A stretch of DNA of 64,000 bases from Phycisphaerales bacterium JB054. Its GTDB lineage: Bacteria > Planctomycetota > Phycisphaerae > Phycisphaerales > UBA1924. The notes under the pieces are model-generated. The model did not search any database. It was not told the origin of the DNA and saw only the letters and a list, made by a program, of their open reading frames with translations. Each line of letters starts with the position of its first letter. Positions within the stretch are counted from its first letter, which is position 1. The stretch spans positions 25,520-89,519 of the forward strand of contig JBICHP010000016.1 in NCBI GenBank assembly GCA_043100935.1, read 5' to 3'. Of this stretch, positions 1 to 64,000 are shown in pieces. Both the position numbers and the translations under genes were made by a program.

Positions 1-1
1 G

Positions 2-724
2 CCGGTCGCTGTCGACACCGTCCACGCGGTCTACGTCCCGCTCGGCTCCGACCGTGTGCTCGCCTGCGGCATGCCTCTCGCCGACCTGCAAATCCACACC
101 GCACCTCCCCGACTCACACTCTCGCCCGAGACGCTCCCCGAGTTTGTCAGCACGTCGCTCGATGAACCGATCGATCCGGCACGGATCAACCTGCTCGTCG
201 GCGCGTTCGAGCCGTCGCAGATCAAGAGCCACCGCCGCAACACCACACTCATCGCCTGCGCCGCCATACTGCTCTGCGCCGTGTTGATCGCCGCCGGACT
301 CTCGCGGCGAGCATCTCGTGCGCGCGAGCACACAGCCGCGCTACAAGCAGCGACGACACGGATCTACGACGAGGTCCTGCCGCCCTCCCAGAGCCCCGTC
401 CCGGCTTCCGCGCGGCTCACCGCCGAACTGCGGTCACTCAGCCGCACCCGCGCCACGCCCGACTCCGGACCGATCGAGGTTGCGCCGCCGCTTGCCGCCA
501 TGCTGGCGTCGTGGCCGAACGACCTGCACCTGACCACCGATTCGCTCAGCGCCTCCTCTACCGCGATCACCCTCGGTGTCCGCCTGCCTGACGAGGCGAC
601 AGCCGAGCGGTTCGAGCGGGAGCTGCGAGCCCCGCCCGGTTGGTCGCTCAGCCAGCCGAACCTCGTGCGAGAACGCGACGGGATCGCCGTCCGCGTCCGC
701 ATGGAGCCGGAGGCCGGGCCATGA
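2..724 (+). CDS. Type II secretion / type IV pilus assembly membrane protein, GspL/PilN-like, C-terminal part (5' end outside the window)
   Basis: The frame is open from the window edge. It has a single TM segment (TTLIACAAILLCAVLIAAGL) followed by a periplasmic-type domain. The stop overlaps the next start (ATGA at 721-724). Family assignment is from architecture and context only. Confidence 0.45.
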   Translation, partial: PVAVDTVHAVYVPLGSDRVLACGMPLADLQIHTAPPRLTLSPETLPEFVSTSLDEPIDPARINLLVGAFEPSQIKSHRRNTTLIACAAILLCAVLIAAGLSRRASRAREHTAALQAATTRIYDEVLPPSQSPVPASARLTAELRSLSRTRATPDSGPIEVAPPLAAMLASWPNDLHLTTDSLSASSTAITLGVRLPDEATAERFERELRAPPGWSLSQPNLVRERDGIAVRVRMEPEAGP

Positions 725-1284
725 CGCCGAGGCACTCGCTCATCGTCCTCGCGCTCACCGCCGCCCTGGCATCGCTGGTGGTGACGCTGGCCGCTGCGCG
801 CACACGCACCGCCGTCGCGACCGCTCGCTCGGCCGAAGCCACGCTCGAGCAGGTCCGCACCCAGGCCGAGCGTGTGCTCGAGCTCCGCGGCCGGTCGCAG
901 ACCGTCGCTCTCGGCGCGCAGCCGCGGGGCGACGCCTTCCAGCGCGTCAGCGAGACTCTCACCGCCAGCGGACTGACCTCGACGCGCGTCGAGTCGGTCA
1001 CCCCGTCCGGCGATCGTGCCCTGTCAGGGCACGATCCCACCTCCGCACGCCGCGTCCAGACGTTCCGCGTCGTCCTCAGCCCGATCCTGCTCGACGAACT
1101 GGGCTCGTTTCTCGAACGCTGGCGGCACGAGCACCGGCTCTGGACGGTGACCGGGGTCGATCTGACTCCCGTGTCCGGCCGCAGCCCATCCGGCGGAGCG
1201 TTCCGCGCGACACTCACCGCATCGGCGGTGTACGTCGACGGGTCCGTCTCGGCCGCCAACTCAGAGAGGGAGCAAGATCCATGA
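721..1284 (+). CDS. GspM/PilO-like bitopic membrane protein (hypothetical)
   Basis: ATG at 721 overlaps the upstream stop. N-terminal TM (LIVLALTAALASLVVTLAAA) then a coiled soluble domain. The N-terminal extension in the ORF track is Arg/Pro-rich and was rejected. ATGA overlap with the next gene at 1281. Confidence 0.45.
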   Translation: MTPRHSLIVLALTAALASLVVTLAAARTRTAVATARSAEATLEQVRTQAERVLELRGRSQTVALGAQPRGDAFQRVSETLTASGLTSTRVESVTPSGDRALSGHDPTSARRVQTFRVVLSPILLDELGSFLERWRHEHRLWTVTGVDLTPVSGRSPSGGAFRATLTASAVYVDGSVSAANSEREQDP

Positions 1285-1961
1285 AGCACAACCAAACGTG
1301 GCGGTGGTGGTGGGGCATCTCGGCGTGCCTGCTGATGCTCGGCGGCCCCGGGTGCGCCTCCAGCGGGCGCAGCCCCTACACCTCCGCCGCCGACTCTCCC
1401 CGTAACCCCCTCGAGGCCCAGCGGCTCACGCAGCAGGCCGCGGCACTGCTTGAGAGCGATCCGGAACGGGCCGAAAGACTGCTCCGCGAGGCCCTCGCCG
1501 CCGACCTCTTCCACGGCCCCGCCCACAACAACCTCGGCGTCATCCATCTCTCACGCAACGAGATGTACCTCGCCGCCGAAGAGTTCGAGTGGGCACGCCG
1601 GCTCATGCCCGGCCACCCCGACCCCCGCCTCAACCTCGCGATGACTCTCGAGCGGGTGGGACGCGTCGACGACGCGATCGACGAATACCGATCTGCGCTC
1701 GAGGTCCACCCAGGGCACATCCAGACCGTGCAGGCCCTCACGCGCTGCAGACTGCGCCACGCGGGCGACCACGCCACCGATGACGCGGGGCTCCTCGCCG
1801 ACCTGCAAGACATCGCGCTCCGCGGCGACCACCCGGAATGGCGGGAATGGGCCCGGCGCCAACTCACATTGCTGCGCGCACAAGGTGAGAAACAACCCGG
1901 CCCGAGCGCCCGCCGCGAGCCGACACCCCGAGCGCCCGACACCAACCAGCAAGTGCTCTAG
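1281..1961 (+). CDS. TPR-repeat lipoprotein
   Basis: Signal peptide with lipobox (LLMLGGPGC). TPR-like repeats (AHNNLGVIHLSRNEMYLAAEEFEWARRLMP, LNLAMTLERVGRVDDAIDEYRSALEVHP). Translationally coupled to the two upstream genes. Confidence 0.6.
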   Translation: MKHNQTWRWWWGISACLLMLGGPGCASSGRSPYTSAADSPRNPLEAQRLTQQAAALLESDPERAERLLREALAADLFHGPAHNNLGVIHLSRNEMYLAAEEFEWARRLMPGHPDPRLNLAMTLERVGRVDDAIDEYRSALEVHPGHIQTVQALTRCRLRHAGDHATDDAGLLADLQDIALRGDHPEWREWARRQLTLLRAQGEKQPGPSARREPTPRAPDTNQQVL

Positions 1962-2001
1962 CATCTCCGATCCGAACAGCCCCGCAAGCCGCCCCGGCTC
2001 G

Positions 2002-3990
2002 CTAGGACCGAGCCAAAACCGTCGCCGTGAGCTCGAGCACCTCGCTGGGAAGCTGCTCGCGGTGCTCTTCCAGCCAGCGACGGTCCGCGTCTGCCCGATC
2101 ATCGCCCGGCTGCAGGTGAAGCCGGGCGGTGCGGCTGAGTGCGCCGGCGACAATCGTCCAGGGATCGTCCGCCGGGACCAGGCCCACCAGCCGGGCCGTG
2201 TTCTGATCGCCCAGTGCCGCGGCCTCCTCGAACCGCTCTGCGCGGAGCAGCCAGTACACCAGCGCCGATTCCCACAGAGCGTTCTCGACGCTGTTGCGCG
2301 TGCCGGCCTGGTCGGCGTCATGGAGGAGGTCGGACATCAGCGCGATCCGGCCCTGGACCAGTTCGGCTCCGACGCCCGGAATCGCCAGGGCACCCTTGCT
2401 GCTGAGCGATTCCAGCGAGCTGAACATCGCCAGCCACGACGTGTCGCCGTCTTTGTTCAGAAACCGGCGCGCCGTCTGGGCGAACTCACGGGTGATCTGC
2501 TGCGCCTCCTCCATCCGACGCGTCCGTTGCTCGAGCAACTGCTGCCGCTGCTGCAGTTCGAGCTGGTAACGCTGCCGTTCCATCGTGAAACGCGACTCGG
2601 CCTTCTGGGCGTCGAGACGCCACGCGGACCACATCGTCACGACTGTCGCCAGGAGCAGACCGCCCGCGGCGACCACGGCCATCGGTGACCGCCGCGTCGC
2701 CAGCGCAGCCCGCCGGGCCACCGAATCGTCGAACGGCACCACCGGCTCATAGGCCAGCCACCGCCCCAGATCCGTCGCCAGCGCATCGGCCGAGGAATGG
2801 CGATCGGCTGGATCGGGCGCAAGTGCGCGGCGGGCGATCTGGTGCAGCGTGAACTCACCCCTGCCGTAGCGGCTGCGGTCCACCTCCGGCAGCTCCGTTC
2901 GCGACGTCACGTGCTGCTGGACCTCACGCGACGTCGCCCCGTTGGGGTAGCTCCCGGTGAGCAGCCAGTAGAGCACTCCGCCGAGGGCATACACGTCCAC
3001 CGCGTTGCCGGAGCTTCCCGGCTCTCCCTGCAGCTGCTCCGGGGCGGCAAACGCCAGCGAACCACCGGACCGCAGGCTCGCCCGCGCGGCGATCTCGTCG
3101 GCCAGGCCAAAGTCGGTGATGAAGGCGGCGCCGTGCCGGTCGACGATGATGTTGTTGGGCTTGATATCTCGGTGCGCCACACCGGCGCTGTGGATCGCCT
3201 GCACACCCTCGGCGAGACGACGCACCATTGTCGCGATCTCGCGGCAGCTCGGACGCGGGCGGGTCTTGCGCCACCTGTCCAGCGACTCGCCCTCGATGAA
3301 CTCATACACCAGGAACGGCTGCTCGTAGTCGCGCTCCCAGTTCAGCAGAGACACCACCGCCGGGTGCCGCACACGCATCACCCGCGCGACCTCGTCGATC
3401 ACACGGACCGGCACCGCATCGCCGCGGCTGTGCAGAATCTTCACCGCCACCTGCAGCGGTCGGTCGCCCGTGGAGATCTGACGGTCGAACGCGCGGTACA
3501 CACTGCCCTCGCTGCCGCCGCCGACGTTCTCGACCAGCTCGTACCGCCGCTGCCCGTCCGGCAGCTCGGGCCCGAACGACACGGGCAACGCACCCAGCGA
3601 TGTGCGGGTGTTGGTCGCGACCACCGGGTTCGAGCTCGTCAGCATCGCGCGCAGCGCCATGTGCGCGCGGATCGAATCGGCAAACTCCGGAGAGTCCTCG
3701 AGCAGCGCCGCCTCGATCTCCTGCGGCGACCGGCCGCGGGCGAGCATGCCCTTCACGACAACATCGATCGCCGCGTCGAGCGCGATCGGGCGGCTCCGCA
3801 GCAGCGGGATGGCCCCGATGAGCCCGGACAGACTCATGGCGGGCACCACCGATCCCTGCTGGCCGAGATCGTGCTCGATCCGCTCGGCCAGGAGCTCGTC
3901 CTCCATGTGAGGAGAGGCCGAGGCGATTCTTGTGAGGCGATCGTCCGGGGCTTGCCTCGAGCGCGTGTCTTCCATGCGTGGGTCAGGCAT
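2002..3990 (-). CDS. Ser/Thr protein kinase with C-terminal TM and helical-repeat sensor domain
   Basis: Hanks kinase motifs: G-loop GGGSEGSVYRA, VAVKIL, HRDIKPNNIIV, DFGLA, APE. TM segment (MAVVAAGGLLLATVVTMWSAW) then a long helical domain. ATG at 3990 lies 9 nt after the sigma-factor stop. Confidence 0.9.
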   Translation of the reverse strand: MPDPRMEDTRSRQAPDDRLTRIASASPHMEDELLAERIEHDLGQQGSVVPAMSLSGLIGAIPLLRSRPIALDAAIDVVVKGMLARGRSPQEIEAALLEDSPEFADSIRAHMALRAMLTSSNPVVATNTRTSLGALPVSFGPELPDGQRRYELVENVGGGSEGSVYRAFDRQISTGDRPLQVAVKILHSRGDAVPVRVIDEVARVMRVRHPAVVSLLNWERDYEQPFLVYEFIEGESLDRWRKTRPRPSCREIATMVRRLAEGVQAIHSAGVAHRDIKPNNIIVDRHGAAFITDFGLADEIAARASLRSGGSLAFAAPEQLQGEPGSSGNAVDVYALGGVLYWLLTGSYPNGATSREVQQHVTSRTELPEVDRSRYGRGEFTLHQIARRALAPDPADRHSSADALATDLGRWLAYEPVVPFDDSVARRAALATRRSPMAVVAAGGLLLATVVTMWSAWRLDAQKAESRFTMERQRYQLELQQRQQLLEQRTRRMEEAQQITREFAQTARRFLNKDGDTSWLAMFSSLESLSSKGALAIPGVGAELVQGRIALMSDLLHDADQAGTRNSVENALWESALVYWLLRAERFEEAAALGDQNTARLVGLVPADDPWTIVAGALSRTARLHLQPGDDRADADRRWLEEHREQLPSEVLELTATVLARS

Positions 3991-3998
3991 GTGGTCCC

Positions 3999-4628
3999 CT
4001 AGTCTGCGAGTGCGTCCTGCAGTGTCTGCCGAATCCGCTGCCACCGCTTCCTCGCCATCGCGGCGTTCATGCCCAGCGACGCCCCCGCATCGGCGAGCGA
4101 CTTCCCGTGCAGCCATTGCACCAGAAGCTCTCGGTCGGCGGAGGTGGAGAGCAGGCCCAGCATGCGGTGAAGCTCTTCGGCAAACTCCTGCGGCGATCCG
4201 GAGCCGCGCTGATCGAGCCGGTCGCGCATCCCGCGGACAAACGGCGATCCCTCCGACTCGAGCGCGCGAAGCCGTGACACGATCTTCACCCGGTCGACCA
4301 GCGCGTCATTGCCGATCCGGTAGACCAACGCCCATAACTGCTGGTCGTCCTCCGCCCTGACCCGCCCGTTCTGCACGCGCTGGCACAGCCGACGCGAGAT
4401 CGTCGAGAGCAGGTCCTGCGAGTCGACCAGCCGATGCATCGACGCGCCGATCTTGCGACGAAAGTGTGAACGGATGATCGGACCGTACCGGGTCACGAAC
4501 TCTCCGACCGCTTCCGAATCACCGCCGCGAAAGCGCTTGACAAGGGAGGTCACGTCGGAGCTTTCCGGCTCCTCCGGTGTCGTTGTCTGTGCGAGTCCGG
4601 GAACTCGTTCATTGACCGAAATCTGCAC
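3999..4628 (-). CDS. ECF-type RNA polymerase sigma factor
   Basis: Region-2-like (LVKRFRGGDSEAVGEFVTRYGPIIRSHFRRK) and region-4 HTH-like (LLVQWLHGKSLADAGASLGMNAAMARKRWQRIRQTL) segments. GTG at 4628 is preceded by GGAGG (complement of 4635-4639). A longer ATG at 4709 would leave only 20 nt to the divergent gene. Confidence 0.75.
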   Translation of the reverse strand: MQISVNERVPGLAQTTTPEEPESSDVTSLVKRFRGGDSEAVGEFVTRYGPIIRSHFRRKIGASMHRLVDSQDLLSTISRRLCQRVQNGRVRAEDDQQLWALVYRIGNDALVDRVKIVSRLRALESEGSPFVRGMRDRLDQRGSGSPQEFAEELHRMLGLLSTSADRELLVQWLHGKSLADAGASLGMNAAMARKRWQRIRQTLQDALAD

Positions 4629-4729
4629 GAAAACCTCCAATCTTCTGTCACGCCAAGAACTCTTCCCCGGGCTGACTTCGGACTCGTTTGCGCTGGCAGG
4701 CGCGAACATCGAAAAGGAGGCCGAGAGTG

Positions 4730-5227
4730 ATGCACAGGGCAAAGAGTGGACGTAACGCCGCGCGGCTGGCCGCCGCGTCGGCAACCGCAATAGTACTCCA
4801 TTTCGGAGCAACCGGGTCCTGCGGAGGTATTTTCCTGCCGCCAACCGGCGAGCAGATGGCGCCAGTGCCACTCGCCGTCACGGAAAGCAGGGCGGATTGG
4901 GCAGACTGGCTGGAGTTTGTGCTCATGCTCCACCGACTCGAGATGATCCTTGCCGATCCCGCAGCCGAGCCGGACGGCGACGACGACAAGATCCAGGCAG
5001 ACGCGGTCGCCCGCGCCAAAGACCAAACCACCCGTCTCGGGCAGTCCGGTCTTCGCGCAAGCCTCTCAGCGTCACAAATCGATGGGGGTTTTTCCGCAAT
5101 CGATGAACTGCGAGACACCATCTACGACCACGCGCAGAGCTTCACAGATCCCTTCTGGAACAACTATCTCCAGACACTGAACATGCTGGAAGCAGAACTC
5201 GACGACCGAGCAGCCGGGGCTGCATGA
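4730..5227 (+). CDS. Hypothetical lipoprotein/secreted protein
   Basis: ATG at 4730 with AAGGAGG at 4714-4720. Signal-like N-terminus (AARLAAASATAIVLHFGATGSCGG). Acidic, protein-like composition. Divergent from the sigma-factor gene. Confidence 0.55.
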   Translation: MHRAKSGRNAARLAAASATAIVLHFGATGSCGGIFLPPTGEQMAPVPLAVTESRADWADWLEFVLMLHRLEMILADPAAEPDGDDDKIQADAVARAKDQTTRLGQSGLRASLSASQIDGGFSAIDELRDTIYDHAQSFTDPFWNNYLQTLNMLEAELDDRAAGAA

Positions 5228-5285
5228 GCTCTTCACGCTCCCGCCGGAGCGGGTCTCTCCTCAGGAAAGGCATCGGGTATTGACC

Positions 5286-5678
5286 ATGGCAGGACGCAAG
5301 ACACCGGTCGGTGATGGCGGCGCGACAACTGGCGGGTTCTCCGGCGATGCGGGACTGCCGAAAGGCGTCAGCGCGTCGAGACGCGCCGCCGAGCGGGTCA
5401 AGTACGAGCACGACGGGATCGTCACGCTCACCGACCCCGACGGGAGCCCCATGCGCATCCTGTTCCGCGACATCTCCGAGCTGGGGGTCGGGCTGCTCTA
5501 CAGCGGGCCGATGGAGCCGGGTGCCCGCTGCGCCGTGCAACTGAAGACCCTCAGCGGCAAGGTGGTGTCGGTCCCCGCGGTGGTCATCCGGTGCCGGTCA
5601 CAATCGGAGTTCGTCAACGAGATCGGCGTGCGGTTCGACGAACCGATCAACCTGCGCGACTTCGTCCGCATCGACTGA
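5286..5678 (+). CDS. PilZ-domain protein (putative c-di-GMP receptor)
   Basis: RxxxR motif (RRAAER) and D-x-S-x-x-G motif (DISELGVG) at the spacing typical of PilZ domains. The start could also be TTG at 5280. Confidence 0.6.
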   Translation: MAGRKTPVGDGGATTGGFSGDAGLPKGVSASRRAAERVKYEHDGIVTLTDPDGSPMRILFRDISELGVGLLYSGPMEPGARCAVQLKTLSGKVVSVPAVVIRCRSQSEFVNEIGVRFDEPINLRDFVRID

Positions 5679-5909
5679 GACTTGAAGGACGGGTCGCGGG
5701 CGCACCGCCCTCCCGCGGCCCGTTAGGGAGACAGTCTTCTCGTCGCAGTCGAAACACTCGCGGACGCCGCGACCGGCCCGGCATCGGGCGCGATCCGGGC
5801 CATCCAGCGGGAACAGGGCTTTCGCGCAGCCCGTCCCGCGGCCCCGTGTCCGAGCCGCCGCCCCCTCGCAGGCACCCTTGCAGCATCTCCCGCAATCCCG
5901 CATACTGCG

Positions 5910-7880
5910 GTGCCGGTTCGTGCCGCCGGCGGGAGAGCCGTCGTGGGTAGTCAGGACGTCAAGGCCAATCAGGGCGGCGCGCAGCACCGGGCCTTCATGG
6001 CCGCCCTGCTGCGCGATCTCGAGGCCCTCGACCGCATGATCCGCCAGGGCCGGATCGAGAGCGGGCAGCGCCGGATCGGTGCCGAGCAGGAACTGGTCCT
6101 GATCGACCGCGACCGCCGCCCCGCGCCCAAGGCCATGGAGATCCTCGCCCGGATCGCCGAGGCGTGCCCGGACGACCGCATCACCAACGAACTCGCCCGC
6201 TTCAACCTCGAAGCCAACCTCTCACCGGTCCACGTCGGTGCCGGGATGCTCGAGGAGCTCGAGTCGGGCGTCAGAGAGACCCTCGCCACCGTCCGGCGCT
6301 TCGCCGCCGAATTCGACTGCGAGCCGTTGCTCACCGGGATCCTCCCCACGCTCGAGCTCCGCGACCTCGGCGCGGCGAACATCACCCCCTTCGAACGCTA
6401 CTTCGCGCTCGATCGCCTCATCCGCGACATGCGCGGCCGCGACTTCGAGCTCTACCTCAAGGGCACCGACGAGCTGGCCATCCGCTACCCCTCGATCATG
6501 CTCGAGGCGCTCAACACGAGCTTCCAGGTCCATCTCCAGGTCTCGGCCGACGAGTTCGTGCCGATGTACAACCTCGCCCAGCTCCTCGCCGGCCCCATCC
6601 TCGCCGCGACGGTCAACAGCCCCATCCTCTTCGGCCGCCGCCTCTGGCAGGAGACCCGCATCGCCATCTTCCAGCAGGCCGTGGACACGCGTCCGGTCTC
6701 CGGGGCCCGGCGCGAGACGCTCGCCCGCGTGCGCTTCGGCGACGACTGGGTCCGCAAGTCGGCCACCGAGATCTTCCGCACCGACATCGCCCGCTTCCGC
6801 CTGATGTTCTCCCGCGACGAGCCCGACGACTCGATCGCCGCCCTCGACGCCGGGCAGATCCCCAAGCTCAGCGCACTGGCCCTGCACAACGGCACCGTCT
6901 ACCGCTGGAACCGCCCCTGCTACGGCATCACCGACGGCAAGCCCCACCTCCGCATCGAGAACCGCTACCTCCCCTCCGGGCCCACCGTCCTCGACGAGAT
7001 CGCCAACTCCGCGCTCTGGATCGGCGCCATGCTCGGCGGCGGCGAACGCCTGGGCGACTTCACCCGCGACATGGCCTTCGACCACGCCTCGACCAACTTC
7101 CTCCGGGCCGCCAGACAGGGTCTCGACACCCACATGACCTGGATCGACGGCAAGTCCTACCCCGCCGACACCATTCTCCAGCAGCACGTCATCCCCGCCG
7201 CATGGGACGGCCTCGCCGCCGCCGGCCTCCCCGAAGAGGAGATCGAACGCTACCTCGGCGTCATCGAGGCCCGGGTCGAATCAGGCAACACCGGCGCCGC
7301 CTGGCAGCTCCGCTCCTTCGACACCATGCACCAGTCGCTCCGCCGCGGCCGCGCGGTCGCCTGCCTCACCAACGCGATGGTCAAACTCGCAAAGTCTGAC
7401 GACCCCGTCCACGAATGGCCACCGGCCGACGCCGCGTCCTGCGGCCGCGACCCGATGGCCTACTCCCGTGTCGGGCAGATCATGTCCACCAACCTCTTCA
7501 CCGTGGGCGAGGACGAGCTGGTCGCACTCGTCGCCCGCATCATGGACTGGGAGCACATCCGCCACATCCTCGTCGAGGACAACGATCACCGCCTCGTGGG
7601 CATCATCTCCTGGAGGCGTGTGCTCCGGTTCCTCGCCGACGGCTCGCACGACGCCTCGCAGGCCGCGGCATCAGAGGTCATGGTCACCGACCCCGTCACC
7701 GCCACGCCGGACACCGGGACGCTCGAAGCCGTCGCCATGATGCGCGCGCACAGCCTCTCCGCCCTGCCCATCGTCGAAGACGGGCGGCTCGTCGGCATCG
7801 TCACCGAGAGCGACTTCACCCGCATCGCCAGCGAACTGCTGGAGGAGCAGCTCCGCACCGGCAACGATCGGCAAGCATGA
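5910..7880 (+). CDS. Carboxylate-amine ligase (glutamate-cysteine ligase family 2-like) fused to a C-terminal CBS pair
   Basis: GCS2/YbdK-like N-terminal signature (IGAEQELVLID) and about 480 aa of ligase-like sequence. Two CBS modules follow (MSTNLFTVGEDELV...HILVEDNDHRLVGIIS and VMVTDPVTATPD...LPIVEDGRLVGIVTESD). Start uncertain (GTG 5910, GTG 5943 or ATG 5997). Confidence 0.7.
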   Translation: MPVRAAGGRAVVGSQDVKANQGGAQHRAFMAALLRDLEALDRMIRQGRIESGQRRIGAEQELVLIDRDRRPAPKAMEILARIAEACPDDRITNELARFNLEANLSPVHVGAGMLEELESGVRETLATVRRFAAEFDCEPLLTGILPTLELRDLGAANITPFERYFALDRLIRDMRGRDFELYLKGTDELAIRYPSIMLEALNTSFQVHLQVSADEFVPMYNLAQLLAGPILAATVNSPILFGRRLWQETRIAIFQQAVDTRPVSGARRETLARVRFGDDWVRKSATEIFRTDIARFRLMFSRDEPDDSIAALDAGQIPKLSALALHNGTVYRWNRPCYGITDGKPHLRIENRYLPSGPTVLDEIANSALWIGAMLGGGERLGDFTRDMAFDHASTNFLRAARQGLDTHMTWIDGKSYPADTILQQHVIPAAWDGLAAAGLPEEEIERYLGVIEARVESGNTGAAWQLRSFDTMHQSLRRGRAVACLTNAMVKLAKSDDPVHEWPPADAASCGRDPMAYSRVGQIMSTNLFTVGEDELVALVARIMDWEHIRHILVEDNDHRLVGIISWRRVLRFLADGSHDASQAAASEVMVTDPVTATPDTGTLEAVAMMRAHSLSALPIVEDGRLVGIVTESDFTRIASELLEEQLRTGNDRQA

Positions 7881-9181
7881 CCGAACACCCTCCCGCCCCC
7901 CGCGGCCCGCTGACCCGCACCATTGCCGATCTCCGCGGGAGCGACGGGCCCACACTCATCTGCACCGGCGGCGTCCACGGCAACGAGCCGGCCGGCATCC
8001 ACGCCGCCCGCGAGGTCGCCCGCAAGCTCCACGCCCTCGGATCCTCCGGCACCGCCCCCGCGTGGCGAGGCCGCTTCGTCGCGATGGTCGGCAACGTCGC
8101 CGCCTGCAACGCCGCGGACCCGACCCTGCGCTACATCGAGCGCGATCTCAACCGCCTGGTCACACCCGAAGAGATCCGCCGCGCGCGCGCACTCCCGCCC
8201 TCCGAACGCCACGCCGAGCAGCAGGAACTCCTCGAACTCATCGACGCCATCGACGAGACCATCGCCGACTCACCCCACGCCACCACGCTGCTCGACCTGC
8301 ACACGGTCAGCTCACCGAGCCCCGCCTTCGCCTACGCCGAGGACTCACTCCCCGCCCGCCAACTCGGCCGCTCGCTCGGGCTCCCGCTCGTGCTGGGTTT
8401 CGAGGAAGAACTCAGCGGCCTGCTCGCCGACTACACCACCAGCGAACTCGGCGTGCTCTCACTCGTTGTCGAGGCCGGCACGCACACCGACCCCGCATCC
8501 GTCTCCGTCCACGAGGCCGCGATCTGGACCGTTCTCGAAGCCCAGGGCATGATCGACAGCGCCAACGACGCGGCCCGGTTCGACGTGGCACAGCGTCTCC
8601 GCACCGCCGCCGGCCGCCGGGCCGGGCGCGTCTTCGACATCCGCCAGCGCGTCCCCGTCGGCTCGCCCCCGCTCGAGATGCTCGACTCGGCGCAGGCGTT
8701 CACCCGGGTGTGGAAAGGCCTGACCCGCGTCGCCACCCGCCACCGGCCCGACCGCACCGAGACACTCCGCGCCCCCGCCGACGGGTTGCTCTTCATGCCC
8801 AACCGGCAGCCCCGCAAACGCCCGGAGGACGACGCATTCTTCGTCCTGCGGCCAGTCTGGGGGCGGCTTATGTGGGTCTCCGCCCGGCTCCGCGCCATGC
8901 CCATGGCCCACCGGCTCCTCGCGGCTCTGCCCGGTGTGCGCCGAGCCGACGAGCACTCGCTCCACATCGATCCGTCGATCGCCGCGGTCATGGCCAGAGA
9001 TGTCCTCCACCTGTTCGGCTACCGCGTCCTCCAAGGCACCCCCGCGCCATACCACCGGCCCTGGACCCGCGTCGCGATGGCCTGCATCGCCCTCCCCCGC
9101 GCCCTGGTCCGGAGCCTCGGTGGCAAACGAGCAGATCCCGCAGAGGTCTGGGTCGTCCGCCGCCACCGCCTCGACCTCTAA
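7877..9181 (+). CDS. Succinylglutamate desuccinylase/aspartoacylase-family zinc hydrolase (M14-like)
   Basis: GGVHGNEPAG zinc-binding signature near the N-terminus. ATGA overlap with the upstream ligase gene (7877-7880). The N-terminal extension in the ORF track is rejected as Arg/Pro-rich. Confidence 0.7.
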   Translation: MTEHPPAPRGPLTRTIADLRGSDGPTLICTGGVHGNEPAGIHAAREVARKLHALGSSGTAPAWRGRFVAMVGNVAACNAADPTLRYIERDLNRLVTPEEIRRARALPPSERHAEQQELLELIDAIDETIADSPHATTLLDLHTVSSPSPAFAYAEDSLPARQLGRSLGLPLVLGFEEELSGLLADYTTSELGVLSLVVEAGTHTDPASVSVHEAAIWTVLEAQGMIDSANDAARFDVAQRLRTAAGRRAGRVFDIRQRVPVGSPPLEMLDSAQAFTRVWKGLTRVATRHRPDRTETLRAPADGLLFMPNRQPRKRPEDDAFFVLRPVWGRLMWVSARLRAMPMAHRLLAALPGVRRADEHSLHIDPSIAAVMARDVLHLFGYRVLQGTPAPYHRPWTRVAMACIALPRALVRSLGGKRADPAEVWVVRRHRLDL

Positions 9182-9318
9182 CCACGCACCCGCAGCACCC
9201 GCTCCGGCCGGGCAGCCGGGCATCGTCGCCGGGGGTTCGCACGGGTCTGGCCGCCGTCCGGCTCAGAGCAGCGCCCGTCCACTATGCTGCCCCGGTCAAG
9301 ACCCCCTGGGAGCACGCC

Positions 9319-12300
9319 ATGTCCATTCGTTCCGCCGTCGGCCTCACCGCCGCTGTCACACTCTGGCTCACCCTCGCCGCCCTCGCGTCCATGCCGGAGC
9401 GCCACGAGAGCGGGGCGGCCTTCCTGCCCGTGTCGCACGAGGCCAACCGGTCCTTCCGCCCGGGCACGGCGCGCCCCGAGGCCATGCCCGCCGCGATCGC
9501 CACCGCTGAGGACAAGGCCGATCCCAAGGAGGACGAGGTCAAGCTCACCCTCGACCGGATCTTCCCGGAGAAGTCCTTCTTCGGCCCGTCGGCGAGCCGC
9601 GTGTCGTTCAGCCACGACGGCCGTTTCGCCGCGTTCCTCTACCGGTCCTACGCCGAGCGCCGCCACGGGAGCGATCTCTACGTGCACGACTCCGAGACCG
9701 GGCAGACCCGCCGCATCACCAGCGTCGGACGCATGGCCGAGTTCCAGGCCGACGTGCGTGAGGTCCGCGACGACCGCGAGAAGCAGGCCAAGAAGGCGGG
9801 CATCACGCTCCAGTCTCTCGCCGATGAACAGGCCGCCCGCCTGGGCTGGCCCGCCTCGAGCCCCCTGGGCACGTGGAAGGGCGACGCCACCACCGAGGGC
9901 GGCCCGATCGACCAGGGACGGGCCACGCTCTTTCTCGCCCGCAGCAAGAAGGACTCGTTCGAGGGATACGTCCGCATCGGCCTGGTCAAGCTCGCGCTGA
10001 CCGACGCCAAGTTCGACACCGAGACCAGCACCCTCACCGCGACCATCGACGACAAGACGCTCTCGGTCAAGGGCTCGCTCGAGGCGACCGCTGGCGAGGA
10101 CTTCGGTTCCCTCGCCGGCACGCTGACTCTCGAAGAACCCGCCCAGACCGTCGCGTTCACAGTCGCACCCAGCGACGAGACCAAGCCCGACGACGATTCG
10201 CCCAAGGGCGTCATCGGCGCGATCGGTGAACGTCTGACGCTCGGCGACGTCGTCACCGACGCAGACGCCGAGATCAACGACGAGAAGAACGGCAAGGCCC
10301 CCGACAAGCGCGCCCCGCGCTACGGCGGCGTCCAGGGCTTCGAGTGGTCCGAATCGAGCAACGAGATGCTCCTGCTCTCCGGCGGCGACATCTACCGGCT
10401 CCGCTTCGACGGCGACAAGTGGGCCGCCCCCACCAGCCCGCCCGACCCCGCCGACAAGGACGCGAAGGGCAAGCCCGTGACGCCCTACCGGGGCGACCTC
10501 GAGCGCCTCACCTTCACCCGCGAGCGGGAGTCCGACGTCCAGTACCTCCCCGACGGCTCCGGCTACACCTACCTCCGCGACGGTGCGCTCCTCCGCGTCA
10601 GCTTCGGCGATCACCGCATCGTCCAGCTCGACCCCGAGCTCAAGGACGGCGAACGCATGGTCGGCTACCGCATCAGCCCCGACCAGAAGCGGCTGGTCTT
10701 CCTCGCCAACCGCGGCGACAGCTACTGGGGCCGCGGCACCTCCGTCACCATCGTCAACTACCGCGAGCGCTTTGCGCGAGCCAACCAGGTCACCCGCCAC
10801 ATGCCCGACAGCCCGTGGCCCGACGCCTTCACCAGCGTCTACCTCTACGACCTCGACGGCCACGAGACCGAGGAAGGGACCCTCGAGCGTGTCTTCACCA
10901 AGCGACTCACCGGCCCCCGCGACATCCTCCGCATGCCCGAGTGGTCGCCCGACTCGGCCCGCATCGCCTTCGCGGCTTACGAGCAGTCGACGGGCCTCGT
11001 CAAAGTGCTCGAAGCCGGGTTCGTCGAAGAGAACGCCGACGAGGACAAGAACGCCGACGCCCAGAAGGACGACGCCTCCGAGGACGCAGACGACGCCGAC
11101 AACGACGATGAGAACGAGGACAACGGCGACAACGACGACGGCGACGATACAGAATCGAAACAGGACGCCAAGGACGACGCCACCGAACCCGAGAAGGACG
11201 AGGACAAGCCCGAGTTCGAGATCGAGAACGCCAAGGTCGTCTACGAGTTCTACCACTTCGGCGGCCCCAACACCCCGGGCATGATCCAGCCCCAGTACCT
11301 CCCCGACAGCCGCCGCATGGCCTTCATCACCGAGCTGTCCGGCTTCCGCCAGCTCCACCTGCTTGATCCGCGCTACCAGCAGCTCACCCAGCTCACCTAC
11401 GGCCAGTTCGAGGTCTACCCCTTCGACATCTCCGACGACAACTCCACGATCTTTGCCACCGCGACCAAGGACGACCCCAACCAGGGCCACGTCTACGCGA
11501 TCAACCTCGAGTCCGGCGACATGACCAAGCTGACCAGCGTCGACGGCGACTACAGCTCGGTCGCCGTCCGCGACGACGGCTCGCTCCTGCTCGCCAGCCA
11601 CATCGACTTCGGCTCACCCCGCGAGCTCGTCGCCGTGACCCCGGCCGACGGTGCGACCACGCCCCTCACCGACTCGCACCCCAAGGAGGCCCACGTCCTC
11701 ACGACGGCCTCTCCCGAGTACTTCACCTACGAGAACCGCCACGGACAGACCATCCACGGCCACATGTTCAAGCCCAAGGATTTCTCCCCCGAGGACAAAC
11801 GCCCGCTCCTGATCTACGTCTACGGCGGCCCGCTCGGCGAACGCAAGATGGCCACCCGCGGTGCCTTCGCCGCCCCGAGCTACTTCTTCGCCCGCTACAT
11901 GGCCGAGGTCCACGGCTACGTCACCGCCACCATCGACCCCCGTGGCGCCTCCGGCTACGGCGCTGTCTTCGAGAAGGCCAACTTCGAGCAGGTCGGCAAG
12001 CCGCAGACCGAAGACCTCGTCGACGGCGCCCGCTGGCTCGTCAAGCAGGGCGGCATCGACGAGAAGAAGATGGGTCTGCACGGGTGGTCGTTCGGAGGGT
12101 TCCAGACCCAGATGGTGATGTACACCGAGCCCGACGTCTTCGCCGTCGGCATGGCCGGCGCCGGACCCACCGAGTGGTTCAACTACAACTCCTGGTACAC
12201 CACCGGCACCATCGGCCCGCACAAGCCCGGACAGCTCAACCTCAAGGACCAGTCGCTCCTGCCCTTGGCCAAGAACATCAAGGGCCGGCTGCTCCTCGTC

Positions 12301-12753
12301 CACGGCATGGAGGACTCCAACGTTCTCTACCAGGACACCGTCAACGTCTACCGCGAACTCCTGAAGGCCGACAAGGAGGTCAACGTCGAGCTCTTCCTCG
12401 ACCCCACCGGCGGCCACGGCCTCGGCGGCGATGTCAAGACCATCGGACGCTACCGCAAGTACGAGGACTTCCTCCTCCGCTACCTCGGCAAAGGCGAGCC
12501 CGCCAAGGCCGATGAGCCGGAGAAGGCCGACGACGCCGAGGACCCCGCCGAGGACAACGCCGAGGCTCCCGCAGACGAGGCCGCTGACGAATCCGCCGAC
12601 GAAGGCGCGACAGGCGATGATGCCGATTCCACTGGTGAGACCGACGAGGGCGACTCCGACGACTTCAACGAAGACGAACAAGAAAGCGACGACGGAGCCG
12701 AGGGCCTTCAGGACGCCGGGCACTCGCTGCAGGCCCAGACGGCAAACCCCTAG
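9319..12753 (+). CDS. Large secreted S9-family serine peptidase (prolyl oligopeptidase/DPP-like) with beta-propeller region and polyacidic inserts
   Basis: Signal peptide (SAVGLTAAVTLWLTLAALA). Nucleophile elbow GWSFGG, later HGMEDSNV and GGHGLGG consistent with a Ser-Asp-His triad. TolB/DPP-like propeller repeats upstream. ATG at 9319. Confidence 0.85.
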   Translation: MSIRSAVGLTAAVTLWLTLAALASMPERHESGAAFLPVSHEANRSFRPGTARPEAMPAAIATAEDKADPKEDEVKLTLDRIFPEKSFFGPSASRVSFSHDGRFAAFLYRSYAERRHGSDLYVHDSETGQTRRITSVGRMAEFQADVREVRDDREKQAKKAGITLQSLADEQAARLGWPASSPLGTWKGDATTEGGPIDQGRATLFLARSKKDSFEGYVRIGLVKLALTDAKFDTETSTLTATIDDKTLSVKGSLEATAGEDFGSLAGTLTLEEPAQTVAFTVAPSDETKPDDDSPKGVIGAIGERLTLGDVVTDADAEINDEKNGKAPDKRAPRYGGVQGFEWSESSNEMLLLSGGDIYRLRFDGDKWAAPTSPPDPADKDAKGKPVTPYRGDLERLTFTRERESDVQYLPDGSGYTYLRDGALLRVSFGDHRIVQLDPELKDGERMVGYRISPDQKRLVFLANRGDSYWGRGTSVTIVNYRERFARANQVTRHMPDSPWPDAFTSVYLYDLDGHETEEGTLERVFTKRLTGPRDILRMPEWSPDSARIAFAAYEQSTGLVKVLEAGFVEENADEDKNADAQKDDASEDADDADNDDENEDNGDNDDGDDTESKQDAKDDATEPEKDEDKPEFEIENAKVVYEFYHFGGPNTPGMIQPQYLPDSRRMAFITELSGFRQLHLLDPRYQQLTQLTYGQFEVYPFDISDDNSTIFATATKDDPNQGHVYAINLESGDMTKLTSVDGDYSSVAVRDDGSLLLASHIDFGSPRELVAVTPADGATTPLTDSHPKEAHVLTTASPEYFTYENRHGQTIHGHMFKPKDFSPEDKRPLLIYVYGGPLGERKMATRGAFAAPSYFFARYMAEVHGYVTATIDPRGASGYGAVFEKANFEQVGKPQTEDLVDGARWLVKQGGIDEKKMGLHGWSFGGFQTQMVMYTEPDVFAVGMAGAGPTEWFNYNSWYTTGTIGPHKPGQLNLKDQSLLPLAKNIKGRLLLVHGMEDSNVLYQDTVNVYRELLKADKEVNVELFLDPTGGHGLGGDVKTIGRYRKYEDFLLRYLGKGEPAKADEPEKADDAEDPAEDNAEAPADEAADESADEGATGDDADSTGETDEGDSDDFNEDEQESDDGAEGLQDAGHSLQAQTANP

Positions 12754-12792
12754 CCACCGCCGTACCCGGCGCTCCAACACGATCCCCCACAC

Positions 12793-12824
12793 AAAGGCCC
12801 CGAGCAGTTGCTCGGGGCCTTTTG
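12793..12824 (+). terminator. Rho-independent terminator between convergent genes (possibly bidirectional)
   Basis: Perfect 13-bp stem AAAGGCCCCGAGC / GCTCGGGGCCTTT with AGTT loop and a T-run in and after the 3' arm. Lies between the stops at 12753 (+) and 12852 (-). Confidence 0.7.
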
Positions 12825-12851
12825 ATATCCGCACGATCTTCCGTGCCACTT

Positions 12852-13832
12852 CTACGCCAGCGCGTCCTCGATCACGCGCACCGTTTTGGCAAGGCCCGTC
12901 TTCGCGACCTTGCCCAGGTCCTGCTCCCAGTACTTCGGGTTGTAGAGCTCAAGCGAGATGCACCCTGTGTAGCCGATGTCCCGCAGGTCACGCAGCGACT
13001 CGGCCAGCGGCAGGACCCCCTCGCCGGGGTACACCCGGTGCTCGTCCTTCAGGTCCGGCACCTTCGGCGACGCCGGCGCATCGTTGAACTGGAAGATCGC
13101 GATGAAGTCTCCACGCAGATGCTTGAGCCCCGAGAAGCCCGAGCCGCCAATGAGCATGTGGAACACGTCCGGGATGATCTTCGCCTTCGGGTGATCCGCA
13201 TCGATCGCGATCTGCGACGCCTGCCCCATCGTCCGCGACCCCTCAAGAAACTCCACAAACACCATCGCCGGGTTGATGCCGTAGTCGCCCAGCCCGATCT
13301 CCAGCAGCTCCCGGTACCGCGCCGCCGCCCAGAACGGGTCAAAGTCCCGCCACGCGCGCGCAGGCTGCGGGATGGTCTGGATGTACTCGGCCCCGATCGC
13401 CGCCGCCTGCCGCATCCGCCGCCGAGAATCCACCAGCGACGCGTCAAACTCCTCCCGTGTCGGCGGGATGGCGTTCCACAGGCCGATCACGCTCGGCACG
13501 AAGAGCCCCGCGTCCTCGATCCGGCGCCGCAGCTCACCAAGATCGCCGTGCTCCTGCTCGTACTGGTGCACCTCGCCCTCCCAGGGCTCGATCGCGTCAA
13601 ACCCGGCCTCAGAGGCAAACCGGATCTTGTCCACAAGCGACGCTGGCCGGATCGTCGCGGTGTCCAGGCAGACCGGCCACGGGCTCCTGCCGCCCTGATA
13701 CCGCCACGCCCGCTTCGCGTCGCCGGCCTCCGGCTGCAGAGCGCGGCTCCGCCCCAATGCCTCACCCGCAACCGCCGTCAACCCCACTCCCGCCGCGGCA
13801 CCCGCCGCCATGAACTCTCGCCGCTTCATCAT
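12852..13832 (-). CDS. Tat-exported sugar phosphate isomerase/epimerase (xylose isomerase-like TIM barrel)
   Basis: Twin-arginine signal (MMKRREFMAAGAAAGVGLTAVAG). AP-endonuclease-2/xylose-isomerase-like TIM barrel features (GFDAIEPW, GCISLELYNP). Confidence 0.8.
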   Translation of the reverse strand: MMKRREFMAAGAAAGVGLTAVAGEALGRSRALQPEAGDAKRAWRYQGGRSPWPVCLDTATIRPASLVDKIRFASEAGFDAIEPWEGEVHQYEQEHGDLGELRRRIEDAGLFVPSVIGLWNAIPPTREEFDASLVDSRRRMRQAAAIGAEYIQTIPQPARAWRDFDPFWAAARYRELLEIGLGDYGINPAMVFVEFLEGSRTMGQASQIAIDADHPKAKIIPDVFHMLIGGSGFSGLKHLRGDFIAIFQFNDAPASPKVPDLKDEHRVYPGEGVLPLAESLRDLRDIGYTGCISLELYNPKYWEQDLGKVAKTGLAKTVRVIEDALA

Positions 13833-13903
13833 CACACTCCTTGAAGACTCGTGCGCAGCCGAACTCCCTTTGTCGGACCGCCCTACCACGGTACACTGAA
13901 CCG

Positions 13904-14740
13904 ATGAACCCCATCACCAAGCGTGCGCTCGCCCTCGTGCTGCTCATTACCCCGCTCGCAGCCGCACAGCCGGACACCGACAGTCTCCGCGGCCCGGACG
14001 TGCCCGACACCGCCCGCCGCACGCTCATCCACCGCTCCATGACCGGGGATTTCCAACGGGTCGAGGGCCGCCCCGAGGCCGCCGCACTCCAACTGCTCGA
14101 CCTCGACGAACAGACCCGCCAGCGGGCCACCGAGGTGCTCGACGCCCGCGACATGGCCGTCGCCATGCTGCTCGTCGAAGAGATCGACGCCGTCAAGGTC
14201 ATCTCCGACGCCACCATCGCCCAGGACCGCCAGCTCGTCAACCAGCTCATGCACGAGCTCTGGGAGTCCTTCGACCCCGAGACCTCCCGCAGCCCGCTTC
14301 TGGCTCCACTCGCCGAAGTACTCCCCCCCGCCCAGCACGCCGAACTGACCCGAATCGTCGACGAGTACTGGGACGCCCTCGTCGCCTGGCAGACCCGCGA
14401 CCAGCCCACCGACGACGCCGATCAAGCCGCCGCGCTCCGCCAACAGACCGAACGCCGACTCGCCTACGAGATGTTCGCCGCCGAGGTCGGCACCGGCTAC
14501 AACGCCACACTCCTGCGCTATCGCCAGGCCATGGACGCCCTCTACGAGGCGGTCCAGCCCACCGACGAGCAGCGCGAGCAGATGCGCACCATCCTCATCG
14601 ACCACATCAGAGAGACCCAGCTCCGCCCGACACCCGAGCAGCGCCGCGCGACCAACCGACGCATCTACGACCTGCTCGACGAAGAACGCCGCGGGCTCAT
14701 GTTCGACTACCTGCTGCGCAGAGTCGTGCCGGACAACTGA
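13904..14740 (+). CDS. Secreted hypothetical protein with LTxxQ-like helical repeats
   Basis: ATG at 13904 and signal peptide (ALALVLLITPLAAAQP). Acidic helical protein with repeated xTxEQR segments (QPTDEQREQM, RPTPEQRRAT) reminiscent of Spy/CpxP-type periplasmic proteins. This is a weak call. Confidence 0.5.
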   Translation: MNPITKRALALVLLITPLAAAQPDTDSLRGPDVPDTARRTLIHRSMTGDFQRVEGRPEAAALQLLDLDEQTRQRATEVLDARDMAVAMLLVEEIDAVKVISDATIAQDRQLVNQLMHELWESFDPETSRSPLLAPLAEVLPPAQHAELTRIVDEYWDALVAWQTRDQPTDDADQAAALRQQTERRLAYEMFAAEVGTGYNATLLRYRQAMDALYEAVQPTDEQREQMRTILIDHIRETQLRPTPEQRRATNRRIYDLLDEERRGLMFDYLLRRVVPDN

Positions 14741-14767
14741 CATCCCCGCGCCCGCCCACCCGCCGGC

Positions 14768-15844
14768 TCAGTCCCGCCGGTGGTCGTGCCCGTCGTTGCC
14801 GTCGTGCTGCTCGCGCAGGTGCGCCCGCAGCAGATCCTCGCCAAAGTCCCGCTCCGGGTCGTGCCACACCGTGTGGATGTGGTTGGCGTTGTCCTGCGTG
14901 TTGTCATACTCAATGACAAACCGCGGCCCGGCCAGCCGGTAGTAGTGGGGCCGCCCCGCCTCGTCCGAACCGATCCACAGAAAGCGGACACCATCAAGCC
15001 CCGCCTCACGCATCCGCGCACCCTGCACCGCCGCCAGCCCCGGCTCCAGATTCCCAGCCCACTCGGCAAGCAACGCCTCGACCAGCTCCCGCTGCGGCGC
15101 GGTCATGTCGGCGTACGCCACACCCTTGCTCGTGTCGAGACGGTCGGCCGCGACGCCAGGCGACAGCAACACGTCTCGCGGCACCGGGCCGCTCAGCACC
15201 CCGACCTCCCGCTGCGCCGAGTCCAGCGACTCCACCAACCGGCGACCGAGCGACTCCTCCTCCAGCAACACGCCCAACCCCGCCCGCGGCCCGGCACGCA
15301 CCTGGCCCGGGTTCGACCCGAAAAACGCCGGCGTCACCGCGACCTCACCCGCCACCGACGAGAAGTTCAGCGAAAGGTGGTGCCCCTCAAACCGCCAACC
15401 CCACGGCCCCCCGCCCGCCGGATCGCCAAACACCGTCACGAAGAACAGCCCCGGGTCTCGAAACGACGCGTTCTGCCCGCGCCCCTCCTCAATCTCCCGC
15501 AGCACATCCTCCAGCGCCACCACCAGCATCGCCTTGCGATAGCCCCGCGACGAGAGCCCCGCCCGCAGCAGGTCGTGCGCCGCCAGCCGCTCAGCGTCGT
15601 GCATCTCCTTGAGCGACACCCCGGCACGCCGACGCGGGATGTAATGCCAGTCGAGACGGTTGGCATCGTCAAACGCCAGCACCGCCCGCTCGCGCAGCTC
15701 GGGCCTCAGCGACTCCACAAACGCGGCCGCGGCCGCCCGCATGTCGTCGTCCGCGTCCGCAGCCGCTGTCCATCCGCCGGCCCACCCACCGGCCAGCCCG
15801 ACCACCTGCGATATCACGAGCATCACCAACGCAATCAACGGCAT
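14768..15844 (-). CDS. DUF3500-family protein (secreted, unknown function)
   Basis: ATG at 15844 and an N-terminal hydrophobic segment. Conserved-looking blocks (WHYIP, WRFEGHHLSLNF, FVIEYDNTQDNANHIHTVWHDP) match my recollection of DUF3500. The Arg-rich N-terminal extension in the ORF track is rejected. Confidence 0.65.
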   Translation of the reverse strand: MPLIALVMLVISQVVGLAGGWAGGWTAAADADDDMRAAAAAFVESLRPELRERAVLAFDDANRLDWHYIPRRRAGVSLKEMHDAERLAAHDLLRAGLSSRGYRKAMLVVALEDVLREIEEGRGQNASFRDPGLFFVTVFGDPAGGGPWGWRFEGHHLSLNFSSVAGEVAVTPAFFGSNPGQVRAGPRAGLGVLLEEESLGRRLVESLDSAQREVGVLSGPVPRDVLLSPGVAADRLDTSKGVAYADMTAPQRELVEALLAEWAGNLEPGLAAVQGARMREAGLDGVRFLWIGSDEAGRPHYYRLAGPRFVIEYDNTQDNANHIHTVWHDPERDFGEDLLRAHLREQHDGNDGHDHRRD

Positions 15845-15881
15845 CGACACTCTCCCACGCCCACACCGGGCACGGTGCGGT

Positions 15882-16577
15882 TTATGACCGGCGCGCGGCC
15901 TTCGAGCCGCTCGCCTTCCCGGCCGCTCGTGTCGCGGCCTTCTTCGCCGGTGCCTTCTTCGCAGCAGCCTTCTTGCTCCCGGATTTCTTGGCCGCCGTCT
16001 TCTTGATCGCAGCCTTCTTGCCGGTCGCCTTCTTGGCCGCGGTCTTCTTCGCCGCAGGCTTGACGCCCGCCTTCTTGGCCGCCTTCTTCGCCGCAGGCTT
16101 CCTCGCACCGCTCTGCTTGATGACGCTCTCGTAGTGCTCGATGTACATCTTCACCGGCACCCGCTTGATCGCCTCGCCGACCACGTCCAGCGGCACGTCC
16201 TCGAGCTTCTTAAACCGAATGCACGCCTTGCCCATATCGAGCTTGCGGGCCCTGCCCTCCGCGGCCGCGGCTTCCCAGCCCTTGATAAACCGGTCCCGGT
16301 GCTCGTCGATGCCGTAGATGCACATCATGTACATCGACATGTGGTTCTTCTGCGACGCCAGCCCCGCAAACGGCAGCGGCTGTTTCGGGTCGCAGTGATA
16401 CCCGTCCGGGTACACGCTGTGCGGCACGAAGTACCCGATCATGCCGTACTGCATCCCCTCCTCATACCCCTTGCCGAGGTTCTTCTTGAAGACCTTGCGG
16501 ATCGCTTCGAGGGCCTTCCGCCGGTCCTCGGGCAGTTCCTTCAGATACGCCTCAACCGTCGTCGCCTTGCTCTGCAT
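15882..16577 (-). CDS. DUF1801 (YdhG-like) domain protein fused to a histone H1-like Lys/Ala-rich tail
   Basis: ATG at 16577. The N-terminal 150 aa are YdhG/DUF1801-like (VEAYLKELPEDRRKALEAIRKVFKKN...). The C-terminal ~75 aa consist of AKKA/PAAKK repeats. Confidence 0.7.
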   Translation of the reverse strand: MQSKATTVEAYLKELPEDRRKALEAIRKVFKKNLGKGYEEGMQYGMIGYFVPHSVYPDGYHCDPKQPLPFAGLASQKNHMSMYMMCIYGIDEHRDRFIKGWEAAAAEGRARKLDMGKACIRFKKLEDVPLDVVGEAIKRVPVKMYIEHYESVIKQSGARKPAAKKAAKKAGVKPAAKKTAAKKATGKKAAIKKTAAKKSGSKKAAAKKAPAKKAATRAAGKASGSKAARRS

Positions 16578-16602
16578 CTGTTGATCTCCATGAGTCTCGG
16601 CG

Positions 16603-17034
16603 TTACATCCGCGGCGCCGGCTCCGACTCGCCGCACTCCGGGCACATGCTCGGCACCGGGAGCCCATCCAACGCATACCCACACGCCGGGCACACCCGCG
16701 CCCCACGCTCCCGCAGCACCTCGCGATAGTACCGCAGATGGAATCGTCCGTAGGTCCACGCAAACCACGGGACACACCCGCCAGCGATCGCCGCCACGAT
16801 CAGTGTGTGCGCCCATTCGCGCGAAATGCCCGCCAGGGCAGCCACCCAATCGTCGAGCAGCACACTCAGCGCAATCCCCACGACGATCGGGGGCGCAACC
16901 ACCGTCGCCGTGTAGCCCGCCAGTCGGCCCGGCGGGCATCGCTCGTGCGCGGTTCGAAGCACCGCCCTGCGCTCCGACGCCGTCAGGCCGAGCCCGCTCG
17001 CATCCTCCTCTCGACGGAACCAGTCCAGCGGCAT
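16603..17034 (-). CDS. Small membrane protein with C-terminal zinc ribbon (CPxCGY...CPECG)
   Basis: ATG at 17034. Two or three hydrophobic segments, then RVCPACGYALDGLPVPSMCPECG. The rest of ORF 16603..18408 is antisense to trkA and was rejected. Confidence 0.55.
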   Translation of the reverse strand: MPLDWFRREEDASGLGLTASERRAVLRTAHERCPPGRLAGYTATVVAPPIVVGIALSVLLDDWVAALAGISREWAHTLIVAAIAGGCVPWFAWTYGRFHLRYYREVLRERGARVCPACGYALDGLPVPSMCPECGESEPAPRM

Positions 17035-17106
17035 GATTCCAGCATACCAACAGCTTCCCGCCAACCCTGCTAGAATCCGCTTCGCACCCGCCAGGACTCC
17101 TTTTGC

Positions 17107-18444
17107 ATGAAGATTCTCATCTGCGGCATGGGCGAAGTCGGGACCCACTCGACCGAGTTTCTCAACAAGGGCGGACGCTCCATCACCGCCGTCGACTCCG
17201 ACCCCGCCAAGCTCCGCACCATCGCCGACACCATGGACGTCAGCGTCCTCCAGGGCAACTGCGCAAGCGCCGCCGTACTCCGCGAGGCCGGCGCCGCCAC
17301 CGCCGATCTCGTCCTGGCCACCACCGACAACGACGAGGTCAACATCGTCACCGCCAGCCTCGCCAAGGCCCTCGGCGCCAAACGCACCGTCGCCCACATC
17401 CGCCACGCCACCTACTTCGACCAGTCCGATGTCGACTACGAGAACCACTTCGGCATCGACCACATCGTCTGCCCGCAATACGCCACCGCCGCCGCCATCG
17501 CCAGGTCGCTCCGCAACCCCGCCGCCATCGCCATCGAGCACTTCGCCCGCGGCCGCATCGACATGCACGAGGTCTCCCTCAAGGACAACGCCTCCTCCAT
17601 CGGCAAGCCGCTCTCCCAGATCCAGCTCCCCCAGGGCACACGCATCGCCTCGGTCTCGCGCGCCGGCCAGGCCTTCATCCCCGGACGCGACACCGTGCTC
17701 CAGGACGGCGACCGACTCGTCCTCATCGGCGACACCGACGTCTTCGACGACATGCTCCGCCGCATCGGCGTCAAGGACCACCGCCGCCGCACCGTCGTCG
17801 TCATGGGCGGCACACCCATGGCCGCGTGGCTCTGCGAGGTCCTCCACAAGCGTGAGTGGTCCATCCGCCTCTTCGAGACCGACACCGACCGCGCCCACGA
17901 ACTCGCCGAACGCCTCGACTGGGTCACCGTCATCAACGCCGACCCCACCGACAACAGCGTCTTCGCCGAAGAGCACATCGCCCAGGCCGACGTCTTCATC
18001 GCCGTCCACCGCGAGGAGGAAGAGAACATCGTCGGCGCCGTCTTCGCCAAGGCCGGCGGCGTCACCGAGTGCGTCGCCGTCGTCGAGCGTGCCCGATACC
18101 TCGACCTGCTCTACCACATCGGCGTCGACCGGGCCTACTCCCCCGGCATGGTCGCCGCGAAGGAACTCGGCATCCTCCTCGACGACAGCCCCTTCCTCCG
18201 CATGGCCTCGCTGGCCTCGGGCGTCGATGTCTACCTCTGGCGGGTCACCGCCGGCGACATCAAGACTGAACGCCCGCTCATCGAGATGAACCTCTTCCCC
18301 AACGGCGTGATCGCCGCGATCCGCCGCGGCGGCGATGTCTGGGTCCCCGGAGCCCAGGACTCCATCAAGCCCGGCGACTCCATCATGGTCATCGGCCGCG
18401 CCGGGCACGAGACCGAACTCCGCAAGGCCCTCCGCGGCTCATGA
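17107..18444 (+). CDS. trkA: Trk potassium uptake system NAD-binding protein TrkA
   Basis: Two RCK/TrkA-N Rossmann modules (MKILICGMGEVG and VVVMGGTPMAAWL), each followed by a TrkA-C-like segment. Immediately upstream of trkH. Confidence 0.9.
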   Translation: MKILICGMGEVGTHSTEFLNKGGRSITAVDSDPAKLRTIADTMDVSVLQGNCASAAVLREAGAATADLVLATTDNDEVNIVTASLAKALGAKRTVAHIRHATYFDQSDVDYENHFGIDHIVCPQYATAAAIARSLRNPAAIAIEHFARGRIDMHEVSLKDNASSIGKPLSQIQLPQGTRIASVSRAGQAFIPGRDTVLQDGDRLVLIGDTDVFDDMLRRIGVKDHRRRTVVVMGGTPMAAWLCEVLHKREWSIRLFETDTDRAHELAERLDWVTVINADPTDNSVFAEEHIAQADVFIAVHREEEENIVGAVFAKAGGVTECVAVVERARYLDLLYHIGVDRAYSPGMVAAKELGILLDDSPFLRMASLASGVDVYLWRVTAGDIKTERPLIEMNLFPNGVIAAIRRGGDVWVPGAQDSIKPGDSIMVIGRAGHETELRKALRGS

Positions 18445-18562
18445 TCCCTCGCCACGACCAAGCCGCCGCCCGCCCGCCCAATCGACAGCCCGACGCGCGG
18501 TACCATCCGCCCTCGCACCACCGCACGCACGGCGTGCGCTCCATCGATCCGGGAACCCCGCG

Positions 18563-20125
18563 GTGAATTACCGTCTCGTCGTCGGACAGCTCGGCCTCCT
18601 CTTCACGCTCCTCGGCGTGATCATGATCGCCACCGCCGGGCTCTTCGCACTCGCCGAGGTCTTCGAGATCCGCCGCGACACCGACCAGACCGGACTGCTC
18701 GCACTCGCCGCGACCGGGGGCGTCGGCACCATCCTCGGCTACCTCGGCTGGTTCTCCGCCCGAAACACCCCGGGCTATATCGGCCGACGAGAGGCGCTCC
18801 TCCTCGTTGCCGGCAGCTGGCTCCTCGGCGCTGCGCTGGCCGCGACTCCCTACCTCGTCTGGGCCCATATCTCACCCGACACCCCGGATCACCCCTTCCG
18901 ATCGCCAGTCAACGCCTACTTCGAGGCCATGAGCGGCCTGACCACCACCGGCGCCACAGTGCTCCCCCAGATCGAGACGCTCCCCAGCGGCATCCTGCTC
19001 TGGCGCGCGCTCACCCACTGGCTCGGCGGCCTGGGCATCGTCGTGCTCTTCGTCGCCGTCCTCCCCGGCCTCGGCGTCGGCGGCAAACGCATCTTCAACG
19101 TCGAGGCCCCCGGCCCAAGCCCCGAGGGCCTGCAGCCGCACATCCGCGAGACCGCCCGCTGGCTCTGGTACATCTACCTCGGGCTCTCCGTCGCCATGGC
19201 CGCCGCCCTGTGGGTCGCCACCCCGCTCGACCTCTTCGACTCGGTCTGCCACACCTTCGCCACGCTCGCCACCGGCGGCTTCAGCACCAAGAACGCCAGC
19301 GTCGGCGCCTACGCCCACACCGTCTCGGTCGACATCATCGTCATCCCCTTCATGGTCCTCGCCGGGGTGAACTTCAACCTGTTCTACAAGCTCGTCCGCG
19401 GCCGGGTCAAAGAGGTCCTCCGTGACACCGAACTCCGCCTCTACCTCGCCCTGCTCAGCCTCGGCGCCCTGCTCGTCACCCTCGCGGTCTGGTACTCCGA
19501 CAACCCCATCGTCATGACCACCGGCGAACACGTCGAGTCCACCCTCGGCGCCTCGGCTCGCCAGGCCGTCTTCACCACCGTCTCCGTCCAGTCGACCACC
19601 GGCTTCTGCACCAGCGACTTCAATCTCTGGCCATTCCTCGCCAAGGCCGTCCTGGTCATGCTCATGTTCGTCGGCGGGTGCGCCGGCTCCACCGCCGGCG
19701 GCATCAAGGTCATCCGCGTCTGGGCCGCCTGCAAGATCCTCCTCGCCGAGGTCGAGCACGTCTTCCGCCCCAAGGTCGTCCGCCCCGTCCGGTTCGGCAA
19801 GTCCGCGATGGACCCCGAACTCAAACTCGGCACCCTCGCCTTCGTCCTGGGCATCATCATGCTCTTCGTGCTCGGCTCCGGCAGCGTGATGCTCTTCGAA
19901 CAGCTCAACCCGGCGTCCGACTGCTCCTACACCACCGCCGCGACCTCCGCCATCGCCACGCTCTGCACCATCGGCCCCGGGCTCGAGGCGGTCGGCGCCG
20001 TCGCCAACTACGGCTGGTTCTCTACGCCCTCCAAGATCGTCCTCACCCTCCTCATGGTCCTGGGCCGCCTCGAGATCTTCGCGATCATCGTGCTCTTCAG
20101 CCACCGCTTCTGGCGTCACGATTAG
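18563..20125 (+). CDS. trkH: Trk potassium uptake system membrane protein TrkH
   Basis: GTG at 18563. Polytopic protein with TrkH-type selectivity-filter segments ([34 protein letters not shown]). Confidence 0.85.
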
Positions 20126-20174
20126 CCCCGACCCCTCCGGACCCCGCACGAACCCGCGGCCCTCGCCCCGGCGC

Positions 20175-20202
20175 TTGACACTCCCGCCCGACGCGGTACG
20201 CT
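20175..20202 (+). promoter_or_regulatory. Candidate sigma-70-type promoter for the riboswitch transcript
   Basis: TTGACA (20175-20180), 16-nt spacer, TACGCT (20197-20202). Lies about 10 nt upstream of the first conserved riboswitch block. By eye only. Confidence 0.35.
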
Positions 20203-20211
20203 CCGCCTGTC

Positions 20212-20470
20212 ATCGGTGCCTCAAGACCCGGCTCGCCGGGTCGAAGGGCTGAAAAGGGAAGTGCGGTGAAGCCTCGACCCCTCGCCCCGTGCGTCGGGAC
20301 ACAGGCCAGTCCGCCGCGGTCGCGCCGCCGTAGGGGGCACAGATCGCGAGTTCCCGCCCACCCCGGCCGCGTGCCGGATCCGGGCGGAACCAGCCACTGC
20401 CGCAACGCACGCCACGTGCCGCGCCGCGGGAAGGCCGAACTCGCGAGCCCCAAGCCGGAAGACCTGCCGA
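20212..20470 (+). promoter_or_regulatory. Cobalamin (B12) riboswitch aptamer
   Basis: Hallmark blocks in the canonical order: GGTGCC (20215-20220), AAAAGGGAA (20252-20260), GGTGAA (20265-20270), GCCACTG (20393-20399) and B12 box AAGCCGGAAGACCTGCC (20452-20468). Lies in a 523-nt non-coding gap upstream of the ATG at 20649. Confidence 0.8.
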
Positions 20471-20648
20471 AGACCGGGCTCGGTTTGTTCACGCCGAACC
20501 CGTAGGTCTGCACGCTCTCGCGCGAACGAGGCGTCGGGCACCGCCGCGGCACGCTCCCGCCGCCGGCGCACCCGTCGATCTTCGCGAGAGCTCCGCCACC
20601 CGGCAGGGAGCCGTCCCGCGCGAACTCGGGACGCATCAGAGGTCTCGC

Positions 20649-21752
20649 ATGTCCACGACACTCCGCCCGTCCGTCGCCGCACGCTCTCGCTGCGCCCTCG
20701 TCCTCTCGCTCGCCGCCGCCGCCGCTCCGGCCATGGCCGACGCCTTCTCCACCTACGGCGACCACTACCGCGCCTTCGCCACCCCGCCCGTCGGCAACGG
20801 CTCCTTCGGTGTCGCCGGAGACGCCCTCCCCGACGGCCGCCTGCTCATGGTCACCGGCAACAGCGTCTTCCTCGAGTCGCACGCCGGCTCGGCGGTCTTC
20901 AGCGAGGTCGCGATCCTCGACGCCTCACAGACCGGCGGCTCCACCGATCCCGCCTTCCTCACCGTCAGCCCCGACGGGCAGCGCATCGCCATCGGCACCG
21001 GCTTCGGCAAACCCGTCGCCGTCTTCGAGACCAACGCCCTCGGCACCCCCAACGCGCCCACCACACTCACCAGCGGCACGCTGGCCGACTACTTCACCGT
21101 CGGCCACTTCGACGGCACATGGTTCGACAACACCTCGCTGGCCCTCACCGCCGGCGAGTTCGGCCAGCCCTCGTTCGTCTCGATGCTCGACACCACCAGC
21201 GCACCCGACAACCCCCTCAACGAGCCCGTCGTCACCAACATCCTCGGCGGCTCCGCCGGTGTCGCCTTCGACAGCGCAGGGCGCCTCTACACCGCCAACG
21301 GCTTCGCCTACGGCACAGGCTCCGACACCGGCAACATCCGCGTCTTCGAACCCGCCGACTGGCTCGGCGGCGTCGACTTCGAGACCGGCGGCACATTCAT
21401 CGGTGACATCCTCAGCGGCAACGCGCTCAACATCGACGCCGACGGCAACCTCTTCGTCGGCGGCGGCGATTTCAACAACTTCGACGCCGGCTACCTCGGC
21501 ATCATCAACGCCCACGCCATCGCCGACGCTCTCGCCGGTGCCGGGCCCATCGACCCCAACAACCCGCTCCACCTCGCCCGCCTCGACCCCCGCCTCGACG
21601 GCTTCGGCTTCTTCGGCAGCGCCTTCAACCCCGCCACCGGCGAGCTCTACATCACCGACGGCCAGACCTGGTACGCCACCGTCCCCGCCCCCTCCTCGCT
21701 CGCGCTCCTCGCCGCCGCGGGCCTCGTCGCCCGGAGGCGCCGCCGTGACTGA
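20649..21752 (+). CDS. Secreted beta-propeller (NHL/SMP-30-like repeats) protein with PEP-CTERM-type C-terminal sorting tail
   Basis: Signal peptide (ALVLSLAAAAAPAMA). Repeated propeller-like strands (GVAFDSAGRLYTANGF, ALNIDADGNLFVGGG, SAFNPATGELYITDG). C-terminus VPAPSSLALLAAAGLVARRRRRD has the PEP-CTERM layout (motif, TM, Arg cluster). Confidence 0.75.
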   Translation: MSTTLRPSVAARSRCALVLSLAAAAAPAMADAFSTYGDHYRAFATPPVGNGSFGVAGDALPDGRLLMVTGNSVFLESHAGSAVFSEVAILDASQTGGSTDPAFLTVSPDGQRIAIGTGFGKPVAVFETNALGTPNAPTTLTSGTLADYFTVGHFDGTWFDNTSLALTAGEFGQPSFVSMLDTTSAPDNPLNEPVVTNILGGSAGVAFDSAGRLYTANGFAYGTGSDTGNIRVFEPADWLGGVDFETGGTFIGDILSGNALNIDADGNLFVGGGDFNNFDAGYLGIINAHAIADALAGAGPIDPNNPLHLARLDPRLDGFGFFGSAFNPATGELYITDGQTWYATVPAPSSLALLAAAGLVARRRRRD

Positions 21753-22860
21753 CAACACCGATCCCGGTGCCACCAGGCGAAGCCCAGTTCCTCCCCGCAC
21801 CGGTGCCACTGGGCGAAGCCCAGTGCCCTCCCCCCGACACCACCGCGGCAACCGCGCACGCAGAACCACATCCCTGCTCCTCGCGTCCTGCGCCGCCGCA
21901 CCAGCGGTCCTCGCCCAAGCCCCCTTCGCCGCCACCGTCATCGACTACCGCCCCGCCCCCGGCCAGTTCGTGCAGGACCCCGCCTTCAACAATCCTGCGC
22001 GCGCACTCGGCCCGCCCGTCGGCGGCGGCACGCTCGACGGCAACGACACCAAGGCCGTCACCCTCGGCGGCTTCGGCGGCTCCATCACCCTCGCCTTCGA
22101 CCGCCCCGTCCGCGACGACCCGCACAACCCGTTCGGACTCGACTGCATCGTCTACGGCAACGCCTTCTGGCACAACAACGATCCCAACCGCCGCTGGGCC
22201 GAACCCGCCACCATCGAGATCTCCCGCGACACCAACCGCAACGGCCTCGCCGACGACCCGTGGTACCTCATCCCCGGCACCCACCTGCCCGAGCCCATCA
22301 CCACCTGGCAGCCGCAGACCTGGGACGACAACACCAACGACAACACCTTCCCCCCCTCCCTCGCCTCGTGGCTCCCCCCCGGCCAAAGCGGCACCTGGCA
22401 GACCTGGTCCTTCCGCCTCCCGGCCGATCCCTTCGAGAGCTCGATCATCCTCGACAACCCCAACGGCCCCTTCGCCATCGACGAGGGCGTCATCGGCTAC
22501 GCCGACTGCTCGCCGACCCTCCTCCTCGGCGATCTCAACGCCGACAACACCATCGACGACCCCGACGCCGACCCGGCGGTCTTCTACACCACCCCCGACA
22601 ACCCCTTCACCGTCGGCATCGACCCCGGCAGTGGGGGGGGCGACGCCTTCGACATCGCCTGGGCCATCGACCCCGCGACCAATCTGCCCGCCAATCTCCG
22701 CGCCTTCGACTTCATCCGCATCACCAACGCGACCAACGCCGTGTTCGGCCCCTTCGGCGAACGCTCCGCCGAGCTGTGCGCCGTCGCCGATGTCGCCCCC
22801 CGCGTGAGCGATCACACCGTGCGCGCGCGGATCGAGCCCCGGGAGGTCCGCAGGCCATGA
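21745..22860 (+). CDS. Secreted protein with dockerin/EF-hand-like Asp-rich loop (unknown function)
   Basis: Signal peptide RRTTSLLLASCAAAPAVLAQA. Protein-like sequence with GDLNADNTIDDPDAD loop. Start ambiguous: GTG 21745 (8-nt overlap with the upstream stop) or GTG 21823 (better signal-peptide geometry). ATGA overlap with the next gene. Confidence 0.65.
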   Translation: MTDNTDPGATRRSPVPPRTGATGRSPVPSPRHHRGNRARRTTSLLLASCAAAPAVLAQAPFAATVIDYRPAPGQFVQDPAFNNPARALGPPVGGGTLDGNDTKAVTLGGFGGSITLAFDRPVRDDPHNPFGLDCIVYGNAFWHNNDPNRRWAEPATIEISRDTNRNGLADDPWYLIPGTHLPEPITTWQPQTWDDNTNDNTFPPSLASWLPPGQSGTWQTWSFRLPADPFESSIILDNPNGPFAIDEGVIGYADCSPTLLLGDLNADNTIDDPDADPAVFYTTPDNPFTVGIDPGSGGGDAFDIAWAIDPATNLPANLRAFDFIRITNATNAVFGPFGERSAELCAVADVAPRVSDHTVRARIEPREVRRP

Positions 22861-23783
22861 TGCGTGCGCGCGCCCAAACGAGGACCAGACCCGCGTGCCG
22901 CGGCCGTCTCGGCCGTATTGCCCCGCGCCCCGCCTTCACCCTCATCGAACTCCTCGTCTGCACCGCCATCATCGCGATGCTCATCGGCATCCTCCTGCCC
23001 AGCCTCCGCACCGCCCGCGAGGCCGGCCGCACCGCCCTCTGCCTCTCCAACCAGCGCCAGCTCGCCGCGGCCCTCCACCTCTACGCCACCGACAACGACG
23101 ACCACGCCGCCCCCGGCGCACCCGACTACCGCGCCAACCTCACCCGCTGGCACGGCAGCCGCGCGCGCACCGGCGAACCCTTCCGCGCCACCGGCGCCCC
23201 CCTCACCCCCTACCTCGCCGCCGACGCGGCCTCCCCCGACGCCCCATCGGCCGCCATCCGCACCTGCCCGACCTTCGCCGGCACGCTCGATCGCCTCCAC
23301 GACACCGGCCGCGGCTTCGAGCGCTCCGCCGGCGGCTACGGCTACAACAACGCCTACCTCGGCGTCGCCCTCGTCCGTGACACCCCCGTCAACAACCACC
23401 CCACCTGGCGCGTCCGCGACGACCGCACCGGCGCCCGCCTCTCCCGATTCGCGACGCCCAACGCCACCCTCGCCTTCGCCGACACCGCCTTCCCCGACGC
23501 CCTCGCGTCGGATCTGGTGGTCGAATACAGCTTCGCCGAGCCCCGCTTCCACCCCCAGTTCGGCCAGGGCGAGTCGGGTTTCCGCACCGACCCATCCATC
23601 CACTTCCGCCACGCCAACACCCGCGCCGTCGCCGTCTGGCTCGACGCCCACGCCGACACCCGCGCGCGCACGCACTCCTGGTCCAGCGGCCTCTACAATC
23701 CCTCGCCCGAGTCGGTCAACCTCGGCTGGTTCGGCCAGGACGACTCCAACGCCCTCTTCGACTTTGACGCCGGAGGTCGATAG
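22857..23783 (+). CDS. Prepilin-type N-terminal cleavage/methylation domain protein, DUF1559-like (H-X9-DG class pseudopilin)
   Basis: Canonical prepilin motif AFTLIELLVCTAIIAMLIGILLPSL. The CLSNQRQL segment and C-terminal HFRHANTRAVAVWLDAHA resemble the DUF1559 family expanded in Planctomycetes. Confidence 0.85.
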   Translation: MMRARAQTRTRPACRGRLGRIAPRPAFTLIELLVCTAIIAMLIGILLPSLRTAREAGRTALCLSNQRQLAAALHLYATDNDDHAAPGAPDYRANLTRWHGSRARTGEPFRATGAPLTPYLAADAASPDAPSAAIRTCPTFAGTLDRLHDTGRGFERSAGGYGYNNAYLGVALVRDTPVNNHPTWRVRDDRTGARLSRFATPNATLAFADTAFPDALASDLVVEYSFAEPRFHPQFGQGESGFRTDPSIHFRHANTRAVAVWLDAHADTRARTHSWSSGLYNPSPESVNLGWFGQDDSNALFDFDAGGR

Positions 23784-23784
23784 C

Positions 23785-24009
23785 GTGCCCACAGTCGAAC
23801 GCTGCATCTGCTACGACGTCAGCTTCGCCGAGCTCAAGGAGATCGCCGACAAGATCGATGCCGATCTCAAGACCCTCTCGGCCCGCACCGGTTGTTGCAC
23901 CGGCTGCGGCATGTGCAAGCCCTACGTCGAGCTCATGCTCAAGACCGGACGCACGAGCTTTCCATTGTTGCCGATCGCCGAGCTGCGCCGGCTCAATCAA
24001 TCGCCCTGA
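23785..24009 (+). CDS. BFD-like [2Fe-2S]-binding domain protein
   Basis: GTG at 23785 with GGAGG at 23772-23776. 74 aa with Cys pattern CxC...CCxxCxxC (ERCICYDV...GCCTGCGMCKPYV) typical of bacterioferritin-associated-ferredoxin-like domains. Confidence 0.6.
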   Translation: MPTVERCICYDVSFAELKEIADKIDADLKTLSARTGCCTGCGMCKPYVELMLKTGRTSFPLLPIAELRRLNQSP

Positions 24010-24084
24010 CCTGCCCGGTCGATCTGCGCGCGCACCCCAGCGCGACGCCGCCGGCGGCGGTACGCTCCTCCGCACGAGAGCCGC

Positions 24085-25482
24085 ATGCCGCCGCCACCAC
24101 AAGCCCAAATCAGCCCCGCCACGCGCCGCGACCTCCGACTCATCACTGTCGACGGGCTGTTCTACTGCCTCATGGTCGGGTGCGGCGAGGCCTACTTCGG
24201 CGCCTTCGCCATCGCCATGGGCATGCACGAGATCCTCGCCGGGCTCATCGGCTCGGTCCCCCTCGTCGTCGGCGGCACGCTCCAGCTCGTCACGCCCGTC
24301 ATGGTCCGTCGCCTCGGCTCGCTCCGCCGCTGGGTCGTCCTCTGCGCCACCATCCAGGCGTGCAGCTTCCTGCCGCTGGCCATGGGCGCCTACCACGGCA
24401 GCATGCCCGCGTGGCTGATCTACCTGGCCGTCAGTCTCTATTGGACGGTCAACTACGCCCAGGGCCCCGCCTGGAACACCTGGGTCGCGACCCTCGTCCC
24501 CGACCGCATCCGCGCACGCTACTTCGCCAGGCGCACCCGCATCATCCAGCTCGGCACCGTCGTCGGCCTGCTCGGCGCCGGCACCGCGCTCAACCTCGGC
24601 AAGGGCAACCCGGACAACTCCGCCGCCGTCGGTGTCTTCGTGATCCTGTTCCTCTCCGCGGCCGCGTTCCGGTTCTACGCCAGCCGGTGCCTGGCCGCCC
24701 AGTCCGAGCCCGAGCCCCTGCCGCGGAACTTCCGCTCGGTCTCGCCGAGGCAGTTCCTCGCCCGCTGGCGCACCGGGCACGACGCCCGCCTGCTCGGCTA
24801 CATGCTGCTGGTGCAGATCGCCGTGCAGACCTCCGGGCCCTTCTTCACGCCCTTCATGCTCGTCCGCCTCGAGCTCAGCTACGCCACCTACATGGTGCTC
24901 ATCGCGGTCTCGTTCGTCTCCCGCATGGTGGTGCTGCCCTTCCTCGGCCGTCTCGCCCAACGCCGCGGCCCGCGCGCGGTGCTGCTCGTCGGCGGCCTCG
25001 GGCTCATCCCCGCGTCCTCGCTCTGGGCCTTCGGCGACAACTTCTGGTACCTGCTGGCCATCCAGGCGTTCTCCGGCGCGGTGTGGGCCGCCTACGAGCT
25101 GGCCACCTTCCTCCTGCTCTTCGACGCCATCCCCTCCAACGAGCGCACCAGCGTGCTCAGCATGTTCAACTTCGCCAACACCCTCGCGATCGTGATCGGC
25201 TCGCTCGCCGGCGCAACGCTGCTCGGCCTGCTGGGCGAGGGCATCGCCGCCTACCACACGCTCTTTATCATCTCCTCTGGCCTCCGCGTGCTGACCATCC
25301 CGCTGCTGCTGCTCATCCACGTCCGCTCGTTCCGGCCCAAGCCGATCGAGCTGCAGCCCATGAGCGTCCGCCCGGGCGTCGGCGCGGTCGATCGGCCGGT
25401 GCTGGCGGGCGTCGAGGACGACGCCGAGGCCGACGCGTCGCGGGAGGGCGAAGAGGTCGGGGCGGCCGGGGCCGGCGGCTGA
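24085..25482 (+). CDS. MFS-type transporter
   Basis: About 12 predicted hydrophobic helices with Arg/Lys-rich short loops (VRRLGSLRRW, LAQRRGPRA) in the MFS motif-A position. Same strand, 75 nt after the BFD-like gene. Confidence 0.75.
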   Translation: MPPPPQAQISPATRRDLRLITVDGLFYCLMVGCGEAYFGAFAIAMGMHEILAGLIGSVPLVVGGTLQLVTPVMVRRLGSLRRWVVLCATIQACSFLPLAMGAYHGSMPAWLIYLAVSLYWTVNYAQGPAWNTWVATLVPDRIRARYFARRTRIIQLGTVVGLLGAGTALNLGKGNPDNSAAVGVFVILFLSAAAFRFYASRCLAAQSEPEPLPRNFRSVSPRQFLARWRTGHDARLLGYMLLVQIAVQTSGPFFTPFMLVRLELSYATYMVLIAVSFVSRMVVLPFLGRLAQRRGPRAVLLVGGLGLIPASSLWAFGDNFWYLLAIQAFSGAVWAAYELATFLLLFDAIPSNERTSVLSMFNFANTLAIVIGSLAGATLLGLLGEGIAAYHTLFIISSGLRVLTIPLLLLIHVRSFRPKPIELQPMSVRPGVGAVDRPVLAGVEDDAEADASREGEEVGAAGAGG

Positions 25483-25589
25483 GCCCCGCGGTCACGAGGA
25501 GCGGACGCCCGGCACGCCGGGCCTGAGAAGCCGTCGGAGCACACCGGACGCCGAGAACACTTCCCGGACCAAGGGCGTTGGCGAACCGG

Positions 25590-25757
25590 CCATCGAACCT
25601 CGGGAGCGGGCCTTCGAACCTCGGGAGCCGGCCGTCGAAGTCCGGGAACCGACCCTCGAAGGCGGGCGACCCACCTTCGAAGATCGGGAGCCGATCTTCG
25701 AAGATGGAGAGCTGATCTTCGAAAGTCGGGAACCAACCTTCGAAGGTCGGGAACCGA
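25590..25757. repeat. Intergenic tandem array, 8 units of exactly 21 nt centred on TTCGAA/CTTCGAAG palindromes
   Basis: Units start at 25590, 25611, 25632, 25653, 25674, 25695, 25716 and 25737, with a degenerate ninth at 25758. Consensus approx CCTTCGAAGNTCGGGAGCCGA. TCGAA keeps a fixed phase in every unit. Confidence 0.9.
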
Positions 25758-25884
25758 TCTTGCGTGATACGGACCTACCTCCCGGCCCTGTGAACCCCGC
25801 GGGGGCGATCCGCCGCCGGAAGCCCGCTCGGCGCGTCCGAAAACTCCCGCCACCCGGGCGCGACCGGCCGGTATACCTCGCACA

Positions 25885-27678
25885 GTGCCGCTCCCCCAGG
25901 CCAACCTCGTCCTCTTCTTTCTCGCCGGCTTCGTCGCCCTTTGGGGCGTCAGTGTCGTTCTCCGCGGCCTCTCCGGCTCGCGTGACACCGCCAGCCGCCG
26001 CTGCCCCCAGTGCCGGGCCGACATGCTGGGCCTCACCGGCCGCCGCTGCCCCGAGTGCGCCTTCGAGGCCGCGAGCGAGCGGGACCTGCACCGCCGCCGG
26101 CCCGACCGCCGCGTCGTCGCCGTCGGCGCGCTCGCGACGGCCGTCGGCTGCGCCCTCATCCCCATCGGGATCTCCGTCCGCAGCTGGGAGACCACCGGCT
26201 ACGCCGACAACACCGACCTCCACCCGCTCAACGCGCTGTTTGCGGGCGTCACCGCGTTCGCCGTCGTGCTGCTGGTGTGGGCGGTGCGGGGCGACCGGGC
26301 CAAGGGCAGGCGTCGCTGCCCCGAGTGCTGGTACGACATGCGCGGCACGCTGCCGACGGCGGCCGTCGCGACCGATACCGCGGATGACCGCGACCAGGCT
26401 CGTGCGCCAAACCTCTTGTGCCCCGAGTGCGGCCACACCGCCGCGACCGACCGCGAGCTCTACAAACCCCGCCGCCGCCCGCGCCTCGCGCTGCTGGCCG
26501 TCGCGATTGTCTTGCTCAGCTTCTACGGCCAGACCGTGCCGCGGGCGCTGCGGACAGGCCCGCTCGGCCTCGTGCCGACGACGGTGCTGATCGGGGGGAT
26601 GCGGTGGTTGCCGGAGGCGTGGTACGTCGACGGGAGCCGCGCCAACCGGGCCACGCTCCAGGCCCGAGTCTGGGACGACGACGTGTGGGGGTGGCAGCGG
26701 GCGTGGGGCCGGGCGGCGGCACTTCGGAGCCTTGAGAGCGGGCGGTTCGTGCAGCACCCGTCCGCGGCCGCGTCCATGCTCGATGTGCAGCAGATCGACG
26801 ACCGTGAGCGCGCGATCCGGGCGACGCTCCGGCTGTTGAACGACCCGGACCGCGCCGCCGCCACCGACGACGCCACGGCGTTGCTGGAGGCGATGGGATC
26901 GCTGCTGTGGCTTCCCGGCCGCGACGTGGAGAGCACGCGGGCCGAGGAGATCCGCGGCATGGTCGCGGCCGCCGAGCCCATGCTCTCCAAGCGGGTGCGG
27001 AAGGGGACCGAGGCCGAGGCGGCCATCGCCATACAGCTCTTCTGGATGGTCGATCCGCGCGACGCGGACTGGGTCCCGGCGGTCGCCGAGCGAGCGGTGC
27101 ACGGCGGCAAGCCCACGGTGAGGATGGCGGTGGGACTGCTCATCAGCACCGCCGACTCGGACCCGCGGGCAGTGCACGCGATCGAGGCCGCGTTGTCGAG
27201 TGGGAGCTTCCCAAAGTGGGCCCAGAGCGGGCTCAGAATGTCCAATCCCGCCGTTTCGAGCGATCGGGAGGCCGACGCCTTTCTCGCGATCGTGGCGTCC
27301 TCGACCGACCCCGAGGTCGCCCGACTTGTAGCGGAGGCGTTCGTCGGGGTCTCCTTCGAGGTCGAACCGTACGCGGAGCTGATCCGGGCGGCCCGCCAGC
27401 CCGACGCGGTGCGTGCGGGCTTTGCGGAGTCCTGGGGCCTCGGAGTCTACTTGGGGGTCAAGGACGCCATCGAGCTCGTGCTCCCGGCCGCGGCCAACGC
27501 CGACCCCGAGATCCGCGATCGTGTGCTCTGGTTCCTGAAGGAACACCCCGAGCACCTCGCCCCACACCGCGACGAGATCCTGCCGGTGGTCTCCCCGCTC
27601 GCCAAGGACGAGGACAAGGTCACCGCGCAGATGGCCGCCGAGATCATGGCGGCGCTCGACGCGGCCGCGAATGACTGA
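25885..27678 (+). CDS. Membrane protein with two CPxC...CPECG zinc ribbons and C-terminal HEAT-like repeat domain
   Basis: GTG at 25885 and an N-terminal TM. Ribbon 1 is RRCPQCRADMLGLTGRRCPECAF...RRRP followed by TM. Ribbon 2 is RRRCPECWYDMRG...LLCPECGHT...KPRRRP followed by TM. The C-terminus is helical-repeat (DPEIRDRVLWFLKEHPEHL...). Confidence 0.7.
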   Translation: MPLPQANLVLFFLAGFVALWGVSVVLRGLSGSRDTASRRCPQCRADMLGLTGRRCPECAFEAASERDLHRRRPDRRVVAVGALATAVGCALIPIGISVRSWETTGYADNTDLHPLNALFAGVTAFAVVLLVWAVRGDRAKGRRRCPECWYDMRGTLPTAAVATDTADDRDQARAPNLLCPECGHTAATDRELYKPRRRPRLALLAVAIVLLSFYGQTVPRALRTGPLGLVPTTVLIGGMRWLPEAWYVDGSRANRATLQARVWDDDVWGWQRAWGRAAALRSLESGRFVQHPSAAASMLDVQQIDDRERAIRATLRLLNDPDRAAATDDATALLEAMGSLLWLPGRDVESTRAEEIRGMVAAAEPMLSKRVRKGTEAEAAIAIQLFWMVDPRDADWVPAVAERAVHGGKPTVRMAVGLLISTADSDPRAVHAIEAALSSGSFPKWAQSGLRMSNPAVSSDREADAFLAIVASSTDPEVARLVAEAFVGVSFEVEPYAELIRAARQPDAVRAGFAESWGLGVYLGVKDAIELVLPAAANADPEIRDRVLWFLKEHPEHLAPHRDEILPVVSPLAKDEDKVTAQMAAEIMAALDAAAND

Positions 27679-27693
27679 CCGTACCCTCCCCGC

Positions 27694-28428
27694 ATGTCCA
27701 CCCCCCTCCGCCTCGCCATGTGGTCCGGCCCGCGCAACATCTCCACCGCGATGATGCGATCCTTCGAGAACCGCCCCGACACCGCCGTCGTGGACGAGCC
27801 GCTCTACGCCCACTTCCTCCACCACACCGGCATCGATCACCCCGGTGCGGCCGAAGTGATCGCCGCGGACGAGACCGACTGGCACGCCGTCACCGATCGC
27901 CTCCTCGGCCCCGTCCCCGGCGACAAGCCCATCTACTACCAGAAGCACATGGGCCAGCACCTGCTGCCGCACATCGACCGCGCCTGGATCGCCTCGCTCA
28001 CCAACTGCTTCCTCATCCGCGATCCCCGCGAGGTCATCACCAGCTTCATCAAGGTCGTCGAGCGGCCCACGGCCGAAGAGCTCGGCCTGCCGCAGCAGCT
28101 CGAGCTCTTCGAGGCCGAGCGGGCCCGCACCGGCCGCACACCGCCCGTGATCGACTCCCGCGACGTGCTTGAGAACCCCCGCGGCGTGCTCTCCAACCTC
28201 TGCGACGCCCTGCACATCCCCTTCGACGAGTCCATGCTCGCCTGGCCCCCCGGCCCGCGAGACACCGACGGCGTCTGGGCGCCCTACTGGTACGACAACG
28301 TCCACAAGTCCACCGGCTTTGGCACCTACACCCCCAAGCCCGACACCGTCCCCGACGACCTGCAAGAGGTCTACGAGACCTGCCAACGCTGCTACGAGGC
28401 CCTCGCCCCGCACCGCATCCGGGCCTGA
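27694..28428 (+). CDS. Sulfotransferase-fold/P-loop-like family protein (function unknown)
   Basis: N-terminal MWSGPRNISTAMMRSF resembles a PAPS 5'-phosphosulfate-binding loop. Globular, protein-like composition throughout. Family recollection only. Confidence 0.55.
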   Translation: MSTPLRLAMWSGPRNISTAMMRSFENRPDTAVVDEPLYAHFLHHTGIDHPGAAEVIAADETDWHAVTDRLLGPVPGDKPIYYQKHMGQHLLPHIDRAWIASLTNCFLIRDPREVITSFIKVVERPTAEELGLPQQLELFEAERARTGRTPPVIDSRDVLENPRGVLSNLCDALHIPFDESMLAWPPGPRDTDGVWAPYWYDNVHKSTGFGTYTPKPDTVPDDLQEVYETCQRCYEALAPHRIRA

Positions 28429-28537
28429 GCCCGCCTGGGGGGCAGTCCGCGGGCCAATCCCCATCGCGGCGGAACCCGGCTCGCGCCGGCGGGTACCACC
28501 CGGGACCACCCTCGCCCCGGCCCCCCGGAGACACGCC

Positions 28538-29350
28538 ATGCCCGCACACTCCCGCCGCACGTTCCTCGCGACCGGCTCGCTCGGCTGCGCCGCCCTCACG
28601 TCGTCGGCCCTCGCCGGCTTCTCCGCCACCCAGACCGCTCCGCGATCCGCTCCCGCCCCGGACGAGACCTACCCGACCACGCCCGCCGCGCGCGCACAGG
28701 ACTTCGTCGGCGCATCCCACTTCAACATGGAGCGCGTCGAGGCGATGCTCACCGAAGACCCCGGTCTGGCCAAAGCCGCCTGGGACTGGGGCTTCGGCGA
28801 CTGGGAGACCGCCCTGGGCGCCGCCTCCCACACCGGCCAGATCGCCATCATCGAGCTGCTCATCGCCCACGGCGCCCGCCCCGACCTCTTCACGCTCGCC
28901 ACGCTCGACCGGATCGACGCCCTCCGCCCGATTCTCGAGTCGATCCCGGGCACCGACGCCCTCGAGGGCCCGCACTCCATCTCGCTCTACCGCCACGCCG
29001 CGTCTGGCAAGGCCGAACGCGTGATGGAGTACCTCGACGCCAAGGGCCTCAACCCGCCCAACCCCTTCGAGACCGATCCCGAGACCGCCCGGCCGCTGGT
29101 CGGTGCCTACGCGTGGAGCCCCGCCGAGACCGACCGGTTCGAGGTGACGTGGTTCGACCGCCTCACCTGCCTCCAGCTCAAACGCCCCGGCGGGGTGGCC
29201 CGCAATCTCATCCCGCTCGGCAACTCCAGTTTCTCGCCGGCTGGCGCCCGCCACGTGGTGCTCTCGTTTACGCACGAGGGCGAGCAGGCGACGCAATTGC
29301 TCGTGCCGCAGATCCGCGGCGTGCTCAACTGCGCACGGACCCAGGGCTAG
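28538..29350 (+). CDS. Tat-signal ankyrin-repeat protein
   Basis: Twin-arginine signal (SRRTFLATGSLGCAALTSSALA). Ankyrin-like repeat (TALGAASHTGQIAIIELLIAHGARPDL). ATG at 28538. Confidence 0.6.
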   Translation: MPAHSRRTFLATGSLGCAALTSSALAGFSATQTAPRSAPAPDETYPTTPAARAQDFVGASHFNMERVEAMLTEDPGLAKAAWDWGFGDWETALGAASHTGQIAIIELLIAHGARPDLFTLATLDRIDALRPILESIPGTDALEGPHSISLYRHAASGKAERVMEYLDAKGLNPPNPFETDPETARPLVGAYAWSPAETDRFEVTWFDRLTCLQLKRPGGVARNLIPLGNSSFSPAGARHVVLSFTHEGEQATQLLVPQIRGVLNCARTQG

Positions 29351-29423
29351 GCGGCTCAAGAATCAACAGGCCACACCCGTGCCGCGACGATGAAGCTGAA
29401 AGCACACATCGCGGAGGGGACAC

Positions 29424-30650
29424 ATGCTCGACGAGATCATCAGATGGACGGCCCTCGGCGTCGGGGCTTTCGGCTTGGCCGTCGTCGTCATCGCGTGGCG
29501 GACCCGCCCCCGGGGTGATCGGCGTCTCTGCCCGGGATACGCTCGCTCGGTGCGGTCGCGGCTTCACCCGGCGCGGGCGCTCTTCCGCTATCGATGCGGA
29601 TACGACCTCGCCGGCTCGCCAAGGCAGGACGGTCTCGTCCGGTGCTCGGAGTGCGGCCGGACGCACGACCCGGCCGACCTGCTCCGTCCGGGCTCGCGAC
29701 TCCGGCTCGGGGCGGTCGGCTCCCTGATGCTCATCGCTGCGAGCGGCACGCTGCTGGTGCCGTGGTTCCAGAGCGGCAGGTGGGCCCGCGCTCTGCCCAC
29801 GCTGGCTCTGGTCGTCGTGGAGAATCCGTACCGGACAGAGGCCAGCGAGGACATCCGTGAGGAGGTCTCCCGCCGGGTTCGAGACGGCGATATCGAGGGC
29901 GTGTCCGCCCGCATGCTCGCAGGCCGCGTTGCTCCGCAACTTCGCGGCGATACCCGCCGAGGGAACGCCGAACGGGCCGAGTCGATTCTTAGAAGCCTCT
30001 GGCCCGAGTCCCGGCGGGAACTCGAAGCCCTGCTGACCGAAGGGGACGCCCAGGCCCGCGTGCTCGCGGCCGCGATACTCCGGCGGCGGTGCCCGAACGA
30101 CCCGCCATGGGCCCTGCTCGAAGCCTGCATCGAGGACATCGGCTCCTGTCCCCCCGGGGTCAGCGCCTACATGCGCTGGGGAAAGTGCAGCGATGCCGCC
30201 GAGTTCCTGCGAGCGCACGCTGTGCGCGCCCATCCGCTGCTCGAATCGGCCATGCACGACCCGGACCCGCACCGCCGGCTCGTCGCCGCGGCCGTGGTCG
30301 GGTACGCCGGTCTCGCCGACCTCGCAGCCGCCGCCGCGCCGATCCTCATCTCGCACCTCGCCGACAACAACGTCTCGGGCGACGCCAAGCTCGCCATCCC
30401 CGCCCTCTTCCGGCTCGGGCCCGCCGCCCGCCCCGCGCTCCTGGCCAGCACGGACGCTCCCGATCCTCAGCAACGCCAGGCGGTCCGCGCGCTCCTCGAA
30501 CTGCTCGACACGCCCGAGGCCCGCGACTGGCAGCTCGAGACGCCGATGCCCCGAGTCACCCTGCTCACCAACGACCCCGCCCGCACGCTCAGCCTCAGTC
30601 GCGCCCTGAGCGACCTGCACTTCCGAACACCGCCACCTTCCCGCGACTAA
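29424..30650 (+). CDS. Membrane zinc-ribbon protein with HEAT-like repeats (paralog of 25885..27678)
   Basis: N-terminal TM, then YRCGYDLAGSPRQDGLVRCSECGRTHDPADLLRP, then TM. HEAT-like repeats follow (DPDPHRRLVAAAVVGYAG, DAPDPQQRQAVRALLELL). Confidence 0.7.
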   Translation: MLDEIIRWTALGVGAFGLAVVVIAWRTRPRGDRRLCPGYARSVRSRLHPARALFRYRCGYDLAGSPRQDGLVRCSECGRTHDPADLLRPGSRLRLGAVGSLMLIAASGTLLVPWFQSGRWARALPTLALVVVENPYRTEASEDIREEVSRRVRDGDIEGVSARMLAGRVAPQLRGDTRRGNAERAESILRSLWPESRRELEALLTEGDAQARVLAAAILRRRCPNDPPWALLEACIEDIGSCPPGVSAYMRWGKCSDAAEFLRAHAVRAHPLLESAMHDPDPHRRLVAAAVVGYAGLADLAAAAAPILISHLADNNVSGDAKLAIPALFRLGPAARPALLASTDAPDPQQRQAVRALLELLDTPEARDWQLETPMPRVTLLTNDPARTLSLSRALSDLHFRTPPPSRD

Positions 30651-30659
30651 GCTCCCCGC

Positions 30660-31562
30660 ATGCTCCAGACGTTCAACGAGAAAAACCGCGACCTCCTCAT
30701 CAACATCAACGGTGAACTGCTCCACCGCGACAAGGCGGGGATCTCCCCGTTCGACTCGGCCGTCCAGGGCGGCGACGCCGTCTGGGAAGGCCTCCGCGTC
30801 TACAACGGCCGCGTCTTCAAGCTCACCGAACACCTCGAGCGTCTCCGCTCCAGCGCCAAGGCTCTTGCCTTCGCCGAGATCCCCTCCAACGACCACATGA
30901 CCGAGGAGATCAAGAAGACGCTCACCGCCAACAACATGCGCGACGCCGCGCACATCCGCCTCACTCTCACCCGCGGCGTCAAGATCACCAGCGGCATGGA
31001 CCCGCGGCTCAACCAGTCCGGGCCCACGCTGATCGTCCTCGCCGAGCACAAGGCGCCGGTCTACGGCACCACCGGGCTCTCGCTCGTCACCGCCAACATC
31101 CGCCGCTTCCCGCCCGACTGCCTCGATCCCAAGATCCACCACTGCAACCTGATCCAGTCGATCCTCGCCAAGATCGAGGCCAACACCGCCGGTGCCGACG
31201 ACGCCCTCATGCTCGACAAGCAGGGCTTCATCGCCGAGACCAACGCGACCCACGTCTTTATCGTGACCAACGGCGTCGTCGAGACCAGCCGCCTCGTCGC
31301 CTGCCCCGAGGGCATCACCCGCGACACGGTGCTCTCCCTCTGTCGCAAGCACAAGATCCCCTGCGCCGAGCGCGACATCTCGCTCACCGAGGTCTACCGC
31401 GCCCACGAGATGTTCTGCACGGGCACCATGGGCGAGCTCGCAGCCGTCACGACCGTGGACGGCCGCACCATCGCCGACGGCGACCCGGGCCCGATGACCA
31501 AACGCCTCAGCGCCCTCTACCGCGAACTCACGGCCTACGAGGGCGTCCGCGTCGTCGATTAG
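30660..31562 (+). CDS. Class IV aminotransferase (branched-chain amino acid or D-amino acid aminotransferase)
   Basis: Fold-type IV PLP enzyme signatures (VWEGLRVYNGRVFKLTEHLERL, catalytic-Lys region CLDPKIHHCNL, GITR, EMFCTGT). About 300 aa. Confidence 0.85.
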   Translation: MLQTFNEKNRDLLININGELLHRDKAGISPFDSAVQGGDAVWEGLRVYNGRVFKLTEHLERLRSSAKALAFAEIPSNDHMTEEIKKTLTANNMRDAAHIRLTLTRGVKITSGMDPRLNQSGPTLIVLAEHKAPVYGTTGLSLVTANIRRFPPDCLDPKIHHCNLIQSILAKIEANTAGADDALMLDKQGFIAETNATHVFIVTNGVVETSRLVACPEGITRDTVLSLCRKHKIPCAERDISLTEVYRAHEMFCTGTMGELAAVTTVDGRTIADGDPGPMTKRLSALYRELTAYEGVRVVD

Positions 31563-32746
31563 TCCGCCTCGCTCCAGAGCTCCGCGTAGTGCTGGCCGTC
31601 GCACACCTGCCGCATGAACAGGTACACCATCGTCCCCGCCGTCAGCACGCAGCTCAGGGCATACCCCGCCGCGACCAGTCGCAGGCACGAGCCCCAGAAG
31701 CCGACCATCCACGACGAGACCGAAGTCACCCCGCCGATCTCCCGCAGTTCGCCCGCCTCGTTCAACTGTGCCTCAAGCGGGTACGCTCCGGTCAGCTCCG
31801 CAAGGCCCTGCGCCGGCACCCACGCGCCCGCCGTCGCCCGCGTAAACCCGATCGCGCTCTCGGCAAGCCCCAACGCCAACCCGCCGGCCAGCGCGCTCAC
31901 CAGCCCGCCGATGAACACATACATCAGCAGCCGCACCGGCCGGGCCACGACGTAGGCCAGCACACGACCCACCGAGTCGAACGCGTCGGTCCCCTCGCAC
32001 GCCGCCGAGGGCAGCAGCATCGACCAGCCCAGCAGCAACACCACGACCAGCCCCGCCGCCACCAGCCCGAGCAAGAGCCCGAGGCCGTAGAACAGCCCGC
32101 CGATCAGCTCCAGCCCCGGCACGACGTTAAACAGCACCAAGCCGCCCATCGCCAGCACCAGCGCGATCGCCGCGATCAATGACGCGGGCAGCACCGCCAC
32201 ACCCAGGAACGTCCGCCAGCGCTTCACGGCAAACCCGAGCTGCTTGGTCCACGGCAGCGTCATCTCCAGCGAGACCTCGCACGCCACCGACCGGCACACC
32301 GCGCCGCCCAGCACCGCCCAAACCAACGCCATCGGCACGCCGAGCAACACCGACTCTGCCGGATACCGCGAGAGCGCCATCGCGGGCACATCGATCAGCA
32401 GCGCCGCAAACCCCGCCCCGATCGCTCCGCCGTGGAGGCCGACCACGCCGTGCCAGAGCTGCGCGAGCGCCTCGAGCTTGGCCCCCAGCACGGCGTCCAG
32501 GAACGGCAGCGTCTCGGCGTCCCGCCACGGCATCTCCAGCCGGCCGATCAGCCCGACCAGCGCCACCAGAAACAGCGCGAGCCCCACCCGCTGAGGCCGC
32601 AGGGCCAGCGCGGGCAGCCGCAGCAGCTTGACCCAGAGCAGTTGCTCGACCATCCCGTGCAGCCACCACGAATCGGCCGACGCCCCGGCACCCCGCCGCC
32701 CATCGAGTTCACGCTCATCCACGATCCACCCCGCCTTCGGTCCCAC
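31559..32746 (-). CDS. Polytopic membrane protein, unknown function
   Basis: Eight or more long hydrophobic segments with protein-like loops. Stop overlaps the convergent aminotransferase stop. Start uncertain (an internal Met at MVEQLLWV is possible). Confidence 0.55.
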   Translation of the reverse strand: MGPKAGWIVDERELDGRRGAGASADSWWLHGMVEQLLWVKLLRLPALALRPQRVGLALFLVALVGLIGRLEMPWRDAETLPFLDAVLGAKLEALAQLWHGVVGLHGGAIGAGFAALLIDVPAMALSRYPAESVLLGVPMALVWAVLGGAVCRSVACEVSLEMTLPWTKQLGFAVKRWRTFLGVAVLPASLIAAIALVLAMGGLVLFNVVPGLELIGGLFYGLGLLLGLVAAGLVVVLLLGWSMLLPSAACEGTDAFDSVGRVLAYVVARPVRLLMYVFIGGLVSALAGGLALGLAESAIGFTRATAGAWVPAQGLAELTGAYPLEAQLNEAGELREIGGVTSVSSWMVGFWGSCLRLVAAGYALSCVLTAGTMVYLFMRQVCDGQHYAELWSEAD

Positions 32747-32922
32747 CCTGCCCGCGAAATCGCCCCGACCGGTTCACCAACAACACACCGGAAGGGCATC
32801 ATACACAACCCCGGCCCGGACTCACGCCGGTGAGCCTGCGTACGCCCGCGCACCGGCGCGTCGCCTCCGCCCGAGGTATGCTCATCCCGCTCGCACCGTT
32901 TCCCCTGTACGAGGAGGTATCT

Positions 32923-33510
32923 ATGGGCTACATGGGATTGATCATCGCCGCCGTGGCCGCTGCCGCGGTTTTCATCGTTCTGCTGCTGGTCATCATGGTC
33001 CTCTACAACGGCCTGGTCCGCGCCCGTGTCAACTGCGACAACGCCTGGGCCCAGATCGACGTCCAGCTCAAGCGCCGCTACGACCTCATCCCCAACCTCG
33101 TCGAGACGGTCAAGGGCTACGCCGGGCACGAGAAGGACACGCTCGAGGCCGTCATCAAGGCACGCCAGCAGGCCGTCGCGATCACGTCCGACTCGGCCCA
33201 CGCCGCCCAGAAGGCCGACGCCGAGAACATGATCTCGCAGGCCCTCGGCCGCCTCTTCGCGCTGCAGGAGTCCTACCCCGAGCTCAAGGCCGACACCAAC
33301 TTCCGCCAGCTCCAGGAAGAGCTCACCAGCACCGAGAACAAGATCGGCTTCTCCCGCCAGCACTTCAACGACACCGTCGGCACCTACGAGCAGAAGCGCC
33401 AGACCTTCCCGACCGTCCTGGTCGCCGCCCTCTTCAACTTCGCCAAGCGCGAGTTCTTCGAGCTCAAGGACACCGCCGCTCGCGAAGCGCCCAAGGTCTC
33501 GTTCTCGTGA
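32923..33510 (+). CDS. lemA: LemA family protein
   Basis: ATG at 32923 with GAGGAGG at 32911-32917. N-terminal TM then the canonical LemA block YNGLVRARVNCDNAWAQIDVQLKRRYDLIPNLVETVKGYAGHE. Confidence 0.85.
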   Translation: MGYMGLIIAAVAAAAVFIVLLLVIMVLYNGLVRARVNCDNAWAQIDVQLKRRYDLIPNLVETVKGYAGHEKDTLEAVIKARQQAVAITSDSAHAAQKADAENMISQALGRLFALQESYPELKADTNFRQLQEELTSTENKIGFSRQHFNDTVGTYEQKRQTFPTVLVAALFNFAKREFFELKDTAAREAPKVSFS

Positions 33511-34994
33511 GACCGGCCGGAGCCGACGCCCGCCAGCCCGCCCCCTCTCCCGCCCCGCGCGGGAGAGGGCTGCGCTTTCTGCCGCTCGCGTTCGCAGCTG
33601 CCTGCATCATCGCCGCCGCCGCGCACGCCCAGATCCGCAACGTCGTCATGATCGTTGCCGACGATCAACGCACCGACACCGTCGCCGCGTGGGGCAACGA
33701 GCACATCGACACCCCAAACCTCGACGCCCTCACCGCCCGCGGCACGTCGTTTGCCAACGCCTACTGCATGGGCTCGATGACCCCCGCCGTCTGCGCCCCC
33801 AGCCGGGCAATGTTCCTCTCCGGCCGCACGCTGCTGAACCTCGGCCCCGATCCCTACAACACCCAGCCCGACATCCGGCTCCTCCCCGAGGTCCTCCGCG
33901 ACAGCGGCATCACCACCTTCGCCACCGGCAAATGGCACAACGGCAAGGCCTCGTTTGCGCGCGCATTCGACGGCGGCGCGAGCATCTTCTTCGGCGGCAT
34001 GGGCAGCCACACCGACCTGCCCGTGCACGACTTTGACCCGGCCGGCGACTACCCCAACAACGCACGCCGCACACTCCGCGAGTTCTCCTCCGCCGAGTTC
34101 GCCTCCGCCGCCGTGGAGTTCCTCCGCTCCGACGAGGCCGCTGCTCCCTTCTTCCTCTATCTCTCCTTCACCGCGCCCCACGACCCGCGGACTCCCCCCG
34201 ACGAAGACTCAAGCCGCTACCGCGCCGACCCGCCGCCGCTGCCGGCCAACTTCCTGCCGCTGCACCCCTTCGACAACGGCGAGATGACCATCCGCGACGA
34301 GGCCCTCGCCGCGTGGCCCCGCACCGAGGCGGACATCCAGCACCACCTCGCCGACTACTACGCCATGATCACGCACATGGACCGCCAGATCGGCCGCGTC
34401 CTGAAGGCGATCGACGCCGCCGGGCGCACCGACGACACGCTCGTCGTCTTCTTCGCCGACCACGGCCTGGCCGTCGGCAGCCACGGGCTGCTCGGCAAGC
34501 AGAACCTCTACGAGCACTCCACCAAAGCCCCCCTCATCGTCGCCGGCCCCGGCATAGCCGAGGGCGTCTCGACCCCCGCGCCGGTCTACCTCCTCGACAT
34601 CCCCGCCACGGTCTGCGACCTGCTCGGCCTCGAGACCGCCTGGTGCCCCGAGTCCGAGAGCTTCGCCCCCGCGCTGCGGGGCCAGGCCTTCGACGGGCGG
34701 CCGAGCATCCTCACGCTCTACCGCGACAGCCAGCGCGCCGTCAGACAGGGCGATTGGAAGCTCATCCGCTACCCACGCATCAACCACACCCAGCTCTTCA
34801 ACCTCGCGAGCGACCCCGACGAGCTCCACAACCTCGCCGAAGACCCCGCACAGACCGACCGCATGATCAGCCTGCTCGGCGAGCTCGGGCGCTGGCAGGA
34901 GCGCATCGGCGACGAGCGCCCGCTCTCGGCCGACCCCGCGCTGCCCATGCACTTCGACCACGCCGACGCCGAAAGGAACCGCCGCGGTGGCTAA
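33507..34994 (+). CDS. Secreted sulfatase (formylglycine-dependent, arylsulfatase family)
   Basis: Signal-like LRFLPLAFAAACIIAAAAHA, then VVMIVADDQR and the sulfatase signature CAPSRAMFLSGR (C-x-P-x-R). GTG at 33507 overlaps the lemA stop, though the true start could be slightly downstream. Confidence 0.85.
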   Translation: MRPAGADARQPAPSPAPRGRGLRFLPLAFAAACIIAAAAHAQIRNVVMIVADDQRTDTVAAWGNEHIDTPNLDALTARGTSFANAYCMGSMTPAVCAPSRAMFLSGRTLLNLGPDPYNTQPDIRLLPEVLRDSGITTFATGKWHNGKASFARAFDGGASIFFGGMGSHTDLPVHDFDPAGDYPNNARRTLREFSSAEFASAAVEFLRSDEAAAPFFLYLSFTAPHDPRTPPDEDSSRYRADPPPLPANFLPLHPFDNGEMTIRDEALAAWPRTEADIQHHLADYYAMITHMDRQIGRVLKAIDAAGRTDDTLVVFFADHGLAVGSHGLLGKQNLYEHSTKAPLIVAGPGIAEGVSTPAPVYLLDIPATVCDLLGLETAWCPESESFAPALRGQAFDGRPSILTLYRDSQRAVRQGDWKLIRYPRINHTQLFNLASDPDELHNLAEDPAQTDRMISLLGELGRWQERIGDERPLSADPALPMHFDHADAERNRRGG

Positions 34995-36042
34995 GCGACC
35001 CGCAAAGACAGCCCGTCCCGCAAGCCTGCGCGAGCGCGTGCAGGAAGAGATGCGCGCCTACCCCACCAACGTCACCTTCCACGACCTCATCCGCAAGAAC
35101 AAGCGGCAGAGCGTCCTGCTCATCTTCGGCATGCTCCTGCTCGGCGCGGTGCTCGGCTCGGCCCTCGGTGCGCTCGCCGCGGCCTACGGCGGCGGTGGGG
35201 GCGACCTCAAGGTCCTCCTCCCCTCCCTCGTCCTCGGCGGCATCGTGGCGCTCGTCGTCGGCGTCGGCGCCACGCTCTGGAGCTGGTTCAGCGGCTCGAG
35301 CGCCATCCTCCGCATGATGGGCGCCATCGAGATGAACAAGGACGCCGACCCCGAGCTGTTCAATATCGTCGACGAGATGCGCATCGCCGCGGGCCTGCCC
35401 ATGCCCAAGGTCTACCTCATCAACGACTCGGCCCTCAACGCCTTCGCCACCGGACGCGACCCCGAGCACGGCGTCGTCGCCGTCACCCGAGGCCTCCGCG
35501 CCAAGCTCAACCGCGACCAGCTCCAGGCCGTCATCGCCCACGAGATGGCACACATCCGCCACTACGACATCCGCTTTGCCATGCTCATGGCCACCATGGT
35601 CGGCCTCATCGTCTTCGCCTGCGACGCCGCGTTCCGCATGGCCTTCTACTCACGCATGGGCGGCCGCCGCTCCAGCCGCAGCAGCGACGGCGGTGGGGGA
35701 GCCGCCGTCATCATCGTCATCGTGATCGCCCTCGTCCTCGCGATCGTCGCCCCCATCCTCGCCCGCTTCATCCAGATGGCCTACTCCCGCGAGCGCGAAT
35801 ACCTCGCCGACGCCGGCGCCGTCGAACTCACCCGCAACCCCGAGGCCCTCGCCTCGGCCCTGGCCACCATCGCCGGCGACGAGGAGCCCCTCGTCGAGGT
35901 CGCCAACCGCGGCACCGCCCACATGTTCATCGCCAACCCCCTCAAAAAGGCCCGCGCCGCCCACCAGAACATGAACTCCATGTTCGCCAGCCACCCGCCG
36001 ATGGACAAGCGCATCGCCCGCATCCTCGCCCTGGCGAGATAG
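34987..36042 (+). CDS. M48-family (HtpX-like) zinc metalloprotease
   Basis: HEMAHIRHYD (HExxH) with downstream EYLADAGAVELT. Four TM segments. GTG at 34987 overlaps the sulfatase stop by 8 nt. Confidence 0.85.
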   Translation: MAKRPAKTARPASLRERVQEEMRAYPTNVTFHDLIRKNKRQSVLLIFGMLLLGAVLGSALGALAAAYGGGGGDLKVLLPSLVLGGIVALVVGVGATLWSWFSGSSAILRMMGAIEMNKDADPELFNIVDEMRIAAGLPMPKVYLINDSALNAFATGRDPEHGVVAVTRGLRAKLNRDQLQAVIAHEMAHIRHYDIRFAMLMATMVGLIVFACDAAFRMAFYSRMGGRRSSRSSDGGGGAAVIIVIVIALVLAIVAPILARFIQMAYSREREYLADAGAVELTRNPEALASALATIAGDEEPLVEVANRGTAHMFIANPLKKARAAHQNMNSMFASHPPMDKRIARILALAR

Positions 36043-36185
36043 CCTCCCGGCAGCTCCCAGGCCCCGCCCCGGCTCGTCACGCGCGGCGCCCTCCCGACTC
36101 TCGGCGACACCGGGCGACAAAGACGTGCCGGGCTCGGGCCCCTCGCGCATCCGGGTACGAAACCCCTCGCACCCCGGAGTCCCCG

Positions 36186-37484
36186 ATGCGCACCTCACGA
36201 TTGCTGCTCGCCGCCGCGCTTCTCGCGTCCGCCGCCGTCCCCGCCACCGCCCAGCCCGCCGCCGCCCCGCCCGCCCCGCCCAGTTGGGACACCATCGAGC
36301 AGGTGATCGAGAGCGAGGTCGGCCGCGGCTTCTCCGGCAGCGTCCTGCTCATCCGTGACGGCGAGGTGTTCCTCAACAAGGGCTACGGCCTCGCCGACCG
36401 CGAGCGCAAGATCCCCAACACCCCCGACACGATCTTCGCCCTCGGCTCCACGCCCATCGACTTCACCCACGTCGCCATCCTCCAGCTCCTCGACGCCGGC
36501 AAGCTCGACCTCGACGACCCGGTCTCCAGGTTCTTCGACGACATCCCCGCCGACAAACAGGCCATCACCATCAATCACCTCCGCACCGGCCGCTCCGGGC
36601 TGCCCGACTTCCAGTCGATCCCCGGCGTGGATGTCGATCCCGACCACTCCCCGCTCACCCTCGGCGAGCTCGTCCAGCGGTTCCGCGACGCCAGGCTCCT
36701 CTTCGAGCCGGGCACCGACGACGAACACTCGCACTTTGCCTGGAGCCTCCTCGGCGCGATCGTCGAAGTCGCCAGCGGCCAGTCCTATCAGAGCTACATC
36801 CAGGACCACGTCCTCGACCCCGCCGGCATGTCCCGCACCGGCTTCTACGGCCAGGAGTTCCCCGGCGAGACCGTCGCCGTCGGCTACGGCTTCAAGACCT
36901 GGGGCCAGGTCAACTCCCCGCCCTACTGGGGCGAGACCTCGTGGCTGGTCATGGGCTCCGGCGGCATGGTCGGCACCACCGGCGACCTCCGCAAATTCCA
37001 CCTCGCCATCGATCGCGGCGAACTCGTCCCGGACGCGGTCAGACACCACTTCCCCTTCCGCGGCGTCTACGCCAACGGCAACATGTTCGGCTTTGAGACC
37101 GTCTTTAACCTCGGCGGCGACGACCTCTTCTACATCAACTGCAACTCCTCCGACCCCATCAGCGGCTACTCGGTCGAGCCCCTCGCCATGCAGCTCGAAG
37201 AGCTCTGCGACAACCGGCCCCCCGCCCGCTTCTCCATCGGGCTCGCCTTCGACCTCGCCGACGACGCGCTCATCGCCGCCGAGGTCTTCCCCGACACCCC
37301 CGCCGAACGCGCGGGCCTCAGGCCGGGCGACATCCTCATCAGCGCCAACGGCACACCGTTCGACATCGAAGACCCCCTCGACGCCATCCGCAGCGGCATC
37401 GAGTTCGGCGAGACCCTCCACCTGATCATCAACCGCGGCGGGGCCACGCACCAGCTGACGCTCAAGCCCGCACCGCGCCGGTAG
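36186..37484 (+). CDS. Secreted beta-lactamase-fold (class C/DD-peptidase-like) protein with C-terminal PDZ domain
   Basis: Signal peptide (LLLAAALLASAAVPATAQP). PF00144-like core, but S-x-x-K reads S-T-P-I (FALGSTPIDFT). PDZ-like C-terminus (AEVFPDTPAERAGLRPGDILISANG). Confidence 0.75.
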   Translation: MRTSRLLLAAALLASAAVPATAQPAAAPPAPPSWDTIEQVIESEVGRGFSGSVLLIRDGEVFLNKGYGLADRERKIPNTPDTIFALGSTPIDFTHVAILQLLDAGKLDLDDPVSRFFDDIPADKQAITINHLRTGRSGLPDFQSIPGVDVDPDHSPLTLGELVQRFRDARLLFEPGTDDEHSHFAWSLLGAIVEVASGQSYQSYIQDHVLDPAGMSRTGFYGQEFPGETVAVGYGFKTWGQVNSPPYWGETSWLVMGSGGMVGTTGDLRKFHLAIDRGELVPDAVRHHFPFRGVYANGNMFGFETVFNLGGDDLFYINCNSSDPISGYSVEPLAMQLEELCDNRPPARFSIGLAFDLADDALIAAEVFPDTPAERAGLRPGDILISANGTPFDIEDPLDAIRSGIEFGETLHLIINRGGATHQLTLKPAPRR

Positions 37485-38003
37485 GCCTCACAACACCGGC
37501 ACACCACCGGCCGCGCGCGCACGGCGAGCCGTGACCGCCACGCCGCTCGATGAGAGGCTGGGAGAGCTGCGCAGTCTCGGCGATGCACCGCGCGCAGTGC
37601 ACTCAAGCACGCGACCGGGAAACAACCGGGGCTGGTGAGAACATCGAATCCGCGCGCCCCGCCGATGCCTTGGGTTGCGCGCCGGCTCGCCGCCGCCGTG
37701 CTCTCAAAAAACACCAGTTTTTGCGCGATGGTGCGGACTTGCCCTTGTGTTTTTTCACCAAGCCCCTACGCTGCTCCCGAGTTGAGTGGTTTCCCGCGGG
37801 GTTCTTCCGTCAGGAAGACGCGCCGGGGAGGCGACGGTCTGCGGGAGTCGAGACGCTCCCGCGCCCGTGCTCAGCCGCAACAGTGCAGTCCGTCGTTCCG
37901 GCGGAGCCCGCGTGTGCGGGTGCCGCCGTGGTAAGCACATGAGGGCCGGCAGAGGCGTTTTGCCGGACGGAGAGAGTCTGTTACACGAAGCGAGAGTGCG
38001 AAG

Positions 38004-38780
38004 ATGTCGAAGATGAGCAGCAAGTTGGTGTGCGCTGGAGTGATGGTCGCCGTGGGCGCCGTGGCCTCGGCCGACACCGTCCGAGTGACCAAGTACGTCA
38101 GCCAGTACATCTGGGACGAGACCCCCGTCCGCGGCGTGTCCGATTCGCCCGCAGGCTGGGGCGGAGAGAGCTGGCAGGGCCCGGTCGCCGGCCCCGGCAA
38201 CAAGACCAACTTCTACCTCACCGCGGCCGACATGGTCGAGGCGTTCGGCGGCAACATCAGCATCGGCGACATCGCCAAGATCAGCTTCCACACCAAGCGT
38301 GACACCGGCGACGAGGCCGACGATCTCTTCTTCATGAACGTCTACACCGAGCCCACGGGCTCCGACGACTCGGCCTCCTGGTACAAGAGCCGTCTCCTGA
38401 TCGCCCCCGACGAGGGCGGTTCCCAGACCAACGACGTCTGGCAGCTCTGGTCCAGCGACAACAGCGAGTCCTCCACCAACCAGCTCACGTTCGAGGACAC
38501 CGCCCGCAACGGCTTCAGCGGTCCCGAGGGCGACATCGGCAGCTGGACACTCCCCGGCCGCGACTACTCCACCGAGATGTTCAGCCAGATGGCCATCGGC
38601 ACCAACTCCGGCAACAACGGCAACAACACCTACGTCGACGGCATCACGTTCACCCTCAACGACGGCAGCGTCGGCGAGTTCGACATGCAGTTCACGGTCA
38701 TCCCCCTGCCCACCGGCTCGGCGCTGGCCGGCCTCGGGCTGCTCGGCGTCGCCGCCCGCCGCCGCCGCCCCGAGCTCTAA
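38004..38780 (+). CDS. Secreted protein with PEP-CTERM-type sorting tail
   Basis: Signal peptide (LVCAGVMVAVGAVASA). C-terminus VIPLPTGSALAGLGLLGVAARRRRPEL. Less extreme codon GC than its neighbours. Followed by a strong terminator. Confidence 0.75.
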   Translation: MSKMSSKLVCAGVMVAVGAVASADTVRVTKYVSQYIWDETPVRGVSDSPAGWGGESWQGPVAGPGNKTNFYLTAADMVEAFGGNISIGDIAKISFHTKRDTGDEADDLFFMNVYTEPTGSDDSASWYKSRLLIAPDEGGSQTNDVWQLWSSDNSESSTNQLTFEDTARNGFSGPEGDIGSWTLPGRDYSTEMFSQMAIGTNSGNNGNNTYVDGITFTLNDGSVGEFDMQFTVIPLPTGSALAGLGLLGVAARRRRPEL

Positions 38781-38816
38781 GGCCCGCGGACGCACAACCT
38801 GATCCGATCACCACCC

Positions 38817-38846
38817 GCCCTGTCCGCCCGGACAGGGCGTTTTCTT
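38817..38846 (+). terminator. Rho-independent terminator
   Basis: 9-bp GC-rich stem GCCCTGTCC / GGACAGGGC (38817-38825 and 38830-38838), 4-nt loop, then GTTTTCTT. Confidence 0.75.
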
Positions 38847-38908
38847 GCGCGAGCCCGGTCCCGCGCCGCCCCGCGCGTGCCGCGCCCGATCCCCTACACT
38901 CTCCCCCC

Positions 38909-39874
38909 ATGCTCCAAGCCACCATCAAGCAGCTGCCCTGGATCCTCGCCCTCTTCGTCCTCGGTCCCATCGCCGGGCACCTCACCGGGTCGCTCAGAGC
39001 GCCCGACGGCTCGGCCCAGGCCACGCTGCTGGTCTCCACCGCCCCCGCGATGGGCATCGTCGCCGGGGCCGTCACGCTGCTCTTTGCCCTCGGGGTCGGC
39101 GTCTTCGCGTCCCGCCTCAACGGCTGCCGCTCCGGGCTCAATTCAGCGGGCATCGTCGTCGCCTGGGCCGCCGCGCAGACGGCCACCATCGACGGCATCC
39201 TCCGCCGCACCCAGTCCGACAGCCCGCTGATCGCGCTGGCCGTCGAGGGGCTCATCTTCGGCGCGTTCGCCGTGCCCGTCGCCGCGATCATCTGGCGCGC
39301 CGGCCTCGGCAAGGGCCAGCACGGCGAGCTCCACCCGCTGCCCGATGGCTCGCCCTCGATGCCGGCCTTCCTCACCGCCAACCCGTGGGGCCCCAAGGGC
39401 CTGCGCGACGAGCACGAATCGCTCGGCGCCGGCCTCGTCCGCGCGCTCACCCGCCCCGCCGGCCTCGGCGCCATCGGCGTCACCGTCGTCGTCGGCTTCG
39501 GCATCGCCTACCTCGTCTGCCAGGACACGCTCAAGGGGCAGGCCATCTTCGCAGCCGCACTCGCCGGGATCGTCGCCGTCCCCCTCGGCCGCCTCGCCGG
39601 AGAGTCGCTCAAAGAGCAGCCGCCCATCGCCTCGTTCGTGATCGGCTTTGCGATCCTCGGCCTCGCCGGGCCCCTGGCCGCGAAATTCCTCCACGCCGGC
39701 TCGCTCATCCCCGACCTCTACGCCGGCAGGCTCATCGGCGCCGCCGCCCCGGTCACCCTCGACTGGATCGCCGGGGCCTGCATCGGCCTGCCCATCGGCG
39801 AGGCGTGGTTCCTCGGCATGTTCAAGCCCGCCGAGAAGGCCGCCGGCGGCCGCCCCGGGCCCCGCACCGCCTGA
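38909..39874 (+). CDS. Polytopic membrane protein, unknown function
   Basis: ATG start, seven or more hydrophobic helices, and non-degenerate composition. No recognisable motif. Confidence 0.55.
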   Translation: MLQATIKQLPWILALFVLGPIAGHLTGSLRAPDGSAQATLLVSTAPAMGIVAGAVTLLFALGVGVFASRLNGCRSGLNSAGIVVAWAAAQTATIDGILRRTQSDSPLIALAVEGLIFGAFAVPVAAIIWRAGLGKGQHGELHPLPDGSPSMPAFLTANPWGPKGLRDEHESLGAGLVRALTRPAGLGAIGVTVVVGFGIAYLVCQDTLKGQAIFAAALAGIVAVPLGRLAGESLKEQPPIASFVIGFAILGLAGPLAAKFLHAGSLIPDLYAGRLIGAAAPVTLDWIAGACIGLPIGEAWFLGMFKPAEKAAGGRPGPRTA

Positions 39875-40030
39875 TTTCTGCCGATTCGCCCCCTTTCTCC
39901 CCCCTCCGCCGCGCCATCCCTCGGTCGGTCCGCCGCGTCACCCCTAATGTCCCCGGGGGCGCGACCGGTCCACACCGACATCCACGAAAGGGACACCCCT
40001 TTGGCAACTCCGACCAACACCTCCCAGCCC

Positions 40031-40810
40031 ATGCCCGATGTCCAGGCCCTCCCCGACACCCGCCAGGTCCCCATCGACCGCGTCGGCGTCAAAGAGGTCA
40101 CCTACCCCATGCGGCTCCACACCCGCGACGGCGGCGAGCAGCACACCGTCGCCAAGATCAACATGTACGTCGCCCTCCCGCACTACCAGAAGGGCACGCA
40201 CATGAGCCGCTTCCTCGAGGTGCTCAACGAGCACACCGGCGAGCCGGTCTGCCCCGAGCGCATCCCCGAGATCACCAAGGCCATCCGCGAACGGCTCGAA
40301 GCCAAAGAGGCCCACTTCGAGGCCGAGTTCACCTACTTCATCAACAAGCCCGCCCCCGTCACCGGCCAGAAGGGCCTGATGAACTACGAGGTCAAGTTCG
40401 CCTGCACCGCCAACGGCGACACGGACTTCATCATGTCCGTCGCCGCCCCGGCCCAGAGCCTCTGCCCCTGCTCGAAGGAGATCTCCGAGTACGGCGCCCA
40501 CAACCAGCGCTGCCGCATCGCCGCCGAGGTCCGCACCAGCAGCATGATGTGGATCGAGGACCTCGTCGAGCACCTCGAGGCCGCGGCCTCGGTCCCCGTC
40601 TTCGCCGTCCTCAAGCGCCCCGACGAGAAGTGGGTCACCGAGAAGGCCTACGAGAACCCCAAGTTCGTCGAGGACATCGTCCGCGACCTGGCCACCCGCC
40701 TCGAAGACGACACCCGCGTCGAGTGGTTCAACATCAACAGCGAGAACTTCGAGAGCATCCACTCCCACAACGCCTACGCCGAGATCACCCGCGACAAACG
40801 CGTCCAGTAG
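40031..40810 (+). CDS. folE2: GTP cyclohydrolase I type 2 (FolE2/MptA family)
   Basis: Characteristic FolE2 blocks (IDRVGVKEVTYP, KGTHMSRF, QSLCPCSKEIS, HNQR, ESIHSHNAYA). ATG at 40031. The N-terminal extension in the ORF track is rejected. Confidence 0.85.
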   Translation: MPDVQALPDTRQVPIDRVGVKEVTYPMRLHTRDGGEQHTVAKINMYVALPHYQKGTHMSRFLEVLNEHTGEPVCPERIPEITKAIRERLEAKEAHFEAEFTYFINKPAPVTGQKGLMNYEVKFACTANGDTDFIMSVAAPAQSLCPCSKEISEYGAHNQRCRIAAEVRTSSMMWIEDLVEHLEAAASVPVFAVLKRPDEKWVTEKAYENPKFVEDIVRDLATRLEDDTRVEWFNINSENFESIHSHNAYAEITRDKRVQ

Positions 40811-40908
40811 AGGCCGAACGCAGAGGCCGCAGAGGGACCGCAAAGACCGCAACGCCGCGGCGCCGCCTTCCCGGCGGTGCGATCACCGGCCGGACGCCGG
40901 TGCCACGG

Positions 40909-40985
40909 CCCCGTCCCCCCTCGCTCCCCCTCGCCCCCCCTCGCCCCCCCTCGTCTTCCCCTCGTCTTCCCCTCGTCTCCCCTCC
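40909..40985. repeat. C-rich (G-rich on the minus strand) short tandem repeat, 7 units of 10-12 nt (CCCCTCG[C/T]C..)
   Basis: The sequence reads cccccctcgct ccccctcgcc ccccctcgcc ccccctcgtctt cccctcgtctt cccctcgtct cccctccgcg. The minus strand carries seven or more G4-7 tracts separated by 5-7 nt. Lies between convergent stops (40810, 41033). Confidence 0.85.
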
Positions 40986-41032
40986 GCGCTCTCCGCGTGC
41001 TCCGCGGTTCCACCCGCGCTTCCGCGTTCTGC

Positions 41033-41734
41033 TCACGCCGCCAGCGCGGGCCGCGCCGCGCCACCGCCGCGCGTCCCGAAGCGGACGGTGTGCTGCGCCG
41101 GCGTCCCCCGCGCGGTCGAGCGGAGGGCGGTGATCTGGTAGGTCACGCGGCCGCCCCCGCACCCATCGGCCTCGGCGAGCGCCGCGGCGGGGATGTCGCG
41201 GTCGAGAAACTTTCGTTGGCCGACGGTGGCGACGAGCGTCATCGGCCCGCCCCCCACGCCGCCGATCGACCGCCGCACCTCGTAGACCGTCCCCTCGCTG
41301 CGCGCCGGGTTGTTGCAGTCCCACGCCAGCTCGATCGCGCCGTCCTGCAGCAGCTTGACGCGGAAGCGCGTCGGCGTGCCCGGCGGGGGCACGGCGCTGC
41401 GCGTCTTGGGCGGCGGCACCTGCGCGAGCGCGTAGACCCCGGCGTCGTCGGTCGTCTCGGCGTGGTTCTTGATCGCCGCGAGCATGTCGCTGCCCGCCCC
41501 CGGCCCGCCGTGCATCGCGGCCACCGCGTTGTGGAACCGCTCGGTCGCGGCCATCGCCGCCTGCCGCGCCGCGAGCATGTCGGCGTGGGCCTCACGCGCC
41601 TCGACGGTCAGCGCCGCGAGCTGCGTCACCGCCGGCTCGGTCAGCCCGATCGCCGCGGCGTGCGCGGCCCACGGGTCGATCCGCGTCTCGTAGAACTCGA
41701 CCTTGTCGATCGGACGGCGTGGTGTGGTGGCCAT
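41033..41734 (-). CDS. Hypothetical protein with C-terminal fibronectin-III-like domain
   Basis: ATG at 41734. Helical N-terminal half, then an FN3-like beta segment (PTRFRVKLLQDGAIELAWDCNNPARSEGTVYEVRRS...YQITALRS). The longer GTG start at 41956 would translate the 21-nt repeat array. Confidence 0.5.
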   Translation of the reverse strand: MATTPRRPIDKVEFYETRIDPWAAHAAAIGLTEPAVTQLAALTVEAREAHADMLAARQAAMAATERFHNAVAAMHGGPGAGSDMLAAIKNHAETTDDAGVYALAQVPPPKTRSAVPPPGTPTRFRVKLLQDGAIELAWDCNNPARSEGTVYEVRRSIGGVGGGPMTLVATVGQRKFLDRDIPAAALAEADGCGGGRVTYQITALRSTARGTPAQHTVRFGTRGGGAARPALAA

Positions 41735-41827
41735 GCGTGGAGGGGTCGGCCGCCCCGCACGAGACCTTGACCCCGACCGACAAACCCGCCCCAAACCGGC
41801 AGGAATTGCCGGAGAAACTCCGCGTGT

Positions 41828-41995
41828 CACCCGTTCCCGACGCCTGAGAACCCGTGACGGGTCACCCGTCACGGGTTCTCCGCGGCCGGTCACGGGTGAT
41901 CTGCGGCCGCGCACGGGTGCCCGGTCGCCGCGAACGGGTGCGATGCGGCGATGCACGGGTGTTCCGACGTCGCGGAAGGGTGAACGGTGGCCGAG
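41828..41995. repeat. Intergenic array of 8 units phased at 21 nt built on CACGGGTG / CACCCGT, containing a perfect 35-nt palindrome (41846-41880)
   Basis: Motif starts at 41828 (cacccgt), 41849 (aacccgt), 41870, 41891, 41912, 41933, 41954 (c/aacgggtg) and 41975 (gaagggtg), all exactly 21 nt apart. GAGAACCCGTGACGGGT-C-ACCCGTCACGGGTTCTC is self-complementary. Confidence 0.9.
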
Positions 41996-42240
41996 AACAG
42001 GCCACCGGCGAGCGCAGCGGCATCACTGCGCGGGGAGGAAAGGAGAGGTGGAGGAGAGGGGGGAGGCCGCGAGTGATGGCACCCGGGGATTTGGGCCGCC
42101 CGCCGCTGGCTCGCTAAGGGCAACCTCATTCGCGATCTGTCACCGCGAAGTAACGGCCGCTCTCACGGGCGTTCGCGATCTTCGAAGATGCCTGTAGAGT
42201 GCCGAAGAGGTCACACCCACTCGGATTGAAAGGTATCGTC

Positions 42241-43080
42241 ATGGATACGCCCAAGTTCGGTTTGTACCGGTTTGTGCTGGTTGTTGCAGCACACGCTGCC
42301 AGCGTGTTGTCCGCAGCCGCGCAGGTGGATTTGCAACTCCACCTGAAGATCATCGCCGAGCCCAAGATCGAAACCCGCGATTACTACGACAGGCCTGCAC
42401 CCGAATCCGAGCTTGTGTCCAAGATCGAGATCCGTCGAGGCGAGCCCGTTTCACTCCGATTCCGGCTTGAGAATGTGGGGAGCGAAACGGTCTACATGAC
42501 ACAGTTTCTGAGCCTGCGCTATCCGGAAGACGTCGGTCTCAACGTCACATGGCCCGATGGCAGAACACGAGATGTTCCGGTTGGACCCCGCACAGTGCGG
42601 TGCGGCCGCGGCGGGGCTTCAGTCGGTCTTCTGGCTGGCGAATCCAGCACTTCCGATTCGTTTGTCTTCGAGTATTGGTACAGAACACCCGCCACCGTCG
42701 AATACAAGTATGTATTCGACGAGCCAGGTACGTACCAGGTGACAGCACACTTTCGCAGGCGGAACCCTTATCCCAGAACCGATCAGGTCACGCAGACAGA
42801 TGAGGCAGACGAAAGCGCCAATACCTTTGTCTCTGCTCCGGTGACCGTCACTGTCCTGCCCGAGCAACTGCCCGACTGGGAAGCACTGGTGGCTCACGGC
42901 ATACTCCGGTACATCCGTTCTTCGTACATCGAAATGAGCAAAGTCGCGCCGGAACTCGCCCGTATCGTCGCCGCCACCGATGCGCACTGGCTCAAAGTCT
43001 GGGCCGGCTGGCCCATCTATCGTCCCCAGCCTTCTCGGGAGGAAAGCACGCAGCCCAAGCCCGAAACATCCGGCAGGTGA
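42241..43080 (+). CDS. Secreted hypothetical protein (beta-sandwich-like), in a lower-GC segment
   Basis: ATG at 42241 and signal peptide (FVLVVAAHAASVLSAAAQ). Balanced amino-acid composition with many Lys/Tyr/Ile/Phe codons that are unusual for this window. No recognisable motif. Confidence 0.6.
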   Translation: MDTPKFGLYRFVLVVAAHAASVLSAAAQVDLQLHLKIIAEPKIETRDYYDRPAPESELVSKIEIRRGEPVSLRFRLENVGSETVYMTQFLSLRYPEDVGLNVTWPDGRTRDVPVGPRTVRCGRGGASVGLLAGESSTSDSFVFEYWYRTPATVEYKYVFDEPGTYQVTAHFRRRNPYPRTDQVTQTDEADESANTFVSAPVTVTVLPEQLPDWEALVAHGILRYIRSSYIEMSKVAPELARIVAATDAHWLKVWAGWPIYRPQPSREESTQPKPETSGR

Positions 43081-43098
43081 CACCGACCCGTGCCACCG
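43072..43098 (+). repeat. Left copy of a 27-nt direct repeat GGCAGGTG[A/G]C[A/G]CCGACCCGTGCCACCG
   Basis: 25/27 identity with 43540-43566, and the last 16 nt are identical. Overlaps the TGA stop of 42241..43080. Confidence 0.85.
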
Positions 43099-43152
43099 GC
43101 TTCCAGCCGGTGCGCCCACAGACTGGAAGCGGGGCAACAACAATTTGCCTGG

Positions 43153-43434
43153 TCAGTCCTCGCTGATCCGATCGTCCGTGACCACGCCAAGCAACGTGTC
43201 GGCATCGACAGACACGAGTTCACCTTCACGAGTCCGGATCTGCAGCACACAGGACTCGTCGGTGCTCTCGACGCCGAGCAGCGTTCCGGCAGCGAACATG
43301 TCGATCAGCCGCGTTCCTCCGATCGCGACCTCTGTCTGCCCCGCAAAGACTACGTCACGGCCGATCAGCCCTAGAAGGAAGTCGGTCGAGAATGGCGGTG
43401 AGAGGGTCTCAAATCTGGTGTGATGGGTGGGCAT
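43153..43434 (-). CDS. Small hypothetical protein (93 aa)
   Basis: ATG at 43434. Non-degenerate composition (FETLSPPFSTDFLLGLIGRDVVFAGQTEVAIGG...). Lies between the two 27-nt direct repeats. The remainder of ORF 43153..43983 is rejected. Confidence 0.45.
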   Translation of the reverse strand: MPTHHTRFETLSPPFSTDFLLGLIGRDVVFAGQTEVAIGGTRLIDMFAAGTLLGVESTDESCVLQIRTREGELVSVDADTLLGVVTDDRISED

Positions 43435-43458
43435 CGTGAGGGATTCTACCTGGTATCC

Positions 43459-43512
43459 CCGTGGCACCGCCTTCCAGGCGGTGCGTCCACCGGCTGGAAG
43501 CCGGTGCCACGG
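43459..43512. repeat. Double-hairpin GC-rich palindromic element (GTGCCACCGG family)
   Basis: CCGTGG-CACCGCC-TTCC-AGGCGGTG-CGTC-CACCGGC-TGGAA-GCCGGTG-CCACGG. A related single hairpin CACCGGC-TTCCA-GCCGGTG lies at 43094-43112, with related fragments at 40896-40910 and 21765-21833. Confidence 0.8.
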
Positions 43513-43539
43513 TTTCGATCTCTTTCCTTTCCCCTCTGT

Positions 43540-43636
43540 GGCAGGTGGCGCCGACCCGTGCCACCGACCTCGGCTTTGCGAGGTCGGTGCGGTGTGCCAG
43601 CGGACCACCGACCTGCTCAGAGCAGCAGGTCGGTGG
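43540..43636. repeat. Right copy of the 27-nt direct repeat followed by two further GC-rich hairpins
   Basis: Direct repeat at 43540-43566. Hairpin CACCGACCTCG-GCTTTG-CGAGGTCGGTG (43562-43589). Hairpin CCACCGACCTGCT-CAGAGC-AGCAGGTCGGTGG (43605-43636). Confidence 0.8.
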
Positions 43637-43983
43637 CACAAGGCCTCCCTTTCGTGCCCTTCGCGCCCTTCGTGTTCAAAGACGCCCCCTTCCCCCCGCC
43701 GCGCCGCCGAAGCCCACGCTTGCGCGTTGGGCCTCTTTCCTTGGCGTCCTTGACATCCCCTCTTTGCGTCCTCTGCGTCCCCTCCGCGGCCTCTGCGTTC
43801 TGCCTCCCCTCCGATTCCTCCATGCCCCCTCCGCGCCTCCGCGTTCTCCCCGGCTCTTGCGCTCCGGGCTCTGCCGCCGATTCGCAACCCTCCGCCCCCG
43901 ACCCGCCGATCCATACCATCAGCCAGCAGCGTGCCCCCGGGCGCGCCCCCAGGACAGGGCAGACGGCACACGGAGGGCCACAC

Positions 43984-46386
43984 ATGCCAAGACCACTCTC
44001 CCCACGCGCAGCGTTCAGGCGACGCCTCGCCCTCCTTATGCTCGCCTTTCTCGCCGCCACCGGCGCCATGGCCGCCCAGATGGTCCGCCTCGGTGTCGGC
44101 CAGTCAGAGCAGGCCCTCGCCGAGGCCGAACGCCGCCTCTCCCGCGAACGCTGGATCCCCACCGTCCGCGGCAGCATCTTCGACCGCAAGGGCCGCGTCC
44201 TCGCCCAGAACCGCCCCAACTACGAGATCGCCATCGATTTCCCCGTCCTCTCCGGCGAGTGGGCCGCCGACCGCGCACGCCGCCACGCCCGCCGCGCCCA
44301 CGCCAAGGCCTGGCCCATGCTCACCGAGGACCAGCGCGAGAGCGTCGTCGCCCGCTTCCTCCCCGCCTACCAGCGCCACGTCGAATCAATGGAACGCAGC
44401 GTGCAGCACACCCTCGGCATCACCCCCGAGGACTACGCCGAACGCAAGCAACGCATCCTCGACTCGGTCAACCGCACCGCCGACAGCGTCGCCCGCACCC
44501 GCCTCGAACGCTACGAGACCGAGCAACTCGAGCGCGGCCGCCAAATCACGCCGGAGCTGCTCGCCACGCTGCAGGAACGCGCCGCCGAGCCCATCGCCGC
44601 CCAGCGCGAGCCCCACGTCATCGGCGAGGCCTCCGACGAGGCCGCCTTCGCCCTCATCCGCCGACAGGACACCACCGTCCGCATCGGCAGCCCCGACCGC
44701 CCCGCGGCCGCGGACCCGAGCGAGCTCGACGGCTCCGAGACCGTCCCCGGCCTGCCGGGTCTGGTCGTCCGCCGGAGCGAAGAACGCCAGTACCCCTACG
44801 ACCGCACCCGCGTCACCCTCGCCCGCGACTCGCTCCCCACGCCGCTCAAGAGCGACGAGCCGATCACCCTCGAGCTCGAGGGCGTCGCGGTGCACGTGAT
44901 CGGCCGCATGGGGCCGCGTCCCCTCGAGACCGACGTCCAGCGCCGCGCCGCCGAGCTCGCCGCCGACCCCGCCCTCGCCGACCGCGCCCTGGTCAACACC
45001 CTCGACCGCCCCGACCCCGAAGACCGCATCGACCGGGGCCGCTACCAGCCCGGCGACACCGTCGCCCGCTCCGGCGTCGAGCTCGCCCGCGAGGTCCAGC
45101 TCCGCGGCTTCCGCGGCCTCCGCACCGAGCAGCTCGACACCGGCGCGCAGCAGACCATCGACCCCGAGCCCGGCGCCGACGTTCACCTCACCCTCGACAT
45201 CCACCTGCAGGCCCGCGTCCAGGGCGTCCTCGACCCCCGGCTCGGGCTCACGACCGTCCAGCCCTACCAGAGCGCCGTGCCCGGGCCGCTGCCGGTCGGC
45301 ACCCCGCTCAACTCGGCCGCGGTTGTTGTCGAGGTGGACTCCGGCGACGTGCTGGCCCTGGTCACCAGCCCGTCCTACTCCCGCTCGGCCTACCGCGACG
45401 ACCCGATCGCCCTCGACGAGGACATCGTCAACACCCCGCTGGTCAACCGCGCCATCGCCAAGCCCTACCCGCCCGGCTCGGTGCTCAAGGCCCTGACCCT
45501 CTGCGGCGCAGTCACCCACGGCCACCACCACCTCGGCGAACGCTTCGCCTGCGCCGGCCATCTCCTGCCCGACAACGACAAGGTCCTCCGCTGCTGGATC
45601 TACCGCGAGGTCTACGGCTGGTCCAACCACACCATCCGCTTCGGCCACGACCCCGACGCCGTCGAGGCGCTCACCGCCAGCTGCAACATCTTCTTCTACC
45701 AGCTCGGCCGCCGCATGGGGCCCCGTGTGGTCGCCGAGAACCTCCGCGATTTCGGCGTCGGCAGCTACTTCAACCTCGGCGTCGGGGCCGAGTTCCCCGG
45801 CGCGATCGGCGCGATCGACGGTGTCAACGACGGCGCCGACCTCAACGAGTTCGACGCGACGATCATGGGCATCGGCCAGGGCCCCATCGCCTGGACCCCG
45901 CTCCACGCGGCCAACGCCTACGCCACGCTCGCGCGCATGGGCGTCGCCATCCCGCCGCGCGTCATCGACGACGGCACGCCCCCCGAACCGCACGAGACCG
46001 ACATCGACCGCCGCGCCATCGCCGCCGCCCTCGACGGCCTCGAGGGCGTCGTCAACAACCCGAACAACGGCACCGCCCACCACCTCTCGCTCGAGTCAGG
46101 ACGCGAGCCCATCTTCAACACCCCCGGCCTGCACGTCTGGGGCAAGTCCAGCACCGCCCAGGCCCCGCCGATCTTCACCGACAACCCGCCGCGCGACGCC
46201 GAGGGCAACCGCATCCCCATCCGCTCCGGCGACCACGCCTGGTTCACCGCGCTGGTCGGCCCCGAGGGCGGACGCCCGCGCTACGCCATCAGCGTCATCG
46301 TCGAGTACGGCGGCTCCGGCAGCCGCGTCGGCGGCCCCATCGTCAACCAGATCATCCGCGCCCTCGTCGACGAGGGGTACCTCTAA
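43984..46386 (+). CDS. mrdA: Penicillin-binding protein 2 (elongasome transpeptidase)
   Basis: N-terminal TM anchor. Transpeptidase motifs S-V-L-K (PPGSVLKALT), S-C-N (ASCNIFFYQLG) and K-S-S-T in the KTG position (WGKSSTAQ). Directly followed by rodA. Confidence 0.9.
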   Translation: MPRPLSPRAAFRRRLALLMLAFLAATGAMAAQMVRLGVGQSEQALAEAERRLSRERWIPTVRGSIFDRKGRVLAQNRPNYEIAIDFPVLSGEWAADRARRHARRAHAKAWPMLTEDQRESVVARFLPAYQRHVESMERSVQHTLGITPEDYAERKQRILDSVNRTADSVARTRLERYETEQLERGRQITPELLATLQERAAEPIAAQREPHVIGEASDEAAFALIRRQDTTVRIGSPDRPAAADPSELDGSETVPGLPGLVVRRSEERQYPYDRTRVTLARDSLPTPLKSDEPITLELEGVAVHVIGRMGPRPLETDVQRRAAELAADPALADRALVNTLDRPDPEDRIDRGRYQPGDTVARSGVELAREVQLRGFRGLRTEQLDTGAQQTIDPEPGADVHLTLDIHLQARVQGVLDPRLGLTTVQPYQSAVPGPLPVGTPLNSAAVVVEVDSGDVLALVTSPSYSRSAYRDDPIALDEDIVNTPLVNRAIAKPYPPGSVLKALTLCGAVTHGHHHLGERFACAGHLLPDNDKVLRCWIYREVYGWSNHTIRFGHDPDAVEALTASCNIFFYQLGRRMGPRVVAENLRDFGVGSYFNLGVGAEFPGAIGAIDGVNDGADLNEFDATIMGIGQGPIAWTPLHAANAYATLARMGVAIPPRVIDDGTPPEPHETDIDRRAIAAALDGLEGVVNNPNNGTAHHLSLESGREPIFNTPGLHVWGKSSTAQAPPIFTDNPPRDAEGNRIPIRSGDHAWFTALVGPEGGRPRYAISVIVEYGGSGSRVGGPIVNQIIRALVDEGYL

Positions 46387-46388
46387 CC

Positions 46389-47627
46389 GTGTATATCGTC
46401 GACCTCATCAAGGGCTCCTCCGCCCCCGGACGCTCCGTGCTCTCCACGATCCGTCTCGCCCACGCCGGCTGGATCGTCCTCTTCACTGCGCTCACCCTCA
46501 GCCTCGTCGGCGTCTACGCCATCGACCTGGCCACCAACCCCTCGCCCACACAGTCACTCGACCTCTCCGCCCAGGCGTGGAAGCAGGTTGTCTTCCTCAT
46601 CCTCGGGATGCTCGGCTTCGTCGTCGTCGCCCTGCCGCACTACAAGCTCGGCATGTACATCGCCTGGCCCGCAGCCATCCTCTCCCTCGGCCTGCTCGTC
46701 TTCCTGCTCATCCCGGGCGTGCCGACCTTCCTGGTCGAGCCGGTCAACGGCGCGCGCGCATGGATCAAGTTCCCGTTCCTCAACCTCCAACCCAGCGAGC
46801 CCGCCAAGATCGCCTACGTCCTCTTCATGGCGCTCTACCTCCGCCGGCGCGACCCGCCCGAGACACTCTTCGCGCTCGTCCCCCCCGGCCTGCTCACGCT
46901 CATCCCCGTCGGCCTCATCACCGTCCAGCCCGACCTGGGCACCGCCAGCCTCTTCGTCCCCTCACTCTTCGGCATGCTCGTCACCGCCGGCGCCCGCCTC
47001 CGCTACCTCGCCCTCATCGTCGTCATGGCCGCGCTCGCCGCACCGATCGCCTGGCCCTTCCTCCTGCCCCACCAGAAGGCCCGCTTCGAGGCCCTCGTGC
47101 AGCAGGTCCAGGGCGACCGCTCCCGCGAGCACGACATCAACTTCCAGTCCTTCACCGCCCAACGCCTCATCGCCGCCGGGGGCATGACCGGTCAGCCCGA
47201 AGACCGCACCCGCGCCCTCGTCCACTTCAACCGACTCCCCGAACCCCACAACGACATGGTCTTCGCCGTCGTTTCCACCCGGTTCGGCATCATCGGAGCC
47301 ATCGGCCTCACCAGCCTCTTCGTCGTCTACTTCGCCGGGGCCCTGCTCGTCGCGGCCACCTGCAAAGACCGCTTCGGACGCATCGCCGCCGTCGGCATCG
47401 CCGGGTTCATCGCCGCCCAGGTCGTCATCAACATCGGCATGAACATCGGCCTCCTGCCCATCATCGGCATCACCCTCCCCTTCATCAGCTACGGCGGCTC
47501 CAGCATGCTCACCTGCTGGGCAATGACCGGGATCCTCTTCAGCATCGCCATGCGGCGCGAACTCACGCCCTACAACCCCGCACCCAGATACCCCCTCGGC
47601 CAGGAACCACATGCCAACAAACGCTGA
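46389..47627 (+). CDS. rodA: SEDS-family peptidoglycan polymerase RodA
   Basis: GTG at 46389, 3 nt after the mrdA stop. FtsW/RodA/SpoVE signatures (NLQPSEPAKI, PDLGTA, LPEPHNDMVFAV, PIIGITLPFISYGGSSM). Confidence 0.9.
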   Translation: MYIVDLIKGSSAPGRSVLSTIRLAHAGWIVLFTALTLSLVGVYAIDLATNPSPTQSLDLSAQAWKQVVFLILGMLGFVVVALPHYKLGMYIAWPAAILSLGLLVFLLIPGVPTFLVEPVNGARAWIKFPFLNLQPSEPAKIAYVLFMALYLRRRDPPETLFALVPPGLLTLIPVGLITVQPDLGTASLFVPSLFGMLVTAGARLRYLALIVVMAALAAPIAWPFLLPHQKARFEALVQQVQGDRSREHDINFQSFTAQRLIAAGGMTGQPEDRTRALVHFNRLPEPHNDMVFAVVSTRFGIIGAIGLTSLFVVYFAGALLVAATCKDRFGRIAAVGIAGFIAAQVVINIGMNIGLLPIIGITLPFISYGGSSMLTCWAMTGILFSIAMRRELTPYNPAPRYPLGQEPHANKR

Positions 47628-48576
47628 TCACCAAACCAACCCCGGCGGCCCAGGCCCGCGGCCCGCCCCCCCAAAGCCCGAGCCCTTCCGCTACGCCACC
47701 GCCGCCGAGCTGACCCGCCCCGAGCCCACGCCCGAGTTCCTCGAGTCCGCCGCCGCCCTCGGCGTCGAGTTCGAGCCCGGCGAGCTCGACCGCATCGCCA
47801 CCTTCCTCGCCCTCCTCCTCGAGACCAACACCCGCACCAACCTCACCGCGATCAAAGACCCCGCCGACGCCTGGACCCGCCACATCCTCGACTCCCTCAC
47901 GCTCCTCCCCATGCTCGCCGACCTCCCGGACGGCTCCCGCGTCATCGACATCGGCTCCGGCGGCGGCCTGCCCGCCATCCCCCTGGCCATCGTCAGCCCG
48001 CACCTCCGCTTCACCCTCCTCGAAGCCACCGGCAAGAAGTGCGACTTCCTCCGCCACGCCATCGCCGAGCTCGGCCTGGCCAACGCCCACGTCCTCCAGC
48101 GCCGCGCCGAGGCCGCGGGCCAGGACCGCGGCGACCGCCAGCCCGACGGCTCCCGCCTCAACGCCACCCGCGAGGCCTTCGACGCCGCCACCGCCCGAGC
48201 GGTGGGGCCCCTGGCCGTCATCGCCGAGCTGGCCATCCCGTTCATCAAGCCCGGAGGCCTGGCCATCCTGGTCAAAGGCCAGCGAGCCGACGAAGAACTC
48301 GAAGAGGCCAAAAAAGCCCTCCACCTGCTCGGGGCCGCCCACGCCGGCACCGTCGACACGCCCACCGGCCGCGTCGTGGTGCTCGAGAAGCTCCGCGTGA
48401 CCCCCCGGACCTACCCCAGACGCGACGGCGAACCCAAACGGGCCCCGCTCGGCATGCCCAAGCCCGAACGCCCCGCCCGCCCCGAGAGCCCCGACCGGCC
48501 CGCCAAGCCGCCCAAACCCGCTCCCGGCCCCCGGACCAATCCGCCGAGCATCGAATCCACCGATCCACCCGCCTAG
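47611..48576 (+). CDS. rsmG: 16S rRNA (guanine527-N7)-methyltransferase RsmG (GidB) with Pro-rich N- and C-terminal extensions
   Basis: GidB core (NLTAIKDPADAWTRHILDSL, VIDIGSGGGLPAIPLAI, LLEATGKKCDFL). Overlaps the rodA stop by 17 nt. Confidence 0.85.
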   Translation: MPTNADHQTNPGGPGPRPAPPKPEPFRYATAAELTRPEPTPEFLESAAALGVEFEPGELDRIATFLALLLETNTRTNLTAIKDPADAWTRHILDSLTLLPMLADLPDGSRVIDIGSGGGLPAIPLAIVSPHLRFTLLEATGKKCDFLRHAIAELGLANAHVLQRRAEAAGQDRGDRQPDGSRLNATREAFDAATARAVGPLAVIAELAIPFIKPGGLAILVKGQRADEELEEAKKALHLLGAAHAGTVDTPTGRVVVLEKLRVTPRTYPRRDGEPKRAPLGMPKPERPARPESPDRPAKPPKPAPGPRTNPPSIESTDPPA

Positions 48577-48665
48577 ACTTTCCGCCCTACCGCCGGACGG
48601 GCCCCAAGCCGGGACCGCCACGAGGCACCCGCCCCACACCGGCGTAGAAGAAAGGACCGAGACCC

Positions 48666-48992
48666 ATGTACGCGATCATCGAAGAGTCCGGCGGCCAGCG
48701 CAAAGTCACCCAGGACGAGGTCATCCTCATCGACCTCTACAAGGGCGGCGAAACCTCCGTCGGCGAAGCCATCACGTTCGACAAGGTCCTCGTCGTCGGC
48801 CCCGTCGGCGGCGATGCCAAGCTCGGCCAGCCCTACGTCGCCGGCGCCTCGGTCACCGCCGAGATCGTCGAGCCCGTCTTCCAGGGCGACAAGCTCTACA
48901 TCCACAAGTTCAAGCCCAAGACCGGCTACCGCCGCAAGACCGGCCACCGCCAGCGCTACACCCGCGTCAAGATCACCGGCATCAACGGCTGA
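48666..48992 (+). CDS. rplU: 50S ribosomal protein L21
   Basis: MYAIIEESGGQRKV...KFKPKTGYRRKTGHRQRYTRVKI is canonical L21. Confidence 0.95.
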   Translation: MYAIIEESGGQRKVTQDEVILIDLYKGGETSVGEAITFDKVLVVGPVGGDAKLGQPYVAGASVTAEIVEPVFQGDKLYIHKFKPKTGYRRKTGHRQRYTRVKITGING

Positions 48993-49023
48993 TCGACACG
49001 CACCGCACACCGATTCCTACGAG

Positions 49024-49048
49024 CCCCGAGCACACGCTCGGGGTTTTT
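49024..49048 (+). terminator. Rho-independent terminator after rplU
   Basis: Stem CCCCGAGC / GCTCGGGG with ACAC loop, followed by TTTTT. Confidence 0.8.
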
Positions 49049-49055
49049 CGTGCGC

Positions 49056-49619
49056 CTACTCCGGGTCGGCCTCCACCGCCACGCCCGCCTCGGCCCCCCC
49101 CGGCTTGACGAACGTCGACAGCTGCCGGTTCTTCACCACCCCCGGGAACCGCAGCGCCCGCCCGTGCGCCACGCACCACACCCCCGGCTCGAGCAGCCCC
49201 GTCGCGAACACCGCCTCGGTCAGGTTCTGCAGCGCATCGGTCCGCACCATCTCGTACGGCCGCATCGCCCCGGTCAGCACGATCGGCACCCGCGGCTCCG
49301 GGATCGCCGCGTACAGCGCCTCGCCGGTCTGCTCCAGCGTGTCGGTCCCGTGCAGGATCACAATCCCCGTCGTCGGCGCCGCGACATCACCCGCGCCCCC
49401 GACCGCCTTCACCGTGTCCACGATCCGCTGCCGGTCGTTGTCGTCCATGAGCAGGCTGTCCTTGCTCATCAGCTCGACCGTGTTGATCTCCGTCCCCACC
49501 AGCCGCAGCCGGCGCAGCATGCGCCCCACGATCGACCGCCGGTTGTCCAGCGAACCGGTCATCTCGTCGTAGGTCTTCTCGATCGTGCCGCCGGTGGTGA
49601 TGAGGGTGATCTGCCGCAT
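49056..49619 (-). CDS. Short asparaginase-domain protein (L-asparaginase N-terminal-domain type)
   Basis: ITLITTGGTIEK (TGGTI catalytic Thr motif) and VILHGTDTLEQT (HGTDT motif). Only 187 aa, so a single-domain form. Confidence 0.75.
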   Translation of the reverse strand: MRQITLITTGGTIEKTYDEMTGSLDNRRSIVGRMLRRLRLVGTEINTVELMSKDSLLMDDNDRQRIVDTVKAVGGAGDVAAPTTGIVILHGTDTLEQTGEALYAAIPEPRVPIVLTGAMRPYEMVRTDALQNLTEAVFATGLLEPGVWCVAHGRALRFPGVVKNRQLSTFVKPGGAEAGVAVEADPE

Positions 49620-49622
49620 GGG

Positions 49623-50609
49623 TCACCAAGCATACGCCACGGGCGCCTCGCCCCCCGGCCCAGGCCAGATCTCATCCAGCCGCGACAGAGCGTCCTCGCC
49701 AAGCTCGATCTCGAGCGCGCGCATCGCCCCGGTCAACTGCTCCATCGTCCGCGGCCCGACGATCGGCGCAGTCACCACGTCGTTGTGCAACAGCCACGCC
49801 AACGCCACATCCGCAGGCCGCTCGCCGAGGTCCTTGCAGAACCCCTCCCACGCCTCGAGCCGCGGCCGCATCTTCTCCACCGTCGTGCGCATCTTCTCGT
49901 CCACCCGCCGCGCCCCATCGATCTTGCCGAGCACGCCGCCGAGCAGCCCGCCCGCCAGCGGGCTCCACGGGATGATCCCCACGCCATAGTGCCGGCAGCA
50001 CGGCACGACCTCGAGCTCGATCATCCGGTCCTTGAGGTTGTAGAGCGACTGCTCGCTGACCAGCCCCACCAGGTGCCGGCGCGACGCGACCTGATTCGCC
50101 GTCGCGATGTCCCACGCCGCGTGATTGGAGGAGCCGACGTACACGATCTTGCCCTGCCGGATCAGCGTCTCCATCGCCTCCCAGATCTCGTCCCACGGAC
50201 ACGTCCGGTCGATGTGGTGCATCTGGAACAGGTCGATGTAGTCGGTCTGGAGGCGCGCCAGGGAGTCCTCGCAGTGGCGGATGATTTTGCGCGCACTCAG
50301 CCCCATCGTCCCCCGGTTCGGCTCGGGGTGCTTGTCCGGCATCGCGTGATACACCTTCGTCGCCAGCACCACCCGGTCGCGCTTCGTGCCGTCACCCTTC
50401 CACCAGCGCCCGATGATCCGCTCGGTGTCCCCTCGCTCCCCGCCCCAGCCGTACATGTCGGCCGTGTCGAAGAAGTTGATGCCAAGGTCGAGCGCCTTGT
50501 CCATGATCGCAAAGCTCTGCGGCTCCTCGGTCTTCCAACCGAAGTTCATCGTGCCAAGACAGATCGGACTGACGCGGAGGCCGGTGCGGCCGAGGTGTGT
50601 GTACTTCAT
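49623..50609 (-). CDS. Aldo/keto reductase
   Basis: ATG at 50609. MKYTHLGRTGLRVSPICLGTMNFG, FFDTADMYG, ATKV and HHIDR are typical AKR blocks. The upstream part of the ORF translates REP repeats and is rejected. Confidence 0.9.
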   Translation of the reverse strand: MKYTHLGRTGLRVSPICLGTMNFGWKTEEPQSFAIMDKALDLGINFFDTADMYGWGGERGDTERIIGRWWKGDGTKRDRVVLATKVYHAMPDKHPEPNRGTMGLSARKIIRHCEDSLARLQTDYIDLFQMHHIDRTCPWDEIWEAMETLIRQGKIVYVGSSNHAAWDIATANQVASRRHLVGLVSEQSLYNLKDRMIELEVVPCCRHYGVGIIPWSPLAGGLLGGVLGKIDGARRVDEKMRTTVEKMRPRLEAWEGFCKDLGERPADVALAWLLHNDVVTAPIVGPRTMEQLTGAMRALEIELGEDALSRLDEIWPGPGGEAPVAYAW

Positions 50610-50652
50610 CCAGGGAATCTCCGTCGGTGAGAGTCGTGTGCGTGCCCCGACT

Positions 50653-50767
50653 GTAGAGCCCCTCGCGCAAGCGAGGGGACACGTCTCCCCGATTGAGCCC
50701 CTCGCGCAAGCGGGGGGGCACGCCTCCCGTTTGAGCCCCTCGCGCAAGCGAGGGGGCACGTCTCCCG
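50653..50767 (+). repeat. REP cluster: 3 tandem copies of GAGCCCCTCGCGCAAGCGAGGGG(A/G)CAC..TCCC
   Basis: Copies start at 50656, 50695 and 50733. Each folds as CCCCTCGC-GCAA-GCGAGGGG (8-bp stem, GNRA-type loop). Immediately adjacent to the 3' end of the HUH gene. Confidence 0.9.
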
Positions 50768-50773
50768 TACAAC

Positions 50774-51256
50774 TCACTGCATCCGCAAAGTGTAATCCGT
50801 CGCCGCCTCCAACGCCCGTTCATCCCAAAGCCATCTCGTGCTCCCCATCTTCGTCCACACCCGCTTCCGATCACCGAGCAACCCGCGCTCGCGGAGTCGC
50901 CTTGTCGCCCACGACTTGCACTGCGCCATGACCTGCTCCGGACTGTGCGCCCCGGCCTCGATCACCAGATGGACGTGGTTCGTGCGCACGTTGATCGCCA
51001 GGATCCGCCAGCCGCGAACCTCGGCATGCGCCCGGATCGCGTCCTCGACGACCGTCCGGGCGTCATCCCTCAGCAGCAACGGCGATTCCGAGAGTTGCTC
51101 ACGAAGACGCGAGCTGCGATTCGGTTGCGCCTCAAGGTGGGGATGCCCGTACACGTTGTGCGCATCATCGACCGAGCCCCGGCGATCACCGTGGAGCCAT
51201 GTCGCATACGTCGTCCATGTAAGAAAGTATGCGAGTGGCGGCCCGTCGCTCGGCAT
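50774..51256 (-). CDS. IS200/IS605-like Y1/HUH transposase-fold protein, candidate REP-associated tyrosine transposase (RAYT)
   Basis: 160 aa. N-terminal YFLTWTTYATWLHGDRRGS block and HUH motif NHVHLVI. Flanked on both sides by copies of the same REP hairpin. A catalytic Tyr is not unambiguously identifiable by eye (candidates near the C-terminus, TDYTLRMQ). Confidence 0.6.
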   Translation of the reverse strand: MPSDGPPLAYFLTWTTYATWLHGDRRGSVDDAHNVYGHPHLEAQPNRSSRLREQLSESPLLLRDDARTVVEDAIRAHAEVRGWRILAINVRTNHVHLVIEAGAHSPEQVMAQCKSWATRRLRERGLLGDRKRVWTKMGSTRWLWDERALEAATDYTLRMQ

Positions 51257-51278
51257 CCACCGAGTGTACCGCGACCTG

Positions 51279-51357
51279 CCCCCTCGCTCGCGCGAGGGGC
51301 TCTACGTCTCGCGCGTTGTTCCCATAGAGCCCCTCGCGCAAGCGAGGGGACACCTCC
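51279..51357. repeat. REP pair in inverted orientation (REPIN-like doublet)
   Basis: 51279-51304 (cccccctcgctcgcgcgaggggctcta) is the reverse complement of the REP consensus with one loop change. 51325-51357 (tagagcccctcgcgcaagcgaggggacacctcc) is a direct copy. Confidence 0.85.
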
Positions 51358-51362
51358 GCGTT

Positions 51363-52781
51363 CTACCCGATCCGTTCTTTCCCACCCATATACGCCCTCA
51401 ACACCTCCGGCACCGTCACACTCCCATCCTCGTTCTGATACATCTCCAGAATCGGAATGAGAATCCGCGGGCTCGCCGCCACCGTGTTGTTGAGCGAGTG
51501 GCAATACACCGTCTGTCCCTTGCCGCTCTCGCCACCATCCCGGTACCGCATGTTCAGCCGCCGGCACTGGTAGTCGTACAACCGGCTCGCCGAGTGCGTC
51601 TCGCCGTACGAGCCGCGGCTGGGCATCCAGCTCTCCACGTCCACCATGTCCGCGTTCTTTGCGCCAAGATCACCAGTGCAGCACTGCAGCAAGCGGTGGG
51701 GGAGTTCCAGGCTCTTCAAGAAGTCCTCAACGATCCCGATCATCTCGCGGTGCCACTTCCGGCTCTCCGCCTCGTCGGCCTTGCAGATCACCACCTGCTC
51801 GACCTTGTCGAACTGATGAATCCGGTAGAGCCCCGCCGTGTCCTTGCCCGCCGCTCCCGCCTCGCGCCGGAAGCACGTGCTCACCGTGCACAGCTTCAGC
51901 GGCAGCTCCGCCTCGTCAAGGATCTCCCCCATCCGCATCCCCATCAGCGAGACCTCGCCCGTCCCCGTCAGGAAAAGGTCGCGGCTCGTGTCCGTCGCGC
52001 CGGCGTCCGAGCGGTGTTCCTCATCCGGCGACTGCCGCGTCGTCTCATCGATGTGGTACGCCTGCTCGCGCCCGCCGGGGAAGAACCCCGTCCCCACCAT
52101 CGCCTCCTCGCGCACCAGCACCGGCACCGTCACCGGCACAAACCCGCGATCGCCGATGAAGTCCATCGCGTACCGCAGCACCGCGTTGTGCAGCCGCGCA
52201 CCGTCGCCCACCAGCACATAGCTCCGCGATCCCGCCAGCTTCACGCCGCGGCCGAAGTCCGCCCAGCCGTGCCGCTCGATCAGGTCGAGATGGCTCAAGG
52301 GCGCAAAGCCCTTGTTGGCCGCAAAGTCTTTCGCCGCGTCAAACCACGACGGGTTCCACGTGCTGATCTCGATGTTGTCGTCGCTGGTCTTCCCGACCGG
52401 CACGTCCGCGTCCGGCGGCAGCGGCACCTGCAACAGCAACGCCGCGAGCTCCGGCTCGATCGCCGCCATCTCCGTCTCGATGGCCTGGATCTCTTCCTTG
52501 AGCACAGCGGGCCGGGCCTTGAGCTCGGCGATCTCGCGCTCCAGCCGCGACCGCTCCTCGCCCTCGGCCTTCTTGAGCTGGCCGCTCAGTTTGCCGATCT
52601 GCGGGCCGGTCTCTTTGGCCAGCTTCTTCTGTTCGGCCCGCAGGTTCTCTACCTTCGCGCCCAGCTCCCGCTTCGACGCGTCAAGTTCCAGCAGCCGGTC
52701 AATATCCACAGCCATCCGCTTCAGGCGTGCGCCCTCGCGAAACCGCTCCGGATCCTCTCGCAATGCTCGCAGGTCAATCAT
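51363..52781 (-). CDS. serS: Seryl-tRNA synthetase
   Basis: ATG at 52781. N-terminal coiled-coil arm and class II motifs (FRREAG, GLYRIHQFDKVE, NNTVAASPRILIPILE). It carries an insertion (TTRQSPDEEHRSDAGATDTSRD) relative to typical SerS. Confidence 0.95.
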   Translation of the reverse strand: MIDLRALREDPERFREGARLKRMAVDIDRLLELDASKRELGAKVENLRAEQKKLAKETGPQIGKLSGQLKKAEGEERSRLEREIAELKARPAVLKEEIQAIETEMAAIEPELAALLLQVPLPPDADVPVGKTSDDNIEISTWNPSWFDAAKDFAANKGFAPLSHLDLIERHGWADFGRGVKLAGSRSYVLVGDGARLHNAVLRYAMDFIGDRGFVPVTVPVLVREEAMVGTGFFPGGREQAYHIDETTRQSPDEEHRSDAGATDTSRDLFLTGTGEVSLMGMRMGEILDEAELPLKLCTVSTCFRREAGAAGKDTAGLYRIHQFDKVEQVVICKADEAESRKWHREMIGIVEDFLKSLELPHRLLQCCTGDLGAKNADMVDVESWMPSRGSYGETHSASRLYDYQCRRLNMRYRDGGESGKGQTVYCHSLNNTVAASPRILIPILEMYQNEDGSVTVPEVLRAYMGGKERIG

Positions 52782-52835
52782 GGGACGCCAGTCTACGCAC
52801 CGGCCACACGAGCGAGGTACCATGGACGGGGCCAT

Positions 52836-54443
52836 ATGACAGCAACCAAACTCCGTCTCAGACAGGTCGACGCCGACGCCCGTCCGCTCCCCCTCGGGGA
52901 GGACGCGGTCTCCATCGGCCGCCACCCCGCCAATTCCATCCCCATCGCCGACGAAAAAGCCTCCCGAAAGCACTGCGTCGTCGAGGCCGACCCCAACGGC
53001 GGGTTCCGCGTCCGCGACCTCGGCTCCCGCAACGGCACCCGCCTCAACGGCATCGGCATCGACCGCTCCCCCATCGCCCCGGGCGACATCATCCAGGTCG
53101 GCGACACCGAGTTCGTCATCGAAGAGTCCATCGCCGCAGCACAGGCCTCCTCCAACGGCGACGGCTCCACCCCCCCCTGGGCCGAGGACATGGAGAAGGT
53201 CTGCAAGGCCCTCGAGCCCACCGACCTCCAGTTCCCCCCCATCCGGCTGCTCTCGGCCGACGGCCAGCCCTCCTCGGCGATCGACACCGACGCCCACGGC
53301 CCGCGCGCCGTCCGCCTCGCCCTCCAGATCGCCTCCAAGGCCCGCGCGACCGACCTCCACATCGAGCCCCGCACCGAGGCCGTCCAGATCCGCATGCGCG
53401 TCGACGGCCAGATGGTCTGGATCGGCGACATCCCCAAGCCCGTCGGCGACCGCTTCATCGGCCTGGTCAAAAACGTCTGCCAGCTCCAGACCTCCGCCGC
53501 CGACGCCGTCCTCGACGGCCACTTCTCCGCCCGCTTCGACGACCGCCGTGTCGAGTACCGCGCCAGCTTCACGCCCACCATGCAGGGCCCCAAGCTCGTC
53601 ATCCGCGTCCTCGACTCACGCGACATCCCGACCTCCGTCACCGAGCTCGGCCTCGCCCCCTACATGGAAGAACGCATCCGCCGCGTCTGCACGCTCAGCC
53701 AGGGCATGCTCCTCGTCTGCGGCCCCACCGGCTCGGGCAAGACCACCACCCTCTACAACTGTCTCCGCGCCGTCGACCGCGAAAAGAAGAATGTCATCAC
53801 CATCGAGGACCCCGTCGAATACCACCTCGAGGGCTGCACCCAGATCCCCATCAACGAGCAACGCGGCAACACCTTCCACTCCCTCCTCCGCTCCTGCCTC
53901 AGGCAGGACCCCGACGTCATCCTCCTCGGCGAGGTCCGCGACGACGAGACCGCACGCACCGCCATGCAGGCCGCCATGACCGGCCACCTCGTCTTCTCCA
54001 CCGTCCACGCCAAGGACACCATCTCCGCGGTCTTCCGCCTCCTCGACCTCAAGGTCGAGCCCTACCTCGTCGCCAACGCCCTCGACCTCATCCTCGCCCA
54101 GCGACTCGTCCGCACCCTCTGCAACCGCTGCCAGCGCGACGTCCCCGTCACGCCCGGACAGGCCACCCGCATCGGCAAATACCTCGGCGGCAAGAGCAAG
54201 GTCTTCGCCCCCGTCGGCTGCAAGGCCTGCCTCCGCACCGGCTACCGAGGCCGCCAGGCCCTCTTCGAACTCCTCGAGTTCAACGACGACCTCCGCGACG
54301 TCATCCTCACCGACCAGTCCATCCAGGGCATGCGCAAGATCATCGACCAGGGCCTCTTCACCACCCTCCTCCAGTCCGGATGGAAGCTCGCCGCCGAAGG
54401 CCACACCAGCCTCGAAGAGGTCGACGCCGTCTGCGGCGGCTGA
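52836..54443 (+). CDS. FHA-domain-fused GspE/PilB-family secretion ATPase
   Basis: N-terminal FHA (VSIGRHPANSIPIADEKASRKHCVVE...DLGSRNGTRLNG). Walker A GPTGSGKTTT, Asp box, Walker B DPDVILLGEVRD, His box TGHLVFSTVHA. Zn tetracysteine CNRC...CKAC. Confidence 0.9.
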   Translation: MTATKLRLRQVDADARPLPLGEDAVSIGRHPANSIPIADEKASRKHCVVEADPNGGFRVRDLGSRNGTRLNGIGIDRSPIAPGDIIQVGDTEFVIEESIAAAQASSNGDGSTPPWAEDMEKVCKALEPTDLQFPPIRLLSADGQPSSAIDTDAHGPRAVRLALQIASKARATDLHIEPRTEAVQIRMRVDGQMVWIGDIPKPVGDRFIGLVKNVCQLQTSAADAVLDGHFSARFDDRRVEYRASFTPTMQGPKLVIRVLDSRDIPTSVTELGLAPYMEERIRRVCTLSQGMLLVCGPTGSGKTTTLYNCLRAVDREKKNVITIEDPVEYHLEGCTQIPINEQRGNTFHSLLRSCLRQDPDVILLGEVRDDETARTAMQAAMTGHLVFSTVHAKDTISAVFRLLDLKVEPYLVANALDLILAQRLVRTLCNRCQRDVPVTPGQATRIGKYLGGKSKVFAPVGCKACLRTGYRGRQALFELLEFNDDLRDVILTDQSIQGMRKIIDQGLFTTLLQSGWKLAAEGHTSLEEVDAVCGG

Positions 54444-54600
54444 GCCTCCCGGCCCCGCCGCTCCACCCGGCCCAGGCCGCCGCCACCCCGGTTTCCCGAA
54501 CAATTCCCACCAATCACCGCCGCAAAAAGCGACCTCGCCCAGACTCTCCCTAGTATCCCCTCTCTTACCCCAGCACTTCCAACCAAACCGGAGACCCGAC

Positions 54601-55116
54601 ATGACCACCAAGATCCTCGTTCCGCTGTTCGCCCTCGCCCTGCTGATCCCCGGCTGCTCCAAGGAGGAGACCGAGTCCACCGAGAACGCCATCGGCGACG
54701 CCATCAAGGGCGCCAGCGAAGGCGCCGGCGACGCCGTCAAGGGCGCAACCGAAGGCGTCAAGGACGCCGCCGAGGGCGTCAAGGACGCCGCCGAAGACGC
54801 CGGCAAGGGCATCGCCAACGAGTTCGAGAAGCTCCGCGACGAGGCCGTGACCAAGGCCGAGACCAGCCTCGCCGCCGCCGAGAAGCGCCTCGGCGAGCTC
54901 CGCACCAAGGTCGAGTCGGCCGCAGCACCCATCAAGGCCGCCGCCACCCCCATGGTCGAGTCCGCCGAGCAGAACCTCGCCAAGATCAAGACCGACCTCA
55001 ACGAGCTCCGCACCGCCGGCGCCGAGGGCTGGTCGGCCATCAGCTCCCGCATCGGCGAGTCGCTCAAGAGCCTCAACTCGTCCTTCGACAGCATCGCCTC
55101 CAAGCTCGGCGGCTGA
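54601..55116 (+). CDS. Helical repeat lipoprotein (apolipoprotein/LEA-like)
   Basis: Lipobox LLIPGCS. Repeated GDA[IV]KGA.EG and AEGVKDAAE units, then long amphipathic helices. Followed by a terminator. Confidence 0.65.
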   Translation: MTTKILVPLFALALLIPGCSKEETESTENAIGDAIKGASEGAGDAVKGATEGVKDAAEGVKDAAEDAGKGIANEFEKLRDEAVTKAETSLAAAEKRLGELRTKVESAAAPIKAAATPMVESAEQNLAKIKTDLNELRTAGAEGWSAISSRIGESLKSLNSSFDSIASKLGG

Positions 55117-55145
55117 ACCGACAGATCTACATCCAATGCATCAAC

Positions 55146-55186
55146 GACACCGGCTTCGCATCAGCGAAGCCGGTGTCTCGTTTGCG
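55146..55186 (+). terminator. Rho-independent terminator between convergent genes
   Basis: 14-bp perfect stem GACACCGGCTTCGC / GCGAAGCCGGTGTC with a 4-nt loop, then TCGTTTGCG. Confidence 0.75.
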
Positions 55187-55199
55187 TTGACCAAGCTCC

Positions 55200-55988
55200 C
55201 TACCGGATCTCCCGCAGCCGCACATCCTTGAGCGCCGGAAACACCTCCCGCCACTCGCGCACCGCCGCGATATCCACCCCCACGCTCAGCACCCCCGGCT
55301 CCTCCCCGAGCTCACCGAGCACCTCACCCTTCGCATCCACCGCGATCGTCCCCCCGGCATACGCCAGATGCGGGTCGTTGCCCGTCCGGTTCACCGCCAG
55401 CACGACGCCCTGATTCTCGATCGCCCGCGCGATCGCCAGCGCCCGCCAGTGCGACGCTCTTGCCGCGGGCCAGCACGCCCCGAGCGCAAAGACCTCCGCC
55501 CCCCGCACCGCGCCGATCCGGAACAACTCCGGGAACCGCAGGTCGTAGCACACCGCCGGGCACACCACCGCGCGCTCGCCGCCGGCCGTCCACTCCCACG
55601 TCTCCACCCGATCCCCGCCCGCAAACCGCTCCGGCTCGCGCCCGAAGCTGAACGGGTGCACCTTCGTGTACTCACACACCAGCGCACCCTCCGGCGACAG
55701 CACGCTCATCCGGTTGTCCGCCTTCGTGCAATGGCAGTCGTGCACCGTCCGCCCGCCCTGCACCCAGCACCCAAGGTCCTCGGCAAGCTCCTGCAAAAAC
55801 CGCAGCGTCACCCCGCCCTTATCGGCCGTCACCTCCGTGTTCAGGCTGAACCCCGTCGCGAACATCTCAGGCAGCAGCACCAGATCTCCGGGACCGATAT
55901 CGGTCCCGTCCAGAAGCCGCCCCACACGCCGAAAGTTCTCTTCCGGCGCCTCCCAGGCCATATCCAGTTGCACAAGGTGAGCCCGCAT
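55200..55988 (-). CDS. Carbon-nitrogen hydrolase (nitrilase superfamily)
   Basis: ATG at 55988. Glu-Lys-Cys triad context (LVLLPEMF, YTKVHPF, VCPAVCYDLRFPE). Confidence 0.85.
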   Translation of the reverse strand: MRAHLVQLDMAWEAPEENFRRVGRLLDGTDIGPGDLVLLPEMFATGFSLNTEVTADKGGVTLRFLQELAEDLGCWVQGGRTVHDCHCTKADNRMSVLSPEGALVCEYTKVHPFSFGREPERFAGGDRVETWEWTAGGERAVVCPAVCYDLRFPELFRIGAVRGAEVFALGACWPAARASHWRALAIARAIENQGVVLAVNRTGNDPHLAYAGGTIAVDAKGEVLGELGEEPGVLSVGVDIAAVREWREVFPALKDVRLREIR

Positions 55989-56081
55989 TGCATACAAGCC
56001 TAGCGGCAGTGGGGCGGGCCGCTCTCCCGCACCCCTCCCGAGCCCCGCCGTTACACTCCCCGTGCGGCCACAGAGGCGCTC

Positions 56082-56702
56082 ATGACACAACTCCTCCTCG
56101 CCAGCTCATCCCCCCGACGCCGACGCCTCCTCGAAGAGGCCGGGCTCCCCTTCGAGGCCTCACACCCCGGCGTCGACGACGGCGCCCTCATGCCCGGCGA
56201 GGTCTCGCCCGAGCAGTGGGTCGCCTCCCTCGCCTTCCTCAAGGCCTCCGCCGGCATCGACGTCCTCCCCGCCACCAGCCCCGACGAGCACTGGCTCATC
56301 CTCGGTGCTGACACCCTCGTCGTCCAGGACGGCCAGCTCATCGGCCAGCCCCGCGACGCCGACCACGCCCGCCAGACCATCCTCACCCTCGCCGAGGCCT
56401 CCCACCAGGTCCACACCGGTGTCGCCGTGCTCGACCCGCGCAAGGGCCACCGCCACATCTTCGTCGACACCGCCGAGGTCACCGTCGGACGCATCCCCGA
56501 CGCCGAGATCGACGCCTACCTCGACACCGGCCTCTGGAAGGGCAAGGCCGGCGCATACAACCTCTACGAACGTCTCGACGCCGGATGGCCAATCACCTTC
56601 ACCGGCGACCCGACCACCATCGTCGGCCTCCCCATGCAGCGGCTCACCGTCCTCCTCGCCCGACTCGGCATCACCCCGGCCCAGACCGCCGGCACCCGCT
56701 GA
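56082..56702 (+). CDS. maf: Maf-like nucleoside triphosphate pyrophosphatase
   Basis: LLLASSSPRRRRLLEEAG, GADTLV and GKAGAYNL are canonical Maf blocks. Confidence 0.9.
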   Translation: MTQLLLASSSPRRRRLLEEAGLPFEASHPGVDDGALMPGEVSPEQWVASLAFLKASAGIDVLPATSPDEHWLILGADTLVVQDGQLIGQPRDADHARQTILTLAEASHQVHTGVAVLDPRKGHRHIFVDTAEVTVGRIPDAEIDAYLDTGLWKGKAGAYNLYERLDAGWPITFTGDPTTIVGLPMQRLTVLLARLGITPAQTAGTR

Positions 56703-56734
56703 CCGCCCGATCCTCCGGCCCGCGCAATCCGCTC

Positions 56735-57235
56735 ATGCCCAACCAAGGCGTCCTGCCCCCCATAGTCGTGCTCCCGCTGGCCATCCTCACGGTGCTGCTG
56801 ATCGCTGCGCACCTCGCAGCACTCCAGGCCGACCGCTCCGTCCCACTCAGCCGCCGGCGCATCCGCACCGCCAACGGCGTCGTCATGCTCCTCACCACGC
56901 TGACGCTCGCCTACGCCTTCGCCTACGCCTCCACAGCCGATCCCGCCCGGTTCGCCCTCACCTGGGGGGCCGCGATCATGCTCCTCACCGTCGTCCTCGC
57001 GCTCAGCTCCATCGACGTGCTCAACAACCTCCGCCTCACCCGCCTCCAGCGCCGTCGCGTCAAGAAGGCCGCGATCGATCTCCACTCCCAACTCGCCACT
57101 ATCCTCAAGGGGCACGGACAGACCGGCCCGCGCCTCGCCCGTTCGCCCGCCGATGACCAATCAACAGACGACAACACCGACGACGGGACCGGGAACGACC
57201 AGCCCGATGCGCCAGACCGCACCAGCCGAGCCTGA
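56735..57235 (+). CDS. Small membrane protein, unknown function
   Basis: ATG at 56735. Three hydrophobic helices then an acidic tail. Overlaps the lpxK start region, so one of the two starts is probably mis-set. Confidence 0.45.
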   Translation: MPNQGVLPPIVVLPLAILTVLLIAAHLAALQADRSVPLSRRRIRTANGVVMLLTTLTLAYAFAYASTADPARFALTWGAAIMLLTVVLALSSIDVLNNLRLTRLQRRRVKKAAIDLHSQLATILKGHGQTGPRLARSPADDQSTDDNTDDGTGNDQPDAPDRTSRA

Positions 57236-58262
57236 CCCCCCGATCCTCCGCGGCCCTCTCGGCGCACTCCTCTCCCGCGCCTACGCCGCCGCCGCCTCAC
57301 ACCGCAACCGAAGATTCGACGCCGGACACCGCGTCGTCACCCTCGACCGCCCCGTCATCAGCGTCGGCAACCTCTCCCTCGGCGGCACCGGCAAGACACC
57401 CATGGTCCAGCGCATCGTCGCCCACCTCCGCGAACACGGGCACGACCCCGCCATCGCCATGCGCGGCTACGGCGCACACCGCACCGGCCTCTCCGACGAG
57501 GCCGAGCTCTACAAATCCACATTCGACGACCTCCCCATCGTCGCCCAACCCCGCCGCCTCGAAGGCCTCTTCCAGCTCTTCGCGACCGAACGCGGCCAGC
57601 GCGTCGACTGCGTCGTCCTCGACGACGGCTTCCAGCACCGCTTCATCGCCCGCCAGCTCAACCTCGTCCTGATCGACGCGGCCCACGACCCGTTCACCGC
57701 GCGCGTCGTCCCCGCTGGCCGCCTCCGCGAGCCCGCCGCCAGCCTCTCCCGCGCCACCCACGCAGCCCTCACCCACGCCGAGTCCGTCGAGGCCGCGAGG
57801 GCCCAAGCCCTCGCGTCACAGGTCGCCTCCGCCGCCGGGCTCGAAGAGTGCGCGATCACAGCGCACGAGTGGAGCGAACTCGCCGTCCACACCGCCGACA
57901 ACGACCGCACCGAGCCCGTCTCGTTCCTCTCAGGAAAGCGCGTCATCGCCGCCTGCGCGATCGGCCGACCCGACGCGTTTCTCGCCGACTGCGCGCGCGC
58001 CGGCGCAACGGTCACCGAGCCGATCATCCTCCGCGATCACGACCCGTTTAGCGACGCCACGATCGCACGCATCGGGCAGGCCGCGTCCGGCGCGGGTGCC
58101 GACGCCATCGTCCTCACCGCCAAAGACTGGACCAAGCTCGCCCCGCGCCGCATCAACTGGCCGGTCCCGGTCTGCATCCCAACCCTCGACCTGCACTTCC
58201 GCTCCGGCTGGGAACGCCTCGCCGCCGACATCCTCACCGTCGCCGCCACACCACCCGAGTGA
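57153..58262 (+). CDS. lpxK: Tetraacyldisaccharide 4'-kinase
   Basis: P-loop VISVGNLSLGGTGKTP. RGYG and LDDGFQH blocks. An alternative start is ATG at 57207. Confidence 0.85.
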   Translation: MTNQQTTTPTTGPGTTSPMRQTAPAEPDPPILRGPLGALLSRAYAAAASHRNRRFDAGHRVVTLDRPVISVGNLSLGGTGKTPMVQRIVAHLREHGHDPAIAMRGYGAHRTGLSDEAELYKSTFDDLPIVAQPRRLEGLFQLFATERGQRVDCVVLDDGFQHRFIARQLNLVLIDAAHDPFTARVVPAGRLREPAASLSRATHAALTHAESVEAARAQALASQVASAAGLEECAITAHEWSELAVHTADNDRTEPVSFLSGKRVIAACAIGRPDAFLADCARAGATVTEPIILRDHDPFSDATIARIGQAASGAGADAIVLTAKDWTKLAPRRINWPVPVCIPTLDLHFRSGWERLAADILTVAATPPE

Positions 58263-58270
58263 ACCGCCCA

Positions 58271-58378
58271 TAGAGCCCCTCGCGCAAGCGAGGGGGCCCG
58301 TCTCCTTAGAGCCCCTCGCGCCAGCGAGGGGACGCCCGCTCCTAGAGCCCCTCGCGCAAGCGAGGGGACCCCTCCCCC
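58271..58378 (+). repeat. REP cluster: 3 tandem copies of TAGAGCCCCTCGCGC(A/C)AGCGAGGGG
   Basis: Copies start at 58271, 58307 and 58343, with the same consensus and orientation as 50653-50767. Lies between the lpxK stop and the convergent transporter stop. Confidence 0.9.
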
Positions 58379-58387
58379 GCCGACCCA

Positions 58388-59707
58388 CTACCCCATCCGC
58401 GACGGAGGCGTCGTCTCCACCGGCCGCTCCCGCCGATCGCTCGCGAGCTTCCGCTTCGCCAGCACGGCAAACCCCAGCGCCCCGCTCACGCACAGGACAA
58501 AGCACATCGCATAAGCGATCGCGCTGGCGTGCTCCACCCGCGGCTGCAGCAGCTCGTACGCGCCCACACTCACAAACGGCGCGATCAGCCCCCGCACCCC
58601 CGTCAGCGTCACGTGCACACCCATGTACTCCGACGCCCGCGCCGCCGGCGCAAAGTCCAGATGCCCAAGCGTCCACGCCAGCGCCCCGCCCCCGAACGCC
58701 AGCCCCTGCACCACCGCCGACACCATCAGCAGCCACGGCGTGTTGGTGTAGACCGCCACCGTCGTCACGCCGCAGGCGACCACGAAGAACCAGCTGTGGA
58801 TCTTCCGGAACTGAATCACGTGCACCCGGTCCAGCAGCCGCGCCCAGATCGGGATTGATAGCGGCATCATCGCCAGCGGGATCGAGCTGGTGATCTTGAT
58901 GCCGCCCAGATACTCCATGTCAAACTGCTCGCGAAGCAGCACCACAAGCAGCGGCGTCTGCATCAGATTCCCCAGCCCCAGCAGGAACATGCACGCCATG
59001 TACCCCGCAAACATCCGGTCGCCCGCCAGCAGCCGCACCATCCCGATCGGGTTGAACGACGGCGCCCCGCCCGCCTCGCGGCTGACGACCTCCTCGCGCA
59101 TCAGCGACGCCCGGCCCCGAAGACGCACCCTGCTCCACGACCACACACCCACCAGCGACAGCACACACCCGATCGGCAAGAGCAACCTGAACCAGTCCGT
59201 GTCCCGGTCCATCGCCGCGCCCAGCCCCACACCGAGGGCCGCCATCGACAGCACCTGCACCGTCGCGGTCTTGCCCGTCACCCGCGCCCGCACGTTCCGC
59301 GAATAGTTCTGCCGCCACACCGTCGAGCGCAGCGTGACGTACCCCGCCCAGCAGAACCGGGCAAAGAGCACGCACGTGGTCACGCCCCACATCCCCGCCG
59401 CCGAGCGGGGCATGAAGCCGATCAACGCCACCATCAGGATCATCCCGACCTGCAGCCCGTTGATGAACCGGATCTTGTCCTTCGCGTGGCTCAGCTTCAC
59501 CCACACAAAGCTCACGATGTTGCTGAACGCCATCGACGCCGTGATCACCGCCACCACGAAGTTCAGCAGCGTGTCGCCCACCACCCCCTCGTAGGAGTTC
59601 TTCACCACCACGCCGATGATCGCGCTGTCCACCACCGACAGCAGGAAGGGCAGGAAGAACGCCGCCACCAGCTCGCGGCGGTAGTTCGACCTCGCCATCG
59701 CGGGCAT
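58388..59707 (-). CDS. MFS-like polytopic transporter
   Basis: About 12 hydrophobic helices and a central Arg-rich loop. ARLLDRVHVIQFRK lies in a motif-A-like position. Start uncertain (Met at 59707, 59698 or 59782). Confidence 0.6.
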   Translation of the reverse strand: MPAMARSNYRRELVAAFFLPFLLSVVDSAIIGVVVKNSYEGVVGDTLLNFVVAVITASMAFSNIVSFVWVKLSHAKDKIRFINGLQVGMILMVALIGFMPRSAAGMWGVTTCVLFARFCWAGYVTLRSTVWRQNYSRNVRARVTGKTATVQVLSMAALGVGLGAAMDRDTDWFRLLLPIGCVLSLVGVWSWSRVRLRGRASLMREEVVSREAGGAPSFNPIGMVRLLAGDRMFAGYMACMFLLGLGNLMQTPLLVVLLREQFDMEYLGGIKITSSIPLAMMPLSIPIWARLLDRVHVIQFRKIHSWFFVVACGVTTVAVYTNTPWLLMVSAVVQGLAFGGGALAWTLGHLDFAPAARASEYMGVHVTLTGVRGLIAPFVSVGAYELLQPRVEHASAIAYAMCFVLCVSGALGFAVLAKRKLASDRRERPVETTPPSRMG

Positions 59708-59850
59708 CGCCGACGGCAGAAACGACCGCACCGGGAACAACACCCGGCCCACCCACGTTTCATCATCGGCAACAGGTCGCACGCCTCAAGCCTTGACGCC
59801 CCGCGCCCCCGAAGCAACCCCAAGCCCGCCCCCGCCATACGATCACCCAA

Positions 59851-60708
59851 ATGACAAGCACCTCTACCCAGGGCGATACACCGGCCGCGCCCCGCGAATA
59901 CGTCCTCGGCACCAACCCCGCCGAGCTCCAGCGCCTCGGCTTCCAGCACCGCCTCTGGTCCCGCGCCGCCCACCAGCTCTGGACCCGTGCCGGCATCCGG
60001 CCCGGACACCGCGTCCTCGACGTCGGCGCCGGCCCCGGCTTCGCCTCGCTCGACCTCGCCCAGATCGTCGGCCCCTCCGGCCACGTCCTCGGCGTCGACG
60101 AGTCCGAGCCCTACATCGCCTTCGCGAGCGACCAGGCCCGCGTCCGCCACCTCAACCACGCCACCTTCGCCGTCGCCGACGCCGCCCAACTCGACGCACT
60201 CGAGCAGGTCGAGCCCGGCACGTTCGACATCGCCTACTGCCGCTGGCTCCTCTGCTTCGTGCCCTACCCCGAAGCCGTCGTCGCCGCCATCGCCCGCGCG
60301 CTCAAGCCCGGGGGCAAGCTGCTCGTCCAGGACTACTTCCGCTACGAGACCATGTGCGTCGCCCCGCGCTCCGAGGTCTTCGAGGCCGTCATCGCCGCGA
60401 TCGCCAAGAGCTGGCGAGACCACGGCGGCAACCCCGACATCATGGGCACGCTCCCGACCCTCGCCGTCAGCCGCGGCCTCCGAATCGAACACCTCAACCG
60501 TCTCGATCCCGGCCCCGCACGACCCGGCACCACCATGTGGCACTGGCCCGACACCTTCTGGGGCATCTTCCTCCCGCGCCTCACCGAGCTCGGCTTCATC
60601 ACGCCCCAACAGCACGAGGCCTTCCTCGCCGAGTGGAAGTCGCTCTCGGCCAACCCCGCCGCGTACATGCACCTCCCGCCGATGTACGAGCTCATCGCGA
60701 CCCGCTAG
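59851..60708 (+). CDS. Class I SAM-dependent methyltransferase
   Basis: Motif I VLDVGAGPGFASLDLA, then post-I GVDES and motif II/III LKPGGKLLV. Confidence 0.85.
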   Translation: MTSTSTQGDTPAAPREYVLGTNPAELQRLGFQHRLWSRAAHQLWTRAGIRPGHRVLDVGAGPGFASLDLAQIVGPSGHVLGVDESEPYIAFASDQARVRHLNHATFAVADAAQLDALEQVEPGTFDIAYCRWLLCFVPYPEAVVAAIARALKPGGKLLVQDYFRYETMCVAPRSEVFEAVIAAIAKSWRDHGGNPDIMGTLPTLAVSRGLRIEHLNRLDPGPARPGTTMWHWPDTFWGIFLPRLTELGFITPQQHEAFLAEWKSLSANPAAYMHLPPMYELIATR

Positions 60709-60749
60709 CACCCGCACGGCCGGACACCACCCGCCCCTACACTGCCCGC

Positions 60750-62273
60750 ATGCACAGTTCCCTGACCGTCGCGCTCATGCTTGCCGGCTGCGCCATCGCC
60801 GCCGCGCAGGACTCCACCCCCCCGTCCCAGTCCGAAACGCCGACGGAGACCCAGCCCGAGTCCGGCCCGCTCCCCGCCGAACCCATCAACTACGCCGCGC
60901 TCCGCAACGCCGAGGTCCTCGCGATCCCCGACGCCGAGCGCGCCTGGCCGATCTACGCCGAGCTTCAGGCCATCCTCGCGCCCCGCCTCCGCGAGCTCCG
61001 GCCCCTCCAGACCGCCAATCCCGGCGACGACAACTGGGACCAGGCCACCGCCCTCCTCGACCAGATGCCCCAACTCCTCCCCCTCGTCGAAGAGCTCCAG
61101 ACCAAGCCGACCCTCGCGTGGATCTGGGCCGACGCCCTCCCCGCCGAGTGGGTCCGCGCCCTCCGCGGCCCCGATGTCACCCCGCCCGAGCCCAGCCCCA
61201 ACCCCCGGCTCACCGATATCGCGCTGCCCTACGTCAACACCATCCGCACCGCTGGCACCTGCCTCCGCCTCGAAGCCCTCCGCGCCGCCGAAGCCGGCAA
61301 CATCGACCGCGCCATCGAGATCCTCGAATACGCCCCGCTCATGGCCCGCCACCTCGAAGAGACCCGCGTCGTCGCCACCTGCATCGGCGCGATCGCGCTG
61401 CAGGGCGGCGTCATCGTCGAGGGCGTCATCCAGCTCACCGACCTCGCCGGCGACTCGCTCACCCCCGCGCAGCTCGACCGCCTCGACGCCCTCCTCGACA
61501 CGGTCACCCACCAGAAGTTCACGACCGACCTCGTCGCCGACGAACGCAGCATCTTCGCCGACGCCATCGACAACATCTACAACGAGATCGACCCCCTCGG
61601 CGACCCGCAGATCTCCGTCGCCGGAGCCGGCAAGCTCATGACCCTCTCCGGATCCACCATCCCCCCGGACCTCGACCCCGCAACCGACATCCCCGAAGAA
61701 AACAAGCAGGCCGCGATCCAGCGATTCCGCACCATGGCCCTCTCCTACGAAGAGTCCTACGACGGCTGGCAACGCGCCTGGGACACCGTCACCGCCGAGG
61801 CAAGCCAGCCCGTCTGGACTTGGACCGCCCCGCCCGGCTTCGAGACGCTCCGCGCCGAGTCCGCCGCCGCAGCCGAGAACAACCGCACGCTCCCCTACAT
61901 GCTCTTTGTCTCGTCCTACCACCGCGTCGCCGAGTTCTGCGAGCTGCTCCGCATCCAGACCGACGCCGCCCGCGTCGCCGTCGCCCTCCAGCGATACCAC
62001 AGCCAGCACGACGCCTGGCCCGAATCCCTCGACGCCCTCGTCCCCGACGCACTCCCCGCCATCCCCGCCGACTGGGTAGACGGCCAGCCACTCCGCTACA
62101 CGCTCAGCGACGAGGGCCAACCCGCCCTCTACTCCATCGGCCCCGACGGCGACGACGACAACGCCAAGCCCCTGCCCCAGGGCGCCGGCGAGCGCTACGT
62201 CTACCCATCCCAGCGCGAGGCCAGACCCCAGGTCATCCCCGACGGAGACTGGGTCCTCTGGCCAGGAACCTGA
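60750..62273 (+). CDS. Lipoprotein, unknown function, with pseudopilin-like C-terminal module
   Basis: Lipobox ALMLAGCA. Long helical region. The C-terminus LRYTLSDEGQPALYSIGPDGDDDN resembles the GspG-type Ca-binding C-terminal strand-loop. Confidence 0.55.
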   Translation: MHSSLTVALMLAGCAIAAAQDSTPPSQSETPTETQPESGPLPAEPINYAALRNAEVLAIPDAERAWPIYAELQAILAPRLRELRPLQTANPGDDNWDQATALLDQMPQLLPLVEELQTKPTLAWIWADALPAEWVRALRGPDVTPPEPSPNPRLTDIALPYVNTIRTAGTCLRLEALRAAEAGNIDRAIEILEYAPLMARHLEETRVVATCIGAIALQGGVIVEGVIQLTDLAGDSLTPAQLDRLDALLDTVTHQKFTTDLVADERSIFADAIDNIYNEIDPLGDPQISVAGAGKLMTLSGSTIPPDLDPATDIPEENKQAAIQRFRTMALSYEESYDGWQRAWDTVTAEASQPVWTWTAPPGFETLRAESAAAAENNRTLPYMLFVSSYHRVAEFCELLRIQTDAARVAVALQRYHSQHDAWPESLDALVPDALPAIPADWVDGQPLRYTLSDEGQPALYSIGPDGDDDNAKPLPQGAGERYVYPSQREARPQVIPDGDWVLWPGT

Positions 62274-62285
62274 GCCGCAGCGTCT

Positions 62286-63215
62286 CTACTCCGCCCACTC
62301 CTTCAACGCCGCCAAGAACCCCTGAAACATCCCCGCGTCCCGCTCGGCCCACACCGTGCACCCCGCGGCATCAATAATCTTCTCGCTCACCCGCCCCAGC
62401 AACGCCATCGCCGTCCGGCTCCGAGTGTGCGTCCCCAGCACCAGCACATCCAGGTGCTCCTCCTGCGCCATCGCCGCGACCCGCGAACTCGGCGACCCCT
62501 CCTCCAGCCTCAGGCGGCACACCGGAGACCCCGGCTCCGCAGCCTGCGCCTTGGCGATCTCCCTATCCCCAACCTCACGCAACGCCGATTCCAGCCCCGC
62601 GCACGCCTCGTCCCACGACATGATCGTGTGATACCCCGCCGGCACCTCATACGCCGCGAGCACCACAACCTCCTCAGCCCCCACAGTCCGGCCGATCCGA
62701 AGCGCCCGCCGCAGCTCCAGCTGACACTCCTCGTGCAGGTCGCACGCCACGCCCACCCGCTTCGGCTCCCCACGAAACTCCGGCTGCGCGATCAGCACGC
62801 TCACCTGGCACTTCCGCACCAGCGCGTTGGCGATGCTCCCCAGCCGCCCCCGCTTCAAACCGCCCTTGCCATACCGGCCCACCACCAGCAGGTCCGCCTT
62901 CAGCGACGCCCGCAGCCGCAAAATCTCGTTCCCCGGATGCCCGCTCAGCACGTGCTGCTCCGCCGTCTCCGGCACCCCGTGCGAGGCACAAAACGCCTTC
63001 AACTCCTCCGCAGCGATCTTCAGATGCTTCTCCGCCAACCCGGGGATCGCCTTCTGCTCCACCGCGCTCATCGGCTCGATCACGTGCACCACGTGCAGCG
63101 TCGCCCCCAGCTTGGCCGCCAGGTCCGACGCCATCACCAGCCCGCCGACCGATTCCTGCGTCAGGCCGGTCGCCGCCAGAATCGTCTCGATCGTCCGAGG
63201 TGCCTCGCTCGCCAT
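62286..63215 (-). CDS. Tandem universal stress protein (two UspA domains)
   Basis: ATG at 63215. Two Usp modules, each ending with a G-x2-G-x9-G(S/T)-like segment ([46 protein letters not shown]). Confidence 0.8.
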
Positions 63216-63537
63216 GGGTCTGCTCCGTGCTCTGTCAGGGTCTTCGTTGCCTATCCCCTCTATCGGCTCACCGCCCGCTACAAACCCAGCAACCAGCCCG
63301 CTTCCCGCCCGCTTCCCGATCGCAGCCGCCCCGCGTGCCCCCACAAGCCCCACGCCAAGCCCCACGCCCAGCCCCACGCCCATCCCCGACCATCCTCGCC
63401 CCCAGCCCCGACAACCCCGAGCCCCGCACCAAATCGCGCTATCATCCCCGGCCCGAATAACCGCCAAATCCGACCCGCCGGAGCACCCCGTTCCGCTCCG
63501 CCGAAACCCACCCGCGGTTGCCCAGGTAGCTCAACCC

Positions 63538-64000
63538 ATGTCCATCGATCGCGCCCACATCCGCAACTTCTCCATCATCGCCCACATCGACCACGGCAAG
63601 TCCACGCTCGCCGACCGGCTCCTCCAGGCGACAAAGGCCGTCTCAGACCGCGAAGCCCGCGAGCAGCTCCTCGATTCGATGGACCTCGAACGCGAACGCG
63701 GCATCACCATCAAGGCCTCCGCCGTCACCGTCGCCCACACCGACGAAGACGGCAAGGTCTACATGCTCAACTTCATCGACACCCCCGGACACGTGGACTT
63801 CAACTACGAGGTCTCCCGCGCCCTCAAGGCCTGCGAAGGCGCCATCCTCGTCGTCGACGCCTCCCAGGGCGTCGAGGCCCAGACAGTCGTCAACGCCCTC
63901 CTCGCCTTCAGTCAGGACCTCGAGATCATCCCCGTCCTCAACAAGATCGACCTCCCCGGCGCCCGCCCCGACGAGATCGCCATGGAAGTCGAGCAGGTCC
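63538..64000 (+). CDS. lepA: Elongation factor 4 (LepA), 5' part; continues beyond the window
   Basis: [22 protein letters not shown] (G1), DTPGHVDF (G3), NKIDLP (G4). No stop before the window end. Confidence 0.95.

Follow-up and report, generated by a model that had tools for sequence, protein, structure and literature searches.

What does the leader at this locus of Phycisphaerales bacterium JB054 control, and to what end? A preliminary description had recognised a cobalamin riboswitch upstream of an operon with no canonical B12 genes, and had proposed an undescribed B12 capture system. We analysed the locus within its window, a stretch of 64,000 nt of contig JBICHP010000016.1 (Table 1). 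Our data indicate that the operon is a B12-linked envelope system and that it very probably serves corrinoid capture. We regard it as the kind of corrinoid capture represented by BtuH and BtuJ in Bacteroides, in a new form with a dedicated pilin. The order of riboswitch, PEP-CTERM surface protein, BtuH-like protein and type IV pilin-like protein is conserved in at least 80 Phycisphaerae species, and no description of this operon system was found in the literature searched. The preliminary interpretation is supported in part.

The leader measures 523 nt from the TrkH stop (20125) to the P1 start, and all gene junctions were exactly as first described. The GTG start of P2 overlaps the P1 stop at 21750-52, and an alternative GTG start at 21823 lies 3' of a 33-nt imperfect direct repeat. 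P2 and P3 share an ATGA overlap at 22857, P3 and P4 meet in TAG-C-GTG at 23781-87, with a 1-nt gap, and 75 nt separate P4 from the MFS gene P5, which is possibly co-transcribed with the upstream genes. Across loci the genes overlap and the order P1-P2-P3 is conserved.

Table 1. Features of the riboswitch-led locus of JB054, with positions counted from the first nucleotide of the window
Feature	Position	Strand	Basis
Cobalamin riboswitch aptamer (RF00174), peripheral stems enlarged	20197..20485	+	Full-model RF00174 match
Putative expression platform and 5' UTR	20486..20648	+	Between aptamer and P1 start
P1, secreted beta-propeller, about six blades, PEP-CTERM sorting tail	20649..21752	+	Structure model, Foldseek, profile matches
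P2, secreted BtuH-domain protein, predicted corrinoid binder	21745..22860	+	PDB profile search, hhalign, Foldseek
P3, type IV pilin/pseudopilin-like, globular domain of ~220 aa, H-X9-DG/DUF1559-related	22857..23783	+	N_methyl, GspG/PilA alpha-1 homology
P4, small cytoplasmic BFD-like [2Fe-2S] protein, accessory	23785..24009	+	Fer2_BFD below cut-off; Cys pattern
P5, MFS transporter, lineage-specific	24085..25482	+	MFS_1 above cut-off

The JB054 leader is a genuine cobalamin riboswitch, as first claimed. It matches the Rfam model RF00174 in full (model positions 1-189; 30.0 bits, E = 1.1e-5 in a search of 751 nt), and the aptamer ends 164 nt upstream of P1 in the same direction. A score below the gathering score of 31.5 bits had been named beforehand as evidence against a riboswitch. 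The JB054 aptamer lies 1.5 bits under this value, and therefore a scan of the whole 64 kb at the gathering score listed no riboswitch. The comparative data overturn this result. RF00174 was found at the orthologous position and strand in 33 of 38 related loci, with 40-122 bits and always over the gathering score. When the B12-box regular expression and Rfam are combined, evidence for the element extends to all 76 loci having enough upstream sequence, so that the riboswitch is indeed kept in orthologous operons. Inside the JB054 clade the score declines steadily (72, 60, 57, 42 and 30 bits) and the core is invariant. In an alignment with the orthologues at 42-72 bits, the core blocks, B12 box included, kept their proper order and were unchanged over nine clade members, and changes of aptamer length and long insertions were restricted to the peripheral stems. 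Enlargement of these stems alone accounts for the score of JB054 under the Rfam cut-off. Neither an intrinsic terminator nor a sigma-70-type promoter was found in the platform region of the leader, and an expression platform could not be delimited in JB054. This region is C-rich (67 C vs 53 G) with a fold z-score of only -1.3, and an AGGTCT (6 nt) beside the start codon is complementary to AGACCT of the B12 box. Because an intrinsic terminator is lacking there, control is probably exerted at translation initiation or via Rho.

P2 is, by profile and fold comparison, a homologue of the B12-binding BtuH domain, and the view that the operon holds no canonical B12 genes has to be given up. The protein had no match in Pfam, which does not model the BtuH domain. 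In the PDB, its profile matched the H-domain of BtuG1 (8BLW_B, 2e-31) and BtuH2 with CNCbl (7BIZ_A, 2e-22), and hhalign aligned it with the BtuH domain over 241 columns (99.6%, E = 9e-24). Its structure model is poor (pLDDT 58); 8BLW_B and 7BIZ were the only significant Foldseek matches. The homology runs end to end, and the whole mature part of P2 is a BtuH-type domain. P2 is secreted and Asp-rich, and has no N-terminal domain beyond a plain signal peptide. Its earlier description as a secreted, dockerin/EF-hand-like protein was right about secretion and the Asp loop, but as a BtuH homologue it is not a mere dockerin.

BtuH2 binds CNCbl with a KD of ~6 pM, and its contacts include Gln333, Asn399 and Phe401 (PMC8941943). 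The P2 counterparts are Q74 and N139, which are invariant, and F141, which is conserved; they correspond to contacts with the ribose, phosphate and lower ligand of the cobamide, that is, the nucleotide loop. The adjoining Asp/Asn loop D-x-N-x-N-G-x-x-D-D is also kept (D162-N164-N166...D170-D171). Its motif suggests that it may be a Ca2+ site of BtuH2, for which PMC8941943 names no calcium ligands. In contrast, the corrin-amide contacts His476, Tyr510, Trp511 and Trp577 of BtuH2 are not conserved in the hhalign alignment. Tyr510 corresponds to a gap, Trp511 to I/V and Trp577 to P, and His476 falls in a segment restricted to Bacteroides; these positions are variable in the Bacteroidetes homologues P0293 and P0296 too. 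P2 is predicted to bind cobamides via the nucleotide loop and phosphate, as BtuH2 does. Like the surface B12 binders of Bacteroides thetaiotaomicron (BtuH2/BT1956 and the H-domain of BtuG1/BT1490), P2 is encoded behind a cobalamin riboswitch. Unlike them, it has neither N-terminal PKD/Ig domains nor a fused propeller, it has no lipoprotein signal, and it carries a family-specific insertion of ~40 residues (GDL-x-x-DN-x-x-DD ... PGSGGGD). In many species the protein also has a dockerin-type module at its C-terminus. Linkage to btuB, btuG or btuFCD is absent. The host of P2 belongs to the Phycisphaerae, whereas BtuH has been placed in Bacteroidota and three Firmicutes (PMC13616437).

P1 was correctly described as a signal-peptide beta-propeller with a PEP-CTERM-type anchor. 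The AF2 model is a confident all-beta propeller (pLDDT 90.9), and the tail at residues 344-366, VPAPSSLALLAAAGLVARRRRRD, scores over the cut-off of TIGR02595 (18.4 vs 16 bits) and under that of Pfam (17.9 vs 20.7); a lipobox is absent. The further suggestion that P1 is an analogue of BtuG, the seven-bladed propeller lipoprotein that forms the lid of BtuB in Bacteroides, is not supported. Both are secreted, surface-directed beta-propellers in riboswitch-controlled B12 loci, but the ~25 strands of the P1 model suggest roughly six blades rather than seven, a PEP-CTERM tail replaces the lipid anchor, and no BtuB or other TonB-dependent transporter gene is adjacent. P1 was compared with the PDB both as a single sequence and as a profile and matched no BtuG entry, and the PDB searched includes the BtuG1 propeller (8BLW_B) and the BtuG2 and BtuG3 structures listed in PMC10404256. 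Foldseek returned generic NHL/WD40/YVTN propellers (TM ~0.5), and the best 50 of 471 significant matches were all propellers other than BtuG. In these PDB and Foldseek searches P1 did not specifically resemble any known B12 binder and had no identifiable ligand site; its propeller is a generic one.

P1 opens the operon in 67 of 83 loci, and in 12 others a DUF4465 protein with a PEP-CTERM tail takes its place, ahead of the same P2-P3 pair and behind the same riboswitch. DUF4465 (PF14717), the family of beta-jellyroll B12 binders to which BtuJ belongs, has been shown by experiment to bind B12; binding was seen in each of the six divergent members assayed, and the B12-binding proteins include one from Mucisphaera calidilacus, a member of the Phycisphaerae (PMC13398666). 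The planctomycete DUF4465 proteins differ from BtuJ in having PEP-CTERM tails instead of lipoprotein signals, and this tail is common to P1, DUF4465 and the divergent first genes. The JB054 locus has a propeller in first position and no DUF4465. Since P1 sits in the slot of a DUF4465/BtuJ-type binder, it probably acts either as another binder or as the partner to which P2 docks.

The assignment of P3 to the DUF1559/H-X9-DG prepilins stands for its prepilin N-terminus (N_methyl, 25.8 vs 21.2 bits; TIGR02532, 22.1 vs 16.3) and not for the globular domain of the Pfam DUF1559 model. Judged from these matches, P3 is a divergent DUF1559 relative and not a canonical member. The N_methyl-type domain was matched in 27 of 28 P3 orthologues, and the alpha-1 helix is homologous to PilA and GspG structures (E ~1e-10). 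DUF1559 (PF07596, SBP_bac_10) reached 16.7 bits, under its cut-off of 23.3, and covered only the first ~30 model positions (2-28 of 268); it matched 14 of the 28 orthologues weakly, again in the N-terminal part only. P3 of JB054 reads H-X10-DA at its C-terminus, and the exact H-X9-DG occurs in the shortest orthologues. The cut-off of TIGR04294 was reached by two of the 28 orthologues and by five of ten more distant full-length relatives. With the DUF1559/H-X9-DG prepilins of Planctomycetota and Verrucomicrobiota, the P3 family shares the cleavage/methylation N-terminus followed by an SN-x-RQL segment, and a C-terminal HFRH...W(L/C)DGH motif. It differs from them in its globular domain, a distinct subfamily with the motifs GGYGYNNAF and IEYSFAEPRF, and in having a fixed genomic partner, unlike the bulk of the family. 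Compared with the T2SS pseudopilin GspG and the type IV pilin PilA, P3 carries an unrelated head domain of roughly double the size, and its gene stands alone beside that of a ligand-binding protein, outside any gsp/pil cluster. P3 comes after P2 in 76 of 83 loci, or 76 of the 79 where downstream sequence is available; it is missing from three untruncated loci. The hope for a functional handle on the DUF1559 family is borne out to the extent that a related prepilin now has a functional context. This dedicated pilin is the new part of the module, and its role is a proposed one.

The best explanation of the locus as a whole, which we consider probable, is a B12-repressed envelope operon that captures corrinoids in a planctomycete of the Phycisphaerae. 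Plentiful intracellular cobalamin would bind the leader aptamer and turn the operon off. Scarce cobalamin would lead to production of P1, P2 and P3, plus P4 and P5 in the JB054 lineage. P2 would be secreted and hold cobamides in the predicted manner, and P1, which its PEP-CTERM tail would direct to the cell surface, would probably act beside P2. P3, with its large globular head, is predicted to be processed by the prepilin peptidase and to be incorporated in a pseudopilus or fibre or mounted at its tip. There it might link the captured vitamin to an envelope-spanning pilus/T2SS-type machinery instead of a BtuB/TonB gate. In the JB054 lineage P4 and the permease P5 might, speculatively, serve the cytoplasmic-membrane and cytoplasmic steps. 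The riboswitch, the gene order, the BtuH homology and the exchange of P1 for DUF4465 come from the searches and alignments themselves; repression by B12, ligand binding by P2 and P1 and the roles of P3, P4 and P5 are proposals. Points that count against the model are the aptamer score under the Rfam cut-off and the undefined expression platform, the unconserved corrin-amide contacts and poor structure model of P2, the absence of a specific resemblance of P1 to B12 binders, the unlinked transporter genes and the three untruncated loci without the pilin.

Whether capture leads to import is a separate matter. In the four long contigs studied, btuB, btuFCD and other transporter genes are absent from the surrounding 10 kb, which leaves uptake, as distinct from binding, hypothetical. 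Pilus-assisted outer-membrane uptake of B12 without a TonB-dependent BtuB is an unlikely form of the model. In it, P3 would form or tip a retractile pseudopilus or fibre that docks P2 and P1, and the cobamide would reach the periplasm via a pore of the secretin or crateriform type. If so, a member of the very large planctomycete prepilin family would gain a function for the first time, and the many paralogues of that family might be substrate-specific uptake adaptors. Surface holding without import, as an extracellular reservoir or for competitive sequestration, is rather doubtful as an explanation. P3 would then only secrete or display P1 and P2 via a T2SS-type pathway, in keeping with the classical role of pseudopilins, which is to drive secretion. 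The lack of nearby transporter genes fits such holding, and the dockerin-type module in many P2 homologues suggests surface tethering. A parallel is offered by BtuJ1 of Bacteroides, which a preprint proposes as an extracellular reservoir (bioRxiv 10.1101/2025.07.01.662609). However, the riboswitch-repressed B12 binders of Bacteroides feed transporters (PMC10404256). The near-constant retention of the pilin gene, with a stop/start overlap with the binder gene, would be unusual if the binder were a mere secretion substrate, and one generic T2SS pseudopilin per cargo is not normal.

It is very improbable that the operon is regulated by B12 but serves another ligand or purpose, such as another tetrapyrrole, a corrinoid precursor or an envelope function needed when B12 is lacking. 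Cobalamin riboswitches also govern B12-independent alternatives, for example metE and nrd, and both the poor conservation of the corrin contacts of BtuH2 in P2 and the lack of an identifiable ligand site in P1 are compatible with a different ligand. On the other hand, P2 keeps the contacts to the ribose, phosphate and lower ligand, and the interchange of P1 with a family whose tested members all bind B12 argues for cobamides. Least credible of all is a decaying riboswitch in JB054, with the operon constitutive or otherwise controlled: the score under the cut-off, shared by the nearest relatives L001, L002, L003 and L007, and the long insertions in the aptamer point that way, but the invariant core and B12 box, with length change confined to peripheral stems, are what purifying selection on a functional aptamer leaves behind. 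Corrinoid capture by a B12-repressed envelope operon is the reading we retain.

P4 and P5 had been counted as parts of the system, but they are lineage-restricted add-ons. P4 follows P3 in ~25 loci, about one third, all of the P1 type, and P5 occurs in six loci only, those of JB054 and five close relatives. P5 matches MFS_1 (PF07690) with 74.9 bits against a cut-off of 33.4, and its matches in the PDB are distant ones to Spinster and NorA. P4 scores 22.5 bits with Fer2_BFD (PF04324), under the cut-off of 26; the four cysteines, in the arrangement C7-x-C9...C41-x2-C44, occur in P4 and are retained by its orthologues.

The five co-directional genes of the operon (P1 to P5) lie in DNA of 69% G+C, and the nearest relatives of the window are Phycisphaerales/Planctomycetota metagenome-assembled genomes. 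TrkA and TrkH are encoded upstream, followed by a 523-nt gap before P1. The tight junctions reported in the preliminary description were borne out: the GTG start of P2 (21745) overlaps the P1 stop, P2 and P3 share an ATGA overlap at 22857, one base (23784) separates P3 from P4, and 75 nt separate P4 from P5. GTG 21823 is an alternative start of P2. An imperfect direct repeat of 33 nt (85% identity, spacing 36 nt) lies between the two candidate starts and encodes a duplicated GAT(R/G)RSPVP segment, N-terminal to the P2 signal peptide. The upstream GTG was chosen by the gene caller in a 99%-identical relative of P2.

Positions of the operon, its leader and neighbouring features in the window
Feature	Position	Strand	Protein length
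TrkA-TrkH potassium-uptake pair	17107-20125	+	
Cobalamin riboswitch element (RF00174)	20197-20485	+	
P1, beta-propeller with PEP-CTERM tail	20649-21752	+	367 aa
P2, BtuH-like protein	21745-22860	+	371 aa
Direct repeat in P2	21764-21832		
P2 residues 47-163	21883-22233		
P3, pilin-like protein	22857-23783	+	308 aa
P4, BFD-like [2Fe-2S] protein	23785-24009	+	74 aa
P5, MFS transporter	24085-25482	+	465 aa
Zinc-ribbon/HEAT protein gene, then Sulfotransfer_5 protein gene	25885-28428		597 aa (first protein)
Second MFS transporter	58388-59785	-	

P2 has no Pfam model. In the PDB its family profile matched 8BLW chain B (E 2e-31) and 7BIZ chain A (E 2e-22), both in the C-terminal part of the chain. 7BIZ is BtuH2 (BT1956) with cyanocobalamin, bound by the C-terminal globular domain (KD about 6 pM), and 8BLW_B is BtuG1, in which a BtuH domain is fused to a propeller (PMC8941943, PMC10404256). 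The BtuH domain was rebuilt from overlapping Bacteroidetes fragments found with a 7BIZ fragment, and profile-profile comparison (hhalign) aligned P2 with it from end to end over 241 columns (probability 99.6%, E 9e-24). AF2, given an alignment of 20 sequences, modelled P2 poorly (pLDDT 58), and the model was used only for a Foldseek check; in this structural comparison, which the preliminary description had proposed, 8BLW_B and 7BIZ were the sole significant matches (next E = 0.6).

Published BtuH2 contacts were mapped onto P2 with a chain offset of 100. Gln333 (PAPGQF) corresponds to the invariant Q74, Asn399 and Phe401 (GNAF) correspond to the conserved N139 and F141, and Leu578 is conserved in character as F or L. 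The BtuH2 loop D-x-N-G-N-G-L-x-D-D-x-W-Y is conserved as the same motif, and this Asp/Asn loop would, judging by that motif, be one of the BtuH2 calcium sites. Not conserved are His476, which lies in a Bacteroides-only segment, Tyr510 (a gap in P2), Trp511 (I or V) and Trp577 (P). These positions vary among Bacteroidetes homologues as well, and the BtuH surface, inter-domain interface aside, is conserved only in the pocket region near the phosphate (PMC8941943). P2 thus consists of a signal peptide and a BtuH domain that stands alone, and it is best regarded as a new branch of the BtuH family that has so far gone unannotated. The operon had been described as lacking known B12 genes, and this no longer holds, since P2 is a homologue of a B12-binding domain. 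The dockerin/EF-hand-like Asp loop reported in P2 is present as a family-specific Asp-rich insertion, but the protein that carries it is itself a BtuH domain.

A C-terminal dockerin-type calcium-binding module occurs in many P2 homologues, about half of them (alignment A1 columns 420-480; PF00404 precomputed for several; examples are P0046, P0049, P0054, P0073 and P0113), and is absent from P2 of the window and from its clade. The module suggests tethering of these homologues to a cohesin-like partner. More than 1,000 relatives of P2 are in the database, all from Phycisphaerae/Planctomycetota, and these planctomycete proteins are all labelled hypothetical because the BtuH domain has no Pfam model; the LIC_13355 lipoproteins of Leptospira are probably among the BtuH-domain proteins so labelled. 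Residues 47-163 of P2 are the region concerned in the likeness to Leptospira lipoproteins, which may also contain a BtuH-type B12-binding domain.

In a whole-window Rfam scan at gathering score, no match to the cobalamin riboswitch model RF00174 was found. A permissive scan of the leader matched 189/189 model positions with long insertions at 30.0 bits (E 1.1e-5), below the gathering cut-off of 31.5 bits. The preliminary description had named the lack of a match above this cut-off as evidence against a riboswitch; taken literally this was the outcome, but the match was full-length. The element was therefore judged by comparison with relatives. Rfam at gathering score, run on 38 loci, found RF00174 in 33 of them at 40-122 bits, always on the operon strand and just 5' of the first gene. 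The misses were L001, L002, L003 and L007, the closest high-GC relatives of the window, which all keep the B12 box, and L053, whose contig ends within the upstream sequence. A MAFFT alignment of nine Rfam matches, meant for a custom covariance model, aligned the variable stems badly, so further Rfam scans and a B12-box regular expression were used. Combined, these located the element in all 76 loci with enough upstream sequence, a count that leaves out 7 loci cut short upstream (83 sequences in total). Orthologous operons thus keep the riboswitch, and the contrary case raised in the preliminary description, gene clusters that never co-occur with it, was not observed.

Within the clade of the window the RF00174 score falls stepwise (L034 72, L004 60, L005 57, L006 42, window 30). 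In an alignment of nine clade members the core blocks, including GGGAAGTGCGGTGAAG, CCGCCGCGGTCGCGCCGCCGT, GGGAAGGCCGA and AGCCGGAAGACCTGCCGA, are invariant, GCCACTG is present in eight (L007 has GTCACTG), and length varies only in peripheral stems. The invariant core and the confinement of length changes to peripheral stems mark the window element as a conserved orthologous riboswitch whose score is lowered by insertions, not a chance match or a remnant. The first reading of the leader as a cobalamin riboswitch is upheld by the full-model match, the orthologous aptamers and this core. No intrinsic terminator or sigma-70-type promoter was found in a scan of the expression platform, its fold is unexceptional (z = -1.3), and the B12 box is complementary to the region adjacent to the start codon over 6 nt only. 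Since cobalamin riboswitches generally work as off-switches, the bound form would turn off operon expression by a translational or Rho-dependent route.

A species scan (one genome per species) found P2 relatives in 361 stretches; 80 loci were kept and, with two extra contigs and the window, gave a census set of 83 sequences that were compared by tblastn. Genomes that carry the locus include CP053450.1 and CP070718.1. The first gene encodes a P1-type propeller in 67/83, a DUF4465 protein with PEP-CTERM (PF14717, E about 1e-54) in 12/83 and a divergent P1-like PEP-CTERM protein in 2/83 (L062, L077); in one (L025) the contig ends too early. The remaining locus, L064, has no PEP-CTERM first gene: its riboswitch (705-1024, 102 bits) is followed immediately by the gene for the BtuH-like protein. 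At least one lineage can therefore do without the first gene. P3 follows P2 in 76/83, a BFD-like P4 follows P3 in about 25/83, only in P1-type loci, and an MFS P5 follows P4 in 6/83. P4 and P5 are peripheral to the conserved system. A PDB search with P5 gave generic MFS similarity only. Four of the seven sequences without P3 end too early to judge. The three untruncated ones (L033, L051, L052) keep the riboswitch and P2 but, over the next 2.5 kb downstream, lack a pilin gene on the operon strand; their pilin may be encoded elsewhere or absent.

Four long contigs from different lineages carry the same compact module of 3-4 overlapping genes. None of them encodes a TonB-dependent receptor, a FecCD permease or a periplasmic binding protein within 10 kb of it. 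When neighbouring ORFs were clustered all against all, no linked transporters emerged, only housekeeping genes, for example rpoC and aldehyde dehydrogenase. Both the riboswitch and the operon are genuine, and they are strongly conserved together. In DUF4465-type loci a gene for a small Trm112-like zinc-ribbon protein (LACPxxxCHGxL...CxxCG...PVLIPEEAE) often lies 3' of the pilin gene (L081:12322-12537, L032, L070, L077). It replaces the BFD-like protein in that slot and, when tested as a P4 homologue, proved unrelated. A 367-aa DUF1573 protein just 5' of the riboswitch in a Phycisphaerales locus (L081:7592-8695) was likewise rejected as a relative of P1 (BLASTP E 0.09).

The AF2 model of P1 is confident (pLDDT 90.9). 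Its strands, some 25 in number, point to about six blades, and a PEP-CTERM helix comes after them, in agreement with the propeller and anchor first proposed. The further comparison with BtuG was not borne out. Foldseek returned generic NHL, WD40 and YVTN propellers at TM about 0.5 with no BtuG entry among the best 50 matches, and neither the single sequence nor a 28-sequence profile had a meaningful match in the PDB; the idea of a BtuG homologue was dropped for these reasons. The functional clue to P1 is purely positional. All occupants of the first-gene slot share a PEP-CTERM tail, and in 12 species the slot is held by DUF4465/BtuJ. Six divergent DUF4465 proteins, one of them from Mucisphaera calidilacus (Phycisphaerae), have been found to bind B12 in experiments (PMC13398666). 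P1 might bind corrinoid or dock P2.

Over its N-terminal 60-70 residues P3 shares homology with the alpha-1 helix found in type IV pilins and GspG, and no relative of its globular part (about 220 residues) was found in the PDB by sequence. P3 orthologues are highly conserved and share the motifs SN-x-RQL, NL-x-RWHG, GGYGYNNAF, IEYSFAEPRF and HFRH...W(L/C)DGH; the last fits H-X9-DG exactly in the shortest members, and the window protein has H-X10-DA. DUF1559 matches 14 of the 28 orthologues over the first 30 or so model positions only, with the window protein below the cut-off, and the TIGR04294 cut-off is reached by 2/28. An exhaustive search gave 185,863 cluster representatives at E <= 0.001, 4,031 at <= 1e-10 and 117 at <= 1e-30. 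Alignments of the top 150 span the full length, and among ten more distant full-length relatives five reach the H-X9-DG cut-off and one the DUF1559 cut-off. P3 is therefore classed by sequence within the H-X9-DG prepilin superfamily, as a separate and dedicated branch. The description of P3 as a DUF1559/H-X9-DG prepilin therefore stands for its N-terminus and superfamily, but not for canonical membership in PF07596.

The closest known system is the BtuB-BtuG-BtuH-BtuJ relay of Bacteroides, with which the Phycisphaerae module shares two binding domains and riboswitch control. Unlike the relay, the module belongs to another phylum, uses other anchors (PEP-CTERM, dockerin), has no linked BtuB or BtuFCD and has the pilin-like partner P3. 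According to a 2026 review, BtuH occurs mainly in Bacteroidota, with three Firmicutes besides (PMC13616437). In the searched literature DUF1559 is scarcely mentioned, and nothing was found that joins Planctomycetes/Phycisphaerae with BtuH, a pseudopilin and a cobalamin riboswitch. Pili-like fibres from crateriform structures of planctomycetes bind dextran, and periplasmic dextran build-up is active (PMC5394234). A fibre-assisted route of B12 uptake is conceivable, but the dextran fibres are no evidence for such a route here.

To our knowledge, surface B12 capture by BtuH/BtuJ-type proteins has so far been confined to Bacteroides, around a BtuB-BtuG gate. These binding domains are now seen in hundreds of planctomycete species, on PEP-CTERM or dockerin anchors, with no linked BtuB and tied to a pilin-like gene. 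The system is best filed as a putative variant form of surface corrinoid capture, and it points to a second architecture for the passage of B12, a 1.3-kDa vitamin, across the outer membrane. Its chief interest is the role of P3 and, to a lesser degree, of P1; for a member of the H-X9-DG/DUF1559 prepilins the operon offers P2 and P1 as partners and, as a candidate phenotype, growth when B12 is limiting. Phycisphaerae are common in soil, sediment and on algal surfaces, and their route of B12 acquisition is therefore relevant to models of cobamide cross-feeding.

In the surveyed remainder of the window no other B12 genes were found, and the second MFS transporter (MFS_1, E 3.5e-12) is unlinked to the riboswitch. 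The TrkA-TrkH pair lies immediately 5' of the operon leader, an arrangement that the window has in common only with its closest relatives (L001-L003, L083, L084); the long TrkH ORF overlaps TrkA in an alternative frame, as is usual for high-GC DNA. Downstream of the operon, one gene encodes a protein that begins with a zinc ribbon and has HEAT repeats at its C-terminus, and the next encodes a Sulfotransfer_5 protein (E 5e-51). Close relatives keep both genes in synteny, with or without the MFS gene.

Follow-up and report, generated by a model that had tools for sequence, protein, structure and literature searches.

A chromosomal TTCGAA minisatellite of strict 21-bp period in a Phycisphaerales bacterium and its possible role as an array of phased protein docking sites

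Between an MFS transporter gene and the gene for a membrane zinc-ribbon (ZnR) protein, the genome of Phycisphaerales bacterium JB054 (hereafter G000; 3.98 Mb, 68% GC) carries a run of 21-nt units built around TTCGAA, which raises the question whether this run is translated, is a repeat without function, acts as RNA or through DNA structure, or serves as a row of sites for a protein. The locus was analyzed within a stretch of 64,000 nt (C16:25520-89519), termed the window, and coordinates given without a contig refer to positions in it. An earlier note on this DNA had described eight 21-nt units and a decayed ninth with TCGAA at a fixed position, and this description was borne out: Tandem Repeats Finder detected an array at 25583-25761 (period 21, 8.5 copies, 76% matches), and reading in register from 25583 yielded nine units of exactly 21 nt each up to 25771, with TCGAA at unit positions 11-15 invariant in units 1-8 (Table 1). 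The full 8-nt palindrome reported for several units, CTTCGAAG, is present in units 5, 6, and 8, and the GGGA(G/A)CC block spans five of the eight unit junctions, whereas the statement that the array fills the intergenic gap proved too broad, as the gap from the MFS stop codon (25482) to the GTG at 25885 measures 402 nt, of which the array takes up 189. A Logan contig (run SRR22428450) is 100% identical to window positions 25599-30178, with its first base inside the array; as this independent contig covers units 2-9, these units are not an artefact of MAG assembly. A search of the JGI metagenomes with the exact array flank gave 0 matches. The GC content of the array is 62-63%, and a weak heptamer signal was detected within it (0.34-0.37 at lags 7 and 14 as compared to ~0.2-0.3 at other lags). 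The array is a real, non-coding minisatellite with a strict 21-bp period, and it shares the hallmarks of minisatellite/VNTR loci, namely head-to-tail units and, in its sister array on contig C36 (see below), a whole-unit difference in number (8 vs. 9) between relatives.

Table 1. Positions of the array, its neighbors, and related features (window coordinates unless a contig is given)
Feature	Location	Strand	Remarks
MFS transporter, upstream neighbor	24085..25482	+	Pfam MFS_1, E 7e-21
Eight well-kept 21-nt units	25583..25750	.	consensus GAACCGACC-TTCGAA-GATCGG
Ninth unit, decayed	25751..25771	.	GAACCGATCTTGCGTGATACG, TTGCGT in place of core
GGTATACCTC	25870..25879	+	aligns with conserved GGTAG(A/G)CTGG, 5-6 nt 5' of the ZnR start codon
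Membrane ZnR protein with HEAT-like repeats, downstream neighbor	25885..27678	+	member of a multi-copy family
AAF copy in the window	41033-41731	-	array at 41868-41919
Solitary unit core CGATCTTCGAAGATG	42175..42189	.	15/15 identical to unit 6
Orthologue of the C36 array	G003:C1:2532301-2532473 (L192 about 4994-5182)	.	homologous TTCGAA array
G003-private TTCGAA array	G003:C1:2504435-2504566 (L191 4928-5075)	.	locus array-less in G000

The history of the site shows that the array is young. The MFS stop codon lies 100 nt 5' of the array on the same strand, and an identity look-up of the MFS protein returned no record; the HEAT_2 match of the ZnR protein is weak (E 1e-4, under the Pfam cut-off). 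The sequence GGTAG(A/G)CTGG before the start of the ZnR gene is common to four species, i.e., that of the window and three others of the genus (G002, G001, and G004). Judged from this conservation we infer a -10-like promoter element, and GGTATACCTC resembles the -10 element of a transcript with little or no leader, which would place the array ~100-290 nt upstream of the ZnR promoter. In the same three species the gap between the MFS and ZnR genes measures 12-105 nt and is without an array, and in the closest species (G003) a different gene follows the MFS gene, array and ZnR gene being both absent. The array is thus, on this comparison, a recent lineage-specific gain which arose or landed between the two genes. 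An ancestral operator of the gene at 25885 was rejected because the same junction is array-less in these three congeneric species. By itself, the window array is a recent insertion of one lineage and probably not essential. The segment from the MFS gene to a sulfotransferase gene (window 25483-27693, as compared to G003:C1:1537700-1542700, L201) is a replacement hot spot, at which G000 carries the array and the ZnR gene and G003 a ~1.4-kb gene with a GDGNVNTQDVLAFLN-type repeat at its end; this type of repeat is common in the genome as an 81-nt repeat. In another genus (G074:C1, L025 1501-1647), the stop codon of a ZnR-family gene is followed at ~105 nt by a TTCGAA array, which in turn lies upstream of aspS, and this second adjacency of a TTCGAA array and the ZnR family may be due to chance.

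Which positions of the array are kept can be judged from a second locus. The genome-wide search that the earlier note had called for revealed one further TTCGAA array: runs of at least three TCGAA (or TTCGA) at exact 21-nt spacing occur at only two loci in the 3.98 Mb, namely in the window and at C36:12240-12407, between convergent genes. This sister array has an orthologue in G003, a one-contig genome of the same genus with ~90% identity to G000 in aligned DNA, in which it directly abuts a co-oriented gene's stop codon and likewise lies between convergent genes. The 128 nt adjoining the orthologous array are 93% identical in the two species and correspond in G003 to the last 33 codons of a gene whose 358-aa product has a PEP-CTERM-like tail, a gene otherwise lost from G000. 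The array comprises eight units in G000 and nine in G003, the sole indel being one whole 21-nt unit, and indels of 1-2 nt were found in none of the units of four arrays. Between the two species the TTCGAA core differs at 1 of 48 positions and the spacer at 20 of 120, while the neutral yardstick, 1,010 four-fold degenerate sites, gave 79.5% identity (20.5% differ); calculated from these counts, P is ~2e-4 for the core against the neutral rate and ~0.005 for the core against the spacer. Unit-specific spacer variants are kept in both species, and homogenization by gene conversion is therefore no explanation for the intact cores. This comparison shows that the TTCGAA core and the 21-bp register are under selection in the sister array, the other 15 positions of the unit drifting almost neutrally. 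The window array is without an orthologue, and its core and phase are presumed to be constrained by homology to the C36 array, on which the constraint was measured.

The array private to G003 lies ~245 nt upstream of a gene of the AAF family (see below) that is frameshifted or mis-assembled, and in G000 the solitary core at 42175-42189 is the sole copy outside the two arrays. These two arrays reach up to 85% identity over four units and do not share flanks. A block copied from one to the other was rejected, since alignments shifted by one or two units score nearly equally (85, 84, and 78%), which indicates that the resemblance stems from the consensus they have in common.

We tentatively propose that the array consists of phased DNA docking sites for a putative sequence-specific protein, a reading which we regard as plausible, if somewhat short of probable, and in which protein binding itself is predicted from sequence. 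As 21 bp correspond to two helical turns, all cores would face the same side of the helix and could form, at the DNA level, a row of docking sites to which a protein, probably dimeric, would bind cooperatively. The resulting nucleoprotein array would not be dedicated to the neighboring gene, and the ZnR promoter ~100-290 bp downstream would be affected, if at all, only secondarily. A kept core and phase together with a drifting spacer, as seen in the sister array, are what an array of phased binding sites would lead one to expect. Moreover, out of 201 genomes in the bacterial family, 7 contain TTCGAA phased at 21 nt, as compared to 0 of 201 for the reversed control AAGCTT. The array of cooperative binding sites suggested by the earlier note thus holds in part: the array is non-coding, with a kept core and 21-nt phase and a nearly neutral spacer in the sister array, whereas an identity as an iteron or partition site finds no support. 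If the cores are docking sites, the locus would represent a phased nucleoprotein array on a chromosome, outside plasmids, in a phylum in which hardly anything is known of gene regulation, recognizable by its comparative signature of a kept core and phase and a drifting spacer.

Several observations speak against docking sites. The intergenic share of isolated TTCGAA is 24.5% as compared to 25% for AAGCTT, and that of CTTCGAAG is 9.9%, i.e., there is no intergenic enrichment in the genome; furthermore, pairs of TTCGAA or CTTCGAAG at 21-nt spacing were absent outside the arrays genome-wide. A dispersed transcription-factor regulon was rejected on these grounds, and without dispersed sites the putative factor would have only two clustered targets. 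A contiguous palindrome of 6 bp is short for a typical helix-turn-helix dimer, the C36 array between convergent genes has no promoter needing control, and the many 21-nt arrays with unrelated cores in the family argue for a generic cause over one protein per core. As to candidate readers, TCGA/TTCGAA as the target of a TaqI-type methylase was rejected because the methyltransferase family PF12950 is absent from both array-bearing genomes, G000 and G003.

Among the alternatives, translation of the array into a heptad-repeat peptide, either alone or as an extension of a neighboring gene, is extremely improbable. The period is a multiple of 3, the plus strand reads as EPxFExR and the minus strand, on account of the palindromic TTCGAA, as xPxFEGR with F-E again, neither F-E frame is interrupted by a stop codon within the array, and the residue preceding Glu is always hydrophobic (I/F/V/L). 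However, ATG, GTG, and TTG are absent from both frames before and inside the array, and, in agreement with the earlier note, the plus heptad frame lacks such a start before the TTG at 25760; it is out of frame with both neighboring genes. In a codon log-odds test with 1,094 long ORFs as the training set, the plus F-E frame scored -0.01 and the minus frame a mildly positive +0.28, whereas real genes reach +0.5 to +0.8; codons rare in the genome (GAA, GAT, CCT, GGA, and GGT) are frequent in the plus frame. Glu codons of the genome are 86% GAG, and TTCGAG is ~8 times commoner than TTCGAA at Phe-Glu pairs; TCGAA is kept in 16 of 16 good units of the two G000 arrays, even where C12 and A15 fall on third codon positions, and third positions in general show no excess variability (mean conservation 0.82 vs. 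0.76 and 0.80). In the G003 orthologue of the C36 array an in-frame TAG interrupts the EPIFE frame (GAG TAG ATC TTC GAA), and in all six frames of the sister array non-synonymous codon changes between the two species are 2-6 times as frequent as synonymous ones. A Pfam search with the translated heptad frame found no match, and a coiled coil is ruled out by the proline in each heptad. The coding reading was rejected on the basis of start codons, codon scores, third positions, the TAG in G003, the substitution pattern, and the lack of a Pfam match. Genuine heptad-repeat genes with TTCGAA-containing units do exist, as in Streptosporangium sp. NPDC023963, where a 173-aa coiled-coil ORF (L066 4138-4659, minus strand; GC3 0.86) consists of MESFEGR and TKVDGLE heptads; this ORF uses TTCGAA in each FE unit despite high GC, and GAA usage alone therefore does not exclude coding.

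A selfish or neutral minisatellite, i.e., a short quasi-palindromic unit that came to lie in the gap and multiplied through slipped-strand or hairpin-mediated misalignment, without cell function and with period and core conservation reflecting mutational or amplification bias, is rather unlikely and yet a serious contender. It would account for the lineage-specific occurrence at the MFS-ZnR junction and at the private G003 locus, for the difference of one unit between species, for the solitary unit, for the almost neutral evolution of the spacer, and for the many unrelated 21-nt arrays in the bacterial family. By contrast, core divergence of 1/48 against a neutral 20.5% is unexpected without selection, the unit-specific spacers shared by both species exclude homogenization as the cause of the intact cores, and small indels have not accumulated even though units differ by ~25% in substitutions. 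An element acting at the RNA level is less probable still; the array would be transcribed as MFS 3' UTR or as a leader, and UCGAA motifs or hairpins would bind an RNA-binding protein, or stabilize or terminate the transcript, in a manner similar to REP/BIME elements. This is in line with the position on the MFS strand shortly after the stop codon, with that of the G003 sister array directly after a co-oriented gene, and with folding z-scores of -3.9 and -3.3 against shuffled sequence on the two strands, but good fold scores are expected of any palindromic repeat. The consensus holds an 18-nt palindrome, CCGATC-TTCGAA-GATCGG, and a second dyad at the unit junction, GATCGG-GAR-CCGATC; symmetry beyond the TTCGAA hexamer is nonetheless weak, with 3.8 (window array) and 2.4 (C36 array) of the 6 arm positions paired. 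The arms showed no covariation, and a unit's own right arm fits no better than those of other units (permutation p 0.6-0.75). The kept feature is the core sequence and not a hairpin, as an invariant core with arms that vary uncompensated is the opposite of a selected hairpin. Moreover, exact spacing would be needless for single-stranded RNA motifs and yet the phase is strictly kept, Rfam (E up to 1) gave no match at the window or sister locus, and neither a sigma-70-type promoter nor an intrinsic terminator was detected at the array locus with a consensus that may differ from planctomycete promoters. A CsrA sponge, with one GGA per junction, was dropped since most units of the private G003 array lack GGA. 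A structural DNA element, in which a repeat every two turns gives coherent curvature or wrapping and curvature instead of sequence is selected upstream of promoters, is very improbable. It would agree with the strict 21-, 42-, or 63-nt period seen in arrays that are unrelated in sequence, with the position of such arrays relative to one gene family (17 of 25 upstream, 1 of 25 downstream), and with an array GC below that of the genome; however, the 10.5-nt A/T harmonic is not enriched in 54 arrays of these periods (mean 0.081 vs. 0.10 expected; window array 0.02), nor is the 21-nt A/T harmonic, and it is a specific hexamer and not a composition pattern that is conserved between species. The simple curvature model, A/T phasing at 10.5 bp, fails on this ground and was rejected.

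The window array is one of a broader set of intergenic arrays with periods of 21, 42, or 63 nt that occur in the bacterial family. The other 21-nt phased arrays for which the earlier note recommended a search are present in G000, where long-period intergenic repeats are dominated by periods of 21, 42, and 63 nt (~10 arrays as compared to 1-2 each for 16, 18, and 20 nt). Their cores are unrelated, e.g., TCTTGGCCAAGA, CAGATGA, and CACCCGTG. Within the bacterial family TTYGAR phased four times was found in 18 of 201 genomes. Five TCGAA at 21-nt phase occur, among the matches listed, in many phyla, and some of these matches are genuine heptad-repeat genes, so that a 21-nt period alone is not diagnostic; the matches indicate that 21-nt arrays as such are common and carry no information on TCGAA in particular. 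Two arrays of G000, C36:678797-678959 and C30:26008-26191, share the unit CATCAAGAGCAGATGATGGCT (which reads HQEQMMA); the former is 92-95% identical to its G003 orthologue, above the neutral 79.5%, and may represent either a small His/Met-rich heptad-repeat gene missed by the crude gene caller or a constrained non-coding array. In G120 (C79, L036 2262-2395), a FabF-like ketoacyl-ACP synthase gene contains an in-frame 21-nt repeat, HGASAAA, in ~6 copies, and three more 21-nt arrays are located in the 2 kb upstream of it. Heptanucleotide arrays (GGGCAAT / CCCATTG and variants) were observed at no fewer than nine, i.e., at least nine, intergenic loci of G000, including C33:18834-18963, C17:388808, C9:18882, C16:2595, and C16:4222, and some of them adjoin 21-nt arrays, as upstream of an AAF gene on C27 and beside the array at C36:12240.

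Many of these arrays accompany a gene family that we here name AAF, a multi-copy family of ~215-aa proteins with a C-terminal FN3 (fibronectin type III) domain. Its members consist of long N-terminal helices with the motif VEFYExRIxPW..AAIGL, a YxLAQIPPP linker, the FN3 domain, and a C-terminus ending in ...LAA. The FN3 assignment is supported by a PDB profile match (3mpc, E 3.7e-6) and by Foldseek FN3 matches, the AlphaFold2 model having a pLDDT of 79; no family was found for AAF in Pfam, NCBIfam, or PHROGs. Of 61 genomes sampled, 25 contain AAF genes, the copy number reaching 45 in a single genome. Each of the four G000 copies is preceded, at a distance of 90-450 nt, by an array with a period of 21n, and among 25 informative AAF loci of the bacterial family, 17 have a 21/42/63-nt array within ~1 kb upstream and one has it downstream. 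The array upstream of the AAF copy in the window consists of four to five 21-nt units with a CACCCGTG core and the terminal inverted repeat ACCCGTGACGGGT / GACCCGTCACGGGT. TTCGAA-type arrays lie upstream of AAF genes in four genomes (G003, G142, G074, and G120), and the window and C36 arrays have no adjacent AAF gene. The AAF protein itself was rejected as the reader of the arrays: no DNA-binding fold was recognized in it, and the fact that close AAF paralogues carry unrelated arrays makes this role unlikely.

The association of AAF with arrays is a new lead. It might reflect a general and undescribed class of bacterial cis-elements, strict 21-bp arrays in which core and phase would be selected while the unit sequence turns over by locus and which in this family would be tied to AAF upstream regions, a generalization that is at present doubtful. 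If true, it would imply machinery that recognizes the phase, such as a DNA-binding protein that forms filaments or a system silencing or insulating variable gene cassettes. This wider pattern of 21/42/63-nt arrays and AAF matters more than the window array alone, and the defined pairing of a gene family with arrays makes the question "why 21 bp?" testable.

Phased direct repeats are known from plasmids, e.g., the 22-bp iterons of R6K and pPS10, the 11-bp repeats of parC of R1, and the four 20-bp repeats of parC of pSK41 bound by the ribbon-helix-helix protein ParR; iterons are tandem direct repeats of 17-22 bp spaced at about two helical turns, and both they and the type II/Ib partition repeats serve as cooperative binding sites of a sequence-specific protein. 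The array described here resembles them in its head-to-tail direct repeats of about 20-22 bp (9 x 21 nt) with sites on one face of the helix. It differs from them in that no rep, parA/parM, or parR/parB gene is adjacent, the neighbors encoding the MFS_1 and weak-HEAT proteins, in that neither an AT-rich unwinding element nor a DnaA box lies near the array (TTWTNCACA is absent from the whole 64-kb window), and in that only 5-6 bp per unit are conserved. Additionally, the locus is chromosomal, its flanks being syntenic with the G003 chromosome. On account of the missing rep and par genes and DnaA box and of this chromosomal location, the iteron or partition identity considered in the earlier note is not supported.

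Chromosomal repeats offer further comparisons. REP/BIME elements are intergenic, quasi-palindromic short units of 20-40 bp that can fold into a hairpin and that are often located at gene 3' ends or between convergent genes, some of them in tandem, and REP sequences occur in tens to hundreds of dispersed copies with a GTAG/CGTC tag and a link to RAYT transposases (PMC3733652). The TTCGAA array is likewise intergenic and composed of quasi-palindromic short units. Contrarily, its genome holds only two arrays and one solitary unit, the head-to-tail period is strictly 21 nt, the arms of the window and C36 arrays are poorly complementary and do not covary, and the GTAG/CGTC tag is lacking. Tandem REP-like hairpins, GCCCCTCGC-GCAA-GCGAGGGGC, were observed at 50656-50768 and 58264-58375 of the window and at many other loci in the genome; this GCAA-loop REP family is separate from the TTCGAA units and has a different sequence. 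The BrickBuilt minisatellite MITE of Porphyromonas gingivalis is a 23-nt tandem repeat without spacers, intergenic and 49-591 nt from coding sequences; it comprises leader and tail subunits ending in inverted repeats and occurs 19 times per genome (PMC4596501). Similarly, the TTCGAA units form an intergenic tandem repeat of ~20 nt at several loci. In contrast to BrickBuilt, there are only two arrays and no flank is common to the loci; a MITE structure was rejected, as no flank similarity was found among the four TTCGAA arrays.

Finally, the tandem repeats of contingency loci, among them those of 7 bp in front of hmw1A/hmw2A of Haemophilus influenzae, are short and near-perfect and precede genes of multi-copy, surface-type families. 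The 21-nt units are only ~76% alike, unlike those of contingency loci, and slippage should therefore be slow. The likeness to contingency loci lies in the position of the arrays with a period of 21n upstream of the multi-copy AAF genes, where copy number could tune expression.

Follow-up and report, generated by a model that had tools for sequence, protein, structure and literature searches.

Arrays upstream of a promoter in which weak and strong sites are spaced by two helical turns, and hence face the same side of the DNA, are a familiar arrangement for bacterial activators and repressors. The ARG boxes of ArgR are phased operator sites as well, consisting of 18-bp palindromes with centres 21 bp apart. 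Direct repeats of comparable spacing occur in the iterons of theta plasmids such as pPS10, P1, F and RK2, where five to ten repeats of 17-22 bp with a period of about 21-22 bp are accompanied by an inverted-repeat operator. The centromere arrays of type II and type III partition systems (R1 and pSK41 parC, tubC) and the heptads of the pSM19035 omega repressor are bound cooperatively and lie upstream of the operon that is regulated. Phased multi-site arrays have been described for BvgA~P at the ptx promoter (PMC7250471), and the P2 C repressor provides a further case on direct repeats (PMC2995052).

Gene regulation in the Planctomycetota is still very poorly understood. We analysed a stretch of 64,000 nucleotides (the window; C16:25520-89519) from a 3.98-Mb genome of 68% GC, referred to here as G000, in which a short motif recurs at a strict interval of 21 nt between two divergent genes. 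The features of the locus, together with a second array in the same window, are the following.

41828..41982, no strand: 21-bp-period array with eight lattice positions of the 8-bp quasi-palindrome (C/A)AC(GG/CC)GT(G)
41846..41880, no strand: perfect 35-nt palindrome GAGAACCCGTGACGGGT-C-ACCCGTCACGGGTTCTC, the symmetry centre of the array
41840..41857, plus strand: box GACGCCTGAGAACCCGTG, which matches the family-wide element aCGCCCGA(G/T)AAC and forms the left arm of the 35-nt palindrome
41796..41812, minus strand: inverted repeat CCGGCA-N5-TGCCGG followed by TTTGGGG (minus-strand reading), between the array and the gene
41033..41734, minus strand: family gene encoding 233 aa, with a helical N-domain (8-103), a PPPGTP linker, an FN3 domain (122-220) and a C-terminal ...ALAA
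42018..42086, no strand: REP-like dispersed element that includes a polypurine tract, separate from the array
25583..25761, no strand: second 21-nt array of the window, core TTCGAAGATCGG, of the same element class and with no adjoining family gene

Anatomy of the array and its surroundings

Intact ACGGGT/ACCCGT hexamers are found in the array at 41829(-), 41850(-), 41857(+), 41864(-), 41871(+), 41892(+), 41913(+), 41934(+) and 41955(+). All but two of these define an exact 21-nt lattice (41829, 41850, 41871, 41892, 41913, 41934, 41955), which is continued by a degenerate AAGGGT at 41976, and the two off-lattice hexamers lie at +7 and +14, on a 7-nt sub-lattice used only by the two central palindromes. 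The hexamer search thus recovers the eight motif positions, 21 nt apart, of an earlier sequence-only reading of this DNA, the last of them in degenerate form, and the sequence bears out the placement of the array in the 506-nt gap that separates the minus-strand ATG at 41734 from the plus-strand ATG at 42241. Over the window as a whole the hexamer is no commoner than expected (35 occurrences, compared with 34 +/- 6 in shuffled sequences), and nine of the 35 fall within 41829-41960; a hand Poisson estimate puts the probability of at least nine hexamers in 132 nt at about 1e-16. At lag 21 the self-identity of the array is 0.68, as against 0.39 or less at lags 19, 20, 22 and 23. Tandem Repeats Finder reports only 2.5 copies because the spacers vary. 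The array also passes a filter for lag-7 identity below 0.6, so a 7-nt tandem period of the STRR type is absent.

The units run in the order of two CC forms, the double palindrome, four GG forms and one degenerate unit, GAAGGGTG. Each unit is a quasi-palindrome, CAC-SS-GTG, and for this reason the orientation switch described previously, although correctly observed, amounts to no more than GG or CC at the unit centres, with the lattice itself unchanged. The 35-nt palindrome is indeed perfect, as had been claimed. It is composed of two 13-bp palindromes, ACCCGTsACGGGT, at 41850-41862 and 41864-41876 (spaced 14 nt), and extends imperfectly to 43-nt arms with 79% complementarity. The predicted single-strand fold of 41815-41995 has an energy of -64.7 kcal/mol (z = -5.7). 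A consensus scan for sigma-70-like promoters gave none, and the one terminator-like hairpin detected is inside the 42241 gene. Inspection by eye for a sigma-54 spacing (GG-N8-GC here, where N10 is needed) and for an ECF-type GAAC-N15-17-CGT spacing yielded nothing that was upheld across loci, and the only Rfam matches to the array are spurious miRNA look-alikes, far below thresholds, that are caused by the palindrome.

Other repeats are found close to the array. The polypurine tract that had been noted beyond it is real but does not belong to the array; it is part of the dispersed element at 42018-42086, about 68 nt long, which is present in dozens of copies with 77-91% identity in G000 and its congeners. 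The ends of this element are inverted (GCATCACTGCGCGG...CCGCGAGTGATGGC). A second dispersed element, of the CTCTGCGTCC type, occurs as 43-nt inverted copies with 84% complementarity at 40810-40852 and 43764-43806, which bracket a 2.9-kb block containing the family gene, the array and a low-GC gene, and an element of this type is also found distal to the array on contig C36. The low-GC gene is the divergent one at 42241-43080 (about 58% GC, compared with 68% for the genome), which encodes a hydrophobic, signal-peptide-like N-terminus and has no family match. Hairpins of a further dispersed family, GCCACGGGTGGCTTTGCACCCGTGC, often occur in pairs (G000:C14:258686, C33:93856, C36:60889, C23:28770, C7:102365). 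These have the ACGGGT hexamer in common with the array by chance and are otherwise unrelated to it.

The array had been taken to be unrelated to the other array of the window and to stand alone. This view is not sustained. Arrays with the TTCGAAG core of the 25583-25761 array occur elsewhere, at G000:C36:12269 and, in the related genome G003, upstream of a fragmented copy of the family gene (L049). Since this motif precedes a family-gene fragment in a congener, both window arrays belong to one class. The type of array at 41828 goes together with the left-hand gene. The suspicion that two arrays of equal period in one window are no coincidence proved well founded, as the genome contains 21 lag-21 stretches compared with 2-3 for lags 20 and 22. 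Several gene-less 21-nt arrays adjoin genes for proteins with CxxC...(Y)DL/SLxG...CPECG zinc-ribbon motifs, which may be due to chance, given that this paralogue family is abundant. The zinc-ribbon neighbours are located as follows.

Window: 25885-27678
G000:C36: 12665-13039
L001: about 3830-4625
L010: about 4960-5684

Heptamer arrays of GGGCAAT/ATTGCCC were seen near two of the 21-nt arrays, at L001 (G000:C28) 1718-1776 and at about 82640-82720 of G000:C27. The one on C27 stands between the 21-nt array of that contig and its gene.

A multicopy gene family and its arrays

The gene to the left of the array is chromosomal and lies between folE2 and mrdA. Its homologues in the database (129) are about 215-245 aa long and carry the names of Phycisphaerales. 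In the AlphaFold2 model of the protein (mean pLDDT 89.7), a Pro-rich linker connects an FN3 domain to a helical N-domain, one helix of which is 44 residues long. Searches of Pfam, PHROGs, PADLOC and NCBIfam gave no match, and Foldseek searches of the PDB and BFVD, together with a PDB sequence profile, returned generic FN3 domains only. The model contains no recognisable DNA-binding fold or Rep winged helix, and the N-domain is not basic by a hand count. The C-terminus reads ...K(M/L)AA (window 41033-41038), the last two residues being Ala-Ala in at least 90% of 59 aligned sequences, and we take this ending to resemble an ssrA-like ClpXP degron. A short hydrophobic stretch, GLTIASV, directly precedes this ending.

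The family is patchy and multicopy in the Phycisphaerae. There are 4 copies in G000, 12 each in G005 and G015 and 33 in G006, compared with none in three congeners, and a class-wide survey found the family in 17 of 151 genomes, with up to at least 19 copies each. Some copies carry in-frame stops. No homologues were found in plasmid and phage collections. The neighbourhoods of the four paralogous loci in G000 (+/-8 kb) have no gene in common beyond unrelated PEP-CTERM-type tails; at these loci a solitary gene lies downstream of the array, and no regulator gene is kept beside it. Of the metagenomic contexts of the family, one is phage- or island-like and another is ordinary metabolism, so that no neighbourhood pattern emerges.

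All four family copies of G000 have a lag-21 array within 900 nt upstream, and the four cores are all different.

Window: ACGGGT
C36: CATCTGCTC
C14: TCTCTTGGCC
C27: GCTSAYGCTCTTG

By a uniform criterion there are merely 18 lag-21 array loci across the 3.98 Mb, and finding arrays at four of four genes is therefore improbable by chance (about 5.5e-10). In G003, G005, G006, G007, G015 and JB041, which belong to this genus and a neighbouring one, about 20 of 31 family loci carry an array of period 21 or 42. In a third genus, represented by G103, arrays are present in 8 of 18 upstream regions and in 0 of 18 downstream controls (Fisher about 0.003, by our own estimate). Distant family members on metagenomic contigs carry short arrays. 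The period of every array found is 21 or 42 while the core motifs differ, and lags of 19, 20, 22 and 23 are at background. About a third to a half of the family loci have no array, including the G006 counterpart (80% identical) of the C36 paralogue, and the arrays at C28, C30, C36:12269 and window position 25583 have no gene. Family copies that are usually preceded by their own 21-bp-period array with a private core are apparently an undescribed pattern in the Phycisphaerae, and we found nothing in the full-text literature connecting 21-bp repeats with Planctomycetes or Phycisphaerae. Many of the family genes lie 200-600 nt from the ends of draft contigs (e.g. G043:C6:300, G056:C4:412, G116:C14:390), apparently because the repeats flanking them on both sides break the assemblies.

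The arrays share a common anatomy of 7-16 units, each with a conserved core of 8-12 nt and a variable spacer. In this genus and the neighbouring genus, the gene-proximal end of the array is often closed by the aCGCCCGA(G/T)AAC box; within G000 this holds for three of the four family loci, and the box is found at C28 as well. At three or more loci the box is followed by a CGGCA-N5-TGCCG inverted repeat and a T-run, the inverted repeat being present after the box in L012 and at C28 in addition to its occurrence in the window. The leader from array to start codon measures 90-400 nt. The best dyad arms within a unit exceed shuffled controls in 17 of 19 arrays, few of which are individually significant. 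Each of the G000 motifs recurs at a second, gene-less locus: motif A (that of the window array) at C28, motif B at C30 and motif E at C27:38. In some arrays (L012, L013/L021, L024) the variation between units peaks at every third position, and in one antisense frame of L012 the single-base changes are 11 synonymous and 5 non-synonymous.

Conservation, inversions and coding status

A search of the genome for the motif, a check of the kind suggested with the sequence-only reading, located a second ACGGGT array at C28:1876-2007. This array is gene-less and has a longer orthologous counterpart in the G003 chromosome (CP053450.1). The double palindrome is repeated at G000:C28:1981-2007 and is present in G003 and in JB041; public scans for it gave a match in CP053450.1 only. 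Its 13-bp component occurs three times in the genome, in each case inside one of the two arrays, and motif A is limited to two loci, unlike REP/BIME elements. Between G000 and G003, 241 nt of non-coding sequence at C28 align without gaps at 96% identity, whereas the flanking genes are 86-88% identical. This stretch runs from the proximal array through the double palindrome, box and hairpin to REP-like sequence next to them. We count by eye a single difference in the first 113 nt or so of this stretch. The number of units at C28 is about 6 in G000 and about 12 in G003. At the C36 locus, the array units match those of G003 one-to-one. Paralogues at 66-71% protein identity keep cores of 8-9 nt (CGTCCACG in L104/L105, TTCTGTAGC in L118/L119), and those under about 60% generally have cores with no relation to each other. 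The arrays appear, from these comparisons, to be under constraint. The conservation seen in related genomes, in JB041 for the window array and in G003 for C28, speaks against the neutral minisatellite that the sequence-only reading had named as its alternative.

The closest relative, 'Phycisphaerales bacterium JB041', has the same synteny, a folE2 gene that is 97.3% identical, and the same array. Two segments of this array are inverted between the genomes.

41828..41895, no strand: central segment, 97% identical over 68 nt when reversed, with breakpoints in the inverted hexamers at 41829 and 41892
41923..41993, no strand: distal segment, 94% identical over 71 nt, containing two ACGGGT units and the degenerate unit

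By a hand count, the hexamers of JB041 all remain on one 21-nt lattice. In JB041 the box is directed towards the family gene, in the window away from it. This gene has only 88% identity between the two genomes, and its three codon positions diverge about equally (0.887, 0.896, 0.852). The JB041 contig ends inside the array, and the inversions could for this reason be an assembly artefact.

The sequence-only reading had also considered that translation might begin at the GTG at 41956, in which case the array would encode an Arg-rich heptad extension of the left-hand protein. This is ruled out by the alignment of 59 homologues, about 215-245 aa long, all of which begin where the ATG at 41734 does and have MGVVPxxRLGKIEFYEAH as their common N-terminus from Met1 onwards, and the inversion of array sub-segments in JB041 argues against it as well. 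A coding heptad repeat in any form, whether such an extension or a separate small ORF on either strand, is in our judgement almost certainly not the explanation, even though 21 nt corresponds to seven codons, several frames across the array are open and an excess of third-position or synonymous-like changes is seen at a few other loci, such as the antisense frame of L012. Stop maps and counts of synonymous and non-synonymous changes give no consistent frame on either strand. The window array has no frame with a synonymous excess (the best has 4 synonymous to 6 non-synonymous changes) and a GC3 of about 0.7, compared with more than 0.9 in real genes of this genome; in the L016 array every one of the six frames is interrupted by stops, and further arrays have open frames on opposite strands only. 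The translated flanks resemble non-coding GC-rich sequence, with no common conserved domain. On the evidence of reading frames and composition, the arrays as a class are non-coding.

Possible functions and comparison with known systems

We tentatively suggest, allowing it somewhat less than an even chance, that the array is a phased, one-face protein-binding platform, operator- or enhancer-like, situated immediately upstream of the promoter region of the 41033-41734 gene. The 8-bp quasi-palindromes CAC-SS-GTG are spaced by exactly two helical turns, which would place all of the sites on one face of the DNA. A dimeric, sequence-specific protein would probably nucleate with high affinity at the two central 13-bp palindromes, from which the weaker flanking units could be filled cooperatively, so that about 150 bp would be taken up in a nucleoprotein filament or wrap. 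We infer that such a filament would set the expression of the adjacent family gene. A separate regulator may be the putative binder; the product of the adjacent gene is a less likely candidate. Applied to the family, the design would usually provide a member with its own array, a private core and, typically in this genus, a gene-side box, CGCCCGAkAAC. A platform of this kind would fit the strict two-turn period, the conserved cores and free spacers, the central dyads, the position by the box, and the conservation above that of flanking coding sequence. Against it, the many different cores would need many binders. A weakness is that neither a binder nor a conserved regulator adjacent to the arrays was found at the four loci, and that arrays and genes also occur apart. 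The weak 3-nt periodicity of variation in some arrays, for which we have no explanation, counts against the platform as well.

A more far-reaching version, which we regard as unlikely, is that gene and array form a two-part module, in which the private 21-bp-period 'address' would be read by the cognate fast-evolving, probably protease-tagged helical and FN3 protein or by a partner of it. If this were the case, recognition would be self-specifying, and might serve to autoregulate or silence individual paralogues, to anchor DNA, or to make contingency expression stochastic via inversion. Arrays that bear the same address but have no gene would then be further targets.

Alternatively, the array might act through its DNA architecture with no specific binder. 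Repeats of 21 bp (2 x 10.5) would add intrinsic bends in phase, creating a planar curved or wrappable element that modulates the promoter directly or via nucleoid proteins, with units that drift and are homogenised within each array. The period that stays strictly at 21 or 42 while motifs vary by locus, the exact preservation of the lattice through the JB041 inversions and the failure to find a cognate regulator would all be expected of such an element. We nevertheless consider it improbable, as a contiguous core of 8-10 nt is kept within an array whose spacers are variable, a pattern more indicative of site recognition than of homogenisation of whole units; moreover, the same cores recur at second loci and across genera (e.g. 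TTCGAAG, CGTCCACG), and the best-conserved part of C28 is the palindrome, box and hairpin and not the periodic part. Equally doubtful in our view is a selfish or tolerated repeat, a minisatellite or REP/BIME-like filler that would be inherited with the gene family and have no function. The genome is rich in intergenic repeats, among them the 42018-42086 element, CTCTGCG elements and the GGGCAAT heptamers, and the different unit numbers at C28, the family loci that have no array and the contigs that often break at arrays could be read in the same way. A functionless repeat would, however, hardly be more conserved than flanking coding sequence, as the C28 stretch is, or retain the one-to-one match of units seen between C36 and G003. 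Nor would it readily account for cores still shared by paralogues so diverged that saturation of their silent sites must be assumed, for a position that is fixed relative to gene and box and confined to the upstream side, or for a motif A that, unlike REPs, is present at only two loci in the genome.

The JB041 comparison raises the further idea of an invertible, phase-variable switch. Recombination between inverted units would flip segments that include the box and thereby alter the expression of the family gene, of the divergent low-GC gene at 42241 or of both, the family then being a set of contingency loci. Genomes with nearly identical folE2 differ by the inversion of two sub-segments, with breakpoints inside inverted units and an undisturbed lattice, and the box changes its direction relative to the family gene. 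This gene also diverges faster than its neighbour (88% versus 97% identity) and about equally at all codon positions, in a family that is patchy, multicopy and interrupted by stops in some of its members. We give a switch only a slender chance, since the core is palindromic and inversion would alter just a few flanking bases; in addition, most other arrays are purely direct repeats, and the JB041 contig ends inside the array. The two orientations come from two different genomes. A comparison of the surroundings for shared genes gave no neighbour, and so no linked recombinase, common to the four paralogous loci within +/-8 kb; a recombinase acting from a distance would be compatible with this. 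Finally, the array could be an RNA element, transcribed as a leader or small RNA that binds a protein as a sponge or attenuator, with CCGGCA-N5-TGCCGG and its U-run serving as a terminator or 5' stabiliser. The strong predicted fold (z = -5.7), the hairpin and T-run between array and gene and the length of the leaders would suit this idea. It seems to us very unlikely, as in many cores the 8 nt form a perfect palindrome that leaves no room for a loop (TTGCGCAA, GCACGTGC, TTGGCCAA), as suits duplex DNA and not hairpins, the small hairpin has no compensatory changes, and the Rfam matches are spurious and sub-threshold. The protein-binding platform is the reading that we prefer.

These arrays represent a testable class of cis-element, in which 7-16 units with a private core are spaced by exactly two helical turns and share a terminal box within the genus. 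The class is linked to one conserved, uncharacterised family that reaches 15-33 copies in genomes of 3-4 Mb. If the arrays are binding platforms, a single genome would offer natural variants of the motif by the dozen within one architecture, and would be unusually well suited to studying how binding specificity and cooperative phasing co-evolve. The arrays also explain contig breaks in these assemblies, and they call for caution in annotating heptad-repeat ORFs there.

The comparison with known systems does not assign the array to any of the described classes of repeat that we considered, as the iteron, centromere, ARG-box, REP and coding-repeat classes each fail at least one of the defining features tested. 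Like iterons, the array places direct repeats of period 21 beside an inverted repeat of the same half-sites just upstream of a gene, and the product of that gene may be a ClpXP substrate. Unlike iterons, it is chromosomal, by folE2 and mrdA, and belongs to a family with 4-33 copies per genome that is absent from plasmid and phage collections; the adjacent protein does not have the winged-helix fold of a Rep, and neither DnaA boxes nor an AT-rich unwinding element can be made out. An iteron-type origin was rejected, for although the repeat geometry agrees, there is neither a Rep initiator nor a mobile replicon. With the parC, tubC and omega arrays it has in common short direct and inverted repeats on a fixed lattice upstream of a gene. 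It differs from them in having no ParM, ParA or TubZ NTPase and no small ribbon-helix-helix or helix-turn-helix protein nearby, and in a period of 21 bp in place of contiguous sites of 7-12 or 20 bp. A partition centromere was likewise set aside, in view of the solitary gene downstream and the lack of a neighbour common to the four paralogous loci.

REP/BIME elements and STRR-type heptamers resemble the array in being intergenic, repetitive and partly palindromic and in occupying repeat-rich spacers, whereas the array has a period of 21 and not 7, two loci for its motif, a place on the upstream side of a gene family and cores that are conserved across species. A neutral minisatellite or VNTR would account for the change in copy number at C28 but not for the constraint on this stretch (96% compared with 86-88%). 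The palindromes of the array are 13 bp long (ACCCGTsACGGGT), 14 bp apart and GC-rich, and on this basis they were not accepted as ARG boxes. The array motif matches no known consensus, in which it departs from phased regulator arrays in general. Like the BvgA~P, P2 C and ArgR arrays, it combines stronger dyads with weaker flanking half-sites, a design that would imply cooperative filling; unlike them, it belongs to a class with up to 16 units, a private motif at each paralogous locus and units that can take either orientation on the lattice.

Follow-up and report, generated by a model that had tools for sequence, protein, structure and literature searches.

A class 3-like HUH-Y1 gene bracketed by a genome-wide REP family in a planctomycete of the Phycisphaerae lineage

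Class assignment and closest described systems

Class 3 TnpAY1 was defined from 24 sequences by Quentin et al. in 2018 (BMC Genomics 19:475, PMC6006769), mainly in Planctomycetes and Acidobacteria, and was presented as a class that may stand between IS200 transposases and RAYTs (PMC6006769). Its members are characterized by 1) the motifs NHVH, W[TA], and Y----Q and an extended N-terminal profile of ~155 aa, 2) several flanking hairpins with a 5' CnGA foot, and 3) hairpins that sometimes reach high copy, with several related genes possible per genome (PMC6006769). Our literature search found no later work on class 3 after this description, and no biochemical activity shown for any class 3 member.

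The locus described here lies in a window of 64,000 nt (the whole stretch of DNA that was analyzed, C16:25520-89519) from a 3.98-Mb draft assembly of 41 contigs with 68% GC. Because of the names of its closest relatives, we assigned the host to a Phycisphaerae-lineage planctomycete, in line with an earlier interpretation made from the DNA letters (the sequence-only reading), which had proposed a planctomycete REPIN-RAYT system. As that reading had claimed, an ORF of 160 aa (50774-51256, minus strand) lies between the first two repeat clusters, carries N93-H94-V95-H96 within NHVHLVI, and is bracketed on both sides by inverted REP hairpins with GNRA loops. The encoded protein passes the gathering threshold of Pfam PF01797 (Y1_Tnp), with 32.8 bits against a cut-off of 23 (E = 8e-8), so its similarity to Y1/HUH transposases is significant.

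In an alignment of 74 homologs, every sequence has H94, W134, and Y155, conservation reaches 90% or more at H96 and Q160, and a long N-terminal block (A9-D30) hardly varies. Two points of the sequence-only reading had to be revised. The N-terminal block it had called IS200-like (YFLTWTTY.TWLHGD) is the signature of the protein's own family and not typical of IS200, and the catalytic tyrosine it had found not obvious does have a candidate, Y155, which is invariant in the 74 homologs, sits in a Y-x4-Q160 motif, and is the predicted catalytic residue of the 160-aa protein. A profile of the 74 homologs matches Sulfolobus IS200 structures (E = 3e-4), the best being 2f4f and 2ec2. In the AF2 model (pLDDT 90.4), the secondary-structure elements follow one another as beta-alpha-alpha-beta-beta(HUH)-alpha-beta-alpha(Y); the HUH motif falls on strand 94-100 and Y155 on the C-terminal helix (146-158). 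Every one of the top 30 PDB matches from Foldseek is to ISDra2, IS200, E. coli RAYT 4er8, or IS608 (E = 2e-4 to 2e-2, target-normalized TM 0.40-0.67), 4er8 being matched with E = 3e-4. By family and modeled fold, the protein is thus an HUH-Y1 enzyme, with catalysis predicted.

The gene matches class 3 TnpAY1 in its motifs and N-terminal block, as the published description gives them. N93-H-V-H96, W134-T135, and Y155-TLRM-Q160 correspond to the published motifs, and the N-terminal extension is conserved (the profile here has 157 positions). The planctomycete host, the footed hairpins flanking the gene, their high copy number, and the several related genes in the genome are further likenesses. 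The foot comes near the published CnGA but does not match it literally, being mostly TAGA(G) here, with C first in only 26% of copies; feet of paralogs and homologs are CAGA or ACGA. The 24 sequences reported are only a small part of this protein family, for which we found at least 589 loci in species-representative genomes, mostly of Phycisphaerae, other hosts being Acidobacteriota, Chloroflexota, Pirellulales, and Myxococcota. Of 63 homologous loci with both flanks available, all from other genomes, 44 have an exact inverted repeat of 12 nt or longer common to the two flanks. These flank repeats usually read nCGAGCC or CAGAGCC followed by a stem and a GNRA-like loop, and mostly lie 40-100 nt upstream of the start codon.

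Since the protein scores below the cut-off of the NCBIfam RAYT model (NF047646, REP_Tyr_transpos; 30.5 bits against 80), the gene is not a canonical class 2 RAYT; it also falls below that of the NCBIfam IS200 model (31.2 bits against 55). Like canonical RAYTs (TnpAREP; E. coli YafM, PDB 4ER8; Pseudomonas REPIN-RAYT), it is a single-copy, vertically inherited HUH-Y1 gene bracketed by cognate REPs, and these are intergenic, depleted between divergent genes, and track gene presence in their abundance. However, the canonical motif is Y-I-H-x-N-P, whereas here Y-x4-Q stands at the C-terminal end, and most copies here lack the GTAG head. The REPIN-RAYT systems of Bertels & Rainey likewise combine a single-copy, vertical gene with a repeat whose abundance depends on the cognate gene, but the arrays here are mostly head-to-tail and not inverted doublets. 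The proposed REPIN-RAYT system holds as a REP/HUH-tyrosine-transposase system, one that matches class 3 and not the canonical RAYT class. With IS200/IS605 TnpA proteins (IS608, ISDra2, Sulfolobus IS200), the protein shares the HUH-Y1 fold, a Y...Q type of motif, and, as a prediction here, hairpin recognition on single-stranded DNA (ssDNA). It differs from them in being encoded by a single-copy gene at a fixed locus without tnpB, and in ~30 extra N-terminal residues with a conserved WLHGDxRGS loop.

The REP unit in the window and across the genome

The repeat unit is a hairpin, CCCCTCGC-GNRA-GCGAGGGG, with a 5' (T/C)AGAG foot. A motif search of the window (CCCCTCGC-GCAA-GCGAGGGG, up to three mismatches) found it at eight sites, all at the positions previously claimed, as against 0.06 matches on average after shuffling, with none of 100 shuffles reaching nine. 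The layout is also as described before: a tandem triplet, an inverted pair, and a second tandem triplet. The first triplet (50653-50767 in the sequence-only reading, 50649-50763 in our layout; period 38-39 nt) lies 3' of the Y1 gene and consists of three plus-strand copies, copy 1 at 50654-50681 (TAGAG foot, core 50659-50678, GCAA loop), copy 2 at 50693-50720 (TTGAG foot, core 50698-50717, one mismatch), and copy 3 at 50731-50758 (TTGAG foot, core 50736-50755). On the other side, just upstream of the Y1 start codon, copy 4 is inverted (51277-51304, minus strand; core 51280-51299, GCGA loop, foot 51300-51304) and forms with copies 1-3 the inverted repeat that brackets the gene. Together with copy 5 (51325-51352, plus strand; core 51330-51349), 20 nt apart, it makes up a doublet with the feet inside. 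The second triplet (58271-58378 in the sequence-only reading, 58264-58377 in our layout; period 36 nt) is head-to-tail between convergent genes and comprises, all on the plus strand, copy 6 at 58271-58298 (core 58276-58295), copy 7 at 58307-58334 (core 58312-58331, one mismatch, GCCA loop), and copy 8 at 58343-58370 (core 58348-58367). When folded as ssDNA, a single unit with its 8-bp stem and GCAA loop yields -10.8 kcal/mol (z = -4.6), and the doublet at 51277-51352 forms one long hairpin of -35 kcal/mol (z = -6.6).

The claim that all clusters occupy 3' ends of genes held for 58271-58378 only, which lies between convergent genes; the other two are mixed, 50653-50767 being 3' of the Y1 gene yet 5' of an aldo-keto reductase gene, and 51279-51357 being 3' of serS yet 5' of the Y1 gene. 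A terminator and promoter scan around the Y1 gene returned nothing, T-run terminators included, so the hairpins are not classical intrinsic terminators, and an Rfam scan of the whole window matched no family. We rejected the idea that the tandem arrays are CRISPR-like because their spacers measure only 10-28 nt and show partial conservation within an array, and because units may directly adjoin.

Genome-wide, we found ~96 copies (up to three mismatches) in 49 clusters of one to seven units on 18 contigs, and the repeat is thus not confined to the three loci of the window. Since the assembly is a 41-contig draft, ~93% complete, these copy counts are lower bounds. A weight matrix built from 88 copies gave a consensus of ~30 nt, c-a-(T 57% / C 26%)-A-G-A-G-CCCCTCGC-GC(A/G)A-GCGAGGGG-A-C-a. 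The G-A-G of the foot is retained in 82-85 of the 88 copies, position -5 is A in 45 copies and G in 20, and the loop is GCAA in 49, GCGA in 28, and GCCA in six, GCAA or GCGA thus accounting for 77 of the 88.

The copies are mostly intergenic: 72 of the 96 lie outside called genes, as against 13.6% of non-coding DNA. These figures are approximate because our home-made codon log-odds caller, from which gene positions were taken, missed serS and placed 24 copies inside genes, mostly ORFs that it had fused across arrays. Convergent gaps are over-represented, with 15 of 33 classified clusters between convergent genes, 15 in tandem gaps, and three in divergent ones (one of the three a mis-call), against a background of 16% convergent, 67% tandem, and 16% divergent gaps. 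Among adjacent REP pairs, 37 of 47 are head-to-tail and 10 of 47 inverted. Inverted doublets of the REPIN type are a minority genome-wide; the one at 51277-51352 has the fold of a REPIN. Some units abut, with a period of 30-33 nt, and tail identity is 0.54 within arrays vs. 0.39 between arrays.

Inheritance of the gene, repeat abundance, and other Y1 systems

Orthologs in three other assemblies (74-77% identity) all adjoin serS, the site being serS/aldo-keto reductase in two of the three and serS/asparaginase gene in the third, and inverted copies of the same REP flank the ortholog in all three genomes. With this conserved synteny and dN/dS of 0.18-0.19 at dS of 0.8-1.25 between orthologs, the Y1 gene is vertically inherited and under purifying selection.

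We determined the co-distribution of gene and repeat in 41 related genomes, counting REPs with at most one mismatch and setting the ortholog cut-off at 73% or more. Four genomes have an ortholog: this genome (G000) with 78 REP copies, G005 with 345, G006 with 392, and G003 with 40, whose ortholog carries a TGG to TGA change at the invariant W134. The other 37 genomes have no ortholog and 0-10 copies. Many inverted REP pairs are present among the G005 copies that were listed. Gene and repeat are thus strongly linked. Of the four REP counts, the smallest is that of G003, the genome with the pseudogenized ortholog. At n = 4, copy number is only weakly linked to an intact gene because G003, with its pseudogene, still has 40 copies, near the 78 seen here.

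The arrays themselves vary. At the site orthologous to 58271-58378 there are two units in G003 and three here, copy 7 having no G003 counterpart. The REP cores at this site are 20/20 and 18/20 identical while the spacers have diverged, and since the cores have been kept intact or nearly so, this points to core constraint or ongoing homogenization. In L009, extra REP copies absent from other genomes lie between rplU and gidB.

When we used tblastn on this genome, we found three paralogs at ~50% identity and one distant relative. The expectation of a single-copy gene thus holds for the ortholog, with the proviso of the three paralogs, each of which has its own related but distinct REP. A Pfam scan detected 14-15 Y1-like loci, which together with tblastn makes 17 Y1 genes in the genome. 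These are 1) four class 3-like genes and the distant relative, 2) three IS200-like genes with the motif YIxNQExHHKT, and 3) nine class 2 RAYT-like genes, one a pseudogene, of which seven were scored and all exceed the NCBIfam RAYT cut-off of 80 (81-101 bits). Most Y1 genes have inverted copies of a distinct repeat of their own on either side. Two IS200-like genes have no flanking repeat and two class 2 genes share one family, giving 14 repeat families for the 15 genes with flanking repeats, with 12-84 mostly intergenic copies each, and at least 12 Y1 genes have a well-populated flanking family of their own. A GAGCCC foot is common to the four class 3 REPs, and a GTGCC(A/G)-type head to seven of eight class 2 REP families. 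Earlier proteobacterial surveys reported no more than four RAYTs in any genome (PMC3686654; PMC6006769). Y1 counts of 0 to 14 were recorded across this order, the maximum being in this genome. The genome is thus unusually rich in such gene-repeat systems.

Taken together, the Y1_Tnp match, the intergenic and genome-wide repeat, the inverted copies that bracket the gene, and the co-occurrence of gene and repeat support the interpretation of the locus as a REP and HUH-tyrosine-transposase system in a planctomycete.

Strand polarity, proposed mechanism, and significance

REP orientation follows local base composition. Plus-strand copies have 36 C-rich vs. 10 G-rich surroundings and minus-strand copies 39 G-rich vs. 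11 C-rich (Fisher p = 5e-8 for orientation vs. skew), and where |skew| is at least 0.1, the foot-bearing strand is the C-rich strand in 42 of 48 copies (42:6). The same polarity was seen for families F2 (12:1), F3 (7:0), F4 (7:1), F7 (12:0), F9 (10:0), F10 (15:1), and F14 (9:1), and for F5 and F8 once oriented by their head motif. In the skewed arms described below, the head-bearing strand is on the C-rich strand in 10 of 14 REP families, class 2 and class 3 alike, with p < 0.05 for eight. Measured against the nearest upstream gene, orientation is far less biased (46:22), and gene strand shows no dependence on the sign of the skew. According to work cited in PMC3333891, IS608 and ISDra2 use the lagging-strand template as their substrate. 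A strand-specific single-strand mechanism predicts the REP polarity that we observed, and the near-complete polarity is direct genomic evidence for such a mechanism.

The skew pattern is also unusual. Six sharp GC-skew flips occur inside contigs, all minus-to-plus and each complete within ~1 kb, with arms of 40-50 kb in which |skew| is 0.25-0.3 and decays to ~0. Many contigs have a negative arm at their end or a positive one at their start, and further flips probably lie at contig ends. GC3 skew is -0.54 for plus-strand and -0.34 for minus-strand genes in the left arm, and +0.28 and +0.53, respectively, in the right arm; since its sign is the same for genes on both strands, the asymmetry is mutational and strand-wide. 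The arm containing this locus, the one arm checked, is conserved in position in the complete genome G003 of the same genus. A similar flip is present in G015, from another genus of the same family, and 400 kb of G027, from a different family, showed none. RAYT nicking is an unlikely cause of the arms, which are probably independent of RAYTs because G019, of the same family and with no Y1 gene, still has an arm of +0.15 to +0.22 at a contig start. We found neither DnaA-box clusters at the flips nor a gene common to them. The polarity might be reading out an undescribed chromosome feature in which the flips are fixed replication start or end sites of a multi-site program, comparable to the N-shaped skew domains of mammalian genomes, a reading we hold to be doubtful. 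If true, this would be a bacterial family with a multi-site replication program, and its HUH-Y1/REP systems would be strand-specific passengers of that program.

We consider it probable that the locus encodes a vertically inherited, single-copy class 3 HUH-Y1 ssDNA endonuclease/transferase whose cognate REP is (C/T)AGAG-CCCCTCGC-GNRA-GCGAGGGG-ACa (~30 nt). Its chemistry, active strand, and target we infer from homology. The enzyme would bind the REP hairpin in ssDNA by reading the conserved 5' foot and would cut next to the foot with a metal ion held by H94 and H96, Y155 on the C-terminal helix making a 5'-phosphotyrosine link. The strand would then be rejoined elsewhere or beside an existing unit, which would seed new intergenic copies and lead to gain or loss of units in head-to-tail arrays. 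For local unit addition in E. coli BIMEs, nick-primed synthesis has been proposed (PMC3333891). Slippage or unequal exchange could also enlarge head-to-tail arrays with no enzyme involved.

Other explanations of the same architecture have to be weighed against this mechanism. The locus might be an autonomous insertion sequence of the IS200/IS605 type, its hairpins being subterminal ends and the other copies being decayed or miniature derivatives. The superfamily and fold would be the same, the hairpins are inverted on either side of the gene, and Y-x4-Q resembles the IS200-type transposase motif (Quentin 2018, PMC6006769). However, the gene is present in one copy, with nearest paralogs only ~50% identical, it sits at an unchanged chromosomal position in four genomes (dS ~1, dN/dS 0.19), it has serS and an aldo-keto reductase gene and no tnpB as neighbors, and repeats outnumber it ~90 to 1. 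Conserved synteny largely refutes this explanation, to which we give almost no credence. Alternatively, the hairpins might be selected host regulatory elements (3' mRNA stabilizers, terminators, or protein-binding sites) that lie near a Y1 gene incidentally. Over-representation in convergent gaps and directly behind stop codons would agree with this, as would the presence of the GNRA loop in the transcript for the commoner orientation (46 vs. 22) and the cores kept at the orthologous site where spacers diverged. Yet there are no T-run terminators and no Rfam family, one third of the copies are antisense to the upstream gene, and skew polarity (42:6) is a much stronger predictor than gene orientation. 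Moreover, the repeat co-occurs strictly with the ortholog across the 41 genomes, and the arrangement of gene and inverted repeats recurs through the protein family. An incidental association is, in our opinion, very improbable, though the hairpins may serve the host secondarily, as E. coli REPs are known to do.

Finally, the protein might be a nuclease specific for REPs that was domesticated for a host task (in the processing of stalled forks or in genome structure). Most of the spread of the repeats would then be due to slippage, unequal exchange, and gene conversion instead of transposition. The dominance of head-to-tail arrays (37/47), tails that are more alike within arrays, the one-unit difference at the orthologous site, and purifying selection on the gene are all in keeping with it. 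Nevertheless, 49 separate clusters on 18 contigs require a dispersal step, counts vary tenfold among congeners, and the near-complete strand polarity is what ssDNA insertion would be expected to leave. We therefore view this possibility as unlikely, and keep REP dispersal by the HUH-Y1 enzyme as the preferred reading.

A system of this type has been described before, and the locus is a further, well-resolved case of a little-studied class. What it adds to the 2018 class description is 1) conserved synteny, 2) repeat co-distribution, 3) purifying selection, 4) strand polarity, and 5) array dynamics. It is a clean case of domesticated behavior, with a fixed site, a gene under purifying selection, and a repeat whose abundance goes with the gene from species to species, and it supplies a defined 30-nt substrate for biochemistry. 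Since the genome has 17 Y1 genes, at least 12 of them with repeat families of their own, this lineage is well suited to asking how many orthogonal enzyme-hairpin pairs coexist in one genome and how their specificity is encoded.

HUH-Y1 genes and their repeat families

We found 17 HUH-Y1 genes in the 4-Mb genome: four class-3 genes (plus one distant member), nine class-2 RAYT-like genes and three IS200-like genes. Most have a repeat family of their own, present in inverted orientation on the two sides of the gene, with 12-84 copies per family. Examples (contig:coordinate) are C38:10078-10557, C36:533722-534180, C17:279509-279955, C3:45085, C1:104274, C36:666359, C17:173966, C27:106109, C41:21369 and C33:92445. 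While earlier surveys reported a maximum of four RAYTs per genome (PMC3686654, PMC6006769), this complement of HUH-Y1 genes is well above that number.

Four class-3 genes from other genomes (loci L093, L026, L027 and L031) encode proteins that share only 47-61% identity with the 160-aa Y1 protein and are bracketed by nearly the same REP core as here, GAGCCCCTCGCG-nnA-GCGAGGGG. One of these loci, L093 from a Dehalococcoidia MAG, comes from another phylum. Such a conserved core alongside diverged proteins suggests that either the hairpin is strongly constrained or gene and repeat have been transferred horizontally together.

In G003, a complete genome of the same genus (CP053450.1, about 1,561,980), the orthologue at locus L012 shows a TGG to TGA change at the invariant W134 (L012 4399-4401). 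Since the near-identical L010 (TARA) copy is intact, this orthologue is a recent pseudogene. G003 has 40 REP copies, the fewest among the four genomes carrying the orthologue.

Other REP copies in the window

A hairpin at 49018-49050 (CGAGCCCCGAGC-ACAC-GCTCGGGG), immediately 3' of the L21 gene, is a member of a paralogue's repeat family. It is followed by TTTTT and looks like a REP copy doubling as, or recruited as, a putative intrinsic terminator. Copies from two further REP families, cognate to class-2 RAYTs (C33/C14 and C17:214148), lie at 42063-42085 and 43557-43571. The sequence-only reading had noted a 27-nt direct repeat at 43540-43566; since the copy at 43557-43571 lies within its right arm, this "cassette" boundary is probably a REP (CGTGCCACCGACCTCG-GCTTTGC-GAGGTCGGTG).

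GC-skew arms and codon usage

The contigs contain sharp minus-to-plus GC-skew flips, complete within ≤1 kb, at C4:29257, C14:279624, C33:31129, C36:65082, C36:405619 and C36:786738. Each is surrounded by arms of 40-50 kb with |skew| of 0.25-0.3 and GC3 skew reaching 0.54. The arms do not depend on gene strand, and they are where many of the contigs break. A search for DnaA-box clusters at the flips found none. A similar flip is present in G015, from another genus of the family.

A single negative arm spans the window from ~46000 to its end, and this arm, which holds the Y1 locus, is also kept in G003. Minus-strand genes in this arm, including serS (51363-52670) and the Y1 gene (50774-51256), use G-ending codons. 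Because of this strong local strand asymmetry, the arm's minus-strand genes score poorly under a codon model whose training set was genome-wide, and serS goes entirely uncalled. This side effect is a trap for gene finders.
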